From Eledone cirrhosa (Eukaryota), in contig OZ024742.1 of assembly GCA_964016885.1 (NCBI GenBank), positions 322,338,001 to 322,402,000 of the forward strand: 64,000 nt of DNA, written 5' to 3'. This document shows positions 1 to 64,000 of this stretch, in pieces. How positions within the stretch are numbered: position 1 is the first letter of the stretch; every line of letters begins with the position of its first letter. Made by a program: the position numbers and the translations under genes. A model generated the notes under the pieces. That model had not been told where the DNA came from, did no database searches, and saw only the letters and a list, made by a program, of their open reading frames with translations.

Positions 1-720
1 TTGTTTTCTTCATTCCATATCACTATATCTGGTTTGATCTGTTTGCATTTGATTGGGGTTTTGACTGGAACATTCCGGCAGTATTCATTCATATGTATAT
101 GGTCCCCAAATTGCTGTAACCTTTTATATGTTTATTATTGGGGCTATCCATTCTACGGATTGCATCATACCTCATAGGTAAATAGTATCGTGATCACATC
201 TTTGGACAGCTATTTATAGAATGACATTTTCGATGTTTTCCTGCAGTCTGCATCTGTTATCACATCTAAGTGTTTAGCCTGTATCCCTATCTCTTTCGTG
301 AATCAGGAATTTGTAGTTATTTCCTGTTCTTGAATTGCAAAAGCATATCCTTCAAAGTGATAGCCAATAAAGCGGTTGTTGATCCAAGATAAAGTACTTT
401 GCTGATCCATATTACTCTGTTTGGAGCTTCCTGGCAATATAGCCATGCATGATCTTTTTCTGAGAAGCATGCAGTTTTTCCCTTGTAGTATTCCTTGTAG
501 TTTTCCCTTGTGGTATTCCTGTGCGATTGTTGGTTATCATGCAGGGAGTATTTCTCAAGGAGCTCCTTCCCAACTCTCATGATGTTGTCTGTTTCATGTA
601 GACAGACTTGTTCACTAGTTGGGCTTCTACGCTTGGTGGTTCATAAATGTTGTCGGAGAGATATGATGCGACACTCAAATGCTGTCTGGGCTGATGTTAG
701 GCCTCTGCCCTCCTGTTTGC
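1..720 (-). mobile_element. Decayed RLE-type non-LTR retrotransposon C-terminus (R4/Dong-like)
   Basis: Minus-strand frameshifted translation gives CDNRCRL..ENIENV..INSCPKM.SRYYLPMRYD (CCHC knuckle remnant) followed by KCKQIKPDIVIW (PD nuclease motif). Confidence 0.65.
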
Positions 721-806
721 GTTTCAGGTAGAGGCGGTGTATGTCACTGGAAAATTCCCGTGCTGGTAAGGATTTTTCGGGTTTTAACATCGATGGCTCG
801 GATTTC

Positions 807-1185
807 ATGTATGTATGTATGTATGTATGTATGTATGTATGTATGTATGTATGTATGTTGTTTGCATTATGTTATATATGTGTATGTGTGTGTGTATGTA
901 ATGTATGTAAGTATGTATATATGTATGTATGTATGTTGTTTGCATTATGTTATATATGTGTATGTGTGTGTGTATGTAATGTATGTAAGTATGTATATAT
1001 GTATGTATGTATGTAATGTATATATGTATGTAATGTATGTAAGTATGTATATATGTATGTATGTATGTTGTTTGCATTATGTTATATATGTGTATGTGTG
1101 TGTGTATGTAATGTATGTAAGTATGTATATATGTATGTATGTAATGTATATATGTATGTAATGTATGTAATATATGTATGTATGT
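807..1185. repeat. (TATG)n compound microsatellite with a repeated higher-order unit
   Basis: tatg runs with recurring ttgtttgcattatgttatatatgtg. Confidence 0.9.
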
Positions 1186-1409
1186 TGCAGCCAATATATA
1201 TATTATATATCTGTGTGTGTATGTTTGGTATGTTCATTATCATTCAATGAGATGGTTGTATTTGATCTTCTCTGATGTTGCTGGTAAGAAGGGAACGGTA
1301 AGGTGGGAGGAGTGTGTTTGATCGGTCGCCTGCAATCAGGAAATAAACACAAATTGTTGCATCTCAAATCAAATCTTTCTTTCCTTTCCTCCTAGTTCTT
1401 CTTCTCCAG

Positions 1410-2040
1410 TAGCAGCAGCACCACCACCACCATCATCATCCCCATCGCCGCTGCCACCATTACAACAACCACCACCACCACCACTACTTCCACCATCTAC
1501 ATTATAATTACCCCATCATCACGCCAAAGCCGCTGCCACCATTACAACCACCACTACCTCCACCATCGACATTATAATTACCCCACCACCGTCATTACTC
1601 CCACAGTCACCATCATCCCCATCGCCCCTGCCATCATCACTACAACCACCACCATCATCATCTTTATCACAATAACCATAATATAGTAATAAATATCATC
1701 AGATGCTGAAGCAGTTTCTCTTTTGTCTTCTTTCTCGTCCACCTTTTTTCACAACATCGCCGTCATCGATTCCACCACCACCTCACCACCGCCACTACTA
1801 CTACTAATAATGATCTGCTCTACCACCATACCACTATCATCACCAACAACAACAACAGCAACACATCACTACTATTAATACTACCAACAGTACTGTACTT
1901 CTAATCTACACTACTAATACCCCACCACCATCACCGCCACCACCACCAGCACCACCATCATCACTATCACTACCGCCGCCACCACCAGCATACCTACTAC
2001 CAACACTACTACACGTTCCTACTCCTACCACCATCGCCTA
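1410..2040. repeat. (CAC/CAT/ACT)n low-complexity tract
   Basis: Direct inspection. Confidence 0.8.
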
Positions 2041-2322
2041 GTTTAGACGGACACATGGCTGGAATAGAGCTATTAATAAGCTACAGGTAACGGAGAGAGA
2101 GAGAGAGTGAGTAAGGAAGACAGTGAGAGACACAGTAAAAGAGAGAGGCGAAGATACACACACCAACTGACTACGTTAGGAGAGACAAGGTGAGTGGAGC
2201 TTTTACAAAATTTACCTTAAATATATATATATATGTGTGTGTGTGTGTATGTATATATATATGTGTATATATATGTATATATATATATGTGTGTGTGTGT
2301 ATGTATGCATGTATGTATCATC

Positions 2323-2353
<31 letters not shown>

Positions 2354-2397
2354 GCGATATATGTGTGTGTGACTGTCTGTATATGTATGTGTTAAAT

Positions 2398-2792
2398 CAG
2401 CGGGCTCCCACCCTGTGGTTTCCAGACCCGTTGGGACGTAGGACCGTGGGTTTGCTAAGTAGACAGATCTTTCAAAAGCCTAGTTGGGACCTTGTGAATA
2501 TAAACTTTGAAGAAAATGAAAATATTTCGTCTGATTCACTGGATTCATTGCGTATGTACACATTGAAGTCGGGGTTAGAGTTAAGGTTAAGGTTAGGGTC
2601 AGATTTAGAGTTTACAGTCAGTTGGGGTTCTTTCGTAAGCTCGTACGTATGTAGGAACGGAGCCTGCATATTGAATCTGATGAATCCAAACGAGGTATTT
2701 TCATTTTCTTCAAAAGAGATCTATTATCAGTAATATCCAAAGTCATTTATATATACAGTGTCCTTTAGCAGTGAAAGGTTGGGAAACCACTG
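2398..2792. mobile_element. hAT-like MITE with a nested inverted-repeat element containing TTAGGG-like repeats
   Basis: Termini cagcgggctcccacc / ggttgggaaaccactg; internal arms tttgaagaaaatgaaaata (~2506) and tattttcattttcttcaaa (~2696); ggggttagagttaaggttaaggttaggg in the middle. Confidence 0.5.
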
Positions 2793-2924
2793 TTGTTAAT
2801 TAAATCTTTTTTTTTTCACTGTTGTTGTTGACGTTGTTGTTATTTAGTCCCAGGTCAACTTTATGATAAAAAGCATACATGTCTTATTACCTTTTTTTAA
2901 AGGCATAATGTAACACACACGCGC

Positions 2925-3000
<76 letters not shown>

Positions 3001-3465
3001 CTTTTTAAGACTGTAAGACGTAATTTAAGGGAGATTTGGCTGCTATTTCTAGCATATTGAGCAACTACGTTAGGGTTCGCCCGTTGTTGTTGATAATGTT
3101 ATTGTTTATGTTTAGCTCCAGGTCAGCCCTGATCGAGCAGGCCTTAGGATCAAAGCCTATTCCAGATCTGATTCTCCTACTTTTATTAGTGGACAAATGT
3201 GAAAGGTAAGCCCCCAGAACTGGTAATAAGCCCAGGCTATATGTGAAATGTAGTCTCTTCGCCACCCCTACCACCCCAAATAATTATAGGCCCAAGTCAG
3301 ATGTAAAATGTAAACCTTCAAAACTGGTCATAGACCCAGGCCAAATGAAATATGTAGGCCCCATTTCAAACGGCTCATAAAGTAGTTTAGTAATCAGTGT
3401 TAAATACATATGATTTATGCATAGGTTACATGTAGATGTAGTGTATATGTTGGACTTACGCGTGA

Positions 3466-3710
3466 TTTTGATTGGGCCTACTCCCCTCAAGAAGGAACAG
3501 GTACACTAGTTGGCATGGACCTGCGATTTTGATGGGGCCTATTTACTACAAATTTCTAGTTCTTTTATTTTGTTCTGAACTAGAGATTTAAGGTAAATAG
3601 GCTCCATCAAAATCGCAGGTCCATGCCAACTAGTGTACCTGGCCCTTCTTGAGGGGAGTAGGCTTCATCAAAATCGCAGACCCATGTCAACTTGTATACT
3701 TGGTCCTTCT
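3466..3710. mobile_element. Fold-back/MITE-like long inverted repeat
   Basis: ~80-bp arms 3466-3548 and 3594-3675 are near-perfect reverse complements with internal sub-repeats. Confidence 0.7.
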
Positions 3711-3829
3711 ATGGTCTGGCCGGCCAGTCATGTTTTTTTTTTTTTTTTTTTTAACAATCAAAGGTTGACCAAACAAGATGTGAGGGGAATTTAGTAGAAA
3801 CTTTTCTATTGTCTATATACAGTGTTGGA

Positions 3830-4150
3830 CCTCCGTCGATTTCGGCGACGAGTGTTCCAATTGATTCGATCAACAGAACAGCCTGCTCATGAAATTACCG
3901 TGCAAGTGGTTGCGCATTCCGCAATCAGGTGTATCCTTAACCTGGTTCTCAGGGAAATTCAGCGTGATGTAGTGTGAGTGACAAGGCTGATCCTTTTAAT
4001 TACAGGTATAACTCATTTTTCCCGACTGAGTAGACTGGAGTATCGTGAATAAAGTATATTACTCAAGGATACAACTTAACGCTGGCAATCAAACACATAA
4101 TATCACAACCGTGAGCCGAACACTCTAGTCACTAAGCCACGCTCCTTCAT
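3830..4150 (-). mobile_element. tRNA-derived CORE-type SINE
   Basis: Minus strand has a tRNA-like head (gtggcttagtg...) then a gttgtatccttgagtaa CORE-like motif; related copies at 7940, 49490, 62000. Confidence 0.7.
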
Positions 4151-4244
4151 CGTAATATATTACAGTCGGTTCAAGCAACAATGTATTCTCGTATAGATTT
4201 GTTGCCTTTGGGACAACGTACGACATTGTTATTGTTCATTAATA

Positions 4245-4385
4245 TTGAGTTCAAATCCTGCCGAGATCAACTTTAACCATTCATCTTTCCGGGGTCGATA
4301 AAATAAAATACCAAGTCATATATTATTATCGATTTAACCGGCTAATAGCCCCTCCACCCGAACATGTGGCATTGTGCCAAAGTTA
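4245..4385 (+). mobile_element. tRNA-derived SINE (B-box gagttcaaatcc family), partial
   Basis: Same family as 15074-15250. Confidence 0.7.
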
Positions 4386-5162
4386 ATAATCAATATTGAG
4401 TTGAGTTTGCCTTTCATTATTCGGTGGCAGTGGCGGTTGGTGATAAGTGAAGTATTTGCTGTTGTTTCGCCACAGGTCAGCCCTGATATAACAGACCTAT
4501 TATCAAAGGTGTTCCAGCCATGACCATTTTATCTATAACTTTTGTCATAGCCACAGATTGATCAAAGCGAAAAAGATACGCTAAACTCAAAGATCGTCCA
4601 TTATACAATATCCTTTTGGGGTTATTATGGTTGTTTTTAGGGAAATATGGTTGTTTTTTCTAGTAGATGGAGAAACCACAAACAGGCTTCTTCTTTGATA
4701 TGGTTGTCACGTTTTGTTGTTTAACACTAGATTAGACATAATCCAGCAGAACTATGATCAAAGCACTCCATTTGTGACCAACCCATTTTTATTCGTATTC
4801 GTATATAAAAAGCCCATGCTGGAGTGACAGTGGATCGAAAACATGTTGAAATATCTGTCCGTCCATCTTGATCAAGAACTTTCTACGATATATATATATA
4901 TATATATATATATGAAAATAGAGAAATTAATGTGAGCGAGAATCCAACAGTAATTCATAATGTATAAGTGACTATAACGTCAAGGTGGAAAATATTTAAC
5001 GTAAGATATGGGAAAATAATTCAATCTCAATTCAAAAAAAGTCAAGACAGAAATTTTATCCACAGATTTAGTGAAACCCAGGGAAAAAAACCAATAGAGT
5101 CTTAACTCAGAATAAAATGAACGGTTAATACTTATCCTTCAATTTGGAAAAATCTACAAATG

Positions 5163-5262
<100 letters not shown>

Positions 5263-5897
5263 TGATGATGATGATGACCTTGGCTGCAACTCGATTTCGA
5301 GTAATGCCATCGCTTGATATTTAAGCATGAGCATCACGTACATGACGTTTTAGTCCTGGAAAGGACTTGCCTATGGCCAACAATATCATGCAAAAAAATG
5401 TCACATATTAAGCGATGCCTGTGCTTGAAGCTTTTTTAAGTGAGGAAAGGCTTTGCACGGAGTCAATCCCACTCTCTGAAAATAGAATGCATTTGCCCAA
5501 AAAGAAGAACTGGTCCACATCATTGGATGCAAACGAAGTCGCAGGTTTTATATCAGAGTGACCTTCTCCTAGAGGAATGTCTTAATGAAGACTACAAGTC
5601 ACTCGCTCAAAAAAAAAAAAAGAATTATTGGATGGCCGTTGACTCTTCTGAGTTCCTCCGCCCTTTGACGGGTTTGGTTTTTTATCCTGTAGGATGTCCC
5701 AAATCACTCTCCTCACCAAGCAAGCTTGGTGGGGTTGCCAATTTAGTCGCCGACGACCCGACCAGTCACATGTATTGGCTTACATGTTACGAGTAGCGTT
5801 GATGAGCGACCTGACAGCCGTGGACAATCCAGTTAGTTTCAATATTAAAGGGATATTGACTCGAGCCAGGGCTCACTTGATACTTAGGTTTAGCTTG

Positions 5898-5949
<52 letters not shown>

Positions 5950-6020
5950 AGCTAAACCTAAGTATCAATAAAATGTAATTGATCAAAAGAACATCTATTT
6001 TATTAATATTTGTATTTTTG

Positions 6021-6070
<50 letters not shown>

Positions 6071-6164
6071 GAAGTATTTCCGTGGGAAAGGTAAAGGAAA
6101 AGAGAGTGCTCTATGTAGGCTACAGACCTTTTTAGTTATGTAATGAACAACATAAAATAATTAG

Positions 6165-6224
6165 TTCATTTACCAGTGGTTTCTTGAAGACAGATATAAA
6201 TATGTCTTCAGTCATCAGAAAGAA
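6165..6224 (-). ncRNA. Type I hammerhead ribozyme (family C), left arm of fold-back
   Basis: Minus: ttcttt CTGATGA c-tgaagaca..tgtcttca-a GAAA ccactgg TA/ aatgaa. Confidence 0.7.
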
Positions 6225-6271
6225 TAACATGAATTCTTTCAGAAATAATAGCATGGAATCTTTCCATGTTA

Positions 6272-6333
6272 TTCTTTCTGACGACTGAAGACAGATATAA
6301 ATATCTGTCTTCAAGAAACCACTGGTAAATGAA
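6272..6333 (+). ncRNA. Type I hammerhead ribozyme (family C), right arm of fold-back
   Basis: ttcttt CTGACGA c-tgaagacagatat aa atatctgtcttca-a GAAA ccactgg TA/ aatgaa; predicted cleavage after 6327. Confidence 0.75.
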
Positions 6334-6357
6334 TTAATTATCTTATGTTGTTTATTA

Positions 6358-6397
<40 letters not shown>

Positions 6398-6689
6398 TCA
6401 ATGACTGACTGAATACGCATGTGTGTTTTTTCTCCTTTTTTTTCTCATTTTCCCCCGTTCCTTCCTCTTCTGACTATTTATCTTTCTATTTTATCGTCTA
6501 TTTTTAACTGATGAAGAACTGGTGTCCGAAACGTTAAGACTCTTTTCCTGCTATTTCATGCGCTAAACTAATATACTTCTTCAATGTACTGCGTCGTTTG
6601 CTTTGTTATTTCTGTTTGATTTTTTACAACACTTTCATATAGCTCTATTATTCAATTACATAAATATTTACATAAAGATATAGAATCAA

Positions 6690-6920
6690 AGTGAAAGAAA
6701 AACTTAATTCAACACTGTGTCAATCGGTGACACACCACAAGGAGTGCTGAAGTCTCCCTCTATTTTTGAGGCAAGCTAACACGCTCGCAGAATTACCGCG
6801 GCTGATGGCGAGGCTAAGGCACTAGAACAACCAAGCACCCTCACGAGCCTCACCTGACACCTCGGCAAGGCGAGCAACCAGTAATGACAAGAACTTCACT
6901 GACAGCGGCCCAGCTCCCCC
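6690..6920 (-). mobile_element. CRE-like retrotransposon 3' fragment
   Basis: Reverse-complement match to 19920-20140. Confidence 0.7.
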
Positions 6921-7046
6921 AATATAATATTTATGTAATTAAGTAATAGAGTTATATGCAAGTACTATAAAAAAATTACAGAGAGAGAGATTGGAAGTTA
7001 CCAGTTGCCGTCGAAACGGCAAGTGCTCAGCCATCGGACACTAACT

Positions 7047-7090
<44 letters not shown>

Positions 7091-7189
7091 GAGTTAAACA
7101 AGATTCAATGAGTATATCAAAGAATGAGTTTTACAGTAGATTGGAAGCACTCTACGAGAAAAATAATTTCAAGAGTTATTAATATTAAA

Positions 7190-7375
7190 ATACAAATATT
7201 AATAAAATAGATGTTCTTTTGATCAATTACATTTTATTATACATATTTCGGAGGTACAACAGTACGTCCTCATCAAACAAAATATAATGATGCATGACAT
7301 ACCCTGAGATGTTAAATATGTATAATAAAATGTAATTGATCAAAAGAACATCTATTTTATTAATATTTGTATTTA
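7190..7375. mobile_element. Fold-back element with minimal hammerhead-like motif (family F) on minus strand
   Basis: ~60-bp inverted arms; minus strand TTGATGA ggacgtac tgtt gtacctcc GAAA tatg TA (C3 mutated to U). Confidence 0.6.
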
Positions 7376-7394
7376 AATATATATATATATATAT

Positions 7395-7444
<50 letters not shown>

Positions 7445-7852
7445 GAAGGGATTGTCCTGTGTTTCCTCTGTTTTTCCGTTATCTCCGCCCCACCTTTTTT
7501 AAAATTAATTATATGTGCGTGTATGTCTGTGTGCTCCGTGTCACGTTGCGTAGAAATTTAACAACAAAAAAGAGATCGATAAAATAAGTACCAGATTTGA
7601 AACAAGTGGTGGGGTCGATATGACCAACTAAATCTATTTAAAGCGGTGCTCCAGCATGACCGCAGTCTAAAGACTGAAACCAGTAAAAGAATAGTTGTGT
7701 CGTTGTTGTAGCAGAGATGTCCTTGGGAATGCGGAAATTTCCTCATCCTCTCACCTTTAACTTTGGAATACACTTCGCGGTTTAAGGAATTCTATCTCTA
7801 GTAGTTCTCCCTTTCTTTTATAATTCCATTCACATATAGCCTGCTTTATATG

Positions 7853-7856
<4 letters not shown>

Positions 7857-7937
<81 letters not shown>
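7857..7937. repeat. (GT)n microsatellite
   Basis: Direct inspection. Confidence 0.95.
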
Positions 7938-7939
<2 letters not shown>

Positions 7940-8380
7940 GGACCTCTGTCGGTTGCAGCGACGAGTGTTCCAGTTATTCGAACAACAGAACAGCTTGCTC
8001 GTGAAATTTACGTGCAAGTAGGTGAGCAGTCTACAGACACGTGCACTCTTAGTGTAGTTCTCAGGGAGATTCAGCATAACGTGACTATATAACAAGGCTG
8101 GCTCTTTGAATTATAGTTACCCTCCGTCTTCAACTATAGTGTAGATGGTTGAGTATTCCACAGACACGTGCGTCCATAACGTAATTCTCAGAGATTCAGG
8201 GTAACAGTGTAACAAGGCTGGCCTTTGGAATTACTGGTACAACTCGTTTTTGCCAACTCATTGGACTAGAGTAACGCAAAATAAATTGTGTTGCTCAAAT
8301 ATACAAAGCGCCTGAGAGAACCGAACTTACAACTTTGCAATCAGGAGCCGAACACCCTAACCACTAAGATACGCGCCTTT
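7940..8380 (-). mobile_element. CORE-type SINE with internal duplication
   Basis: Homologous to 3830-4150; cagacacgtg...aacaaggctgg segment present twice. Confidence 0.7.
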
Positions 8381-8599
8381 ATAAAGGCACATACTAGCAC
8401 TTTAATGCAACACTTTTTTGCCTGTTTATTTTGTTTGTTTTTTACTAACAAGATGCCAAGCATCTGTAAAAAGTATAGTTTAAAATTACATTATGTTTAA
8501 TGATTAAAGACAATATGAAAGAAAATGATTGTAATTGATTTAAATCAATGTAAAATGAAATTATTGGTCGGTGATTGCCGTCTAAAATCGAAAGAATGC

Positions 8600-9350
8600 T
8601 AGCGAGAATATATTTTATATTTTGGGGCCATCGATGGAGTTTTTACATGGTCGTTCGGTCTGTTTAGAAATAGCAACATGAATCCAATCAAATTTCTAAA
8701 ATAAAGAGGCAGATATGCATTTGTAGAGTTTAGCGTTCCACTTACACTTTTGTCAATCTGCTTGCCTCCAGAGCGCAGGCCGCTCTCAACGACATTGAAA
8801 AGGAGCCTGGATACAACTGGTTTCCCATCACAATTGGAGCCAGCAGGCCTTGACCGCCGAGACGGCAAGCGCCCCAACAGAATTACCCTCTTCCCATTCG
8901 AAGGAAGTAGAAACCTCATCTGGGACGCCACATCTGACACGTTCTCCGCCTCAAAACTTAGTCGCTTCGGCCACAATGCAGAGGAAAGGAAAACAAACAA
9001 ATACTGGGGATTGTCCGGCGGCTTCCTCTTCGAACTGGTCGCCGTCGTGACCAGGCGTACTCGGACCCCTGCCGAGCTCCTCCAGAAGATCAGAACGTCA
9101 GCAACCCACTCGAGGAAAGGGCCCCACTAAGTGGAGTGGCTGTTGCAGCTGGCCATTGTTCGCGGACGCAGCCCCATCACCACCTCGCCCTAGGCCTATC
9201 ACCCTTCCCTTTCTTCTGTTACCCTAGAGTCCTTGCTTTTCCTCTCATTTATGGCTTTCACAGTCCTTTCCTCTACTTTCCCATACAGCCAGATTTGCTC
9301 CTCCTTATCCCTTACCCATTTTCTCATTACTTAATTTTGCTTTTATCTTT
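8600..9350 (+). mobile_element. Decayed CRE-clade non-LTR retrotransposon (RLE domain + 3' UTR)
   Basis: LEPAGLDRRDGKRPNRITLFPFEGSRNLIWDAT matches the CRE RLE pattern; 3' UTR similar to 37070-37330. Confidence 0.75.
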
Positions 9351-9985
9351 CTTTCTCATATTTATTTATCTTTTGAGTATCAGAGTGAAGGTGAAGCTCC
9401 TAAATCAAAGAAAGGATGCATTGGACAATGAAGTTCTAAATACTCCTGAAAAGGTGGCTAAAGCGCCGACTACCATAGGACCCGATCGTTCGAGGCTGAC
9501 TTAAGGCTAATTAACTACAACATATTCTAATTTTGTTTACGCTTGTAGAGAATATACATAATTATAAAACGTTCGTTTTGTATTTCTGTTGCCCTTGTGG
9601 CAAGTAAAACACATTGATATATATAATATCAATGCATGTGTCTGCCTTACCTTCCGCCGACAGCTCTCTCAGTGACCAATCGTTCTATTAGTGATTTTTT
9701 TTTTCAAACTTATTTTACAAGTTTCTGTTTATATATATATATATATAGGAACGAGTAGGACCCCGACGGCTGAGCTCAAGCCGTTTCGACGGCTAATTCT
9801 GGACATTAGTCCAGAATTATATATATGGACATTAGTCCAGAATTATATAAATGGAAAAAATGAAATTTCATTTCTCACTCTTATATATATATAACGAAGG
9901 AAATGTGGTAAGGAACCAGATGGACCATTACGCACCAAAGTACTCAATACTTAGGGTAGTAGAGTGGGTAATAGGAACAAGTATG

Positions 9986-10081
9986 ACCTCGACGGCAGAG
10001 CTCAAGCCGTTTCGACAGCTAATTCTGGACTAAATAAGAATTTTTAGCCTGGTAAATAAATAGCCGAACTTCTCAGGGGGT
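9986..10081 (-). ncRNA. Degenerate type I hammerhead (family E)
   Basis: Minus: acccc CTGAGAA gttcggcta...tagctgtc GAAA cggcttgagctctgccg TC/ gaggt; sister copies read ggggt, which completes stem I. Confidence 0.6.
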
Positions 10082-10320
10082 AATTCCATATATGGGAGGA
10101 TAGTAATTGTCAAAAGGATTGGTCAAAAATTTGTTGTAAAGACAGCTGATTCTATCATGGCATTTAGTGGGAGGTAGGGGTAGCTGAATATATATATATA
10201 ACAAAGTATAACAATATATATATATATACTTATATACTTATATACTTATATATATATATATATATATTGACTACCTTGATTAAATCTTAAACATCTAACA
10301 TGTCAGGGTATGTCATGTAT

Positions 10321-10392
10321 CATTTTATTTTATCTGATGAGGACGTACTATTGAACTTGATTCAAGTACCTCTGAAATATGTAAAATAAAAT
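10321..10392 (+). ncRNA. Minimal type I hammerhead-like motif (family F)
   Basis: CTGATGA ggacgtac-tattgaa..ttcaa-gtacctct GAAA tatg TA; AT-rich, imperfect stem I (attttattt/aaataaaat). Confidence 0.55.
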
Positions 10393-10636
10393 TTAATTGA
10401 TCACAAGAACATATATTTTATTAATACTTGAATTTAATATATATATATGTATATATATATGCAGAAGTTATATTTAATTTGTTGGGATTCAACAAGCTTA
10501 AAAGTTTAAAAGATATATATATATATATATATATAACAAAGTATAACAATATATATATATTACCCACTCTACTACCCTACGTACTGAGTACTCTGGTGCG
10601 TTATGGTCCATCTGGTTCCTTACCACAACTCCTTCG

Positions 10637-10668
<32 letters not shown>

Positions 10669-10672
<4 letters not shown>

Positions 10673-10917
10673 ATAGTTTGGGAGGGTCATGCTGCAAATA
10701 AAAACACACGCATCTGTTGGTTTTCACTTCAATTTATTATAAATTTCACGTTGGTTGATTGGATATCCGGATGGTTGTTTGTATATTGTCTCAGCTCTTT
10801 CGTCACACATTCTGTGACCTCCGCAGTGACTGTTTTTTTAATTTTGTGTCTCTCCTTTGTCTGTCCTACACCACCTTGTTTTTGTGTGTTGTGTGCTTAG
10901 TTTGCGCATGCGTTACA
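10669..10917. repeat. Interspersed repeat, possible solo-LTR remnant
   Basis: TGT...ACA ends; second copy at ~33685-33885. Confidence 0.4.
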
Positions 10918-11651
10918 TCCGGGGGGGGGGGGGGGGGTATTTATTTATGTGTTTATTTACCTGTCACTAGTTGGTTGTTTGTTCTATCTGTGTGTGTCTG
11001 CTTTGTTTTATTAGTTTGGTGTGTATATCATCATCATCGTTTAACGTCCATTTTCCACGTTAGCATGGGTTAGACGGTTCATGCCATTTGAGGTAAGTTG
11101 GGTCAGATGACTGTGTCTTACTCATATAGGACTGTTTCTGTCTAGGTTTCTACAGCTGGATGCCCTTCCTAACGCCAACCACATTTACAGTGTGTATATA
11201 AATATATATACACCATGTATATATATAATCAAATACGTAGATGGAAAAATTAGTTTTTAAATTATTTTTAATTCCTTATACTATCATATATAATTCTCTA
11301 TATACATTTGAATTTTGTACATATATGTTTACCTTTGCTATATACTGTGTATATATATATATATATAAAAATGAAGTATTTCCGTCGGAAAGGTACACAT
11401 ATGTATGTGTATGTAATTATATAGTAAGGTGTATTATTGGTTGTGTCAAACGGCCCAATAAATGTTTGTTAGCAATATTAAGTTCTCCCCGATTTTGTGT
11501 ATCTCCAATTCCATTCAAGGGAACAGCTAGATGATGTAAAACGGAGTATTTGTATCAAAATAAAGATCCGAAGGCATGGTATAAATTTCCAATCATATTA
11601 ATATGTGTATGTATGTATATATATATATATGTATATATATATGTGTATATT

Positions 11652-11720
<69 letters not shown>

Positions 11721-11721
11721 G

Positions 11722-11767
<46 letters not shown>

Positions 11768-11790
11768 ATATATATATATGTATATATATA

Positions 11791-11829
<39 letters not shown>

Positions 11830-11860
11830 AATATATATATATATGTATAATATATATATA

Positions 11861-12382
11861 TAAAAGTGGATGAATACTTCAACAGGCACTAAGTACTTGT
11901 AGAAATATGCAAGGTGTTTATAATAGTTGTGGTTCGATGGTACTAATTTGAGGTACCAGAACAATATAAAAAGAGCGGAGCAAGCGGTTATCAAACAATT
12001 CTCTAAATAAATTAAAAAACGATTCAAATAATCACCTGTTCTATTGCTGTTACCGACGGTTTCACCATTCCAAAAATTGGAAATCCAGAGAATTTCCAAT
12101 GGAAAGAAATGGATCTTCAGACAGCTTATTTCCATACTATAAGGTTGCCAGCCTTACAGCAAGTAAATATTTCGCTTCCTGCCCAACGCATGCGGTCAAG
12201 CCGTTAAAATGACACACACGCAAAATCAGGTCGCAGATAATAGCTGTTTATTATAAACGTGTTGATACTGCCACTAAAATTAACAACATTATTCAACGTT
12301 TTGTTCTCTACATAAGGAGAAAAATTATAAAAGTGGATGAATACTTCAACAGGCACTAAGTACTTATAGAAATATGCAAGGT

Positions 12383-12390
<8 letters not shown>
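11861..12390 (-). mobile_element. 467-bp terminally redundant element between (TA)n tracts
   Basis: ~60-bp direct repeat taaaagtggatgaatacttc...ggtgtttata starts at 11861 and 12328. Confidence 0.85.
12046..12125 (-). ncRNA. Type I hammerhead ribozyme with intact core (family B)
   Basis: Minus: gctgt CTGAAGA t-ccatt..attggaaat..atttccaat..aatgg-t GAAA ccg t cgg TA/ acagc; predicted cleavage between 12051 and 12050. Confidence 0.85.
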
Positions 12391-12457
<67 letters not shown>

Positions 12458-12685
12458 GAAACACACAGATACATGCGGACACACACATATACATGAATGC
12501 ATCCACACCCAACCGTGAGTTAAGGGTGCCAACCTCACCGATGTTGCTCAATGAATGACTGGGACAGACCAATCCGGTTGAACCAGACTGAACCAGTATC
12601 AGAGTTAAAAATACATTATGAAGAGAGAAGAAACATTTAGATATAATTAGTAATAAAATGTATCATACCCAAAGTGCTTCTAGAT

Positions 12686-12775
12686 TCCTCGACTACGTAG
12701 TTTCGTGGCATAAACAAAAACAATACATCATAAAGATATAGGATCCCTGCGAGGTCTGCCGACTTATCAAGAGGA
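12686..12775 (-). ncRNA. Type I hammerhead, U3-A8 variant (family A), unit 1
   Basis: Minus: tcctc TTGATAA gt-c-ggca [loop] tgcc-ac GAAA ctacgtag TC/ gagga. Confidence 0.8.
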
Positions 12776-13278
12776 TACCTCATTTTACTAGTCTCAAGAA
12801 CGCGTCTACACGACGTGAGAAAGAATCCCAAAAGGCGGAGGGGGAGATAGTCACGCGATATAACGGTCGAGAAACAGAGCTAAGCCTCTTATAACCCCGA
12901 AGAAAATACCACAGAGGCGGAGGGGGTATTTATATCGAATCCGTAGAAGAGGTGGTGAAGGAGACGAGAAGTATGAGTAATGGCAGCTTTCCAGCAGCCA
13001 CCACACTTCAAAGATTACTCAACCAGAGGGAGTTATTAACAATATATTTAGAAACACACAGATACATGCGGACACACACATATACATGAATGCATCCACA
13101 CCCAACCGTGAGTTAAGGGTGCCAACCTCACCGATGTTGCTCAATGAATGACTGGAACAGACCAATCCGGTTGAACCAGACTGAACCAGTATCAGAGTTA
13201 AAAATACATTATGAAGAGAGAAGAAACATTTAGATATAATTAGTAATAAAATGTATCATACCCAAAGTGCTCCTAGAT

Positions 13279-13368
13279 TCCTCGACTACGTAGTTTCGTG
13301 GCATAAACAAAAACAATACATCATAAAGATATAGAGTCCCTGCGAGGTCTGCCGACTTATCAAGAGGA
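13279..13368 (-). ncRNA. Type I hammerhead, U3-A8 variant (family A), unit 2
   Basis: Same core and stems as unit 1, 593 bp away. Confidence 0.8.
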
Positions 13369-13949
13369 TACCTCATTTTACTAGTCTCAAGAACGCGTCT
13401 ACACGACGTGAGAAAGAATCCCAAAAGGCGGAGGGGGAGATAGTCACGCGATATAACGGTCGAGAAACAGAGCTAAGCCTCTTATAACCCCGAAGAAAAT
13501 ACCACAGAGGCGGAAGGGGTATTTATATCGAATCCGTAGAAGAGGTGGTGAAGGGGGCGAGAAGTATGAGTAATGGCAGCTTTCCAGCAGCCACCACACT
13601 TCAAAGATTACTCAACCAGAGGGAGTTATTAACAATATATTTAGAAACACACAGATACATGCGGACACACACATATACATGAATGCATCCACACCCAACC
13701 GTGAGTTAAGGGTGCCAACCTCACCAATGTTGCTCAATGAATGACTGGGACAGACCAATCCGGTTGAACCAGACTGAACCAGTATCAGAGTTAAAAATAC
13801 ATTATGAAGAGAGAAGAAACATTTAGATATAATTAGTAATAAAATGTATCATACCCAAAATGCTCCTAGATTCCTCGACTACGTAGTTTCGTGGCATAAA
13901 CAAAAACAATACATCATAAAGATATAGAGTCCCTGCGAGTATATATATT

Positions 13950-14230
13950 AACCGCCAATAGATTCAAGCAGCGTCTTTACATGCATACCCATTCTTTTCG
14001 TTACCCTCTAAGAAGGAATATGACGTCACTTTCAGCTTATATCTGGAGTCTAAAAGACACTGGGAGATCCTAGCTAGGGCTAGATCGTATAACGGAATTA
14101 AAAGACCATGTGACATCTGCGCCGCTGAGGTCCTGGAAATACTCTACGCCACAGACCACATCTTAAACAAAAAATCTGAGGCAATTTCGGCTTGTAAACA
14201 TAAATTGCACAAAAGTTTCCTGTATTACAG
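13950..14230 (+). pseudogene. Penelope-like element GIY-YIG endonuclease C-terminal fragment
   Basis: FKQRLYMHTHSF..MTSLSAYIWSLK / WEILARARSYNGIKRPCDICAAE..ILNKKSEAISACKH across a frameshift. Confidence 0.75.
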
Positions 14231-15073
14231 CCCCACATTATACCCTAACGGATAGTACGATCTATACGCGGATATTTTACGTCTTGATGTGGTAGCTAAG
14301 TATATGTTATGTTTATACTATTACTTATTTGCATAGGTAAGTATATATTACCTGTATGTTTTGTGAAGGTACGTATACTTTCTCGTACGTATATTTTATT
14401 GTATATGTTATGGCGTATATTTTATATATTCTGGTACATATGCTTTTGGTTATGTGTATACGTGAGTTTTGCGTCTGTGTGAGTATGCGGGTTCGTACGT
14501 ATGTAGGGTATGTGTATTGTGTACTTCGTGTTTTGGTTGACGTACGTCTCCGAACATTTGTGTATTTACATGTAGGTATGTGTGTGCGCTTGTTATATAC
14601 GTATTTATTTATTTATATACGTTTATTTAATTGTTTGTATACACGCATACACACACACACATATTTATATGTGCGTGTATTTGTATACCTATGGCGAGTG
14701 TTTTCGCGTATGCTTGTGTATGTACGTATATGGATGCGTGTATGTATTTATTTAATTTCAATTAATTCTGTATTTTATTTACTTTATTCTTAACTCTGAA
14801 GCCGAGAATCATTCGGTTTCCTAGTTAGAATTTTAGTTTACGACTTCAGTTATACCATTTACGTGGTTTTGTCTTTGCGTGCAGTTGTTCTCCACGCTCA
14901 ACATATGACATATTATCTTCATTTTTTCCGTTCATTGCCAGAGAACGTCTCTATGAACCACCTAAGAGAATATTAGTCTACGACTTCTTTTATACCATAA
15001 ACGTGGGTTTGTCTTTGCGTGTAATTGTTTTTCACCGCTCCAAATAATGACGTATTATATTCGTTTTTTCCCG

Positions 15074-15250
15074 ATTGGCAGTATCGGTAGAGGGTCAGAC
15101 GCCATGCTTTGATGCATAGAGTTACGGTCCTTGCCATTCTGAGTTCAAATCCCGCCGAGGTTAACTTTGCCTTTCATCCTTACGGGGTCGATAAATAAAG
15201 TACCAGTAATGCACTGGGTAATTGCTGGCCTTGTGCCTAAAGTAGAAACA
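15074..15250 (+). mobile_element. tRNA-derived SINE with 20-bp target-site duplication
   Basis: B-box gagttcaaatcc; attatattcgttttttcccg at 15054-15073 and 15251-15270. Confidence 0.85.
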
Positions 15251-15536
15251 ATTATATTCGTTTTTTCCCGTTCTTTGCCAGGGAACGTTTCCACCAACCA
15301 AAGTATCGTCTTCCTGTCTTCCTCCGGTTGCAACGTTTTTTGAAATATTCACTTCTGCGTTCACAGATTGACTTTGTTAGTTTCAGAAGATCCCGTTAAG
15401 AGTGAAAGCAGCGATTCTTTGCTTAAACTTTAATCTGTTATTTTAATAAATATTTGCTCTACGGTTCTTATATATTTGATATATATTTATCCTTATCGAG
15501 CCCTCTTTGGATTTTAGTCTTCAATTTTATTATTAT

Positions 15537-15606
<70 letters not shown>

Positions 15607-15794
15607 GTGGAACACTGGAAGGTAATATCCGTAGTTGTAGAGCACTCAGTCCAAGGGACGAGTTAGGTAGAAGTGGTTATGGTGTCGGTATGGTGAACTA
15701 ACTGTTGTGTAACCACTTATATATATATATATATATATATAATACCTAATAAATTCCTTTTTTAAAAAAAGCACTTTCATTTTATATTCATCTT

Positions 15795-15894
<100 letters not shown>

Positions 15895-16109
15895 ATGTAT
15901 ATATATGTATGTGTGTGTGTGTATGCATGTATATATGTGTGTATGGGTATGTATGTGTACGTGTATATATATATGTGTATGTGTATATACACGTGCGCGT
16001 ATGTATAGAGCTTTTTGTTTTTGTGTTTGTATGTATGTATATATGTGTGTGTATACCCTCTTTTTTATGTGTGTGTGTGTGTATTTGTGTGTACATATTT
16101 GAGTGTTCA

Positions 16110-16216
16110 TTTTCCTGACATTTGTACATTATTCTATGTACTATACATGCACCTTTGATGAGTTGTAGTGCACCTGAGCACTGTACACAATAATTTCATT
16201 ATTATTATTATTATTA
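16110..16216 (+). mobile_element. Orphan CR1 3' end
   Basis: Matches reverse complement of ~21000-21090, including gtgc-acctga-gcac hairpin and (ATT)n tail. Confidence 0.8.
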
Positions 16217-16470
16217 TATATATTTGTGTATATGTATGTATTTATGTGCCTGTTCGTATTTCCATGTAGACGCAAATACGCTTATGTGAGAAAGTATACG
16301 TCTACCTACTATTACGTATATGCACGTAAGTGTATGTATGTTTATGTTCTGGATATTTATTTATATATATTTTTTCCCCTAATTCCTTTTGCCCGCTTTT
16401 TCAGCCTCATTTTCATATCTCCTAAATTTTGTTTTCAAATCCATATTTAATAAAAACACCATGTTATTTA

Positions 16471-16531
16471 TTCATTCTGGCGACTGAAGACAGACATAAC
16501 ATCTGCCTTCTAGAAACCACTGGTAAATGAA
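16471..16531 (+). ncRNA. Family C hammerhead, core mutated (CTGGCGA)
   Basis: Perfect stem I ttcatt/aatgaa; GAAA ccactgg TA. Confidence 0.6.
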
Positions 16532-17464
16532 ATAATTATCTTATGTTGTTTATTACATAACTATAACTATATATACACACACAATTCGTCTGACTTGATT
16601 AATTAATTTCTTTTATTTTATTTTTTAATATTTTATTTTAATTTTTTAAACTTCTTTTTTTTTTAGAATACAAACACGGAGCGGTTTTTCAGTGGAAGTA
16701 TATATGCACACCTGCTGGCTTTGGGCTCTGTTCTACATAGACATACATTCCGCCTGGCATTTATTCCCTTTCAATATTTCAATGAAATCGATCAGTCAAA
16801 CTAGTATGATAATCGATCCATCGATTAATAGTTTCCAAATTTAGAAATCTTGACAACATTTAATTTTGAGGAAGTACCAGGACAGGAGTGGACTGGACTA
16901 AGTCAAATGGAGAAATTAACGAACGTTTAAAACAAAACTTACGTACATACATATATATACATACATACGTACATACACATTCACATACATATATATATAT
17001 ATGTGTGTGTGGATAATGATATCTAGTAACCATAATACAATATACATGCATACAATTGCATGTGACTGCATATGAATACATCATATACGCACACATTTAT
17101 ATATTAGTGCAGGTCATACAATAACATACATATACAATAACATGCATTACATATATCCATAACATACATATATACACACATATACATCATCTCTGTTTTA
17201 TAAAAAAAAATTTAAAAAAATAAAAAAACAAGAGGGAGAATGCAAAAAACCCCACATATTTTACCTCGTATATATATATTCGTTCCATTTTTCTGACCGA
17301 ATATTTAATAATAATTAAAATAATCATAACGAAGGGAACGAAGAAGAAAAAAATATAAAGTAAAAGAAATAAAGAAACAATGTTCATCGCCGATTTTCGT
17401 GAGACCAATTTAACCATGTGAGTAATGAATTTATTTATATATGATGTAATAATTATTTCTACAT

Positions 17465-17672
17465 TTGACACAAGGCCAGCAATTTTGAGGGAGGGAAAAG
17501 TCGATTAAATTGACCTCAGTACATTACTGGTGCTTTATTTTATCGACCCCTTAAGGATGAAAGGCAAAGCTAACCTCGGTGGGATTTGAACTCAGAACGT
17601 AAAGGGCCGTAACTCTATGTTGCGAAGCATATTGTCCGACGCTCTACCGATACTGCCAATCCACCTCCCTCA
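17465..17672 (-). mobile_element. tRNA-derived SINE
   Basis: Reverse complement of the 15074 family (ggatttgaactcag). Confidence 0.8.
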
Positions 17673-18969
17673 ATAACGGCAATCTTGCCGAAACGTGCGT
17701 ATTTAAAAATAAAACTTGTCGCGAGGATACAATGAGTTGCGCAAAGTGCTAGAAATAGCAGCCGAAGTTGATGGTCGATGTTGAGAATGCGTTGACCTGG
17801 AAGGGTCAAGAGGCCAGCGACCAATGAAATAAGCATTCTGAATAAATGCGCAGTTTTCAACGGCAAATTTACGTAGTAAATTTTTAAACCGGCAAATAGG
17901 AGAATATAGCTTAAGGCTGAAGAATCCTTGGCGAGAAACGTTATCTCTGGCGTGCGGCTATCTCTGTGAGTCGAGAATTTGTGCTGCCTACACGTGCCAA
18001 TACAAGGTTGAAAACATAATATTTCTAACGCGCGAGAAAATGATAGTGCAAGTGTGAAAGTGACAATGATGAAAAGGAAAGGCTTCACTCGGCATAATTA
18101 TTGGTGTGAACTTTTGGAAAAAAAAAACTTGAACGATGAAGAAAACGATGAAAAAAAAGGCAATGGTTCATCGAAAATAAATGTTCCTGTTGAAATGTTT
18201 TTTAAAGAATATCAAATTTCTTTTTTTTTTTTTGTTTTGAAAGTGTTCGTTGTAAGAAACGAGAAACATATATATATATCGTGAAATGTTTTTTTTTTTT
18301 TGTTTTGTTTTGTTTTTTTTTTGTTTTTTTTTTTGTTTTGAAAGTGTTCGTTGTAAGAAACGAGAAACATATATATATCGTGAAATGCGACAGTTAGTTG
18401 ATGTGTGAGAGAAAAAGTCTGTCTGAACGCGAATTCCACATGTGCGTGTGTCCGTTTCTTTGAGTATTTTCATAGTTTGTCGATAAATTTGCTGTGTATT
18501 CGTAATGTTACCCACACAACTCCAGAATCTGCTATCTTTTTCTTTTTTCGGGGTGACCACTTATAGCGATGAACGGCTGCGTGTTCGTATCACGTCAGGG
18601 TTACCAATGTCGCGAGAGTACTTGGGTTGTATGAATGTAACAAGAAATACATTGTTTGTGTGTATAATATTTAATTAACAATGGTAGATAGTATAGTTGA
18701 CATGTCAAAGAAATAGATGATAGAATGAAACAAAGTTAGTCGTTACCGTTTTGATTGCCAGGCAAACGCGGCTGGCAGAGGATGCCTGGCTAAGGCCAGG
18801 CGCCGGAAGGCCAAATGAGAGGCTCTTGACCTGGTGCCGAAAGGGCAATGAGAGAGTGAGAACTTAAAGTTGTTAGTTTTATAGGGTTCTGACCGGAAGT
18901 TACAGAAAGGGTTCTACTTCCCGTCTAGATGTTAATCCAAACAAGGGAGACAACCGCTACAAACTAATA

Positions 18970-20265
18970 ATAATTGAGCCCCAGTGTTTTTTTTATACTT
19001 ATGAATTACTTGTTGGTTCCTAAGTTATTGCATTTTCTCAGAGTTAGTCCTTCTTGTAGATTCTCGTCGACTCTCGAATGCTTGGTCAAAGTCAGACTCT
19101 CTCAAGACTATTTCGACCAGGCTGCTTGCCCAAACGGTTTGGAGGTCTCAGTCTGCGTCAATGCTCGTCACTGTCTCTTCCATGTTTTCTTTCCTCCATC
19201 CACTCTTGCTCCCCTTGGTAGGTAACATCTTCTCCTTTCCAACATGGACCAGTTCAAAAAGGGAAATGGGTGAAACTCTACTACAGTGGAGGGAGCTAGG
19301 TTTGTCAGTTCCTGATACAGATGAGGATAAACTAAAGCAAAGAGTATGGGACAATCTACGTTCGAGTGATACCTTCAACTCTCTCTTTGATCAATCTGAT
19401 CAATTTTCAACATGTCACCTACTTTCCGCCAGCACAAAATTCTCGGGGCACTGGGCTGATGCCCTGCCTATGGCCAACATTGGTGATTTCGATGAGCTCC
19501 GCATTTCCATTACAACCAGAGTGGGAGCCGATGTCGGGGGGGGGGGGACTGAGATATCGCAGTGGTAAGCCCAATGATTCTATGGGTCTTCGTGGTTTGT
19601 CTTGCCGTCTGAATGATGGTTGCTTCGCTCATCACACCGAACTAAACCTGATCATTAAGTGGGCCCTAGCTCGGGTAAATATCCCTTCAGTTCCAGAGAC
19701 AGCTGAATTATTCAGAATTGATGGGAAGAGACCAGATGATCTTACCCTTTGTCCCTGGATAAAAGGTAGATGCCTCACCTAGGACACCACAGTCAGTGAC
19801 TCTTTCTTTCCCTCCCACATCCTGGATGCTGCAGTAAATTTACTGCAGCACTCAGGATGGAATAAAATTTTAAAGTACCGGGCCTTATCAGTAAACTATT
19901 TCTTCCAGTCGTCCGAGAGGGGCTGGGTCGCTGCCAGCGAAATTCTTGTGATCGTTGGCGGCTCGCCTTACTGAGATGTCAGGTGATATTCGTGAGGGTA
20001 CTTGGTTGTTTCAGCACCTTAGCCTCGCCATCAGCCGCGGTATTGCTGCGAACTTGTTTGCTTGCCTCAAAAAGAATTAGAGGGAGGTTCCGAAGCCACT
20101 TGTGGTGTATGATCGATTGACGCACTTAGTGTTGAATTGATGTTTGTTTTTTTCGCATTGATTGTATATTTTTGTGTATTATAAGGTTCCATGAATTCTA
20201 TTTTTATGTGAAACATCATGATTGTAATGTATTTTCTTTCAAAGTTTTATTCACTGTTGTATAAA
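18970..20265 (+). mobile_element. Decayed CRE-clade non-LTR retrotransposon, 3' part
   Basis: GLSCRLNDGCFAHHTELN..PETAELFRIDGKRPDDLTLCPW and downstream WLFQHLSLAISRG; multiple frameshifts. Confidence 0.8.
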
Positions 20266-21109
20266 AAGAAATATAATAATACAATGCTTACAGAACGAAA
20301 GCACAAATAGTGAGAAGCAATCGTAATGGGGAAGGTAAAAAATTAACTCCGTAATGGGGAAGGTAAGAAGTAAATCACCGCTAGGAGTAAGTTTTGTTTT
20401 AGTGTCGATACTTTTAAATTAAAGAGATGTTATAATGATAATCTTGCTGAATACGTGCGTATTCAAATATGAAACTAACAATAATCGGGAAGTATAAAAC
20501 ATTAACTTATCTTCTTTTATATATATATTTATATTGATTTATGTGTATGTCCTTCCATCTTGGCTATTTCCTCATAACTTTTTAGATGTTGATTACGGTT
20601 ATGTTAATAACCGCAGAAATTATTGGGAGTTGTTTGTGACTTTAAAACGAAATATTACCAAAGAAAAAAATTTTTAAAGTCAATAAAAGAAATATCCACG
20701 ATAAAATGAAACATTTATTTCTATAATTTAAGAAAATCAAGTTATTTTTTCACATTCCCCCATTATCGTTAATTTATTTTTAAATACGTACGTAATCGGC
20801 AAGATTACACACACAGATATATATAAACTGACATTGCCCTTTTGTTGATGTTTCGTTTTGGTATACGAAGCAACAGACACATGGATTTAAAATAAAACTG
20901 AATGAAACATTATTAGCACCTTAGGCAATGTTCTTTCTTTCCTGGGACCGTTATATATATGCGTGTGTGAGTGGAGAGAGAAAAGAGGGAGATTTATATA
21001 ATAATAATAATAATGAAATTATTGTGTAAAGTGCTCAGGTGCACTACAACTCGTCAATATAGTACATAGAATAATACACAAATGTCAGGGAAGTACATGT
21101 GTGTATGTG

Positions 21110-23938
21110 TTAGCTGTTCTGTTGGCGGATCTCGGGAAGCATGGAGGCCTTGAAGGATGCAGTGTCTCGACAGCTAACAACTGATGCAGGTAGTTTGTTC
21201 CATGCTTCAGCAACTCTGAGCGTGAAAAAATGTTTCCGAAAGTCATGGGAACTGTGCTGTTTTCTTACTTTGTGGGCATGTCCACGTGTGTTAGACACAT
21301 GGAAATCGAAAAGGTACTCAGGGTTGTTGTTGGCAACATGGTTAACAATTTTGTGGGTGTTTACCAAGTCAGTTGCCAGGCGTCGGAGCTTCAATGAATC
21401 CATGCCCAGGGAAGCAAGGCGCTCAGAGTATGGTAGATGCCTGATGGAGGGTATTCGCTTGGTTGCACGTTTCTGAACAGTTTCCAGGCGGTCAATGTCC
21501 TGAGCAAGATAGGGGTTCCAGACTGGTGATGCAAATTCTAAGTGTGATCGCACCATAGCTGTATACAGCCTTAAATAGATATCTGGAGAGCGGCTGACAA
21601 AGGTCTTGCTGAGTGATGCTAAGACACCCTCGGCCCTCTTGACAATTTTAGAGACGTGCCTCGTCCAACGCAAATCGCTGCTGACCGTAATGCCCAGGTC
21701 ACGTTCACAGGAAGACTTCTTGATATTAGTGCTGTGGAGGGAGTATGTGGACGCTGGGTTTTTACTCCCAAAATGCATGGTGGTGCACTTGTCCACAGCT
21801 AGCTTGAGTTGCCAGTCTGAGATCCACTGTTGCATTGCGTCCAGGTCAGACTGCAAGCAAGATCTATAATGTTCAGGATATGTCCTTTTTATCTCAAGGT
21901 ACAGCTTGATGTCGTCTGCGTACTTTAGTACTGTGGCATTCCTTAAGTTGGCATCTATGTCATTAATATATGCCACAAACAAAAGGGGGCCAAGAACAGA
22001 TCCCTGTGGTACACCAGATGCCATCTCAAATGGTGAGGAATGCTGTCCCAGAACCGTGACTACCTCTCTTCGACTGAGAATGAAGGACTTCAACCAGTTA
22101 AAAAGATCATCCTTCACACCCATTGCAGAGAGTTTTGCCATAAGCCTTTTGTGTGGCACAGAATTGAAGGCCTTCGCAAAGTCAAGGTAAACAACATCCA
22201 CCCATGAGCCGCCATCAGTGATCCGGGTGATGTCCTCAAGAAACTCTATAAGTTGATCACAGCAGCTGGAGTTGGGGATAAATCCAAATTGCGAGGGCCG
22301 GATAAGACTGTGAGAGCTCCAGAAGTTCCAAAGTGTTTCTCTGACACAGGATTCCATCAGTTTAGCGATGCAACTAGTAAGACTGACTGGACGATAGTTC
22401 ACAGGTGATGTGCGGTCACCCTTTTTGAACAGAGGAATGACACTGGCAGTTTTCCACTGTTCTGGAGTAGCACTGTTGTTCAGACAGAATTGGAAGAAGC
22501 GTGATAACTGGTGTAGAAGGAAGTACCCACCACGTTTAAGAAGCAGGTACGTAACACCATCAAGACCAGGAGAGGCATGGTTGCGTTTATTTTTTAGGTG
22601 ACGTCGCAGCATTGCAGGTGTAAATTCCATGGTTGTAATAGAGTCCAGTGTCATAGGTGGTGGAGATGGTACACTCTGGTCTTCAATAGTGAAAATGCCT
22701 GCATAGCATTCAGCAATGAGCTCTGCGCATTCCTTGGGGTCGTCAGTAACCTGGCTTGTGTGAGGATTGCGAAGAGGACCAACTGGAGAGTGAGGCCTCT
22801 GCTTTGAGTGAACATACTTCCAGAACACCTTACTGTCAGGGCTGGTTGCTATGCGCTGCTCAAATTGAAGCACTGCCTTTTTTGTCACCTGTTTGAGGTG
22901 GTTGGACGATCTATTTCGCCTCTTCCTATTAATGTCTGATTTGTGAAGTTTGTACTCACGTTCAGCATTGCGCCGTTCTTTTCTGGCAAGACGGACTGCT
23001 GCAGTCTCCCAAATTGCGCTTTTGGGATGTTTTTTCCGCTTACGTGGCACCGATGCTGCACATGCTGTCCATATTGAGCTCAGGATGTTCTGGAGTACAG
23101 TGTTGACATCTCCAGAGTCGTAGAACTCAAGCCAGTTTGGCCGTTGCAACTCGGTGCAGTAACAGTTCCAGTCTGCTTTATTCCAGTCAAAGTGAGCAGT
23201 TTGGAGATGGCTGTGGTTCTTGTTACTGCCCATGAGGGATAGATTGGCAATGATCATAGCATGATCAGAGTCACCTAAAGGTTCCTCAGCAGTAACACTA
23301 ATGACCGTTTCAGGAGTAGTGGTGAAGAGTAGGTCCAAAGTGTTGTCACCTCTCGTTGGGGAGGTGACCACCTGGGACCAACTCGAGTCCAGCACCAGCT
23401 CAAGGAAGTCATTTGCACTTGGCGGCCAACGAAAGGTCTCCCAGTCAATCTCAGGGTGATTGAAGTCACCTGCAATGAAAACATAAGTGGCTGTCTTCCT
23501 GGCAGCAGCTCTGAGGATATCACAAAGTTGAGTGTCCTGATGGTAATTTGGGGGACGGTAAACGACTCCAAGTAGCAGTGTTGACATGGTCATACGTATA
23601 TCGCAGAAAAAAACTTCCTGCTGTGATTGGTTCAAATCAGCACAAGGAATTGCCGACAGATTTGACCGAACGTAGACCATTACACCACCACCACCACGAT
23701 TAATACGGTCTTTACGAAACAGGTTGTAGCCAGTCATGCTGAAAACCCCATCACAGAGTAAGGGATGTGCCCAAGTTTCCGTGACTGTAATGAAGTCCGG
23801 GTTGATACTTTTGACGTAGGAGTAAAAAAGATGAATCTTATTGCATAGACTACGTGCATTCAAGGACAACAATTTGTACTTTGATTCCAGTCTATGATTA
23901 TGTGCAGGGGATGGCAGGTTGTTCTGATTTAGTTTCCC
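21110..23938 (-). CDS. CR1 ORF2: AP endonuclease + reverse transcriptase, uninterrupted, no AUG start
   Basis: LNARSL, VTETW, GDFN, TLDL, SDH (APE); YRPVSLTS, YLDFAKAF, GVPQGSVLGP, YADD, DLG (RT); CR1-type C-terminus NTRGH..FF..RV..WN.LP. Confidence 0.95.
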   Translation of the reverse strand, partial: GKLNQNNLPSPAHNHRLESKYKLLSLNARSLCNKIHLFYSYVKSINPDFITVTETWAHPLLCDGVFSMTGYNLFRKDRINRGGGGVMVYVRSNLSAIPCADLNQSQQEVFFCDIRMTMSTLLLGVVYRPPNYHQDTQLCDILRAAARKTATYVFIAGDFNHPEIDWETFRWPPSANDFLELVLDSSWSQVVTSPTRGDNTLDLLFTTTPETVISVTAEEPLGDSDHAMIIANLSLMGSNKNHSHLQTAHFDWNKADWNCYCTELQRPNWLEFYDSGDVNTVLQNILSSIWTACAASVPRKRKKHPKSAIWETAAVRLARKERRNAEREYKLHKSDINRKRRNRSSNHLKQVTKKAVLQFEQRIATSPDSKVFWKYVHSKQRPHSPVGPLRNPHTSQVTDDPKECAELIAECYAGIFTIEDQSVPSPPPMTLDSITTMEFTPAMLRRHLKNKRNHASPGLDGVTYLLLKRGGYFLLHQLSRFFQFCLNNSATPEQWKTASVIPLFKKGDRTSPVNYRPVSLTSCIAKLMESCVRETLWNFWSSHSLIRPSQFGFIPNSSCCDQLIEFLEDITRITDGGSWVDVVYLDFAKAFNSVPHKRLMAKLSAMGVKDDLFNWLKSFILSRREVVTVLGQHSSPFEMASGVPQGSVLGPLLFVAYINDIDANLRNATVLKYADDIKLYLEIKRTYPEHYRSCLQSDLDAMQQWISDWQLKLAVDKCTTMHFGSKNPASTYSLHSTNIKKSSCERDLGITVSSDLRWTRHVSKIVKRAEGVLASLSKTFVSRSPDIYLRLYTAMVRSHLEFASPVWNPYLAQDIDRLETVQKRATKRIPSIRHLPYSERLASLGMDSLKLRRLATDLVNTHKIVNHVANNNPEYLFDFHVSNTRGHAHKVRKQHSSHDFRKHFFTLRVAEAWNKLPASVVSCRDTASFKASMLPEIRQQNS

Positions 23939-25163
23939 AGAGTTTTTTCAGTTTCTTTATTGTCAGTTGTTGTGGGTACAGTGTTTTCAGACCAGCTGGT
24001 GTCTCTTTTCCATGATTCGCCAGCCTTAACAAACTTCCATATCTGCCCATCATCTCGTAGGCTGAAGCTTTCATGTTCTGCCGAGCTGCGGTTTAGGCAA
24101 GCTGCAGCACGCAACTTTGGGCGGACATCAGGTGGAAGACCAGGACGTGTTCGGAAAGCAATCGGACTTTCACGCCTAGCTTTATCAGAGGCTACAAGGT
24201 ATGAACGTGCCTCAGTTGAGTTGGAAAACGACAGTCTAATTAACCTGGGTTTCGGGCCTGGTCGGCCAAGGCGTAGAGCACCCTTTGCGGGAGCACAGCC
24301 CAGGTCTTTGGATGAACTGGCAGCAAATGCCTGAAGATCAACTATGTCTTCCGGCACACCAATGGCAATCACTTCGTGGTTTGCAGATTCAGTGGCATTC
24401 TCAATGCGTCTAGGTTCAACATGAGGTACGCGGAGATTTTTTAACAAGGCACTCCGGTAAGATCCCTCATTGTGGTGTTCTACACGAACGCTTGATTTTA
24501 TTTCCGCTATTTCTTGACTTAAAGCGGAAATCATTTGCCGTATTTCCTCAAACTCCGTATTGACGGTCGGTTTTTGTTGTTGTTCTTCTCCTTCAACAGG
24601 CATGGCAGAAGACACAGTCGTCGGTTGTTGTTGTTGAAAACTAACGGGTGAGGAAGACATGGGTTGCTGTTGTTGATGAAGTCCTTCAACGGGGTAGTAG
24701 CAGAAGCTACGGTCGTTGGTTTTTGCTGTTGTTCAGGGACAATGGTAGAGGAAGACACGATCCTCGGTTTTTGTTGTTGTTGTTCAGGAACAATGGTAGA
24801 AGACACGATCTTCGGTCTTTGTTGTTGTTGTTGTTCCGCAGCAATGGGAGAAGCAGGCATACAGTCCAGGCACTGAAAGGACCAGTTTGTTAGCTGGACC
24901 ATCTCCCAGAGTCTATCCATCGTAGCAATATGATGTTTCTTATTTTGGCCTGGGATTTTCCGGAAGCCTGTGGCGCATTGAAGGCAGACATAGATGCGAC
25001 AGGTTCCACATTCGACCCAACGATTACTTAACGAGTTTTCGGGTTCCGTACAGATATGGCACGTGTGATCTTCCGGGCAATGTTCTATTTTGCCACATCG
25101 ACCAGTTTTGTCGCATACTCCATCGACGGATATCACCATGGCAATTTTGTTATTTCTACCCAT
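23929..25163 (-). CDS. CR1 ORF1 (PHD-like finger, Q-rich repeats, coiled coil), split by a 1-nt deletion near 24692
   Basis: CHIC..WVECGTC....CLQC..CLDC; adding one base to the G4 run at 24691-24694 joins the two track ORFs into ~411 aa. Confidence 0.85.
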
Positions 25164-25859
25164 CCGTAGAAAAACACAGAATCTAAACAATATAGGTTTA
25201 GCGCACTTGATTACGATAGAAATAAAATGTCTGTTTTTTTGTTTTGTTTTTTGTGTATTTTGTTTCCGTTTTCCTAAATGTTGTGTGTGTACAGAAGAGT
25301 CTGTGCATGTAAACAAATAAATATGCTGCGTAAGTTAAATGAAACGTACTGTAGAAGGCAGTTGTTTATTAACAGCGAAATAACGTTTTTTTTTTGTTTT
25401 TTTTTTCCCCCTGATACTGCTTCTTTATAATAAACTTTCAATAATATTTTTTTTCTTCAAATTATTAACTTTCAGCTGCTAGTATATATATATAATTAAA
25501 AGGTGTATGTGGGTTAGAAGCGAAGTCAATGTTAAGAAATATTTTACCAATGTAAATTGGTAAAATTGGCCGGTATAGTGTCTCACACGAAATAGTGTGG
25601 TTTCTTTTCACGTGTGTGTATATGCATATTGTATATATCTGTATATAAATCTGTGTGTATATTGTTGTTTATGTTTTGTGTAGTACTTACTGCCATCCTT
25701 AAGCGATGTAGTGATTTGTTTTTTTGTTTTTTTCCTTTTTTCACCGTCCATGTCCACACGTGGTTTGTTGGCTAAAACTGTTCTTTGCTTCAGTTTGTCT
25801 ACACAATATAAAGCTCTAAACATTTGTTTATTGAACACTCTTATAAATTCTTGATTTAG

Positions 25860-26168
25860 AATCATGCCTTTTCTGATAAAAGTAATATTTTGGAAAATTA
25901 TGTCCAACAGCAACCTGGTGATTTCAGTGTCAGACCTAGACTCCAATACCCCCAAAACTGAAAACCCCAAGGGGCCAAAGTACCGGCCACTCTCCGATAG
26001 GTTTATTGTTGAACCTATGATGGTGGAACCATCTAGCATTCTGGGTCCCCAAACCACCTTCCTTATTGCAATCAAGACACAGATGAACATTGGAAAGAAT
26101 GAACTCTACAAGTTAGACTGGTTCTGTCAGCACATCACTATCTTTCAACATCCTTGCTATCCGTTGAG
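25860..26168 (+). CDS. Candidate host-gene exon, product unrecognised
   Basis: tttag acceptor, 309-nt open non-repetitive frame, AG/gtaac donor, symmetric phase 2. Confidence 0.4.
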
Positions 26169-26214
26169 GTAACATATTCACAATTCTGTCCACCGAGACC
26201 ATGAATTAATTGTT

Positions 26215-26388
26215 TCTACTTTTGGCACAAGGCCAGCAATTCTCCCAGTGCATTACTGGTGCTTTATTTTATTGACCCCGTAAGTTAACCTCGGCGGGAT
26301 TTGAACTCAGACCGTAAAGAGCCGTAACTCTATGCTTCAAAGCATGGCGTCCAACCCTCTACAGATACCGCCAATCCACCACCCTAAA
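26215..26388 (-). mobile_element. tRNA-derived SINE
   Basis: Reverse complement of the 15074 family. Confidence 0.8.
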
Positions 26389-26658
26389 TAACATCTGCCT
26401 GAAGTCTTGCAAAGGACATTTACTTTATAAAACGACAAGAAATGTTCCCTTGTTAGCAAATACAAATACAGAAGTATTTTAAGTTTACACAATTATGCAC
26501 AAAAGTTTTCACCCAAGTTAAATATATTGATAGCTCTTAATATACTGTAGTTGTGGCTCTATTTGTTGATACTCATTGCAGTGTAGTACTGCAGTTCAGT
26601 ATAGAATATCTGAAGTCTTGTGACATTTCACTACATTTAGATACCTTGTGACGTTCTT

Positions 26659-26811
26659 CATCATCATCACCCCACCACCACCACCACCGCCATCATCATC
26701 ACCGCCACCATCATCATCACCACCACCATCATCGTCACTACCATCATCATCATCACCACCATCATCATCGTCACCACCATCATCGTCACCACCACCATCA
26801 TCATCACCATC

Positions 26812-26845
<34 letters not shown>

Positions 26846-27082
26846 CCACCATCATCGTCACCATCACCACCATCATCGTCACCACCATCATCGTCACCAC
26901 CACCATCATCATCACCACCACCACCATCATCATCATCGTCATCACCATCATCGTCACCACCACCATCATCATCATCATCATCACCACCACCACCATCATC
27001 ATTATCATCATCACCACTATCATTATCATCATCACCACCACCACCGTCAACACCATCATCACCACCACCACCACCATCATCC
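26659..27082. repeat. (CAT/CAC)n trinucleotide tract
   Basis: Direct inspection. Confidence 0.9.
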
Positions 27083-27274
27083 TCGTCTCTTGTCCATTTC
27101 ATGGGTTGGACAGGTCTTCTCCAGCATACCACCTCTTCACCTTTCTGTCTGTTTGACAGTCTATATGTCTTTCTGACAGTTTGCTTATCTATCAATCTGA
27201 TTATATGTATCTCTTTATCTCTTTCTATATCTATCTATCTACTTACATCTCTCTCTTTCCACATATATATATAT

Positions 27275-29857
27275 ATCATCATCATCATCAGGTTTAGCGT
27301 CCGTGTTCCACGCTTGCATGGGTTTGGACGGGGTTTTCCCACTTGAGGCAAGAGTGGTTGTCTTGCTCGCATAGGACTGTCTGGCGGGTTTTCTACAGTT
27401 GGATGCCCTTCCTAACACCAACCACATTTACAGTGTGGGACTGGGAGGTTTTTACCGTGTTGCCTACACGGCCACATTACAGCGTGGACTGTCTGGCGGG
27501 TTTTCTACAGCTGGATGCCCTTCCTAACACCAACCACATTTACAGTGTGGGGCTGGGAGGTTTTTACCGTGTTGCCTACACGGCCACATTTACAGCGTGG
27601 ACTGTGTGTTTTTTTGTCGTGACACCTACACGATCTCATTTGTTTCGGCCTGGATGTTGTGGGACCAACATAACTGTACATTGAAAGGGGTGGTGTGGAT
27701 GGGGTGGAGGTGGTGGGACGGGGGGGGGGGGGGGGGGGTTTGATAGAGATGCCTACTGACTGTAGTAGGTTTTTACTTTGTATTTAGGTAAGGCGGGTCT
27801 TCTCTATTACTGAGTACCGCCAAAGGTCTCGGTCCAGTGACATTGTCTTGGAGAGGTGTAAGCGTGTGAGGTCGGAATTTATCAGCTCGTCCCATGTTTT
27901 TCTGGGTCTGCCTACTCCGTGGCTACCGTCTATCTTTATTGCCCTGCACTTTGTTATACAGCTGTTGTCTTTCATGCGCATCACGTGACCGTACCAACGT
28001 AGCCTTCTCTCGAGTAAACAACATCTGATCCCTCTTATTTCTAATTTTTTCCTTAGTTCGTTTATGCTTTGCCGTTCACGTATATTACTATTGCACATCC
28101 AGCGGAGCATGCAAGCTTCGTTCCTCTCTAGTCTGCGTATATCCTCTGCACACAATGCCCAGGTCTCACTGCCATGCAGCATTGCTGTTCGTATGCAGGC
28201 ATCGTATAACCTGCCTTTCATTTTTAGGGAGAACCCTCTAGCGGCTAATAGTGGTATAAGCTCTCTGAACTTTTTCCATCCAGTTCTGACTCTAGCTACT
28301 GTACTTTCAGAGCACCCTCCCCCACTGCTGATTTTGTCACCCAGGTAACGGAAGCTGTCCACTATTTCTATAGAACCCTCTGCGCAGTTGAAGGAGCTAG
28401 TATTTTGTGGGCACTTGCTGCTACTTATTGCACCAGAGCACCGGCCACATGTAAAATCTATGTTCTTAGTTAGCTTACCTGTGATCCCACTACATCTTTT
28501 ATGCACCCATACTTTGCATTTGGGACATAAAATGGAGTTTCTACCTACGCCTTTCCTACACACTGAGCATGGCCATTTCCCAGATGGGACTGCCGCCATA
28601 TTTTCTTTCCTACAAACTAGAACTTTTGTCTTAGCCAGGTTAATTTTAAGGCCTTTTGATTCTAGGCCGTGCTTCCATGTTTGGAGTTTCTTCTCTAGTT
28701 CGGTCATTGATTCAGCTATGAGCGTTAGATCATCTGCGTATAGGAGTTCCCATGGGCAGCCGGTCTTGAACTCCTCTGTTATAGCCTGAAGGGCAATAAT
28801 AAATAGTAGGGGGCTAAGAACAGAGCCCTGATGGACACCAACTTTTACGCTAAACTCTTCACTATATTCGTTGTTAATTCTAACCTTACTGACTGTTTCT
28901 TTATACATGGCTTGTATAGCTCTCACAAGCCATTCGTCAACACCTAGTTTTCTAAGAGACCACCAGATAATGGAACGAGGGACTCTGTCGAAGGCTTTCT
29001 CCAAGTCGACGAAAGCTAAGTATAGGGGTTTACTTTTAGCCAGGTACTTCTCCTGTAGTTGTCGTACAATGAAAAGAGCGTCTGTGGTACTTTTGCCTGA
29101 CACAAATCCGAACTGCATTTCATCTAGATCAATTCTCTCTCTGATTAGTTGCGCTATTACTTTTTCCGTGACCTTCATGACCTGGTCGATGTGGGGGAGA
29201 CTGTCTTTCTCCCATTTGTTCTCCTCATTTAGAAGCCTTTCGTAGTGACACTTCCAAGCTACCTTCTTATCAGCGTCGGTGATGGCAAGTATGCCATCAT
29301 CGTTAAGCACACACTTCTCCCCGACAATATCACGGTTTTCCTTGACACATTGCCTGGCAATCCTGAACACCTCACGTTTTTGGTCCTCACGTTGTAGAAC
29401 ATGCTTGAACTTTCTTTCCTCTGCTTCCCTTCTTGCGAAGTACACTTGTCTCCTAGCTTCCCTCCTGGCTACCTGATAGTCTTCTCTACTTCCCCCATCC
29501 CGCCATGCTTTCCAAGCCTGCTTTTTGGCCTTAATTGACTCCTCCACCTTACTGTTCCACCACCATGTTACTCTCCTCCTACCTACAGGCCTGCTCCAGC
29601 CACAGACTTCGTCTGCCGCCGTCAGCAGGTTTGCTCTCAGGAATTCCCACTGTTCCTCTATATTATACGACTCTAATTGTTCTTCCTTACTGTCGAAAGC
29701 GTCAAGTAATATGCTTTGAAATTTATTTCTGGCTATGGGGTCCTTTAGCTTCCATATTTTTCTCCTGAGGATAGTCCTCTTCCGCTGTCTAGTACGTCTC
29801 GTCCTGACTATGAGGTCGCTAATTATCAGTCTATGTTGGGAGGTGAATTCTTCATGG

Positions 29858-29860
<3 letters not shown>
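27275..29860 (-). mobile_element. 5'-truncated RTE-clade LINE with internal deletion
   Basis: (GAT)n tail adjoining a (TA)n tract; 3' UTR with two ~112-bp units; ORF as below. Confidence 0.92.
27784..29858 (-). CDS. RTE polyprotein fragment (end of APE, partial RT, CxxC insert, C-terminus)
   Basis: Frame open from PHEEFTSQHRL; QFGF, FVDLEKAFD, GVHQGSVLSP, YADD, FRYLG, RLRWYGHV, GRPRKTW. Confidence 0.85.
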
Positions 29861-29891
<31 letters not shown>

Positions 29892-30149
29892 ATAATCACC
29901 ATCATCACCATGTAACATCCATTTTTTTCCACACTGGCATGGGTTAGACAAGTTATCCTGTTGTGAGCAATGCCAAGTCAGGTGACAATGCCTTGCTCAT
30001 ACAGAACTATATATATCTTTGTTATGTTCAGTATCCTGAGAACAGTTTCCACCCACATCTTTCTTCCACTTAGATTACTTGGCACTTGTTTCTCCAACTG
30101 TCATCCTAAATATGTATGTCATATCTATCAGCACAGTCTACTCTTACTG

Positions 30150-31130
30150 CTAACTACTCCTCTTGTGGATCTACCACATATAAAGTCTTTCTTCTCTTCC
30201 AGCCTACCTGTGATTCTTTTAGATCCCTTGTCTACTCATAGTTTACATTCAGTACACCATATGGAATTCCTGTCTATTCCTTTTATATATATCAGATATG
30301 GAAGGACTGGAGCCCTTAAAATTAAAACACTTGAGAGATTTCCATAAGATGCAACTTCATATGAGCCTGGACATGACTTCCTATGGATAGCTGGTAATAA
30401 ATTCCTTTTTTATGACCTGGAGAACTATAATAAACAAGAGGGGGCTGAGAGTTGATCCCTGATAGATATACATCTGTATGCTAAATTCCTCACTGAACTC
30501 AGCTTGCTGATGACCCTTATGTAGATGAATTGTGTGGTTCTCCTGGTATTCTTAGTGACCACCAGACTACAGAGTGTAGAGCTCTATCAAAGCACTTATT
30601 CAAATCAATCAATACTTGGTATAAGTAACTTACTTTTAACTAAGAACTTTTCTTGTGGTTGTCTAGCTAGGAAGAGTGCATCAGTGGTACCCCATCCTGA
30701 CACAAATCTGGACTTCATTTCATCTAAGGCAATCCTTTTCTTAATCAGTTGTGTTAAAATTTTTTCTGTTACTTTCATAACCTGGTTCATTAAATTTGAC
30801 ATCTCTGAATTTGCTTCTTTCTAGAGTTTCTTTATGACAGTCATTGGGTATGACATCTTCCCCTGTACTACTTAATTAACAATAGGAGTGACTAGTGTGA
30901 GAGCTATTTCAAGAGATATTTTAAAAATCTCTGTGACCAATGACTAGCTGCTTTCTCTGTCTTCATATCCTTAATTGTGCTGTCCACCATACAATTATTA
31001 ACATCATTAGCTGGTACTTCTGCATTCTTCACATTTAGCAACCTCTTGTATTGACATTTTGAAACCTCATTCTTCTTGGCATCAGTCAGTGTAGGTGTAC
31101 TTCTATCCTTCTGAACACACTTCTCTAATG
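30150..31130 (-). pseudogene. Old RTE RT fragments
   Basis: NQVMKVTEKILTQLIKKRIALDEM..GTTDALFLARQ. Confidence 0.7.
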
Positions 31131-31619
31131 ATATGAAACTTCAGCTGTGTCAAAGAGAAGGGAGCCTCCCTAATATTGGTGCCATGATAAAATGAATTCA
31201 GTAGAGCATGGGAACATATGTGTGATGTGGACCCTCCCCATTCCTTATATCATCTCCATAACCTCAATGTATATCAGAATAGCCATCATAGTGTTGCTCA
31301 ACATGTCTATTAGAGTCACCACCTATGATACAAGGTCACTGTCATTTGTTATTAAAGTGGTCAGCAAGAGGGCCTCATAGACGGCCAAATTAAAGCAATT
31401 AGGGGCTCTGGGCTAGACAATATTTGAAGTCCCCAGAACCTACTTACAAAAAATGTTATGAAAATCAAAGTACATGAATTCATCATCATTTTTACATCCG
31501 TTTTTCCATCTTGCATGGGTTGGACAGGGCCTTTTCAGCACAGCATTACACCACTATTAGTGTTCCTTTGTCATTTCCTCTGTGAGTTTCAGCAACTGAG
31601 ATCTTACCGCCTCCACCCA

Positions 31620-32620
31620 GGTCTTCCTTGATCTACCTCTACTGTGACTTCCTTTCAGTGGGATTTCCTGGCGGTTCTTTCTCCCAGCGATCATCATCCA
31701 TGCACATCACATATCTGTACCTAAACAGTCTAAACTTCTTCCATCCTATCCTTATTCTTGTTTATATGCTCTTGGAGCAACCTCCTCTGCTGTTAATTAG
31801 GTCACCTAGATATCAGAAGCTATCAACTACTTCTATCGATGCTTCATGTGATTGAAAAAGGTTTATATCACTGATGCTCTTCCCATCGATTACTCCTGTG
31901 CATTTTCTGCATACAAAGTCTTCCCTTCCTGTTAGTCTACTTGTTAGCCCACTACATTTCTTGTGTACATTGTATAGAATTTATGCCTACTCCTTTTCAT
32001 CATATTAAGCAGGGCCACTTCCCTGAAGGAATCAGGGTCCTATCTTCTTTCCTACTGATTAGCACTTTAGTTTTGGTTAGGTTTACTCTCAGCCTCTTTG
32101 ATTCCAAATTCTGTCCATAGTTGGAACTTATACTCTAGTTCTTTCATAGATTCCGTTATAAGGATTAGATCATCCTCATAGAGAAATTTCCATGGACAGC
32201 CAGTCTTAAACTACTCTGTTATGGCCTGGAGAACTATGAAAAATAGCAGTGGGCTGAGAACCAAACTGTAATGAACTCCTGCTTATACCTTGAATTCCTC
32301 ACTGTGCTCACTTCTTACATTTACCTTACTGACAGCTCCTCTGTACATGGCTTGCACTGCTTTCACAAGCCATTCTTCTGCACCTAATTTCCTTAAAGAC
32401 CACCAGATAACTGAAAAAAACTCTGTCCAAGGCCTTTTTTACATAAACAAAAGCTAAATATAGTGGCTTATTTTTGGGTAGGAACTTCTCTTGTAGTTGC
32501 CTCACTAACAAGAGGGCATCTGCAGTACATTTTCCTGGCATAAAACCGAACTGTATCTCACCTAAATTGACACTGTCCCTAATTATCTTATATACATACT
32601 AGAACTCTTTCTGTCACTTC
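31620..32620 (-). pseudogene. Old RTE RT fragment
   Basis: PGKCTADALLLVRQLQEKFL..PLYLAFV; many frameshifts. Confidence 0.75.
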
Positions 32621-32859
32621 ATAATACTAACCACTTTACATCATATGCTGGAAGCGTTTTATTGTGGCAGCAGCACTACCACCTTACAGAGAAAGCTGCA
32701 TGTGTGTGAGGGGAGGTGAGACATAGCTAATGTAGTCCTACATAAGCAATTTGTAAGAAAGAACCTATTATATGTATGTATGTATGTATAGATGTATGTA
32801 TGCATGCATGAATGTTTATATGTATATTTGTTTGTATATTTATATTTATATATATACAA

Positions 32860-32997
32860 GGGTCCAGAATTAGCTGTCGAAACGGCTTGAGCTCAGCCGT
32901 CGGGGTCCTACTCGTTCCTATTACCCACTCTACTACCCTAAGTATTGAGTACTTTGGTGCGTTATGGTCCACCTGGTTCCTTACCACATTTCCTTTG

Positions 32998-33000
<3 letters not shown>
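32860..33000 (+). mobile_element. Family E fragment (3' half of hammerhead)
   Basis: gtcGAAAcggcttgagctcagccgTCggggt, flanked by TA repeats. Confidence 0.65.
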
Positions 33001-33043
<43 letters not shown>

Positions 33044-33074
33044 GTGTGTGTTTATCTGTTTATACATATATATG

Positions 33075-33118
<44 letters not shown>

Positions 33119-33357
33119 AATCATCATCATCAGAGAGGGAGAGAGAGACACTGAGACATATATTTAGAGGACACCACTATTTCCTCCTATTGATTTTAAT
33201 CAATAAACAATAGTGTTGTACTGTAGCCAAAATAGAGATTTATGTTGGACACAACAGAAAAATGCTGTTTCTGCAGAATCGGTCAATACTTTGCAGCATA
33301 TTACTTGGTTATTTTAAGCAATAGGTGTGTGTGTGTATATATATATATACATTCAAT

Positions 33358-33503
33358 ATTATTAAGGCTAAAAAGTGAGCCTTGTTACTCAGGAGTTTTG
33401 CCTGTTCACAGGGTCTTCAGACAAGAAAGAGTTCTTGTCTGATCACCCTGTGATAAACAGGCGAAACTCCAGAGTAACAAGACTCACTTTTTAGTCCTAT
33501 TAA
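33358..33503. ncRNA. Fold-back with two opposed type I hammerheads (family D)
   Basis: Plus 33434-33481: cttgt CTGATCA c-cctgt..acagg-c GAAA ctc ca gag TA acaag; minus 33381-33425: CTGAAGA..AAAA ctc ct gag TA acaag. Confidence 0.75.
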
Positions 33504-33592
33504 TTTTGGATATTAAAACTCAATTTCGGTATTGAGTACTCCTTTCTCTAGCCGTCAACCACATATGGATATATGTATATATTATATTTGTG

Positions 33593-33627
<35 letters not shown>

Positions 33628-35446
33628 ATATGTATGTATAAAATATATTTATGTATGAACATATATCTATATATATATATATCTTGTCATACTTTTGGAG
33701 GGTCATGCTGCCAATAAAAAACAACTGCACCTGTTGGGTTTCACTTCAATTTATTATTTTAGTTTCCCATTCATTTAGTTTAATAATCGAATGGTTATTC
33801 TGTAGTTGATTGTCATTAAAGCTCTTTCGTCACACATTCTGTGACCTCCTCAGTGACTACTTTAGTACTTATTTTGTCTCTCCTTTGTGGTGGTGGTGGT
33901 GGTAGTGATAATGGTAGTAGGAGTGATGGTAGTGGTAGTAGGGGTAGTGATGGTAGTAGGGATGGTGGTAGTTGTAGTGGTGGTACTGGTAGTGTTTGTG
34001 GTAGTCGTAGTGGTGGTGGTGGTAGTGGTAGTTGTAGTAGTGGTGGTAGTGATGTCTACAGGAATGATCTATCTAGATGGTATCATTTATATAGCAGGCC
34101 TGGATGGTGTTAATAATGTCTATAGTGGTACAGGCGGCGGTGTTGATAGTATCTCCAATGGTATAGGTGGTGTCAATAGAATCTAGGCGGTATCCTCTAT
34201 ATAGTATATAACACACATATATATATATATAGCAGGTCATTAATGAGGCTATGTCAGCCTTGATCAACAAATCTTCTTAACAGTTTAACTCAATAAATCT
34301 GTTTCATATTCCAGGTAAATAGCTTCAAATATTCAATGACAATCAATTCATACATAACTGCTTCATGTACATACACATACATACAGAGAGACACACATAC
34401 ATACACACACACACACATGCATACAGACACACATACATATAGAGACACATACACATACACACACGGAGATACACCCACACACACATCATCATCCTCGTTA
34501 TCATTATTTTATGTCTACTTTCCATGCTGTCATGGGTTGGACAGATCATCACAGTCCCAGAATAGATGGCTTCTCATATATTCCCTATCATCATCATCAT
34601 CATCATTTAACATCTGCTTTTCCATACTGCCATTGGCTGGGGACACACATGCACACTCCTACGTGCATCACACACACACACACACATATGTTTGTTTGTC
34701 TGTACCACTTTTCCACTCTTTGTCTGTCTATCTTTCTATCCATCCGTCTATCTATCTGCTTATTCCACAATCTGATTATGACTGTGTATCTGTGTCTATG
34801 TGTACTTATCATTTTCTTCTTGTTATTCTGGCCCTTACTAACCCTTTCATTCTGAGTTCAAATCCCACCTCCTGTTACTGGAAATATGTGTGTGCATAAT
34901 ATGACTGAAGCCTTTATTAAAATACCCAAGAAATTCCCTATAAAATGTAACCTTGTAGGATAGGCTACCCCCCATCCCTCGAGGGAGCATTGAGATAGTC
35001 CAGGTGGCTACTGGAGCTTAAGGGGGGCATTGGGAGGAGGGGGTAGAGATGATATAATAGTATATTAAATATCAAATGATACATATTATATATAAATATA
35101 GTAAAATAAAAAAATATATATTTATTTATACATAGTATATAGTATATATTATATTATTTATTATATATAAATTAACGATTTTATTTACTATATATTATGA
35201 TTTGCGTAAAGGCAGGTCTCTTGGGAAATAGGGGTGGGAGCCGCTTAGGGTATTACGTGGCCGCGGGGGGGGGGGGGGGGGGGCAAAGTTTGAGAACCTC
35301 TGTTGTAGGAGGTTAGCTGATCCTCAGCATGTATGAGCTCTAACAACATAGATATGTTTGTGTGATATGACTGAGGTCCCTATCATTAAAAGATTCAAGA
35401 AACCTCCTATGTTGGCTAAACAACAGGTGTGAGCTGTAATAACAAC

Positions 35447-35990
35447 AACAAAAAGCACCCAGCTCACACTGTAAAGTGGTTGTGTCGGTGTCACAACAAA
35501 AAGCACCCAGTCCACACTGTAAAGTGGTTGTGTCGGTGTCACAACAAAAAGCACCCAGTCCACACTGTAAAGTGGTTGTGTGGGTGTCACGACAAAAAGT
35601 ACCCAGTCCACACTGTAAAGTGGTTGTGTTGGTGTCACGACAAAAAGCACCCAGCCCACATTGTAAAGTGGTTGTGTTGGTGTCACGACAAAAAGCACCC
35701 AGTACACACTGTAAAGTGGTTGTGTAGGTGTCACGACAAAAAGCACCCAGTCCACACTGTAAAGTGGTTGTGTTGGTGTCACAACAAAAAGTACCCAGCC
35801 CACACTGTAAAGTGGTTGTGTAGGTGTCACAACAAAAAGCACCCAGCCCACACTGTAAAGTGGTTGTGTTGGTGTCACAACAAAAAGTACCCAGCCCACA
35901 CTGTAAAGTGGTTGTGTTGGTGTCATGACAAAAAGCACCCAGCCCACACTGTAAAGTGGTTGCGTTGGTGTGACAACATAAAGCACTCAG
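35447..35990 (+). repeat. 48-bp minisatellite (~11 copies) inside an RTE-type 3' tail
   Basis: acaaaaagcacccagtccacactgtaaagtggttgtgtyggtgtcac; followed by gaagggcatccagc...gttaaacggtgatgatg. Confidence 0.9.
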
Positions 35991-36810
35991 TGCTGTAAAT
36001 GATGTTGGCATTATGAAGGGCATCCAGCTCTAGAAACCAAGCCAGAATCAGTTCTGTATGTACAAGACATCGTCACCTACCCTAGCATTGCTCACAACAG
36101 GACAATTTGTCTAGACATGCTAGCATGGAAAAATTGACGTTAAACGGTGATGATGATTATGTGTGTATATACACTCTTTACTTATTATACCCTTTATATA
36201 TTATGTATGTGTATATCATCTTTATTTCTTTAAATTGCATGTGTGTCTGTGTGGATTAACCTCCCCTTATACACATACACACATGCCACTCTGTTATGTG
36301 TACATAGGCTTTACCTCCGTAGAACATACATTACACACACATACACTACATGCACTTACAAACATGCACACACTTGTGTATGTGCATAATATGTGTACAT
36401 AGTCTTTTATGTTTTGAAGTGTGAGTGTATGTGTGCATACATGTGTGTGAGTGTGTATGTGTATTGGAGGCTGCAGGTACATGTGTGTCCATATGCATTA
36501 GTCTGTGCATGTGTGGATTAACTGCTCCTTCCAAAACACACACCTCTTTATGTCTGTGCATATTATATGTGTTTACATAGTGTTAAGTATGGTAGTGAGT
36601 ATTTGTGTGTGTGTGTGTGCATGCATGTATGTGGGTTCAAGCGAAGGAGAGAGAGAGAGATAAAAAGGAAGACACACAAACCACATACCTTTGTGTCTAT
36701 GTGGATAAAGTAATTAATTATTTAGAGAATGTCTGTGTGAGTGTGTATAAGTATGTGTGTCTATATGTGTGTGGATTAACTTCCAACACATATACACACA
36801 TTATGATTCA

Positions 36811-36855
<45 letters not shown>

Positions 36856-37027
36856 CACACACATGCAGTAAAAAGGCTTTAGTGCTGGAAGACGGAGTTG
36901 TATATAGATTTGATATTCAGCTTAGCAATGAAATTGGGATTTAAGTGATGATTGGGATAATCTTCTGTACTTAGAGTAAATTGATTCACTTCCTATTTAT
37001 ACTATTAAATGGGTCAAGCAATGATAT

Positions 37028-37063
<36 letters not shown>

Positions 37064-37069
37064 CCTCGT

Positions 37070-37335
37070 TCAAGCAATCCATATTTCCACAAGATCAGAA
37101 ATTCAGCTGCCCGTCCGAGGACGGATTCCCAAGAGGTGTGTGTTTGCCGTTGCATCCGGTGTCACTGGCCATAGTCCTTTTCTTCTGTGGCTCTATAATC
37201 CTTGCTTCTCCTCTCCATTTCTTCTCATGTATGGCTTTTATAGTCCTTTCCTCTACTTTCCCATACAGCCAGATCTGCCTTTCTTTAACCCCTTCCCCAT
37301 TTTTAATGCTATCTATACAATTGTAAATAAAATTT
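37070..37335 (+). mobile_element. CRE-like 3' UTR fragment
   Basis: Similar to 9080-9330. Confidence 0.6.
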
Positions 37336-37714
37336 ATATATATATATATATACATGTCCCTTGATTTAGTGGTTCGACAAAATGAGATCAACTTGGAAAA
37401 AAAAACTACTAGGATTAATGTGATTGACTAAATCCCAATTAAGGTGGTGCCTCAGCATGGCCACAGTCAAACGACTAATACCAATAAAAAAATAAAAAAA
37501 AATAAAAGATGGTTAATTAGCTTGATTAAATAGGGTAGTTAATATAATTAATATAAAGTAGTTACTTAAATTTGTGACTGGGAAAAAAAATTATAAGCAC
37601 AAGGGAAATAACTCTATGTTCTTTTACTTTCTAAGGGAAATAATTTGCTTTTCTATATATTAAAAGCTTGAAAGAATAAGTTTATTCTCTATCCAACATA
37701 AAAACTTGCGAACT

Positions 37715-37975
37715 TCGATATAGAGCTTGATAATTCTGTCACTTATTCTAACTACCTCCATCACCTTATCTATCCATTTCTCAGCAAGCATAATGCCTAC
37801 ACCACCTACCCCATTGTCATTTCCTACCCTGAAAAGTTTGTATCTATGTTGTTTGCCGGTGAGTATTCTTGCTGAGGCACCCCTCCATCTCAACTCTTGT
37901 ACACAGCATATATCCATTTTTTTCCTCACTAACAGCTCCACACTTTCACCTGATTTACCTTTCAGGGTGACAGTT
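37715..37975 (-). pseudogene. RTE AP-endonuclease fragment
   Basis: MDICCVQELRWRG..YKLF..GVGIML..SDRII. Confidence 0.8.
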
Positions 37976-39313
37976 CTGAGCTGTGTAACTTGACAGTTAG
38001 TTCCTTGAGTAGCAGTTCTTTATACCTTGAAGGAAATAGGCTGTGCGATTGCTTGAGGGGTTCTTGAACATGTCTACTCTAGTCACCCCACTACTTTGTG
38101 CAGTACTAACATGACTAGTATTGGCCCTGTATATGCAATTAGTATGAATCTTGTGTGTTGTGCTTTCCATAATTTTAGCAGGATTTTTTTCTGGCTGAAT
38201 GCCCTTCTTATCACCAACCGCTTTATAGCATGGACAGGGTGCATTATTTGTGACACCAGCACTAGAGATGTTGTCTTACTGAACTCAAGAGTCCTCTCTA
38301 CCCTGTATCAATTTTTATTCATAGTGTCAACTCTCCCACATGGGTTGCCTTTACTACAGCTTATAGAGTTCACATCTGCCTTATTTATATATATATGAGG
38401 GTGACGTACATATATGGATATACAAACATACATATATGTAACTCTCTCTCTCTCCCTATATATATATATATGTAAATGTGGTTGGCGTTAGGAAGGGCAT
38501 CCAGCCATATAAAACCAGCCAGAAACACCCCCGATTTGAGCGAGACACAGTCACCCAACACAACTTGTCTTAAAATAGGACCCGTCTAACCCATGCTAGC
38601 GTAGAAGATGGACGTTAATCAATGATGATGATGATGATATATATATCATCATCCTCATCCTCATCGTTTCCACATCCGTTTTCCATGCTTGCATATATAT
38701 ATATGTATGTATATATGGGGGGAGACAGATATACGTATAATGTATGCTTGCATACATGAATATAAACACTCACACACATACAGAGATAAATAGTTAAGTA
38801 GATAGGCAAATAGACTGACAGATAGATAGATAGACAGACAGATAGATAGACAGACAGACAGATAGATAGAGAGATAGACAGACAGATAGATAGAGAGATA
38901 GCTAAATAGATAGATAGATAGATAGTTTAGATAGATAGATGTCTGACTGGGTTTGGGTCATTATATATATGTGTGTGTGTGTATGTATACTGGAATAAGA
39001 AATAGTGTAATAAAAGAAAGAAAAGCTGTTACTGTGTGTGAATCTCTCACAGTTCATTGTTTTACTATTGAATTCTCAACCTCTGCTCCTCCTCTCCCTT
39101 CCCTTTTATATTTTCAACTGGAGACAGTCTTTTCTACTAACACCAGACTGGTCTCCCATATCTCTTTCTGTGTGTGTGTTGGTGTGTGTATATCTATATG
39201 TAAGTGTGAAACAAATAAGACTTTGTGTTTTTGCATCTCTATGTTTGTCTTGTCATTTCTTGAACTATATCTGTGTATGTCTCAAACTATTCTCTCTCTC
39301 TTCCTCTCTCTCT

Positions 39314-39399
<86 letters not shown>

Positions 39400-39779
39400 T
39401 CATCTGACATTAAGGCGAAACAACCATATTGAAACTTTGATCTCACTGTCAGAAAATAAAATTTACACTCTTACTACTTGTGACAACTAAAGAAGACGTT
39501 AAACCAGATGATGACGATGATGGTGGTGGTGGTGGTGGTGGTGATGGTGATGATTATGGTGGTGGTGGTGGTGATGATGATGATGACAACGACTCTGCTT
39601 ACATGTATTGAGTCTTCATTCAGTTTATGTTTTAATTTTTTCAAGTTACAATGATTGGTGTTAGGAAAAGCAACTAGCTGTAGAAACTAAGTTAAAAATG
39701 GAACCTATGTGCAAGGTGTGGTCACCTGTCTAGCTTCCAAATGTGACAACCTGTCTAACTAACCCATGCAAGTCTGGAA

Positions 39780-40195
39780 ATCATCATTATCATCATCGTT
39801 TTACGTCCATTTCTCCACGCTGACATGGGTTAGACGAGTTGTTCTGTTGTTGGCTATTTTAGGTCAGGTGACCATATCTTGCACATACAGAATTGATTTT
39901 TGCCTGGTTTCTACAGCTGGATGCCCTTCCTAACGCCAACCTCATTTACAGTAAGTACTGGGTGCTTTCTGTCATGACGCCTACATAACCACCTTACAGT
40001 GTTGACTGGGTGGTTTTGTCATGGTATCTACACAACCACTTTACAGTGTTGACTGGGTGCTTTTTGTTGTGACACCTACACAACCACTTTACAATGTGGA
40101 CTGGGTGGTTTTGTTGTGACACCTACACAACCACTTTACAGTGTTGACTGGGTGCTTTTTACCATGTCACCATCATGACCACCACTTTACTGTGT
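39780..40195 (-). mobile_element. RTE-type 3' tail with 48-bp repeats
   Basis: ctggatgcccttcctaacgccaac motif; same unit as 35447, opposite strand. Confidence 0.75.
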
Positions 40196-40409
40196 TTCAG
40201 CCTACCCTCATGAGAGATGTATGGGAGGGTGGGATGGGGTGGTGCATACTGTATATATGCATCAGCTTCGGTCTCTGTACCAGTGAGAAGTAGGGTCTTC
40301 TGTAAAATAGATACTAAATGGTGATGATGATATATTCACATTTATGTACACACACACACGCACACACATGAGCAATTATACTAGTGTGCATAAAAATTCC
40401 ACATAAATC

Positions 40410-40985
<576 letters not shown>

Positions 40986-42129
40986 ATAATTGGGAAGTTG
41001 TGGCTGTGGTTTTAAACAGATTGTTGCTTCAGTGGTTTTCCATATTCATTGCTTGAGTGACCATTACATTGACCAGTCCACAGAAAGATCATGCCATTAA
41101 AAACAACAACAACGTCTAACTTAAAAACAACAGAATTTACCAGGTAGTATGCTATAATGAACACTACTACTACTGCTACTACTACTACTACCACCACCAC
41201 CATTACTACTACTACTACTACAAATAATAATAATAATAATGATGCTGCTGCTGCTGCTGATGATGATGATGATAGTGGTGGTGGTGATGATAAGATGTTC
41301 CATGCTGAGATAGAAAGGTCTTGTAAACAGAAAATGTCACATGTTTTTATTGTAGATCTTATAAAGATATCATTATTGGTAGAGAAAATAACACAAAATT
41401 GGTTTGTAATCAGTGGAACTCTCTGGAATACTCAACTACATATAATGATATCATTGGTTATAGAAAACAATAATATTGATTTGGAATCAATGGAACTCTG
41501 TTGAATACTCTGCAATATTCACTATAATACAAAGTGGACTGTACCTGTAATTCAAAGTGTATGTGACTGAGTAGTCAATATTCACATATTGTGTCAGCTA
41601 ATTCAGTTTGGGAATTGTGTTAACCCTTTTGATACCAACTGCCTGAAACTGGTTCTGATTCAATGACATCATACTGCTTGCATTTAAACCGGCCATATCT
41701 GGCCAGAATTCTCTCACCTTTTTCTGTTCAAACTGATCGTAACTGGCTGCTCATACTGACATTAAGATATTGTTCTCAAAATAAATATCAAAATCTCATA
41801 GATTTGATATTGTGTGGGATTATATAAAGTCTTTACCGTGAAAATATATAGTAAATACAGGTAAAATTCCATTATGACGAAAACCATTATAACAATTTTT
41901 TCAGCATAACAAATTTTTTTCAATCTTCAAGTTAATAACAAACAAACACTCGATTTTTTTTTTGGTCGATGTCGTTGTAAAGAATTTTCCATCACAACAA
42001 ATTTTTTTTTATACCCCATGAATTTCGTTATAACATAATTTCACTGTATAGAGTAATAAAAGGTGTTAAAAATGACAGCGATGTTGATGATGATAATATA
42101 TATATATTTGTGTGTGTATATATGTATAT

Positions 42130-43290
42130 ATCATCATCATCATCAACGTTTAACGTCCGTGTTCCACGCTTGCATGGGTTTGGACGGGGGTTTTCCCACT
42201 TGAGGCAAGAGTGATTGTCTTGCTCGCATAGGACTGTCTAGCGGGTTTTCTACAGCTGGATGCCCTTCCTAACACCAACCACATTTACAGTGTGGGGCTG
42301 GGAGGTTTTTACCGTGTTGCCTACATGGCCACATTACAGCGTGGACTGTCTGGCGGTTTTCTACAGCTGGATGCCCTTCCTAACACCAACCACATTTACA
42401 GTGTGGGGCTGGGAGGTTTTTACCGTGTTGCCTACACGACCACATTACAGCGTGGACTGTCTGGCGGTTTTCTACAGCTGGATGCCCTTCCTAACACCAA
42501 CCACATTTACAGTGTGGGGCTGGGAGGTTTTTACCGTGTTGCCTACACGGCCACATTACAGCGTGGACTGTGTGTTTTTTGTCGTGACACCTACACGATC
42601 TCATTTGTTTCGGCCTGGATGTTGTGACACCAACATAACTTTACATTGAAAGGGGCGTGTGGACGGGGTGGGGGTGGTGGGACAGGGGTGTATTTTGTTA
42701 GAGATGCCTACTGACTGTAGTAGGTTTTAATTTGTATTTAGGTAAAGCGGGTCTTCTCTATTACTGAGTACCGCCAAAGGTCTCGGTCCAGTGACATTGT
42801 CTTGGAGAGGTGTAAGTGTGTGAGGTCGGAATTTATCAGCTCGTCCCAGGTTTTTCTGGGTCTGCCTATTCCGTGGCTACCGTCTATCTTTATTGCCCTG
42901 CACTTTGTTATACAGCTATCGTCTTTCATGCGCATCACGTGACCATACCAATGTAGCCTTCTCTCGAGTAAACAACATCTGATCCCTCTTATTTCTAATT
43001 TTTTCCTTAGTTCGTTTATGCTTTGCCGTTCACGTATATTACTATTACACATCCAGCGGAGCATGCAAGCTTCGTTCCTCTCTAGTCTGCGTATATCCTC
43101 TGCACACAATGCCCAGGTCTCACTGCCATGCAACATTGCTGTTCGTATGCAGGCATATACAACCTGCCTTTCATTTTTAGGGAGAACCCTTTAGTGGCTA
43201 ATAGTGGTATAAGCTCTCTGAACTTTTTCCATCCAGTTCTGACTCTAGCTACTGTACTTTCAGAGCACCCTCCCCCACTGCTGATTTTGT
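42130..43290 (-). mobile_element. 5'-truncated RTE LINE, same family as 27275
   Basis: ORF 42738-43136 nearly identical to the RTE C-terminus; three ~112-bp UTR units. Confidence 0.92.
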
Positions 43291-43547
43291 ATATGCTAAA
43301 GGGTTAAAGTGTTTACATTTATCTAAAAGCTTCCATCACAATTTTATGTAAGAACTTTTGTTAAGTTATGCTCCAAACACCAGTTTAACAATGAGAAAGT
43401 TAGTTACATTACTAAATCCCTTCTAATTCTTGATTATTTTCAAAATTATTTGAAGATCATAAGCAGTGTCTTTCATTAGAAAAATGGTAATGAAAGGGTT
43501 AAGGTTACACATGTCTTTGGAATAATCAGACACATACACTGTAGTGG

Positions 43548-43752
43548 TTTCTGATTTAGGTAGAAGGCCAACAATATTTTGGGGAGGGAAAAGTCGATTA
43601 AATCGACCCCAGTGCTTTATTTTATCAACCTCGTAAGAATGAAAGGCAAAGTTAACCTTGGTGGGATTTGAACTTAGAACACAAAGGGCCATAACTGTAT
43701 GCTTCGAAGAAGAGTGTCTGACACTCTACATATATTGCCAATCTACCGCCCT
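43548..43752 (-). mobile_element. tRNA-derived SINE
   Basis: 15074 family. Confidence 0.7.
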
Positions 43753-44029
43753 TACACTATAATGCAAGATCAATTGTACCTGTAATACAAAGGTCCAGCC
43801 TTATCACATACTGTGTCATGCTAATTTAGTAGGAGACTGCATTGGGGTACATGTGTCTGTGGAATACTCAGCCACTTACACTGTAATACAAGATGGACTA
43901 TACCAGTAATTCGTCCAACCTTGTCATATATTGTCATGCTGATTTTACTGGGTATTACATTAAGGGAACATGTGTTTGTGGAATACTCAACCACTTACAT
44001 ACTAATTTGTTGAGCTCTCCCTTCTACCA

Positions 44030-44515
44030 CTCTACCTCAAATAAGGCCCTCACTCTTTCTCCTCCACCTTCTACCACAAACAAGGCCCTCACCCGCTCTC
44101 CTCTCCCTCTTCTACCCAAACAAGACCCTCACCCCTCTCCTCTCCCCCTTCTACCACAAACAAGGTCCTCACCCTTATCCTCTCCCTCTTCTACCCCAAA
44201 CAAGACCCTCACCCCCTCTCCTCTCTCCCTTCTACCACAAACAAGGTCCTCACCCCCTCTCCCCCTTCTAGCACAAACAAGACTCTCACCCCCACTTCAC
44301 TCCTCCTTCTACCACAACCCCCTCTTCCCCTTCTACCCTCCCCCTCTTCTACCACAAACAAGGTCCTCACCCCCTCTTCACTCCCCTCCTATCACAAACA
44401 AGGCCCTCCCCTTCTACCCCAAACAAAGTCCTCACCCCTATCCACTCCCCTTCTACCCCAAACAAGGTCCTCACCCCTCTCCACTCCCCCTTCTACTACA
44501 AATAAGCCCCCCCCT
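44030..44515. repeat. C-rich ~40-bp degenerate minisatellite
   Basis: cttctaccacaaacaaggtcctcacccc units. Confidence 0.8.
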
Positions 44516-44629
44516 TTCCAGTTACTAATATTGCAAATTAGTTCATATTTTATAATAATGCACGTTTATTGATTGCCACATCCTGTTTACTGTAGCCCTC
44601 ACCACCACCACTCGCCTGTCCTGCTTACA

Positions 44630-46270
44630 AACATATACATACATACACACATACTTACATACACATATGCACATACATATATACATCATGCATATATGCA
44701 TATACGTACATACATACATACACACATGCACATATACATACATATATACATACATACATATATGCATGCATACATACATACATACACACATGCATATATA
44801 CATACATACATACACACATGCATATATACATACATACATATATACATACATACATATATGCATGCATACATACGTATATACATACATACATACACATGCA
44901 TATATATACATACATACATATATATATACATACATATATGCATGCATACATACGTATATACATACATACATACATACACACATGCATATATACATACATA
45001 CATATATGCATGCATACATACGTACTTACATACATACATACACATCCATATATACATACATATATACATACATACATACACACATGCATATATACATACA
45101 TACATATATGCATGCATACATACGTACTTACATACATACATACATACACATGCATATATACATACATATATATATACATACATATATGCATGCATACATA
45201 CATATATACATACATACATACATACATACACACATGCACATATACATACATACATATATACATACATATATGCATGCATACATACGTACTTACGTACATA
45301 CATACATACATTGTATATACATAGATACAATTTAGCTTGGAAAATTGGTGTTAAATGATGAAATCATACACACATGCATATACATAGAATGGGAGAGGAA
45401 GAGAGACATACATATACACAGAGAGGGAGAGAGAGACATACATATACACAGAGAGGGAAAGGGGGAGAGACATACATATACATAGAGAGGGAGAAGGAGA
45501 GAGACACATATACATAGAGAGGGAGAGAGAGAAACATACATATACATAGAGAGGGAAAGTGAGACATACATATACACAGAGAGGGAAAGGGAGAGAGAAA
45601 TACATATACATAGAGAGGGAGAGAGAGAAACATACATATACATAGAGAGGGAGAGAGAGAAACATACATATACATAGAGAGGGAAAGTGAGACATACATA
45701 TACATAGAGAGGGAGAGAGAGACATACATATACACAGAGAGGGAAAGGGGGAGAGACATACATATACATAGAGAGGGAGAAGGAGAGAGACACATATACA
45801 TAGAGAGGGAGAGAGAGAAACATACATATACATAGAGAGGGAAAATGAGACATACATATACACAGAGAGGGAAAGGGAGAGAGAAATACATATACATAGA
45901 GAGGGAGAGAGAGAAACATACATATACATAGAGAGGGAAAGTGAGACATACATATACATAGAGAGGGAAAGGGAGAGAAACATACATATACATAGAGAGG
46001 GAGAGAGAGAAACATACATGTACATAGAGAGGGAGAGAGACATACATATACATAGAGAGGGAGAGAGAGAAACATACATATACATAGAGAGGGAAAGAGA
46101 CATACATATACATAGAGAGGGAGAGAGAGAAACATACATATACATAGAGAGGAAGAGAGAGAAACATACATATACATAGAGAGGGAAAGGGACACATACA
46201 TATACACAGAGAGGGAAAGAGAGAAAAACATACATATACATAGAGAGGGAGAGAGACATACATATACACA
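44630..46270. repeat. (CATA)n tract followed by GA-rich ~30-bp minisatellite
   Basis: acatacatatacatagagagggagagaga units. Confidence 0.9.
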
Positions 46271-46959
46271 AGACACACAGGCATATATACAAACATACAG
46301 ACAACCATGCACAGGCACATGAACACACACACACATGCATGCATAGACATAGGCATACATACACATGCACACAATCACACACACACATCAGCACATACGC
46401 CTCCACATTTGCATATATAAAGACTTACATACACACATACATGTACGGGCACACACATACACACACATGAACACACAGACACACACACGTGTCTGCACAC
46501 ACATACATGCATGCACACACACAGACTCAGACACACACATTCAGGCTCATACATCCCCATATATTCATACACTCAGCAGCGTACTTACAAACGCCTACAA
46601 ACACATGTACACTCACGCATGCTCATATGTGCACATTCACACATGTGCATGCACACACACACACACATGCAGACGCACATACGCCCCCACACTTGCATAC
46701 ATAGACATACACAAACATACATACACCATATTTTTCTATTACTGCCCCACCCCAACTCTATAGCATCACCGCCTCCTTTACTTCCATGGTAACAACACCT
46801 CTCTCTCTCTCTGTGATGATGATGATGATGTCCTTATCATAATCATCATCCTATTCTCACCACACTGTACCATCACCTCCTCCACCATCACCACCACTAC
46901 CACACCACACTTCCAGCAATAACAGCAACAATAACGCCACAGCCACAACCACCACTAAC

Positions 46960-48400
46960 ATCAACCCCCTTATCACCACCCCAATCACTACCACAACACT
47001 CACCACCACCCCCACTAATGATAGCCCCCTATCACCACCACCCCAATCACTACCACAACACTCACCCCCACCCCCACTAATGATAGCCCCCTATCACCAC
47101 CACCCCAATCACTACCACAACACTCACCACCACCCCCACTAATGATAGCCCCCTATCACCACCACCCCAATCACTACCACAACACTCACCACCACCCCCC
47201 ACTAACGATAGCCTCCTATCACTACCACAACCACTAACACCATAACCACCACCACCTCAACCACTACTACCATACTCACCACCACCACCACTAATGATAG
47301 TCCCCTATCACCACCACCACCCCTAACGATAGCCCCCTATCACCACCACCTCAACCACTACTACCACACTCACCACCACCACCACCACTAATGATAGCCC
47401 CCTATCACCACCACCTCAACCACTACTACCACACTCACCACCACCACCACCACTAATGATAGCCCCCTATCACCACCACCTCAACCACTACTACCACACT
47501 CACCACCACCACCACTAATGATAGCCCCCTATCACCACCACCTCAACCACTACTACCACACTCACCACCACCACCACCACTAATGATAGCCCCCTATCAC
47601 CACCACCTCAACCACTACTACCACACTCACCACCACCACCACTAATGATAGCCCCCTATCACCACCACCTCAACCACTACTACCACACTCACCACCACCA
47701 CCACTAATGATAGCCCCCTATCACCACCACCTCAACCACTACTACCACACTCACCACCACCACCACTAATGATAGCCCCCTATCACCACCACCTCAACCA
47801 CTACTACCACACTCACCACCACCACCACTAATGATAGCCCCCTATCACCACCACCTCAACCACTACTACCACACTCACCACCACCACCACCACTAATGAT
47901 AGCCCCCTATCACCACCACCTCAACCACTACTACCACACTCACCACCACCACCACTAATGATAGCCCCCTATCACCACCACCTCAACCACTACTACCACA
48001 CTCACCACCACCACCACCACTAATGATATCCCCCTATCACCACCACCCCAATCACTACCACAACACTCACCACCACCCCCACTAATGATAGCCCCCTATC
48101 ACCACCACCCCAATCACTACCACAACACTCACCCCCACCCCCACTAATGATAGCCCCCTATCACCACTACCCCAATCACTACCACAACACTCACCACCAC
48201 CCCCACTAACGATAGCCTCCTATCACTACCACAGCTACTAACACCTCAACCACCTCAACCACTACCATCACCACCACCACCTCAACCACTACTACCACAC
48301 TTACCACCACCATCACTAATGATAGCCCCCTATCACCCCACCCCCACCACTAACGATAGCTCCCTATCACCACACCCACCACCACCACCACTAACAATAA
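46960..48400. repeat. 57-60-bp minisatellite with internal hairpin
   Basis: ccactaa-tgatag-cccc-ctatca-ccaccacctcaaccactactaccacactc units. Confidence 0.9.
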
Positions 48401-48740
48401 TCCTCAATCACCACCACCTTAATATATTGTCAATAAGATTATTGATATTACATTCACTATACCAATACAATATGGAAATGAATTTTTAGTCCCAAGTCTT
48501 ATTTCCTTGTTTTGTTTTGTTTTATTGTTTTTGTTTGTGATTTTCTTTAATTTTCTTACTTCTGTATTTTCTGTTCCATATAGTTTCTGTTGCAATGGAT
48601 TGTCAGAATCAGTAGCATGTCCAACAAAATGCTCTGTAGTATTTGATCTGGCTCTTTACATTCTGAGTTCAAAATCCTACAGTATCTAGTAATACTTTTA
48701 TGTAATATATAAGGCATCATTATTAGGTTCCAGGTCTATT

Positions 48741-49065
48741 CTAGACATTGGCAATCATGGCTCTCCAGTCCTTCCTGTTGTCAGTGTTTCGGATGAAGTC
48801 ATTCTTTCTCCTCATCCTATTTTGATTGATGTATTCGTTCAGGCTGTCTGTAAATGTTTTTCTTTGTCTTCCTTGTCTCCTCTTTCCTGCGATCTTGCCA
48901 CAAAGAATCAGCTTCTCCAAACCATCCCTTCTGTTTATGTGGCCAAAGAATTCCAATGCCTCTTTCTAATAGTATGGACAAGAGATCTTTCAATCCCTAC
49001 CAGTTTTCAGACTTGATCATCGGTTTTCTTTTCCATCCAAGATATTTTTCATATTCTCCAGATGC
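48741..49065 (-). pseudogene. RTE (BovB-like) C-terminal fragment
   Basis: FFGHINRRDGLEKLILCGKIAGKRRQGRQR..RKDWR. Confidence 0.75.
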
Positions 49066-50869
49066 ATATAAGTAAGGTAGTCAGTTTGGCAGAGTTATTA
49101 GAGCTTTGGATACTTGTTCCAGGCCTCTGTGTTCTGAGTTCAAATCAGGCCGAAGTCCGCTTTGCTTTCATCTTTTTAGGATAATTAGTGAAAGTACTAA
49201 CCCAGGGCTGGCACAGCCCTCTCTCCTTTCAGCTCTTACATTCTAGAAGTTCTGCAGGATCAAAGAAGAAAAAGGTTGTGAGGGTGCCTGTGTCTACTCA
49301 TGACTGCATGGGCACCTAAAACTTGATTGTGTGTGATAGTTGTAATTGTTTTGTAGTTAAGTGGAATTCGACAAGATCCCAGACCTCATTTGCTTGCTGA
49401 GTGGGGTGAACCTCGTCAAATCAGGCCAAGAAAACAATGTTTCCATTGGTCTTTCTATTGCTGATACTATCTACTGGTCGCAACTCTTAGCGAATGAGCA
49501 GTATGAAACAAAGTGTCTTGCTCAAGGACACAAAGCATCACCTGGTCCGAGAATTGAACTTGCAACCTCACAATTGCGAACCCAAGTCTCTAACCACTAA
49601 ACCACATGCCTTCACTAATGTTTTGTAGTATATAAGTGTAAACCTTGGGTTTTAGTTGTAGGATTGTTTGTCCTTTTTTTTTACCCTTTTGATAGCAACC
49701 CAGGCAAAAGAAGCAATTGTATGCATCGTTTTGACCCTTTTGATAACAACCTGCCTGGGACGGGCACTACTATTTTAATGAGTTCATATATAAATTAAAA
49801 CTTTCCAGCATCATGTAAGAATATTTCTACCAGTTATGCTTTAAACATCAGCTCAATAATGAAACATTATTTTATTTAATTCCTCCAAATTTTCCATTAT
49901 TTTTGAAATTGATACTAGCAGATAGGAAGTATATTTCATTCAAAATATTATAACTTCTAACATAATTTTATATAAGAACTATATGTTGAGTTATTATCTT
50001 AGTAATGAAATGAATAATAATTTTAGTAAATCCCTCAAAATTCTTAATTAATTAATTAATTGAATTAGTGTATTTTATTAGAAATAGAGGCATGAAAGGG
50101 TTTATCCTTCACAAAAACCTATTATTATAACGATTGTTTCTGTTTTCACTCTCCGTATTTCTAGATCTTTATATTTTTGATTTTGACGTATTGTGTTTGA
50201 AGTTGTCTCTGGATTATTATGGGGTTGGCTATTTCTGGTGTGTAATTCTTTTAGATTGTGTTTTTTTATGTTGCCCTGTGAAAGAATAGGAAATTTACAG
50301 CTCACACCTATGCAGGTTTAACAAGCCTTATACAAAGTTGCATCTTATAGGAGGTTTCTTGGGTGTTTTAATTCTTTCATAACCATATTTATAATGAAAT
50401 ACACTGGATTTGAATTAATCAGTGAAGAATTTTGAGAAATTTACTAAAATAGTTAATTATTTCATTATAAAGATGGGATTTGATATATAATTTATCAAAG
50501 GGTTCTTATGTCAAATTAGTTAATTATTTAATTATAAAGATGGGATTTGAAATCTAATTTATCAAAAGGTTCTTATGTTAAATTATTTTGGATGATTTTA
50601 ATTTAAATAGAAAACCTTAAAAATTGATTATTTTGTTTCATAGAACCAGAGGCCATTTTGAGCAGGTTGGTATCAAAAGGATTAAGGATATGGTCTTTAG
50701 TCATATACACACACTTATGTATGTATGTTGTTACAGCTAAGACATATGCAGGTTTGGCTGGCCTCCTACAAGATTGTTCCTCATAGGAGGTTTCACAAGT
50801 GTTTTCATAATAGAGGATCCAATCTTATGAAAGGCCAAGTGAAATGATGCATCTTTTCCCTATCTACAA

Positions 50870-51770
50870 CACCACCATTACCATCATCATCATCACCAAC
50901 AACAGCAATATCACCACCACTATCATCAACAACACCACCATTACCATCATCATCTACACCACCATCATCACCAACAACAGCAATATCACCACCACTACCA
51001 TCAACAACACCACCATTACCATCATCATCTACACCACCATCATCACCAACAACAGCAATATCACCACTACCACCATCAACAACACCACCATTACCATCAT
51101 CACTGACACCAGCAGCATCATCAGCAACAGCAATACCACCAATACCACTACCACCATTACCATCATCACTGACACCAGCAGCAGCATAAGCAACAGCAAT
51201 ACCACCAATACCACTTCTACCATCAACAACACCACCATTACCATCATCACGGACACCAGCAGCATCATCAGCAACAGCAATACCACCAATACCACTTCTA
51301 CCATCAACAACAACACCACCATTACCATCATCACAGACACCAGCAGCATCATCAGCAACAGCAATACCACCAATACCACTTCTACCATCAACAACACCAC
51401 CACCATTACCATCATCACTGACACCAGCAGCATCATCAGCAACAGCAATACCACCAATACCACTTCTACCATCAACAACACCACCACCATTACCATCATC
51501 ACTGACACCAGCAGCATCATCAACAACAGCAATACCACCAATACCACTTCTACCATCAACAACACCACCACCATTACCATCATCACTGACACCAGCAGCA
51601 TCATCAGCAACAGCAATACCACCAATACCACTTCTACCATCAACAACACCACCACCATTACCATCATCACTGACACCAGCAGCATCATCAGCAACAGCAA
51701 TACCACCAATACCACTTCTACCATCAACAACACCACCATTACCATCATCACCTACACTACCATTATCATC
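50870..51770. repeat. ~90-bp trinucleotide-derived minisatellite
   Basis: 30-codon periodicity visible in the track ORFs. Confidence 0.9.
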
Positions 51771-53023
51771 ATTAATAAAAGCAATATCACCAAACTGAAT
51801 GACACATTGTATCCTTGAACAAGACACTCCATTTGATGTTGACTAGTCCACTCAGCTAGAGGTTAACCTTGTGTTAGATTGGTCTTCCATCCAAGGACAA
51901 GCCTTGCTGTTTCAGTCACTTAATGTCAATGAAACTGGGATCAACTCTGAATTGATGAGCTTCAGGGCTTGAGACAGACTTTAATTTCAAAATATAATAA
52001 TAATATATAGATTTCACAAAATGATATTTGTAAACTAATTGTGATTATGTTGTTGATGGCAGAGTTGATAGTGGCGGTGGTGGTAGTGATTGTGTTGTTG
52101 TTATTGACAGTGGTATTGATGATGGTGTTGGTGGTGGTGGTATTGTTGTTGATAATTATAGTGATGGTGGTGTAAGTAATGGTGTATTTATTTATTATTG
52201 CTGATGATGTTGGTGTAGATGATGATGGTGTGGTGGCGGTAGTGTTATTGCTAAAAGTGGTATTGTTGTTACTGATGTAGATGGAGGGGGTGTTAGTAAA
52301 GATGGTGGTCTTATTGCTGATGGTAGAAGTGGTGGTGGTGATGTTGCTGATGATGATGGTGTTGTTGTTGCTGATGATGGTAATGCTATTGATAATGATG
52401 ACAGTGGTGGTGATTATAAATATATGTATGTTGAACTACATGTTTCCATATTTGGAGTGGTGGTGTTGGTGGTGGCAGTGATGGTGGTGGTGGTGGTGGA
52501 GGTGGTGGTGATAGTGGTGTCGGTGTTGTTGGTGGTGTTAGTGTTAGTGTTGGTGGTGGCAGTGATGGTGGTGGTGGTGGAGGTGGTGGTGACAGCAGTG
52601 GCAGTGGTGGTATAGAGATATGGAATATTTGGTATATCTAATAAAAAGATCAGTTCAGAAGGAAATTAAATCATTTATTGATATAGGGGGATATCAATAT
52701 GACATGTAGAGGTGGGACACACACAGGCGCGCACATACACACATACTCACATGCATGCACACACGCATGCTCACATGCACTCACACACATATGTATATAA
52801 ATATGTATGTATCCTTGCTACCAGGAAAAACATGTTAAATGATGATGAAGAGGCTGATGAGAATGATGATATATGCATATATCATCAACACCATCATTTT
52901 ACGTCCATTTTTCCACTCTAGCATGGGTTAGACGAGTTGTCCTGTTGTGGGCAATGTCTTGCTCATACTGATTTTGGCTTGGTTTCTACAGCTGGATGCC
53001 TTTCCTAATGCCAATATATATAA

Positions 53024-53146
53024 ACAATTTAATATAGAAATGGCTTCTACAGGACTAGAACTGTTTCAGTCAAAGGAAATCATCAGGAAAGCCCTTTGAA
53101 TGAATCAGTTCTAGTCCTGTAGAAGCCATTTCTATATTAAATTTGT
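53024..53146. repeat. Fold-back with degenerate hammerhead-like apex (family G)
   Basis: ~40-bp arms; minus CTGATGA..GAAAcagTTC; stems poor. Confidence 0.45.
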
Positions 53147-56100
53147 TGTATCCACTTGCTTACTGTGGTTATCCCCGATTGAACCCGAGACTCATATATA
53201 TATATATAGAAAATATAGATAATATATATATATGTTTGTATATACACATATATATATATATAGAAACTATAGATAATATATATATATGTTTGTATATACA
53301 CATATATATATATATAGAAACTATAGATAATATATATATATGTTTGTATATACACATATATATATATATAGAAAATATAGATAATATATATATATGTTTG
53401 TATATACACATATATATACATACTTCAAACCCATGCAAGCATGGTAAAACAGAAGTAAAAAGGATAATGGTGATAATGATGATAAAGTGTGTGTGTTTGT
53501 GTGTATACACATACATACATACATAGACACGTAAATACGCTGACATATAAATATATATAATTATGTGGGACACCACCCTCTCTTAGCACAATACATTTTA
53601 CATCCTGTCGCCAGGCATGTTCATCCGATGCAGTTTATAGAAGATAATCCCCCTAATGTTGCTGCTGTTGTTGTTGTTGCCACTTGTTGTTGTAATATTT
53701 TGTTAATCTCCAATATCACCCGCCCTCTATCCTCTCATACACTTGTCTAAACCACCCAGACACCAGCAACAAGCATTATTCTATCTTTTGTTCTTTTATT
53801 GGTTTCAGTCATTAGACTCTGGCCATGCTGGGGCACTGTCTTGCTTTAATCAATCATATCGACCACAATGCTTTTTTCCTCAAATCTGATACTTGTTTTA
53901 TCCATCTATTTTCTTTGTCAGACCATTATTTTATGGGATTTAAACACACATACACACATGTATGCACATTCACAAACAAATAGATACATACATATATCAT
54001 ATATATATAGCAGGGAAAGCAGACATTAAATGATGATGATGATATATGTGTGTGTGTCTGTGTGTGTGTTAATAAACACCATGATGGCTTTCCTGGTGTA
54101 GATGGCAGCTATGATATGATACAAGAAATGAAGAAATTATCAAGGCTTCTGAAGTTCTGTGATGCTTTTGAACAAAGCATTTGCAACACAAATATCAGGA
54201 AACTGAGCAATACCAAATAGCTTGAAAAAGAGGTTAGGCATCAAGTATATTTATTGTGGAAAGAAGTAGAAGAGGTTTGCTCATGCTTTACCATGAGGGT
54301 CATAGATGTGAAGTGTCGAGGATAGCAAGACAGTGTGTTAGAGAAAATCAAGTTGTGGTTGGGTAAAAGTTTGTTCAAAATGATATGGGAACATAAAGTT
54401 GAGAAGAAAGAGGCATGGATGTTTTATCACAAGAGCTGCTGAACAAAGATAATAAATGGGTCAGTGAAGGCCTATCTCTTGTAGATCCAACTGAGGATGG
54501 ACAAGCCATAAAAGTTGACAAATGTGATAGAAAGCCCTGCTTAAAACACAGAACATCATGATTGAGAAGTAAGCTTCTTAACCCTTTCCTTACAATATTT
54601 CTATAGAAACCCACTCGCTATGATTTTCAATTATTTTTTCTAATTAATCAAGAATTAGAAAGAATATATATAGCAGTTCAAATTAAAGCGAGGATGATGC
54701 TAAAATGAGATGGTTCTGTGTTGTGGTATTAATTCAGTTGTGTGTACTCACTTGTGGATTGCTCAGTTGTGTGATCACTGTTGTGTAGAATGTAGGAAAA
54801 AGAAGATTAGTGTGCCTGATTTAGTGTGACTAGAGATTGCAGGTGTGCAAGTACGTGAGTTAGTGTTCATTATGATGAAAGTGATTGAGTAAGTGATTTA
54901 CCTTGATCATAAAGGAAATTTATATATAATCCACAATAACACAAAGCCGCTATGTTGCTAATTTATTAAATATAACTTTCATCAAAGTTATACAATAATA
55001 CATGAAGAAAAAACAACCATGGTTGAATTGTGTGATGTTATGTATCAGGTGTGATGTGTATGCTTGTTTGTGTGCAAAGGTATTATTAAAAATGTATTTA
55101 CCAATTTTCTGTTGATAGGATGAATTTTGTTGGCCTGGCTGAGAGAGAGACCAAGAGAAAAAGAGAGAGAGAGACCCAAAGGGGTCTATGTGTGAGATAG
55201 TTGACTTCTATATCTTAGCTGGTTGGTATGAACTCTGCAACTGCCTGGATTGACTCTGGGAGCTGGCTATTTATCACTGTTGCTCATTCTGTCTCCAGAA
55301 CATGAGAATAAGCAGATGGCCATTTGCTATGTCAAAATCTCAAACATATTGGCGACTAAAAGCCAATTCACAATGAAAACTTATCTATGAGGCCACTCCA
55401 TACTGAAGTGAAGGTCAGCTTCATGGTGGCCGATTGATAGTGTGAAAGAAACTCTATCGACGAGAGTATCAAATTACTGCTACATATCTGAGCTTGGCTG
55501 GTCACGCTTGAGGATCCAGCCGGATCAGTTGGAGATGGTTGCTTTCAACTGGAAGGAGTGTTTGAGGACTCTTCCCCCATGACCCTCTCAGGAATAAGTG
55601 GGTGAAGGAGATATCTAACTTTCTCATTATTAAGCTGGTATTTGGAACATAACCTAACAAACATTCTTACATAAAATTATGATGGGAGGTTTTTAGATAA
55701 ATATAAACACTTTAAAACAAACAGCTTTATATTGTAGAACTATGAGCGGTTTCATGTGGTTTGATATCAGAAAGCTTAAATCATTCTTAACTATTCAGCC
55801 ATTGGTGTGCCCATATATGGGTGTAATATTTAATAAGAGAGCAATTAGCAAATGAGTATCTAGAATTATTCTCAGCAAGTCTTTTATGACATGAATAATT
55901 CTGAAGGATTATTCACTCTGCCATGGAAGCCATGTTATGAATACAAGAATGGATTGATGGATCAAAGATAGAGAGTGTTTGCTTGTTATTTTTTGTTTTG
56001 GTGTTGTTTTTATGTTTAAAAGGTTTGGCCTGTCGACAATGGCTAAGGATGTTGCTATGGATACATATAAAATATACTGAGAAAAAAAGCAGAATATATA

Positions 56101-56419
56101 AATAAATAAATAAATATGATGATCATCATCATTGTCAACATCGTTTAGCGATCATATGATTAATTAGACTAGAGAAATAACAATGACAACAACAATAAAC
56201 ACAACAATGACAACAGTTTTAAAACAGCTATAACAGCAATGACAACAACAACTATATGAGCAATAACTATAATAACAACAACAATGACAACAACAACTAT
56301 ATGAGCAATAACTATAACAACAACTATAACTGTAACAACAGCAATGGCAACAGCAGTAACAACTAAAACAACTGTTGCTAGTCATTAACAGGTGTTACAA
56401 CTCCAACAACAATGGTTTC

Positions 56420-56795
56420 TAATTTAGACACAAGGCTGGCAACTTTGGGTGAAGAGGAAAGTCAATTAAATTGACCCCAGTATTTGACTGGTACTTTTAT
56501 TTTATCAAGCCCTGGAAGCAGTGCCAGATTAGATTACGACAAAGCCTATATAATTTCTATAAAGGGGTCCTACATTTTTTTTAATGTGACATAAAGGCAG
56601 TATTGTAATATAGTATAAAGCACTTAGTGTGGGGCTTATAGTAAATGTCTCTCTTGCTACTAGGGTAATCTGGCCCTGCCCAGAATGATGGGAGGCAAAG
56701 TCAACCTCAGTGAGATTTTAAATTAGAACATAAACAGCTGAAGTAAAGACTGCAAGGCATTCATCAGATGCTCTACCAATTCTGCAAATCCACTA
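56420..56795 (-). mobile_element. SINE interrupted by hAT-like MITE (56519-56678)
   Basis: TIRs cagtgccagatta / taatctggccctg; imperfect 8-bp flanks cctggaag / cccagaat. Confidence 0.6.
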
Positions 56796-58022
56796 ACAAC
56801 AACAGCAGCAGTACCAACTACATTAGAGACCCAACCACTACCACTATTGCCACCAACACTGCTACACCACCACCACCAGGTGGGAGCAAGCGTGTGACGG
56901 TGCTTGTGACTCATGCTGGGTGAAAACTCTTGTTGCACTGTTCAATGCTTCATAGGGAATATAGGATCCCATGCTGGTTGCTGATCTCCCATTGCCTTGC
57001 TTGGTGCTCTATAAGGATCAGTTTGTGATAGGGCTTGCAGGGAAATCTGTGCTGGGTGAAAAACTCTCAATGCCTTATACTCCATACAAAGCAAACTTGT
57101 GAAAGAGCTTATGACGCAGTGCTGGGTGAAGATCTCTCATTGCCCTGTCTGGTACTTATGACATGACTGATGTCTTACTTCTATTATAGACATTTAGTTA
57201 ATAAAAGAAAATGTGGGTGATTTTTTTAAGTGTAAGGGTTTGGAATGTATACTATAAGAAGTGGGAAACAGATTCCTTTCACACAAGTGTAAAATTACAC
57301 ACACATGTACACCATGTCTGAATGCAGAGGAACTAAACTTCCGCTGTCATCACCTCCGTTTCTCCCGCCCTCCCCATCTCTCACTATTATGAGCAAATGT
57401 GGCCCATACGGTGGCCACCCCACGTCTCCCATGGACAGAATAGGGAAGGTTTTTGCCCTGGGACCACATGTTGGATAAAGAACTTTTGTTGCCCTGCCTA
57501 AAACTCTTTAGAGACCATGTGAAATTAACTAAATATCTAACAAAACTTTTAAGGTATGGGTTGGTATCAGGAAAGACAGCTGCCCAGAGAAATACTGCTT
57601 AAAATATGTCATATTCAGGCTGGTTATGCAAGCATGGAGAAGCAGATAAAAATGATGACAATAGAGATTATGATGGTGGTGATTCTGATGATGATTGTGA
57701 TAGTGATGGTAATGGTGATGAAGATGATGATGATGATGATGATGATGGTGGCAGTGGTGGTGATGAAGATGATAGTGGTGGTGGCAATGATGATAATGAT
57801 GGTGGTGGTGGTAGAGGTAGCAATGATGAAGATGATGATCATTATGTAACATCAAAACCAATGGCAGTTTCAGCCATTCAGATAGAAGGGATTGCTGTCA
57901 GAAAGGTTAACTAACTTTATATTTATTGTGTCAGCTAGACAATTGCTTGACTTGACTGCTGCCTCAGAGACATGCTGTCCCTGGTGTCATTATATATATT
58001 ATATATATATATATTATATATA

Positions 58023-58055
<33 letters not shown>

Positions 58056-58921
58056 ATGACCCGTCCCACCCTTGCAAGCAGGGAAAAGAGCGGACGTAAA
58101 ATGATGATGATGATGATATATATATATATATGTGTGTGTATGTATATAAACACGTGGGAGAAATATAGGAAACAGAAAACATGTTTTTTAAAATCAAACT
58201 ATATATATATGCAGTAATACAGAAGACCCAACTTCCCATGGGCACAGGTGGAAGCTGAAGCATATATACAGTATTCTCCACCACACCTCACCCTCCTTCT
58301 GCAAGTGTGATGACAAAAAAGCATCCAGCCCACACTGTAAAGTGGTCATGTAGGCGACACGACAAAAAGGACCCAGTACTCACTGTAAATGAGGTTGGCG
58401 TTAGGAAGGGCATCCAGCTGTAGAAACCAAGCCAAAGTCAGTTCTGTATAAGCAAGGCATAATCACCTGACCTAGCATCGCCCACAACAGGACAATCTGT
58501 CTAACCCATGCTAGCATGGAAGAATGGACATAAAATGGTGATGAGGATATATATATAGATGTATATGTGTGTATGTGTGAGATGTCGATCTCAAGCACTA
58601 CTGGTAACATTCAATCCAGTACAACTTGTATGGGCAGGTTGTCAGTGAGTAAATCACCAACCTCACCAAGCCTGCTTGGTGAGGTTGGTGATTTTGGACA
58701 TCTTGGTCGATGTAAAACCCATCAAAGGGCAGAGGAACTCATAAGAATCAATGGTCATCTAATAGTGTGTTAGTTCCTTAGGTGTACAGGAGAGGTTAAA
58801 CTCGATATTAAAACATGAGGACTGTTGATTGAGAGGTTATGTGGCACACCTGTGCACTGATTCTTTGATATCAGCAGATCCAAAAGGTGCAGCTGTTCCT
58901 ACATAAGCATTCATCACTTAA

Positions 58922-59126
58922 CCCTTTAACATTTACTATTGTATTTTCATGGTAAACACTTTATTTCACATAAGTATCTCACATAATATCAAATCTATGA
59001 GATTTTTATATTAGTTATTTTGATAACAATACCTTAAGATAAGTATGAGCAGCTGGTTATACACGGTTTGAACAGAAATGGGTGAGAAAATGCTGGCCAG
59101 ATACAATTAGTTTAAATGCTAAAGGG
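58922..59126. mobile_element. piggyBac-type MITE with TTAA TSD
   Basis: ttaa-ccctttaacattta ... taaatgctaaaggg-ttaa. Confidence 0.75.
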
Positions 59127-59593
59127 TTAAAATAAACTAACAGCTTGGCAGTTAGTACTACAAAACATCAACAATCAACAGGCCCACTGGCAAGAGAGTA
59201 AAGTTAAAGGGGACAGATTCTTGCCTCTTAACCCACACTGTTGCATCATATGTAGCCTTCTTGGCAAACCTTTAGTGAGACTTCAGTGTCACATCAGACA
59301 TTGGCATCCACCAACTGACTAAACTAAAGCTGCTGGACACTTGTGCATCAGTATCGACAGGAGAGTCCATTATATAAGTCAATATTGCTGGGTTGACAAA
59401 TCCGGATTGGACTGGCTACTAGTTCAGCTGACTACCAGTCCTGTCACCATAGTAACAGCAGACATAATAATAATGATAATAATACAATACAAATATATTT
59501 TCCATCGTCCTGTGATGGTTGGTTGGTGGCCTTGTCAATAAATGTGAAAGACGATGGATATTGCATATGTATGGATATAGCTGTGTGTGAGTG

Positions 59594-59639
<46 letters not shown>

Positions 59640-60719
59640 GAGAGACATAAATAAATGTGTATCTAACAAGGAAAATGAATATTAAATAATGATGTTATTT
59701 ATAGGTGTGTGTGAATATATGTATGTTTTGACACTGCATTCAGTGGTCTTGTGTGAGACCCTACATGAACACACTGGAAGAGGGAGACTGAGGATGACAT
59801 GGTGATGCCCTAAGGACAGAGACGGGTCTCTGGGGGATGCGATACATGCCGGTGATGATGAAGGACAGTGACCACTGGAGAGAACTCATCCATGGATCTC
59901 GTGAATTTCACCCACCCTATATATATATATCATCATCATATGTATATATATATACTAGCTGCAGTACCTGGTAATACCCGGGAAAGGTGGGGTTATTCGC
60001 AGTTCCCAGATTGCGCTTGAAAATGCTAGCGACCCTGGGTACCCATACTGGATTTTCAATAGCAACCTTTGCTAGGTGTGTTTATGGCAGATCAATTTTT
60101 TGTGTGGAACTATCAATAAATCATAAGTCCTTCTTCCATCCAGCTTTCTTCATTCAGAGTGAATAAGCCGGGAAAGTTTGAGCTCGAAGAGTATCGAACT
60201 TATTCAACAAACTTATGTATAAGAATAGCAAACTTACTGCCTTAGCGCTCAAAACAAACACAGAACAATTGAGAAAGTCATCGCAGTTATTGAAGAAATT
60301 ATAACCGAGTGAACATATTCAGATACTGTTCAAGCACCCTGTATATCACCGTTTGTAAAGCCCTTCGAATGACTGAAGCAATTCAAGAAAACCATCCTGT
60401 TTTCCCCCTATAGTAGATATAACCTGAGAAAACACACCATAATAAGTTAGATAAACAATCAGAGGTGTTGGCTCTAAAGAGGGCCTTGTAACGTTCACTG
60501 TTGCAAAGTGTCAATAATGGGGGAGAAGTGACATCTTAATTCGTGTTAATCTTCTCATAGTCCAACACCTCGCAATATCGACAAAATAAACTGTACTCTC
60601 AAAAACGGCATGTTACAATTAACATGCCGGGAGTACGAATATTCATTAACATACAATTTGAGTTTTATTCTTCGGACTAATCTCATGGTAAGCCAACTTC
60701 AAGGTCATTGATCATCACA

Positions 60720-60935
60720 CTTTTTTGTAACTTATCACTGATTCCTACTGTGGGAAAAAAATTACCTACTTGGTGGAGTACAATTGCTAATCCACTTTGA
60801 TGTAGACCCCTGTGTCTCAGCCCAGTGGTCCTTCCACTGTTTGAAGCATGTCCAGATGCTTCTTCTGGAATGGTTTTCAGTTTCACGTTTACAGTATACA
60901 TGATGTCTCCTTGGCTCTCAAGAAAACACTGCCAT
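60720..60935 (-). pseudogene. Tc1/mariner transposase C-terminal remnant
   Basis: VKLKTIPEEA / CFKQWKDHW..TQG across a frameshift. Confidence 0.5.
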
Positions 60936-61116
60936 ACAAATGAATATAATAATTATTTCTTTATTGGCCACTAGGACCAAAACAAATGACTATATATATA
61001 TATACATATTTTATCAAATGATTATAATAAGAAGAACAGAAAGAGAAAAAGATGGGCAAAGCTGCCTGTCTGTATTGTCCATATTTCATTGATATATATA
61101 TATATAAATATATATG

Positions 61117-61152
<36 letters not shown>

Positions 61153-61172
61153 TGTATATATATGTATATATG

Positions 61173-61203
<31 letters not shown>

Positions 61204-61208
61204 GTATA

Positions 61209-61273
<65 letters not shown>

Positions 61274-61308
61274 GTATATATATATATGTATATATATGTA
61301 TATATATG

Positions 61309-61345
<37 letters not shown>

Positions 61346-61349
61346 GTAT

Positions 61350-61503
61350 ATAGGAACCAGTAAGACCCCGACAGCTGAGCTCAAGCCGTTTCGACGGCTA
61401 GCTGTCGGGGTCTTACTGGTTCCTATTACCCACTCTACTACCTCAAGTATTGAGTACTTTGGTGCGTTATGGTCCACCTGGTTCCTTACCACATTTCCTT
61501 CGT
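61350..61503. mobile_element. Family E fragment with local fold-back
   Basis: taggaaccagtaagaccccgacagct ... agctgtcggggtcttactggttccta, within (TA)n. Confidence 0.7.
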
Positions 61504-61535
61504 TATATATGTATATATATATATATATATATGTG

Positions 61536-61600
<65 letters not shown>

Positions 61601-61625
61601 GTATATATATGTATATATATATATG

Positions 61626-61678
<53 letters not shown>

Positions 61679-61711
61679 GTATGTATATATATATATGTAT
61701 ATATATGTATG

Positions 61712-61748
<37 letters not shown>

Positions 61749-61757
61749 GTATATATA

Positions 61758-61798
<41 letters not shown>

Positions 61799-61999
61799 TC
61801 ATCATTTCATTTTACGTCCGCTTTTTCCCTGCTTGCAAGGGTGGGACGGGAACTGATTCTGGCTTGATTTCTACAGCTGGATGCCCTTCCTAACACCAAC
61901 CTCATTTACAGTGAGTGCTGGGTGCATTTTTGCTGTGGCACCTCCACGACCACTTTGCAGTGGTATGATATGGACCCCAGTCCCTATCACCTCATTTCT

Positions 62000-62133
62000 A
62001 CAGCTGAGTAAACTGGAGCAATGTGAAATAAAGTGTCTTGCTCAAGGAAACAACACATCACCCAGTCTGAGAATTGAACTCACAACCTTTCGATTGCAAG
62101 GCCAATGCTCTAACCACTAAGCCATGTGCCTCC
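62000..62133 (-). mobile_element. CORE-type SINE 5' part
   Basis: tRNA-like head plus gtttccttgagcaagacactt on minus strand. Confidence 0.75.
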
Positions 62134-62136
62134 ATG

Positions 62137-62227
<91 letters not shown>

Positions 62228-62271
62228 GTATATATATATATGTATATATATATATATGTATATATATATAT

Positions 62272-62306
<35 letters not shown>

Positions 62307-62308
62307 AT

Positions 62309-63413
62309 GTATTGGGATCACAGGTAAGCTAACTAAGAACTTAGATTTTACATGTGGGCGGTGCTCTGGTGCAATAAGTAGCAGCGAGTGCCCACAAAAT
62401 ACTAGCTCTTTCAATTGCGCAGAGGGCTCTATAGAGATAGTGGACAGCTTCCGTTACCTGGGTGACAAAATCAGCAGCGGGGGAGGGTGCTCCGAAAGTA
62501 CAGTAGCTAGAGTCAGAACTGTATGGAAAAAGTTCAGAGAGCTTATACCACTATTAGCCGCTAAAGGGTTCTCCCTAAAAATGAAAGGCAGGTTGTATGA
62601 TGCCTGCATACGAACAGCAATATTGCATGGCAGTGAGACCTGGGCATTGTGCGCAGAGGATATACGCAGACTAGAGAGGAACGAAGCTTGCATGCTCCGC
62701 TGGATGTGTAATAATAATATACGTGAACGGCAAAGCATAAACGAACTAAGGAAAAAATTAGAAATAAGAGGGATCAGATGTTGTTTACTTGAGAGAAGGC
62801 TACGTTGGTATGGACACGTGATGCGTATGAAAGTCGATAGCTGTATAACAAAGTGCAGGGCAATAAAGATAGACGGTAGCCACGGAATAGGCAGACCTAG
62901 AAAATCCTGGGACGAGCTGATAAACTCCGACATCACACACTTACACCTCTCCAAGACAATGTCACTGGACCGAGACCTTTGGCGGTACTCAGTAATAGAG
63001 AAGACCCGCCTTACCTAAATACATAGTAAAACCTACTACAGCCAGTAGGCATCTCTAACAAAATACACCCCCGTCCCCCCACCCACACCCCCATCCACAC
63101 CACCCCCTCCTATGTAAAGTTACGTTGGTGCCACACCATCCAGGCCGAAACAAATGAGATCGTGTAGGTGTCACGACAAAAAAACACACAGTCCACGCTG
63201 TAATGTGGCCGTGTAGGCAACACGGTAAAAACCTCCCAGTCCCACACTGTAAATGTGGTTGGTGTTAGGAAGGGCATCCAACTGTAGAAAACCTGCCAGA
63301 CAGTCCTATGCGAGCAAGACAATCACTCTTGCCTCAAGTGGGAATACCCCCGTCCAAACCCATGCAAGCGTGGAACACGGACGTTAAACGTTGATGATGA
63401 TGATGATGATGAT
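62309..63413 (+). mobile_element. 5'-truncated RTE LINE, same family as 27275
   Basis: ORF 62440-63018; one UTR unit; (GAT)n tail; 5' end abuts (TA)n. Confidence 0.92.
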
Positions 63414-63472
63414 AAATAAAATGGGTTTTATATTTCACAGGGATTGAGTGGAAAAACAATTGCTATCATTTA

Positions 63473-63528
<56 letters not shown>

Positions 63529-64000
63529 CCATTTAACACCCATCTGGCATATACATACACATGCACACAAACACATTCTATATATATATATATATATCAT
63601 CATAATCATCATACGTCCGCTTTTCCCTGCTTGCAAGGGTGATATATATATATATATATATATATATCAAAGGTAGAACTATACAAACAATTCTCAAAGG
63701 AAAGTAGAGGATTATAATGAGAGTATATAATTGCCACATTTAAAAAAAAGAATAGCTCAATGTGTTTATATAATATATAACGGTTTGAAGAGAAAAAGAA
63801 AAAAGATATTAGTGAGGAGATGTAGTTATAAATTCAGAGCAAATATAAACAAGAGTATCAATGGAAAATTTAACTTCTTTCATCCCCAAACTATATTTAT
63901 TCTCATATACATATTTTGAAAGATATGTGCATTCCCTTCTTTGAAATGTTGGGTAACATATTGCATAATCTTTGTCTATCTATAGGCATAGATGTACGGC

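Follow-up and report, generated by a model that had tools for sequence, protein, structure and literature searches.

Known systems

Circle templating by a PLE is the cycle proposed for metazoan non-LTR retrozymes, and in the portions of the literature consulted (PMC7229834; 10.64898/2026.07.22.740005) this reverse transcription of retrozyme circles is put forward but unshown; one of nine Xenopus retrozyme dimers was cleaved in vitro (10.64898/2026.07.22.740005). According to the consulted part of PMC8557442, PLEs leave characteristic marks, namely 3' ends that are fixed, a tail on one side, arms that are truncated and inverted, and insertion into microsatellites, and the CX2-5CxxC linker is tied to Neptune. 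The anole PLE PAc (Poseidon) initiates internally at two sites in vitro, with both target strands cut and extended, and it uses uncut RNA for which the hammerhead is not needed; that work leaves the role of the hammerhead open (PMC11167929). The U3-A8 core is a natural one that is active in vitro (PMC3088659), and about 1,300 U3-A8 hammerhead matches were reported from Schistosoma mansoni, found via the Cercyon PLE (PMC4209133).

Neither the element class nor the U3-A8 core is new, and the value of the family described here lies in its insertion footprints. As a young and abundant family it provides countable predictions, namely two start sites of which each DNA end uses one, copies that cross the cut, and edits shared between units. 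In the main texts of the openly accessible literature searched, we found no description of this family or of one-site-per-arm pairing.

A 593-bp tandem array in Eledone cirrhosa

The window is the whole 64,000-nucleotide stretch of Eledone cirrhosa DNA that was analysed. It contains a tandem with a 593-bp period, whose RNA sense is predicted to be the minus strand. Unit positions are numbered from window position 13204, and the main features are as follows.

12449..13939, minus strand: whole insertion, 2.51 units of 593 bp in one arm (repeat analysis, unit alignment)
12386..12454, no strand: (TA)n run targeted by the insertion, where the arm begins; presumed priming end (repeat analysis)
12449..12461, plus strand: start site B, ATATATTTAGAAA, unit position ~432, repeated at 13042 and 13635; the insertion begins here
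13204..13213, plus strand: ATACATTATG, start site A at unit position 1, with further copies at 12611 and 13797; lies inside the array in the window copy
12691..13283, minus strand: predicted 593-nt monomer between two predicted cuts (folding against shuffles)
13872..13939, minus strand: third hammerhead, 3' half only; arm end at unit position 143, a putative 5' truncation
13424..13439, no strand: conserved CTCCCCCTCCGCC box, second copy at about 13506-13521 (subfamily comparison)

The aligned units differ at 10 positions across ~900 compared bases, and the only frame lying wholly within the non-coding unit is an 80-codon stop-to-stop frame. An earlier note on this DNA had described 2.5 near-identical non-coding units, which agrees with these results, and had placed them between TA repeats, which holds fully only on the left, where the (TA)n run blurs the array edge; on the right, only TATATATAT adjoins position 13939. 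The one-armed array, starting at site B and stopping at unit position 143, represents a single, recent insertion from a non-coding tandem family that is dispersed in the genome. Linear folding of the predicted monomer gave -172.4 kcal/mol, with a z of -3.8 relative to 100 shuffles, and circular folding gave -168 for the minus strand and -120 for the plus strand. Two conserved CCCCCTCCGCC boxes lie at 13424-13439 and 13496-13521, one of them adjoining TATAAATA on the minus strand, and with TATAAATA they are a possible internal promoter; the CTCCCCCTCCGCC box is one that we take to be GC-box-like.

Directly to the left of the array, at 11856-12390, lies a second dispersed tandem element with a ~468-bp unit (1.13 units), whose full-length matches are 91-98% identical (40 of 1,718 candidates scored) and whose arms begin at unit positions 1 and 104. 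It carries a minus-strand hammerhead of the canonical C3-G8 type (CUGAAGA at 12120, GAAA-CCGUCGG-UA/ACAGC), with a predicted cut near 12051. Elsewhere in the window, decayed-looking frames at 8599-9130 and 19005-20120 contain GKRP(D/N)xxTLxP motifs, which we take to be typical of restriction-like endonucleases of non-LTR retrotransposons, and related tandem repeats of 111/112 bp and 47/48 bp are found at 27374-27605 and 42231-42571, at 35445-35990 and at 39957-40183.

The U3-A8 hammerhead

On the minus strand, the two complete motifs read TCCTC-UUGAUAA-GUcGGCA...UGCCAC-GAAA-CUACGUAG-UC/GAGGA (13279-13368 and 12686-12775), with UCCUC/GAGGA as stem I, GU(c)GGCA/UGCCAC as stem II, the palindromic ACUACGUAGU in stem III and GUC as the cleavage triplet.

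13279..13368, minus strand: type I hammerhead, upstream copy, predicted cut 13284/13283 (motif comparison, folding)
13364-13368/13279-13283, minus strand: its stem I
13357-13363, minus strand: its core UUGAUAA, with U3 at 13363 and A8 at 13358
13350-13356/13298-13303, minus strand: its stem II
13294-13297, minus strand: its GAAA, followed by palindromic stem III
13307..13342, minus strand: predicted long hairpin prolonging stem II; A-U/G-U exchanges tolerated across subfamilies
13343..13375, minus strand: predicted 6-bp pseudoknot, UGAGGU (13370-13375) with loop II ACCUCG (13343-13348); putative, one-sided variation only
12686..12775, minus strand: downstream copy of the type I hammerhead, with its predicted cut at 12691/12690
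12750-12782, minus strand: the same predicted pseudoknot, downstream copy

The earlier note's minus-strand hammerhead and both of its predicted cuts are recovered at these positions, and its claim of one hammerhead per full unit holds for the two complete motifs; the third, partial unit contains the 3' half only. The general pattern Y3-U-G-A-N-R8-A, GAAA and UH with a 3-8 pair is present as UUGAUAA...GAAA...UC, and UUGAUAA is kept in 140 of 145 segments. Stems I, II and III, of 5, 6 and 3-4 bp with stem I open, have 96.7-100% of cells paired on 56 rows. A type III reading, with the hairpin GAGG-UAU-CCUC as stem I, was dropped because it would need a 4-nt insertion after the cleavage triplet. 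As the earlier note had foreseen, a strict CUGANGA search would miss the motif: CUGANGA does not occur inside the array, and an Rfam scan of 11000-15500 gave no hammerhead family at E<=10.

Two further expectations of that note were not supported. It had interpreted U3-A8 as a compensatory double change, but the genome search gave 0 matches to a C3-G8 version of the family core, so there is no covariation at the 3-8 pair within the family; the core is fixed, is a known natural one and is shared with local autonomous PLEs. It had also looked to covariation in stems I-III. What we observed was conservation, with 93% of cells pairing on 56 rows and near-invariant stems, and two-sided changes in 2 of 37 pairs, a level reached by 282 of 500 shuffles, do not exceed chance.

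Two features go beyond the earlier note. Stem II is prolonged by the 15-pair hairpin, and the UGAGGU just 5' of stem I complements loop II ACCUCR over 6 bp (94% paired). This putative pseudoknot has U-G/U-A/C-G at one end, with no compensatory pair; pseudoknots in such a hammerhead role are already described (PMC3088659). The earlier note had taken the palindromic stem III to favour dimeric cleavage. A dimer route is possible, but folding does not require it, as the hammerhead-constrained monomer fold (-25.3 kcal/mol) is 1.1 kcal/mol above the local minimum (-26.4 kcal/mol).

Genome-wide conservation of the family

The searched genome (G000) comprises 3.0 Gb. A DNA search gave 127 matches on many contigs, the full-length ones 95-100% identical (40 of 2,074 candidates scored). 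Exact motif counts were 1,801 for a 28-mer and 7,444 for the 24-base hammerhead 3' half, both spread over many chromosomes, and 160 for an older-subfamily motif. Subfamilies range down to ~80% identity. When majority sequences were compared, three further subfamilies departed from the window type at 4%, 7% and 16% of positions, none of which lay in the core or stems I-III. The earlier note's expectation of dispersed relatives with conserved core and stems is thereby borne out, with thousands of copies and four subfamilies compared.

Across these four subfamilies the hammerhead halves are the longest invariant runs, and the longest of all, 29 nt, is in the ribozyme 5' half, which was selected by no search; only 4 of 504 27-nt windows are without old-versus-young differences, and 3 of them lie in this 5' half. 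Among 85 loci, variants common to at least four loci occur at 70 of 577 positions and at 0 of 44 ribozyme positions, a difference (p 0.003) that is inflated because most loci were chosen by the 3'-half motif, and the unselected 5' half was relied on instead. Rare changes strike the ribozyme at the usual rate (0.012 versus 0.014). This pattern fits selection on a mobile RNA, and judging from its retention across thousands of copies and a ~80%-identical subfamily, the motif is not a chance match.

Sister-subfamily letters were also seen at very high depth in sequencing run X1, which may be from the same species and is then not independent. Runs X4 and X8 have the same letters at a depth of 8-12, most simply from cross-contamination, and the match in run X9 is to the simple-repeat part only; none of these matches is taken as a sign of horizontal transfer.

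Arm starts and insertion anatomy

Insertion ends were mapped at 121 of the 122 position-ordered loci, those whose two ends were both visible. Almost all plus-strand arm starts (177 of 187) fall at two internal AT-rich sites, site A at unit position 1-10 (92 of 187) and site B at unit position 423-440 (85 of 187). These are 80 and 242 nt after the predicted cut, and neither is the cut itself. The flank is TA-rich at 161 of the 187 starts, and the far ends of single arms are scattered (n=55). Freely permuted ends, which the earlier note had proposed to search for genome-wide, were not what we observed, as the arms begin at two fixed internal sites instead.

Two opposed arms are present at 66 of 121 loci, and 54 of the 58 classifiable arm pairs have one A and one B start (p 3e-12; 8 pairs set aside). 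The median locus length is 670-1,030 bp, and arrays reach ~8 units. The insertions thus show PLE-type features, namely fixed 3' ends, variable 5' truncation, an inverted arm and a microsatellite target.

Family copies often lie within the (TA)n of autonomous PLE ends or UTRs (L126:2285-3264, L184 and L023), and TA-targeting elements therefore stack on one another. Compound loci (L012, L159, L201 and L217) include arrays extending past 3 kb; L012 consists of two adjoining insertions of different haplotype, L159 is a duplicated two-armed insertion, and L182 spans ~4.6 kb.

Candidate partner PLEs

A search for GIY-YIG gave 10,596 candidates, from which 150 were scored and 50 loci fetched. The genome holds elements with RT, CX4CxxC and GIY-YIG that end on (TA)n with U3-A8 hammerheads. 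In 9 of 11 copies of the L131 family the element ends on (TA)n, 76 or 142-144 nt downstream of its hammerhead cut, and L142 has one end of each of these two types; the corresponding distances in the 593-bp unit are 80 and 242 nt. The pattern UUGANAA...GAAA-CCGG-UH is present in 3 of 7 representative PLE 3' ends, and two further ends have UUGAAAA with a degenerate GAAA (by eye). Because U3-A8 is found in the ends of local autonomous PLEs, the core of the 593-bp family was probably inherited from a PLE and is not new.

Several Neptune-type PLE families have U3-A8 hammerheads with a CCGG loop III, as at the 3' ends of L131, L102, L148, L143 and L118, and two show GCAA or UCAA in place of GAAA. 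No element-level DNA match was found in the 50 GIY-YIG loci beyond the copy nested in L126, and DNA similarity to the 7 PLE 3' ends was not significant (z at most 2.1); in these comparisons the 593-bp family and the local autonomous PLEs have only the core type and layout in common.

Proposed cycle and its alternatives

We consider it probable that the family is a non-autonomous PLE whose minus-strand RNA self-cleaves at the conserved U3-A8 hammerhead and closes into a 593-nt circle, which a Neptune-type PLE protein would then write into (TA)n DNA. The GIY-YIG nuclease would cut both strands of the TA run, and a protein dimer on one RNA would prime cDNA from each DNA end, from site A at one and from site B at the other. 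Each polymerase may circle the template and stop at random, after which the two cDNAs would join, or one arm would be lost, as in the window copy. Near-intact candidate enzymes are present in the same genome, which puts a direct test of the circle step, and of how PLE tails and inversions arise, within reach.

The template was evaluated from sequence across the cut. Genome-wide, 6,603 of 6,667 copies (99%) continue across the cut with the expected base, whereas a cut linear monomer would allow only 80 or 242 nt of cDNA from sites A and B. This read-through, together with rare variants common to the units within a locus, indicates copying from either a circle or an uncut multimer and not from a cut linear monomer, in line with the earlier note. 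Among the 64 non-continuing copies, 18 of 30 inspected have true junctions at the cut, corresponding to ~0.58% of copies. The control values are 0.42% for the base immediately preceding the cut (16 of 30 inspected from 53), ~0.2% for the position four bases before it (14 of 28, taking the denominator as about 6,500) and no more than 0.18% for the position 18 bases after it (9 of 30 inspected from 44; five resemble old-subfamily sequence). The slight excess is a hint that cutting had occurred at this point in some templates; it is judged against three control positions, one of them nearly as high. A previous count of 0 of 55 arm ends near the cut was biased and is superseded by these genome-wide counts.

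Read-through and internal priming fit equally well if the same non-autonomous PLE is copied from long uncut linear multimers, or by template jumping, with the hammerhead used elsewhere, for example in trimming read-through or setting RNA level. We regard this as unlikely, yet as the most serious alternative: an uncut long linear transcript crosses the cut too, transposition by the anole PLE in vitro proceeds from uncut RNA (PMC11167929), and arrays of up to ~8 units are possible sources. The non-integer copy number, which the earlier note had read as a sign of rolling reverse transcription, fits a circle, but by itself it would follow from 5' truncation of a linear multimer too. Against linear multimers, most loci are short, at the median given above, so that truncation alone would shrink the arrays in each generation, and within-locus differences are mostly private (678 of 901). 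Units and arms within a locus differ by ~1.0%, compared with 4.3% between loci; gene conversion or local duplication could add to this within-locus homogeneity.

Rare A-to-G variants that all tandem units share, and that are not unit-specific, also argue against linear multimers. Across 220 loci, plus-strand T>C (hammerhead-strand A>G) makes up 10 of 46 rare variants present in all tandem units and 12 of 349 single-unit variants (Fisher 4e-5 for all-unit versus single-unit). For the shared variants, the strand comparison gives weak evidence (14 versus 8, p 0.026; tandem only 10 versus 6, p 0.07), and single-unit changes lean in the opposite direction (50 A>G versus 12 T>C, p 0.002). An all-unit A-to-G excess is what a single edited RNA unit, serving as template for all the units, would leave behind, and the single-unit bias is as might arise from G-opposite-U errors in plus-strand cDNA, a hint of a reverse-transcriptase-like bias. 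Taken together, the template data favour one monomer copied repeatedly, as on a circle, over a linear multimer.

A more specific form of the circle proposal, which we advance tentatively and with somewhat less than even confidence, is that a PLE dimer copies one ribozyme-made, A-to-I-edited circle from two fixed sites into both ends of the (TA)n break, with the pseudoknot enabling monomer cleavage. If true, it would explain the one-sided tail and inverted arms of PLEs and would show the long-proposed circle-templated step.

Far less probable is insertion of monomers or short copies by PLE machinery with later expansion of the arrays at the locus through slippage or unequal crossing-over, a route put forward in 10.64898/2026.07.22.740005. 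Such growth accounts for one haplotype per locus, and a few loci (L159 among them) are visibly duplicated later. However, the opposed arms of a locus are both multimeric and of one haplotype (0.95% divergence), with fixed starts and scattered far ends, and copies of less than one unit or of 1.x units cross the cut as well. We give almost no credence to a DNA-mobilised or satellite repeat with the hammerhead as a dead relic: Rfam gave no match, but the ribozyme halves are the best-kept parts over ~16-20% divergence, the ends bear PLE signatures, and strand-asymmetric changes point to an RNA step.

Comparison with known systems

By sequence definition (PMC7229834) the family is a new member of the animal non-LTR retrozymes, and its insertion signature is that of a non-autonomous PLE. 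Its tandem non-coding units have one type I hammerhead each (two complete in the window), and it is present in many dispersed copies in a genome that contains PLEs as well. The retrozyme/PLE-type element suggested by the earlier note is upheld by the conserved hammerhead, the thousands of relatives and the PLE-type ends. A plant LTR retrozyme (type III hammerhead in LTRs, PBS/PPT, 4-bp TSD) was rejected, as the type I order, tandem units and (TA)n ends are found instead.

Compared with metazoan non-LTR retrozymes as covered in the available text of PMC7229834 and 10.64898/2026.07.22.740005, the family is alike in its non-coding tandems, one type I hammerhead per unit, GC below 50%, thousands of dispersed copies and co-existing PLEs. 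Its unit of 593 nt contrasts with 170-400 nt (PMC7229834) and 51-972 (10.64898/2026.07.22.740005), and it differs in its U3-A8 core, long stem II and a predicted pseudoknot replacing the loop 1-loop 2 contact (PMC7229834). It is further set apart from retrozymes as described in those texts in that it targets (TA)n, starts at two fixed sites and forms two-armed insertions (PMC7229834; 10.64898/2026.07.22.740005).

The Cercyon minimal hammerheads of Schistosoma mansoni have the same core swap, G10.1-C11.1 and a palindromic loop III, but these motifs are mostly single and heterogeneous in the consulted account, whereas the 593-bp family has a full stem III in a near-invariant, tandem non-coding unit (PMC4209133). 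With the EN+ PLEs Neptune, Naiad and Chlamys, including the non-autonomous MRC1, the family shares partial tandems, an inverted 5'-truncated arm, a tail at one end and microsatellite targets; unlike them, it has a tail-equivalent of 162 nt versus 30-40 and no ORF (PMC8557442, consulted part). PAc is similar in its two internal RT starts downstream of the hammerhead, the predicted dimer and AT-rich targets (PMC11167929). However, the PAc starts are reported as non-homologous to the target and without strand difference (PMC11167929), whereas here both starts are AUAU-like beside (TA)n, and in two-armed insertions each arm nearly always has its own site.

Follow-up and report, generated by a model that had tools for sequence, protein, structure and literature searches.

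Probable −1 ribosomal frameshifting into ORF2 of a putative CR1-type LINE of Eledone cirrhosa

The 64,000-nt stretch of Eledone cirrhosa DNA analysed here (the window; contig OZ024742.1, positions 322,338,001–322,402,000, assembly GCA_964016885.1) contains a LINE whose ORF2, 945 codons from stop to stop (21110–23947), has no AUG in its frame upstream of codon 71 (23735–23737). How do ribosomes enter this frame? All features described below lie on the minus strand and are given in window coordinates.

ORF2 encodes an intact APE-RT protein, with the APE endonuclease at approximately 23866–23249 and the reverse transcriptase (RT) at approximately 22420–21734 (Pfam matches PF03372, 5e-15; PF14529, 5e-12; PF00078, 6e-38; no further Pfam domain). 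In a profile search of solved structures, the Asn of the NARS motif (ORF2 codon 30; 23860–23858) and the Glu of the ETW motif (codon 57) were aligned with N14 and E43 of L1 ORF2p, which we take to be catalytic residues; a single-sequence search of the same kind with the endonuclease returned 0 matches. ORF1 (23929–25160) measures 410 codons in family members and is divided between two frames in the window copy; it appears to comprise a Cys-rich PHD-like finger, a Gln-rich linker and an RRM/CTD-like part. Its Cys/His pattern is visible by eye, Pfam gives weak zinc-finger matches only, and the homologous ORF1 protein P0121 had no Pfam match; the Atlas lead for ORF1 was Baculo_FP (0.86). An ORF1 profile matched the ORF1 of related LINE loci, down to 1e-9.

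The 3′ UTR (21000–21109) ends in an (ATT)5 tail (21014–21000), which recurs in a second 3′-end fragment of the family at 16111–16214; a short tandem-repeat 3′ end instead of poly(A) is, we assume, a CR1 mark. On the other side, 25161–25227 is part of the 5′ UTR, with family contigs reaching approximately 25227. No target-site duplication of the element was detected by a simple search. Three proteins from turtle and stork, treated here as CR1, show 37–39% identity to the RT (a fourth 34%, with a gap) and have the C-terminal motif TRG..WN.LP in common with it; in this comparison, whose named references did not extend to L2 or Jockey, the window RT clade (6 rows, 99) was not strongly joined to the CR1-taken proteins. 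Judged from the APE and RT domains of ORF2 and the (ATT)5 tail, the element appears to be a CR1-type LINE.

The arrangement of the ORF1–ORF2 junction was much as the earlier note had described it. The final two codons of ORF1 (Gly-Asn) form, in the ORF1 phase, the heptamer G_GGA_AAC (23932–23938), immediately followed by the ORF1 stop UAA (23929–23931). ORF2 codons begin one base 5′ of those of ORF1 (register −1), and their frame remains open past the heptamer; a UGA three codons 5′ of it (23948–23950) limits the overlap to 19 nt, barely more than the slippery site itself. From the site, the −1 frame runs through a linker (23861–23928) to the first endonuclease Asn, and its first AUG lies 3′ of both the Asn and the Glu codons. 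The heptamer is, as had been claimed, a canonical slippery sequence, one of the four most shifty named in the accessible part of PMC5009743. Canonical in-phase heptamers occupy 6 of the 1416 codon positions of the element's own ORFs, the junction site included. With four candidate positions in the overlap, a chance occurrence in this single element has a probability of about 1–2%, which is modest by itself; the weight of the argument rests on conservation.

We consider it very probable, from the sequence comparisons that follow, that ORF2 is produced by programmed −1 ribosomal frameshifting. Ribosomes would initiate at the ORF1 AUG (25160) and read 410 codons; the majority would terminate at the UAA and release ORF1p. 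A minority would slip one base back on G_GGA_AAC, with tRNA-Gly moving from GGA to GGG and tRNA-Asn from AAC to AAA. The shifted ribosomes would decode the old stop position as Leu, cross the 24-codon linker and enter the endonuclease and reverse transcriptase. The predicted product is an ORF1p–ORF2p fusion of approximately 1350 residues, made at a low fixed ratio in the manner of Gag-Pol. The retrovirus-like fusion proposed earlier is thus supported by the lack of an upstream AUG, the lack of a junction indel and the retention of the site or its footprint in relatives; from these we infer the slip, the fusion protein and its ratio.

The window copy carries a break in ORF1 at 24690–24694, where it has one base fewer, at a homopolymer run, than most family contigs and reads, owing to mutation or assembly error. 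The extra base is supported by X1 (depth 1866/1995), reads of X21 (5/5) and X5, and P0121, an unbroken homolog of 405 aa, can be aligned with each of the two ORF1 pieces. In this copy, ribosomes starting at the AUG at 25160 would terminate at 24533–24531, so that the copy, as assembled, cannot use the shift site. The break behind 24690, like a strong-context CUG at 23890, had been overlooked in the earlier reading.

A copy that has lost one base in ORF1 might have gained its frame change in the same manner, the active element having a fused ORF or an upstream AUG; alternatively, the slip could occur at transcription or reverse transcription. Related loci L045, L053, L059 and L063, in which hundreds of open codons precede the endonuclease, are consistent with such an accident. 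However, in none of four runs did the family reads that revealed the ORF1 loss contain an indel reaching a frequency of 10% in the interval 23650–24689, which includes the junction (X21 coverage there 1920–3011 reads per bin), although these RAD reads may stem from few loci. Neither an upstream AUG nor a register change, both of which had been named as tests, was found among the family reads, as judged from 40 of 270 substitution rows, so that minority heptamer variants may exist. In organism B, one contig covers 23661–24012 with 58 substitutions and without gaps. Both L001 and P0121 share the ORF1 ending of the window element, and polymerase slippage typically requires longer homopolymers than the three-base runs present here. 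An accident specific to this copy is thus largely refuted, and we regard it as extremely unlikely.

Locus L001, whose APE is 59% identical to that of the window element, has GGGAAAC-TAG at the end of ORF1, with the register unchanged. Its flanks have diverged: of the 45 nt to either side of the site, only 12 and 15 match the window. It has an AUG two codons 5′ of the Asn. In P0002 (59% identical; compared at the protein level), the frame is open for 59 codons before the Asn and includes a called start, and Gly-Lys is absent there.

Comparison of 37 clusters of related LINE loci revealed ORF2 in the −1 register in 29 (P = 2.5e-8). A canonical heptamer was located inside the overlap in 16 of these 29, compared with 1.5 expected from the rate in ORF1 bodies and 7.6 expected under synonymous resampling with the −1 frame held open (P = 1.5e-5); the clusters share ancestry, as shown by a quick tree, and both P values therefore overstate their independence. 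Heptamers in the overlaps were in phase in 18 cases, compared with 1 and 6 in the two other phases. The sites lie near the 5′ end of the overlap: at the median, 4 codons separate them from the −1 stop upstream and 24 codons from the stop of ORF1. In 6 of the 29 clusters no heptamer was present even under a wider definition.

The main rival to frameshifting is initiation within the linker, by termination-reinitiation or by leaky initiation at a non-AUG codon, in the manner of mammalian L1. ORF2p would then be a protein of its own and contain the entire endonuclease. Five near-cognate CUG or UUG codons precede the Asn in the ORF2 frame, and one, the CUG at 23888–23890, has a strong context (A at −3, G at +4); it lies 38 nt past the ORF1 stop, and ten codons separate it from the Asn. 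ORF2 of L1 survives loss of its own AUG, according to the accessible parts of PMC1965478 and PMC5009743, and 9 of the 29 −1 clusters contain an AUG more than 10 codons 5′ of the Asn. Yet initiation of this kind leaves unexplained both the kept slippery heptamer and a −1 frame that is open from the heptamer onwards, 20–87 codons before the ORF1 stop. Moreover, the corresponding position of L001 lacks a near-cognate codon, and three contigs of organism B, read by hand, have UUG without the +4 G there. We therefore judge this route to ORF2 unlikely.

Frameshifting would also leave a trace in distant ORF1 homologs, 65 of which were compared at the level of the ORF1 protein. Gly-Asn is present in the length-variable tail of 50 of them (mean 7.5 and maximum 16 in 2000 shuffles), and GN, EN or KN in 63. 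Residues whose codons cannot end in G never precede GN (0/52), compared with 20% of tail residues. In these terms, distant relatives retain either the heptamer or the amino acids that it would encode, another point on which conservation had been sought. Scans of viral contigs and prokaryote genomes detected no DNA related to the element.

Peptide-only evidence of this type also fits a constraint on the protein. The same letters might be kept as a Gly-Asn C-terminus, a Gly-Lys-Leu N-terminus or a splice or packaging signal, with ORF2 made otherwise, e.g. from an RNA that is spliced or starts internally. An invariant 8-nt sequence, GUGGUAGG, lies 12 nt downstream of the site in one relative group (the window family does not have it), and resembles a splice donor; in addition, eight clusters carry G_GGG_GAC/A at the site, which is outside the standard shift sites. 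A protein constraint is at odds with the loci read as DNA, in which the site varies in its amino acids (V/A/Q/P/E/S, then E/G/L/K, then N) and the codon before it still has a third base that obeys the slippery rule. Gly-Asn is placed unlike a structural motif: 3–36 residues separate it from the last conserved Trp motif, and 0–23 from the stop. Retention for such reasons seems very unlikely, and in L001, the related loci and the ORF1 homologs the site is kept beyond coding needs.

As to a stimulator of the slip, folding of the sequence downstream of the window heptamer revealed no stable structure (z of −0.21, 1.60 and 0.46; −0.07 upstream), in agreement with the earlier failure to see a convincing pseudoknot. 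No stimulatory structure was found at 54 sites in related loci (mean z −0.17, compared with +0.21 upstream), and the consensus fold of 14 group-A junctions contained 0 pairs. In a crude pseudoknot search the window surpassed 98 of 100 shuffles, with a 5-bp first stem, loops of 13–21 nt and a 9-bp helix 35 nt away that drives the score; this candidate was rejected, as it is missing in L001 (90 of 100 shuffles as good) and its 5′ arm is altered in three organism B contigs. Likewise discarded, because L001 lacks it, was a C-rich tract that begins to resemble the arterivirus motif CCCANCUCC (7 of 9 positions shared) and lies 16 nt past the heptamer. The suggestion that the adjacent stop acts as stimulator fails as a general rule: a stop directly follows Gly-Asn in only 8 of the 50 footprint-bearing homologs, and the median site in related loci is the 24 codons from the stop given above. 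The candidates would be a low rate of basal slippage on a strong heptamer, slow termination in lineages that have an adjacent stop, or a bound protein.

The arrangement resembles that of retroviral and LTR-element Gag-Pol, PEG10 and PNMA3, in which an X_XXY_YYZ site ends a structural ORF and the polymerase ORF follows in −1 without its own start. Here, in contrast, the element is non-LTR, a protease is absent, no stem-loop or pseudoknot was found 5–9 nt downstream, and the product would join ORF1p to APE-RT. Among APE-type LINEs, a −1 frameshift is required for ORF2 of Dictyostelium TRE5-A and TRE3-A, according to a figure legend in a review (PMC5911963). These belong to another lineage and host, and the accessible part of that source gives neither shift site nor assay; the present analysis specifies a site and counts how often it is conserved. 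A bicistronic LINE RNA with low-level ORF2 is also a feature of mammalian L1 and Candida Zorro3, and the ORF2 AUG of L1 is dispensable (PMC1965478 and PMC5009743, as cited above); their ORFs, however, do not overlap and an ORF2 AUG precedes the endonuclease. Arterivirus and cardiovirus frameshifting is stimulated by protein, without a typical downstream structure (PMC8915115, accessible part). The invariant motif of one relative group, lacking in the window family, recalls these systems, which employ a trans factor; none is known for the element described here. CR1-lineage elements of types II/III share the APE-RT ORF2, the short tandem-repeat tail and apparently the PHD-like and RRM-like ORF1 (PMC4120745), and the accessible part of that source mentions neither "frameshift" nor "overlap". 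Our literature search found frameshifting stated for the Dictyostelium TRE LINEs and no such statement for CR1, which is also not among the cases named in a frameshifting review.

More tentatively, and at somewhat less than even probability, −1 frameshifting may be the general route to ORF2 in CR1-lineage LINEs across many hosts, the enzyme being a fusion of ORF1p, endonuclease and RT. It would operate free of structure, through the heptamer alone or with a motif or bound protein (as with GUGGUAGG in one group), some lineages using the non-standard G_GGG_GAC/A and a sister group UGA-CU readthrough.

CR1-type elements rank among the most abundant animal repeats. They make up 11.8% of the chicken assembly (PMC11835228), and 13 recently active CR1-type families are present in Octopus vulgaris (PMC13282606). 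L1, the best-studied LINE, produces ORF2 by an unexplained AUG-independent initiation. The named heptamers and their structure-free context make frameshifting open to reporter tests. If it is confirmed, gene callers that rely on the first AUG truncate ORF2 and lose the initial motifs of the endonuclease, and engineered CR1 constructs expressing ORF2 alone may be incomplete. The CR1-type enzyme would then be a Gag-Pol-like fusion, incorporated into the ORF1p particle in a fixed proportion, and host factors that affect frameshifting would be possible regulators of CR1.

The heptamer belongs to a minus-strand non-LTR retrotransposon that is close to full length, extending at least from 25227 to 21000 and ending in a short 3′ UTR followed by an (ATT)5 tail. 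It is filed as CR1-type, a label that stops short of a strict clade assignment. ORF1 begins with an AUG at 25160 (minus strand) and encodes a finger rich in Cys, followed by a Gln-rich linker and a folded C-terminal portion; five of the six homologs found in a single ORF1 homolog search are hypothetical proteins of Octopus vulgaris, which makes an octopus the probable host. The linker is encoded by degenerate CAA-rich tandem units of approximately 60–70 nt (24567–24830), whose number varies between homologs. ORF2, open for 945 codons (21110–23947, minus strand), carries APE endonuclease and reverse transcriptase domains. The window also contains a 104-nt 3′-end fragment of the same family (16111–16214, plus strand; 86.5% identity) with its own tandem-repeat tail, and a second LINE, RTE-like by appearance (27784–29889, minus strand), whose 701-codon open frame matches reverse transcriptase (PF00078, 1.5e-30) and, within its C-terminal part, a PHD finger (PF00628, 1.2e-5). 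Simple-repeat arrays of the CAC/CAT and other types (26660–27090, 44559–46424 and 50805–51842) give rise to spurious open frames.

As described in the earlier note, the 3′ end of ORF1 reads CUG GGA AAC UAA, with GGGAAAC at 23938–23932, and ORF2 lies in the −1 frame. The UGA reported just upstream in that frame was located at 23950–23948, and since it closes the frame, the two ORFs overlap by 19 nt. Canonical heptamers occur in phase at 6 of the 1416 codon positions of the element and the overlap offers four candidate positions, so the chance of finding one there in this single element is approximately 1–2%. The first in-frame AUG of ORF2 is codon 71, past the endonuclease N and E motifs, as had been claimed. 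In a family profile alignment, the NARS Asn (codon 30) and ETW Glu (codon 57) correspond to L1 N14 and E43, which we take to be catalytic; initiation at codon 71 would therefore give an ORF2 product without both residues. For a Zorro3 mutant at the corresponding Asn, the relevant passage of PMC1965478 gives retrotransposition below 5%.

In the window copy, a one-base loss in a homopolymer (24690–24694, minus strand), identified by comparison with family contigs and an ORF1 homolog (P0121), splits ORF1 and leaves ORF2 intact; as assembled, translation of this copy would therefore stop at 24531, short of the heptamer. The loss may be an assembly error or a mutation. Most family contigs contain an extra base behind 24690 (depth 1866/1995 in sequencing run X1; 5/5 reads in run X21), so that ORF1 is a single 410-codon frame in the family. 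P0121 (405 residues, continuous) matches both ORF1 pieces, with the frame change at the break.

Four of 23 listed runs were compared with 23650–25300 at an 80% likeness threshold, yielding 1279, 59 and 7 contigs (source organisms A, B and D, respectively) and 4999 RAD reads from organism A, which may come from few loci (126 at 99+% likeness, 1948 at 95–99%, 2261 at 90–95% and 664 under 90%). Read coverage of 23874–24041 was 1920–3011 per bin. All five rows of the indel table for these runs fall within 24690–24819 and none at the junction, with no change of register there; one organism B contig spans 23661–24012 with 58 substitutions and zero gaps. Among 40 of 270 substitution rows, none lies in 23928–24000, and the six in the ORF2 frame create neither a new AUG nor a new stop. 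All 40 are substitutions close to fixation in at least one run, so family copies may carry minority changes in the heptamer.

The nearest relative among the best 80 of at least 393 loci, L001 (endonuclease 59%, ORF1 40–53% identical), ends ORF1 with CAG GGA AAC UAG and has ORF2 in −1, with a UGA two codons upstream. Conservation of GGGAAAC-stop, proposed as a check, was found here amid diverged flanks (12/45 and 15/45 nt matches on either side of the site). L001 has an AUG just two codons ahead of the Asn, within the first endonuclease strand. Homolog P0121 (64% identical) ends in Gly-Asn, the peptide read from GGA AAC in the ORF1 phase.

A search with the C-terminal part of ORF1 gave 72 representatives (50%-identity clusters), of which seven without the C-terminal Trp motif were excluded. 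Gly-Asn is present in the tails of 50 of the remaining 65 (2000 shuffles: mean 7.5, maximum 16), and GN, EN or KN behind a compatible residue in 63 (shuffles: mean 17.8, maximum 28). No residue without a G-ending codon precedes any of the 52 Gly-Asn occurrences, although such residues account for 20% of tail positions. Gly-Asn is found 3–36 residues past the Trp motif and 0–23 ahead of the stop. Such tails would be the expected footprint of G_GGA_AAC, G_GAA_AAC and A_AAA_AAC, as read from peptides alone. A counter-case is P0002 (59%), whose protein record shows no Gly-Lys but 59 open codons, with an annotated start, before the Asn is reached; its ORF2 may use its own AUG. One homolog ending in Gly-Asn (P0199, cluster of P0192) comes from a transcriptome-derived set labelled Ancora sagittata, and the element may be that organism's own or its host's.

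The wider survey covered the best 80 of at least 393 confirmed loci (at least 598 pattern matches), to which all counts in this and the next paragraph refer. Eight loci had no anchor; the other 72 formed 54 clusters at 80% identity, and an ORF1 of at least 150 codons was called automatically in 37. ORF2 is in −1 in 29 of these, in +1 in six and in frame in two (P 2.5e-8 against one third, overstating independence, as the clusters are kin). By eye, four of the +1 calls (L001, L007, L012 and L044) are broken copies with the ORF1 end in the −1 register, and L047 is damaged in register; L043, with a Met six codons ahead of the Asn, is a true exception. U_UUA_AAC directly precedes the stop in L022 and L047 (UAG in the latter). 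Of the 29 −1 clusters, 17 lack any AUG in the stretch from the upstream stop to the Asn, three have one within ten codons and nine further up.

A canonical heptamer lies in the overlap of 16 of the 29 −1 clusters, against 1.5 expected from the ORF1-body rate (13/8912); with the XXX variants named in the part of PMC5009743 consulted, a widening made after G_GAA_AAC was seen in the data, the count is 23 against 4.5. Synonymous resampling that fixes the ORF1 peptide, follows the codon usage of each element and holds the −1 frame open predicts 7.6 (P 1.5e-5) and 10.8 (0/200,000), respectively, both values again overstating independence among kin. Canonical heptamers number 18 in the correct phase versus 1 and 6 in the wrong ones, and slippery sites are spread over several well-supported subclades of a quick tree. 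When clusters were picked by the downstream peptide alone, 15 of 23 carried a slippery heptamer immediately before it, against 1.8 expected. The remaining eight (L002:2033, L009:1417, L010:722, L024:1584, L030:1324, L060:227, L066:2340 and L080:2491) have G_GGG_GAC/A at the matching position, possibly a non-standard, P-site-only −1 shift site; two synonymous G positions are fixed in 8/8 (0.7 and 1.6 expected), the eight having been selected by that G_GGG_GAC/A stretch. The heptamer is a real feature, kept well beyond chance.

The main rival explanation, a restart of ribosomes at CUG 23890, would also supply an ORF2 product. The first slippery site of the surveyed clusters lies a median of 4 codons past the upstream −1 stop and 24 ahead of the ORF1 stop; because the −1 frame is open from the heptamer on and not earlier, a shift there is favoured over a post-stop restart, which we regard as improbable. 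The two routes may coexist.

The earlier impression that no convincing pseudoknot follows the slippery site agrees with folding analysis, in which the window junction folds no better than shuffles. Over 54 sites (best 80 of at least 393 loci), mean z was −0.17 versus +0.21 upstream, with values of −2.3 for L001 and +1.1 for the site in the window, and 14 aligned G_GAA_AAC-type junctions yielded no consensus pairs. In all 14 (12 clusters), GUGGUAGG is invariant 12–19 nt past the heptamer, synonymous positions included (L004, L012–L015, L017, L020, L021, L023, L038, L039, L042, L046 and L061; e.g. L013:1419–1426). Its Val third positions are fixed in 12/13 and 13/13 clusters (3.6 and 3.4 expected). 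This motif, absent from the window's family, may stimulate frameshifting, either by binding a protein or at the sequence level, or it may reflect a splice-donor-like or dual-coding constraint. The suggestion that the adjacent stop acts as a stimulator holds as a possibility for the window family, but not as a rule: the stop immediately follows Gly-Asn in only 8 of 50 ORF1 homologs. In bacterial experiments lacking release factor, a stop in the A site was able to stimulate −1 slippage, there in combination with a pseudoknot (PMC6321510, in the part consulted).

Other junction types were also observed. In a separate well-supported clade (L033:2043, L052:153 and L057:128), ORF1 and ORF2 share a frame and are separated by a UGA followed by CUG, CUU and CUG, respectively. 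UGA-CU is a leaky stop context. The frame upstream is open for 384 codons in L033 and to the contig start in L052 and L057, and L033 and L057 have no AUG ahead of the endonuclease Asn; this junction looks like stop-codon readthrough. Four further loci (L045, L053, L059 and L063), with 247–633 open codons ahead of the Asn, are possibly natural single-frame ORF1–ORF2 fusions.

Descriptions of chicken and turtle CR1 from the 1990s, and Repbase reports, may already have described the overlap and suggested a frameshift. No statement of CR1 frameshifting was found in the literature searched, a set with most subscription papers outside its reach, nor in the consulted parts of PMC11835228, PMC4120745, PMC3905857, PMC5006619 and PMC13282606 (main text only). 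According to the sections consulted, retroviruses and LTR-derived genes are textbook cases of −1 frameshifting at heptamers of this kind, and LINE ORF2 is ascribed to AUG-independent initiation of unknown kind, the LINE passage naming no CR1 case (PMC5009743). Likewise from partial texts, TRE5-A and TRE3-A of Dictyostelium are described as using a −1 frameshift (PMC5911963), and +1 shifting, reinitiation or readthrough has been suggested for Paramecium LINEs (PMC5405496).

The proposal that ORF2 is reached by −1 frameshifting thus stands as the best reading of the register and the conserved slippery sites. ORF1p would be translated from the capped RNA, and slippage of a small fraction of ribosomes on G_GGA_AAC would yield an ORF1p–ORF2p fusion of approximately 1350 residues (410 from ORF1 and 940 from ORF2). 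Judged from sequence, register and conservation, from which the slip, the fusion and the product ratio are all inferred, this CR1-type LINE very probably employs programmed −1 frameshifting with no canonical stimulator.
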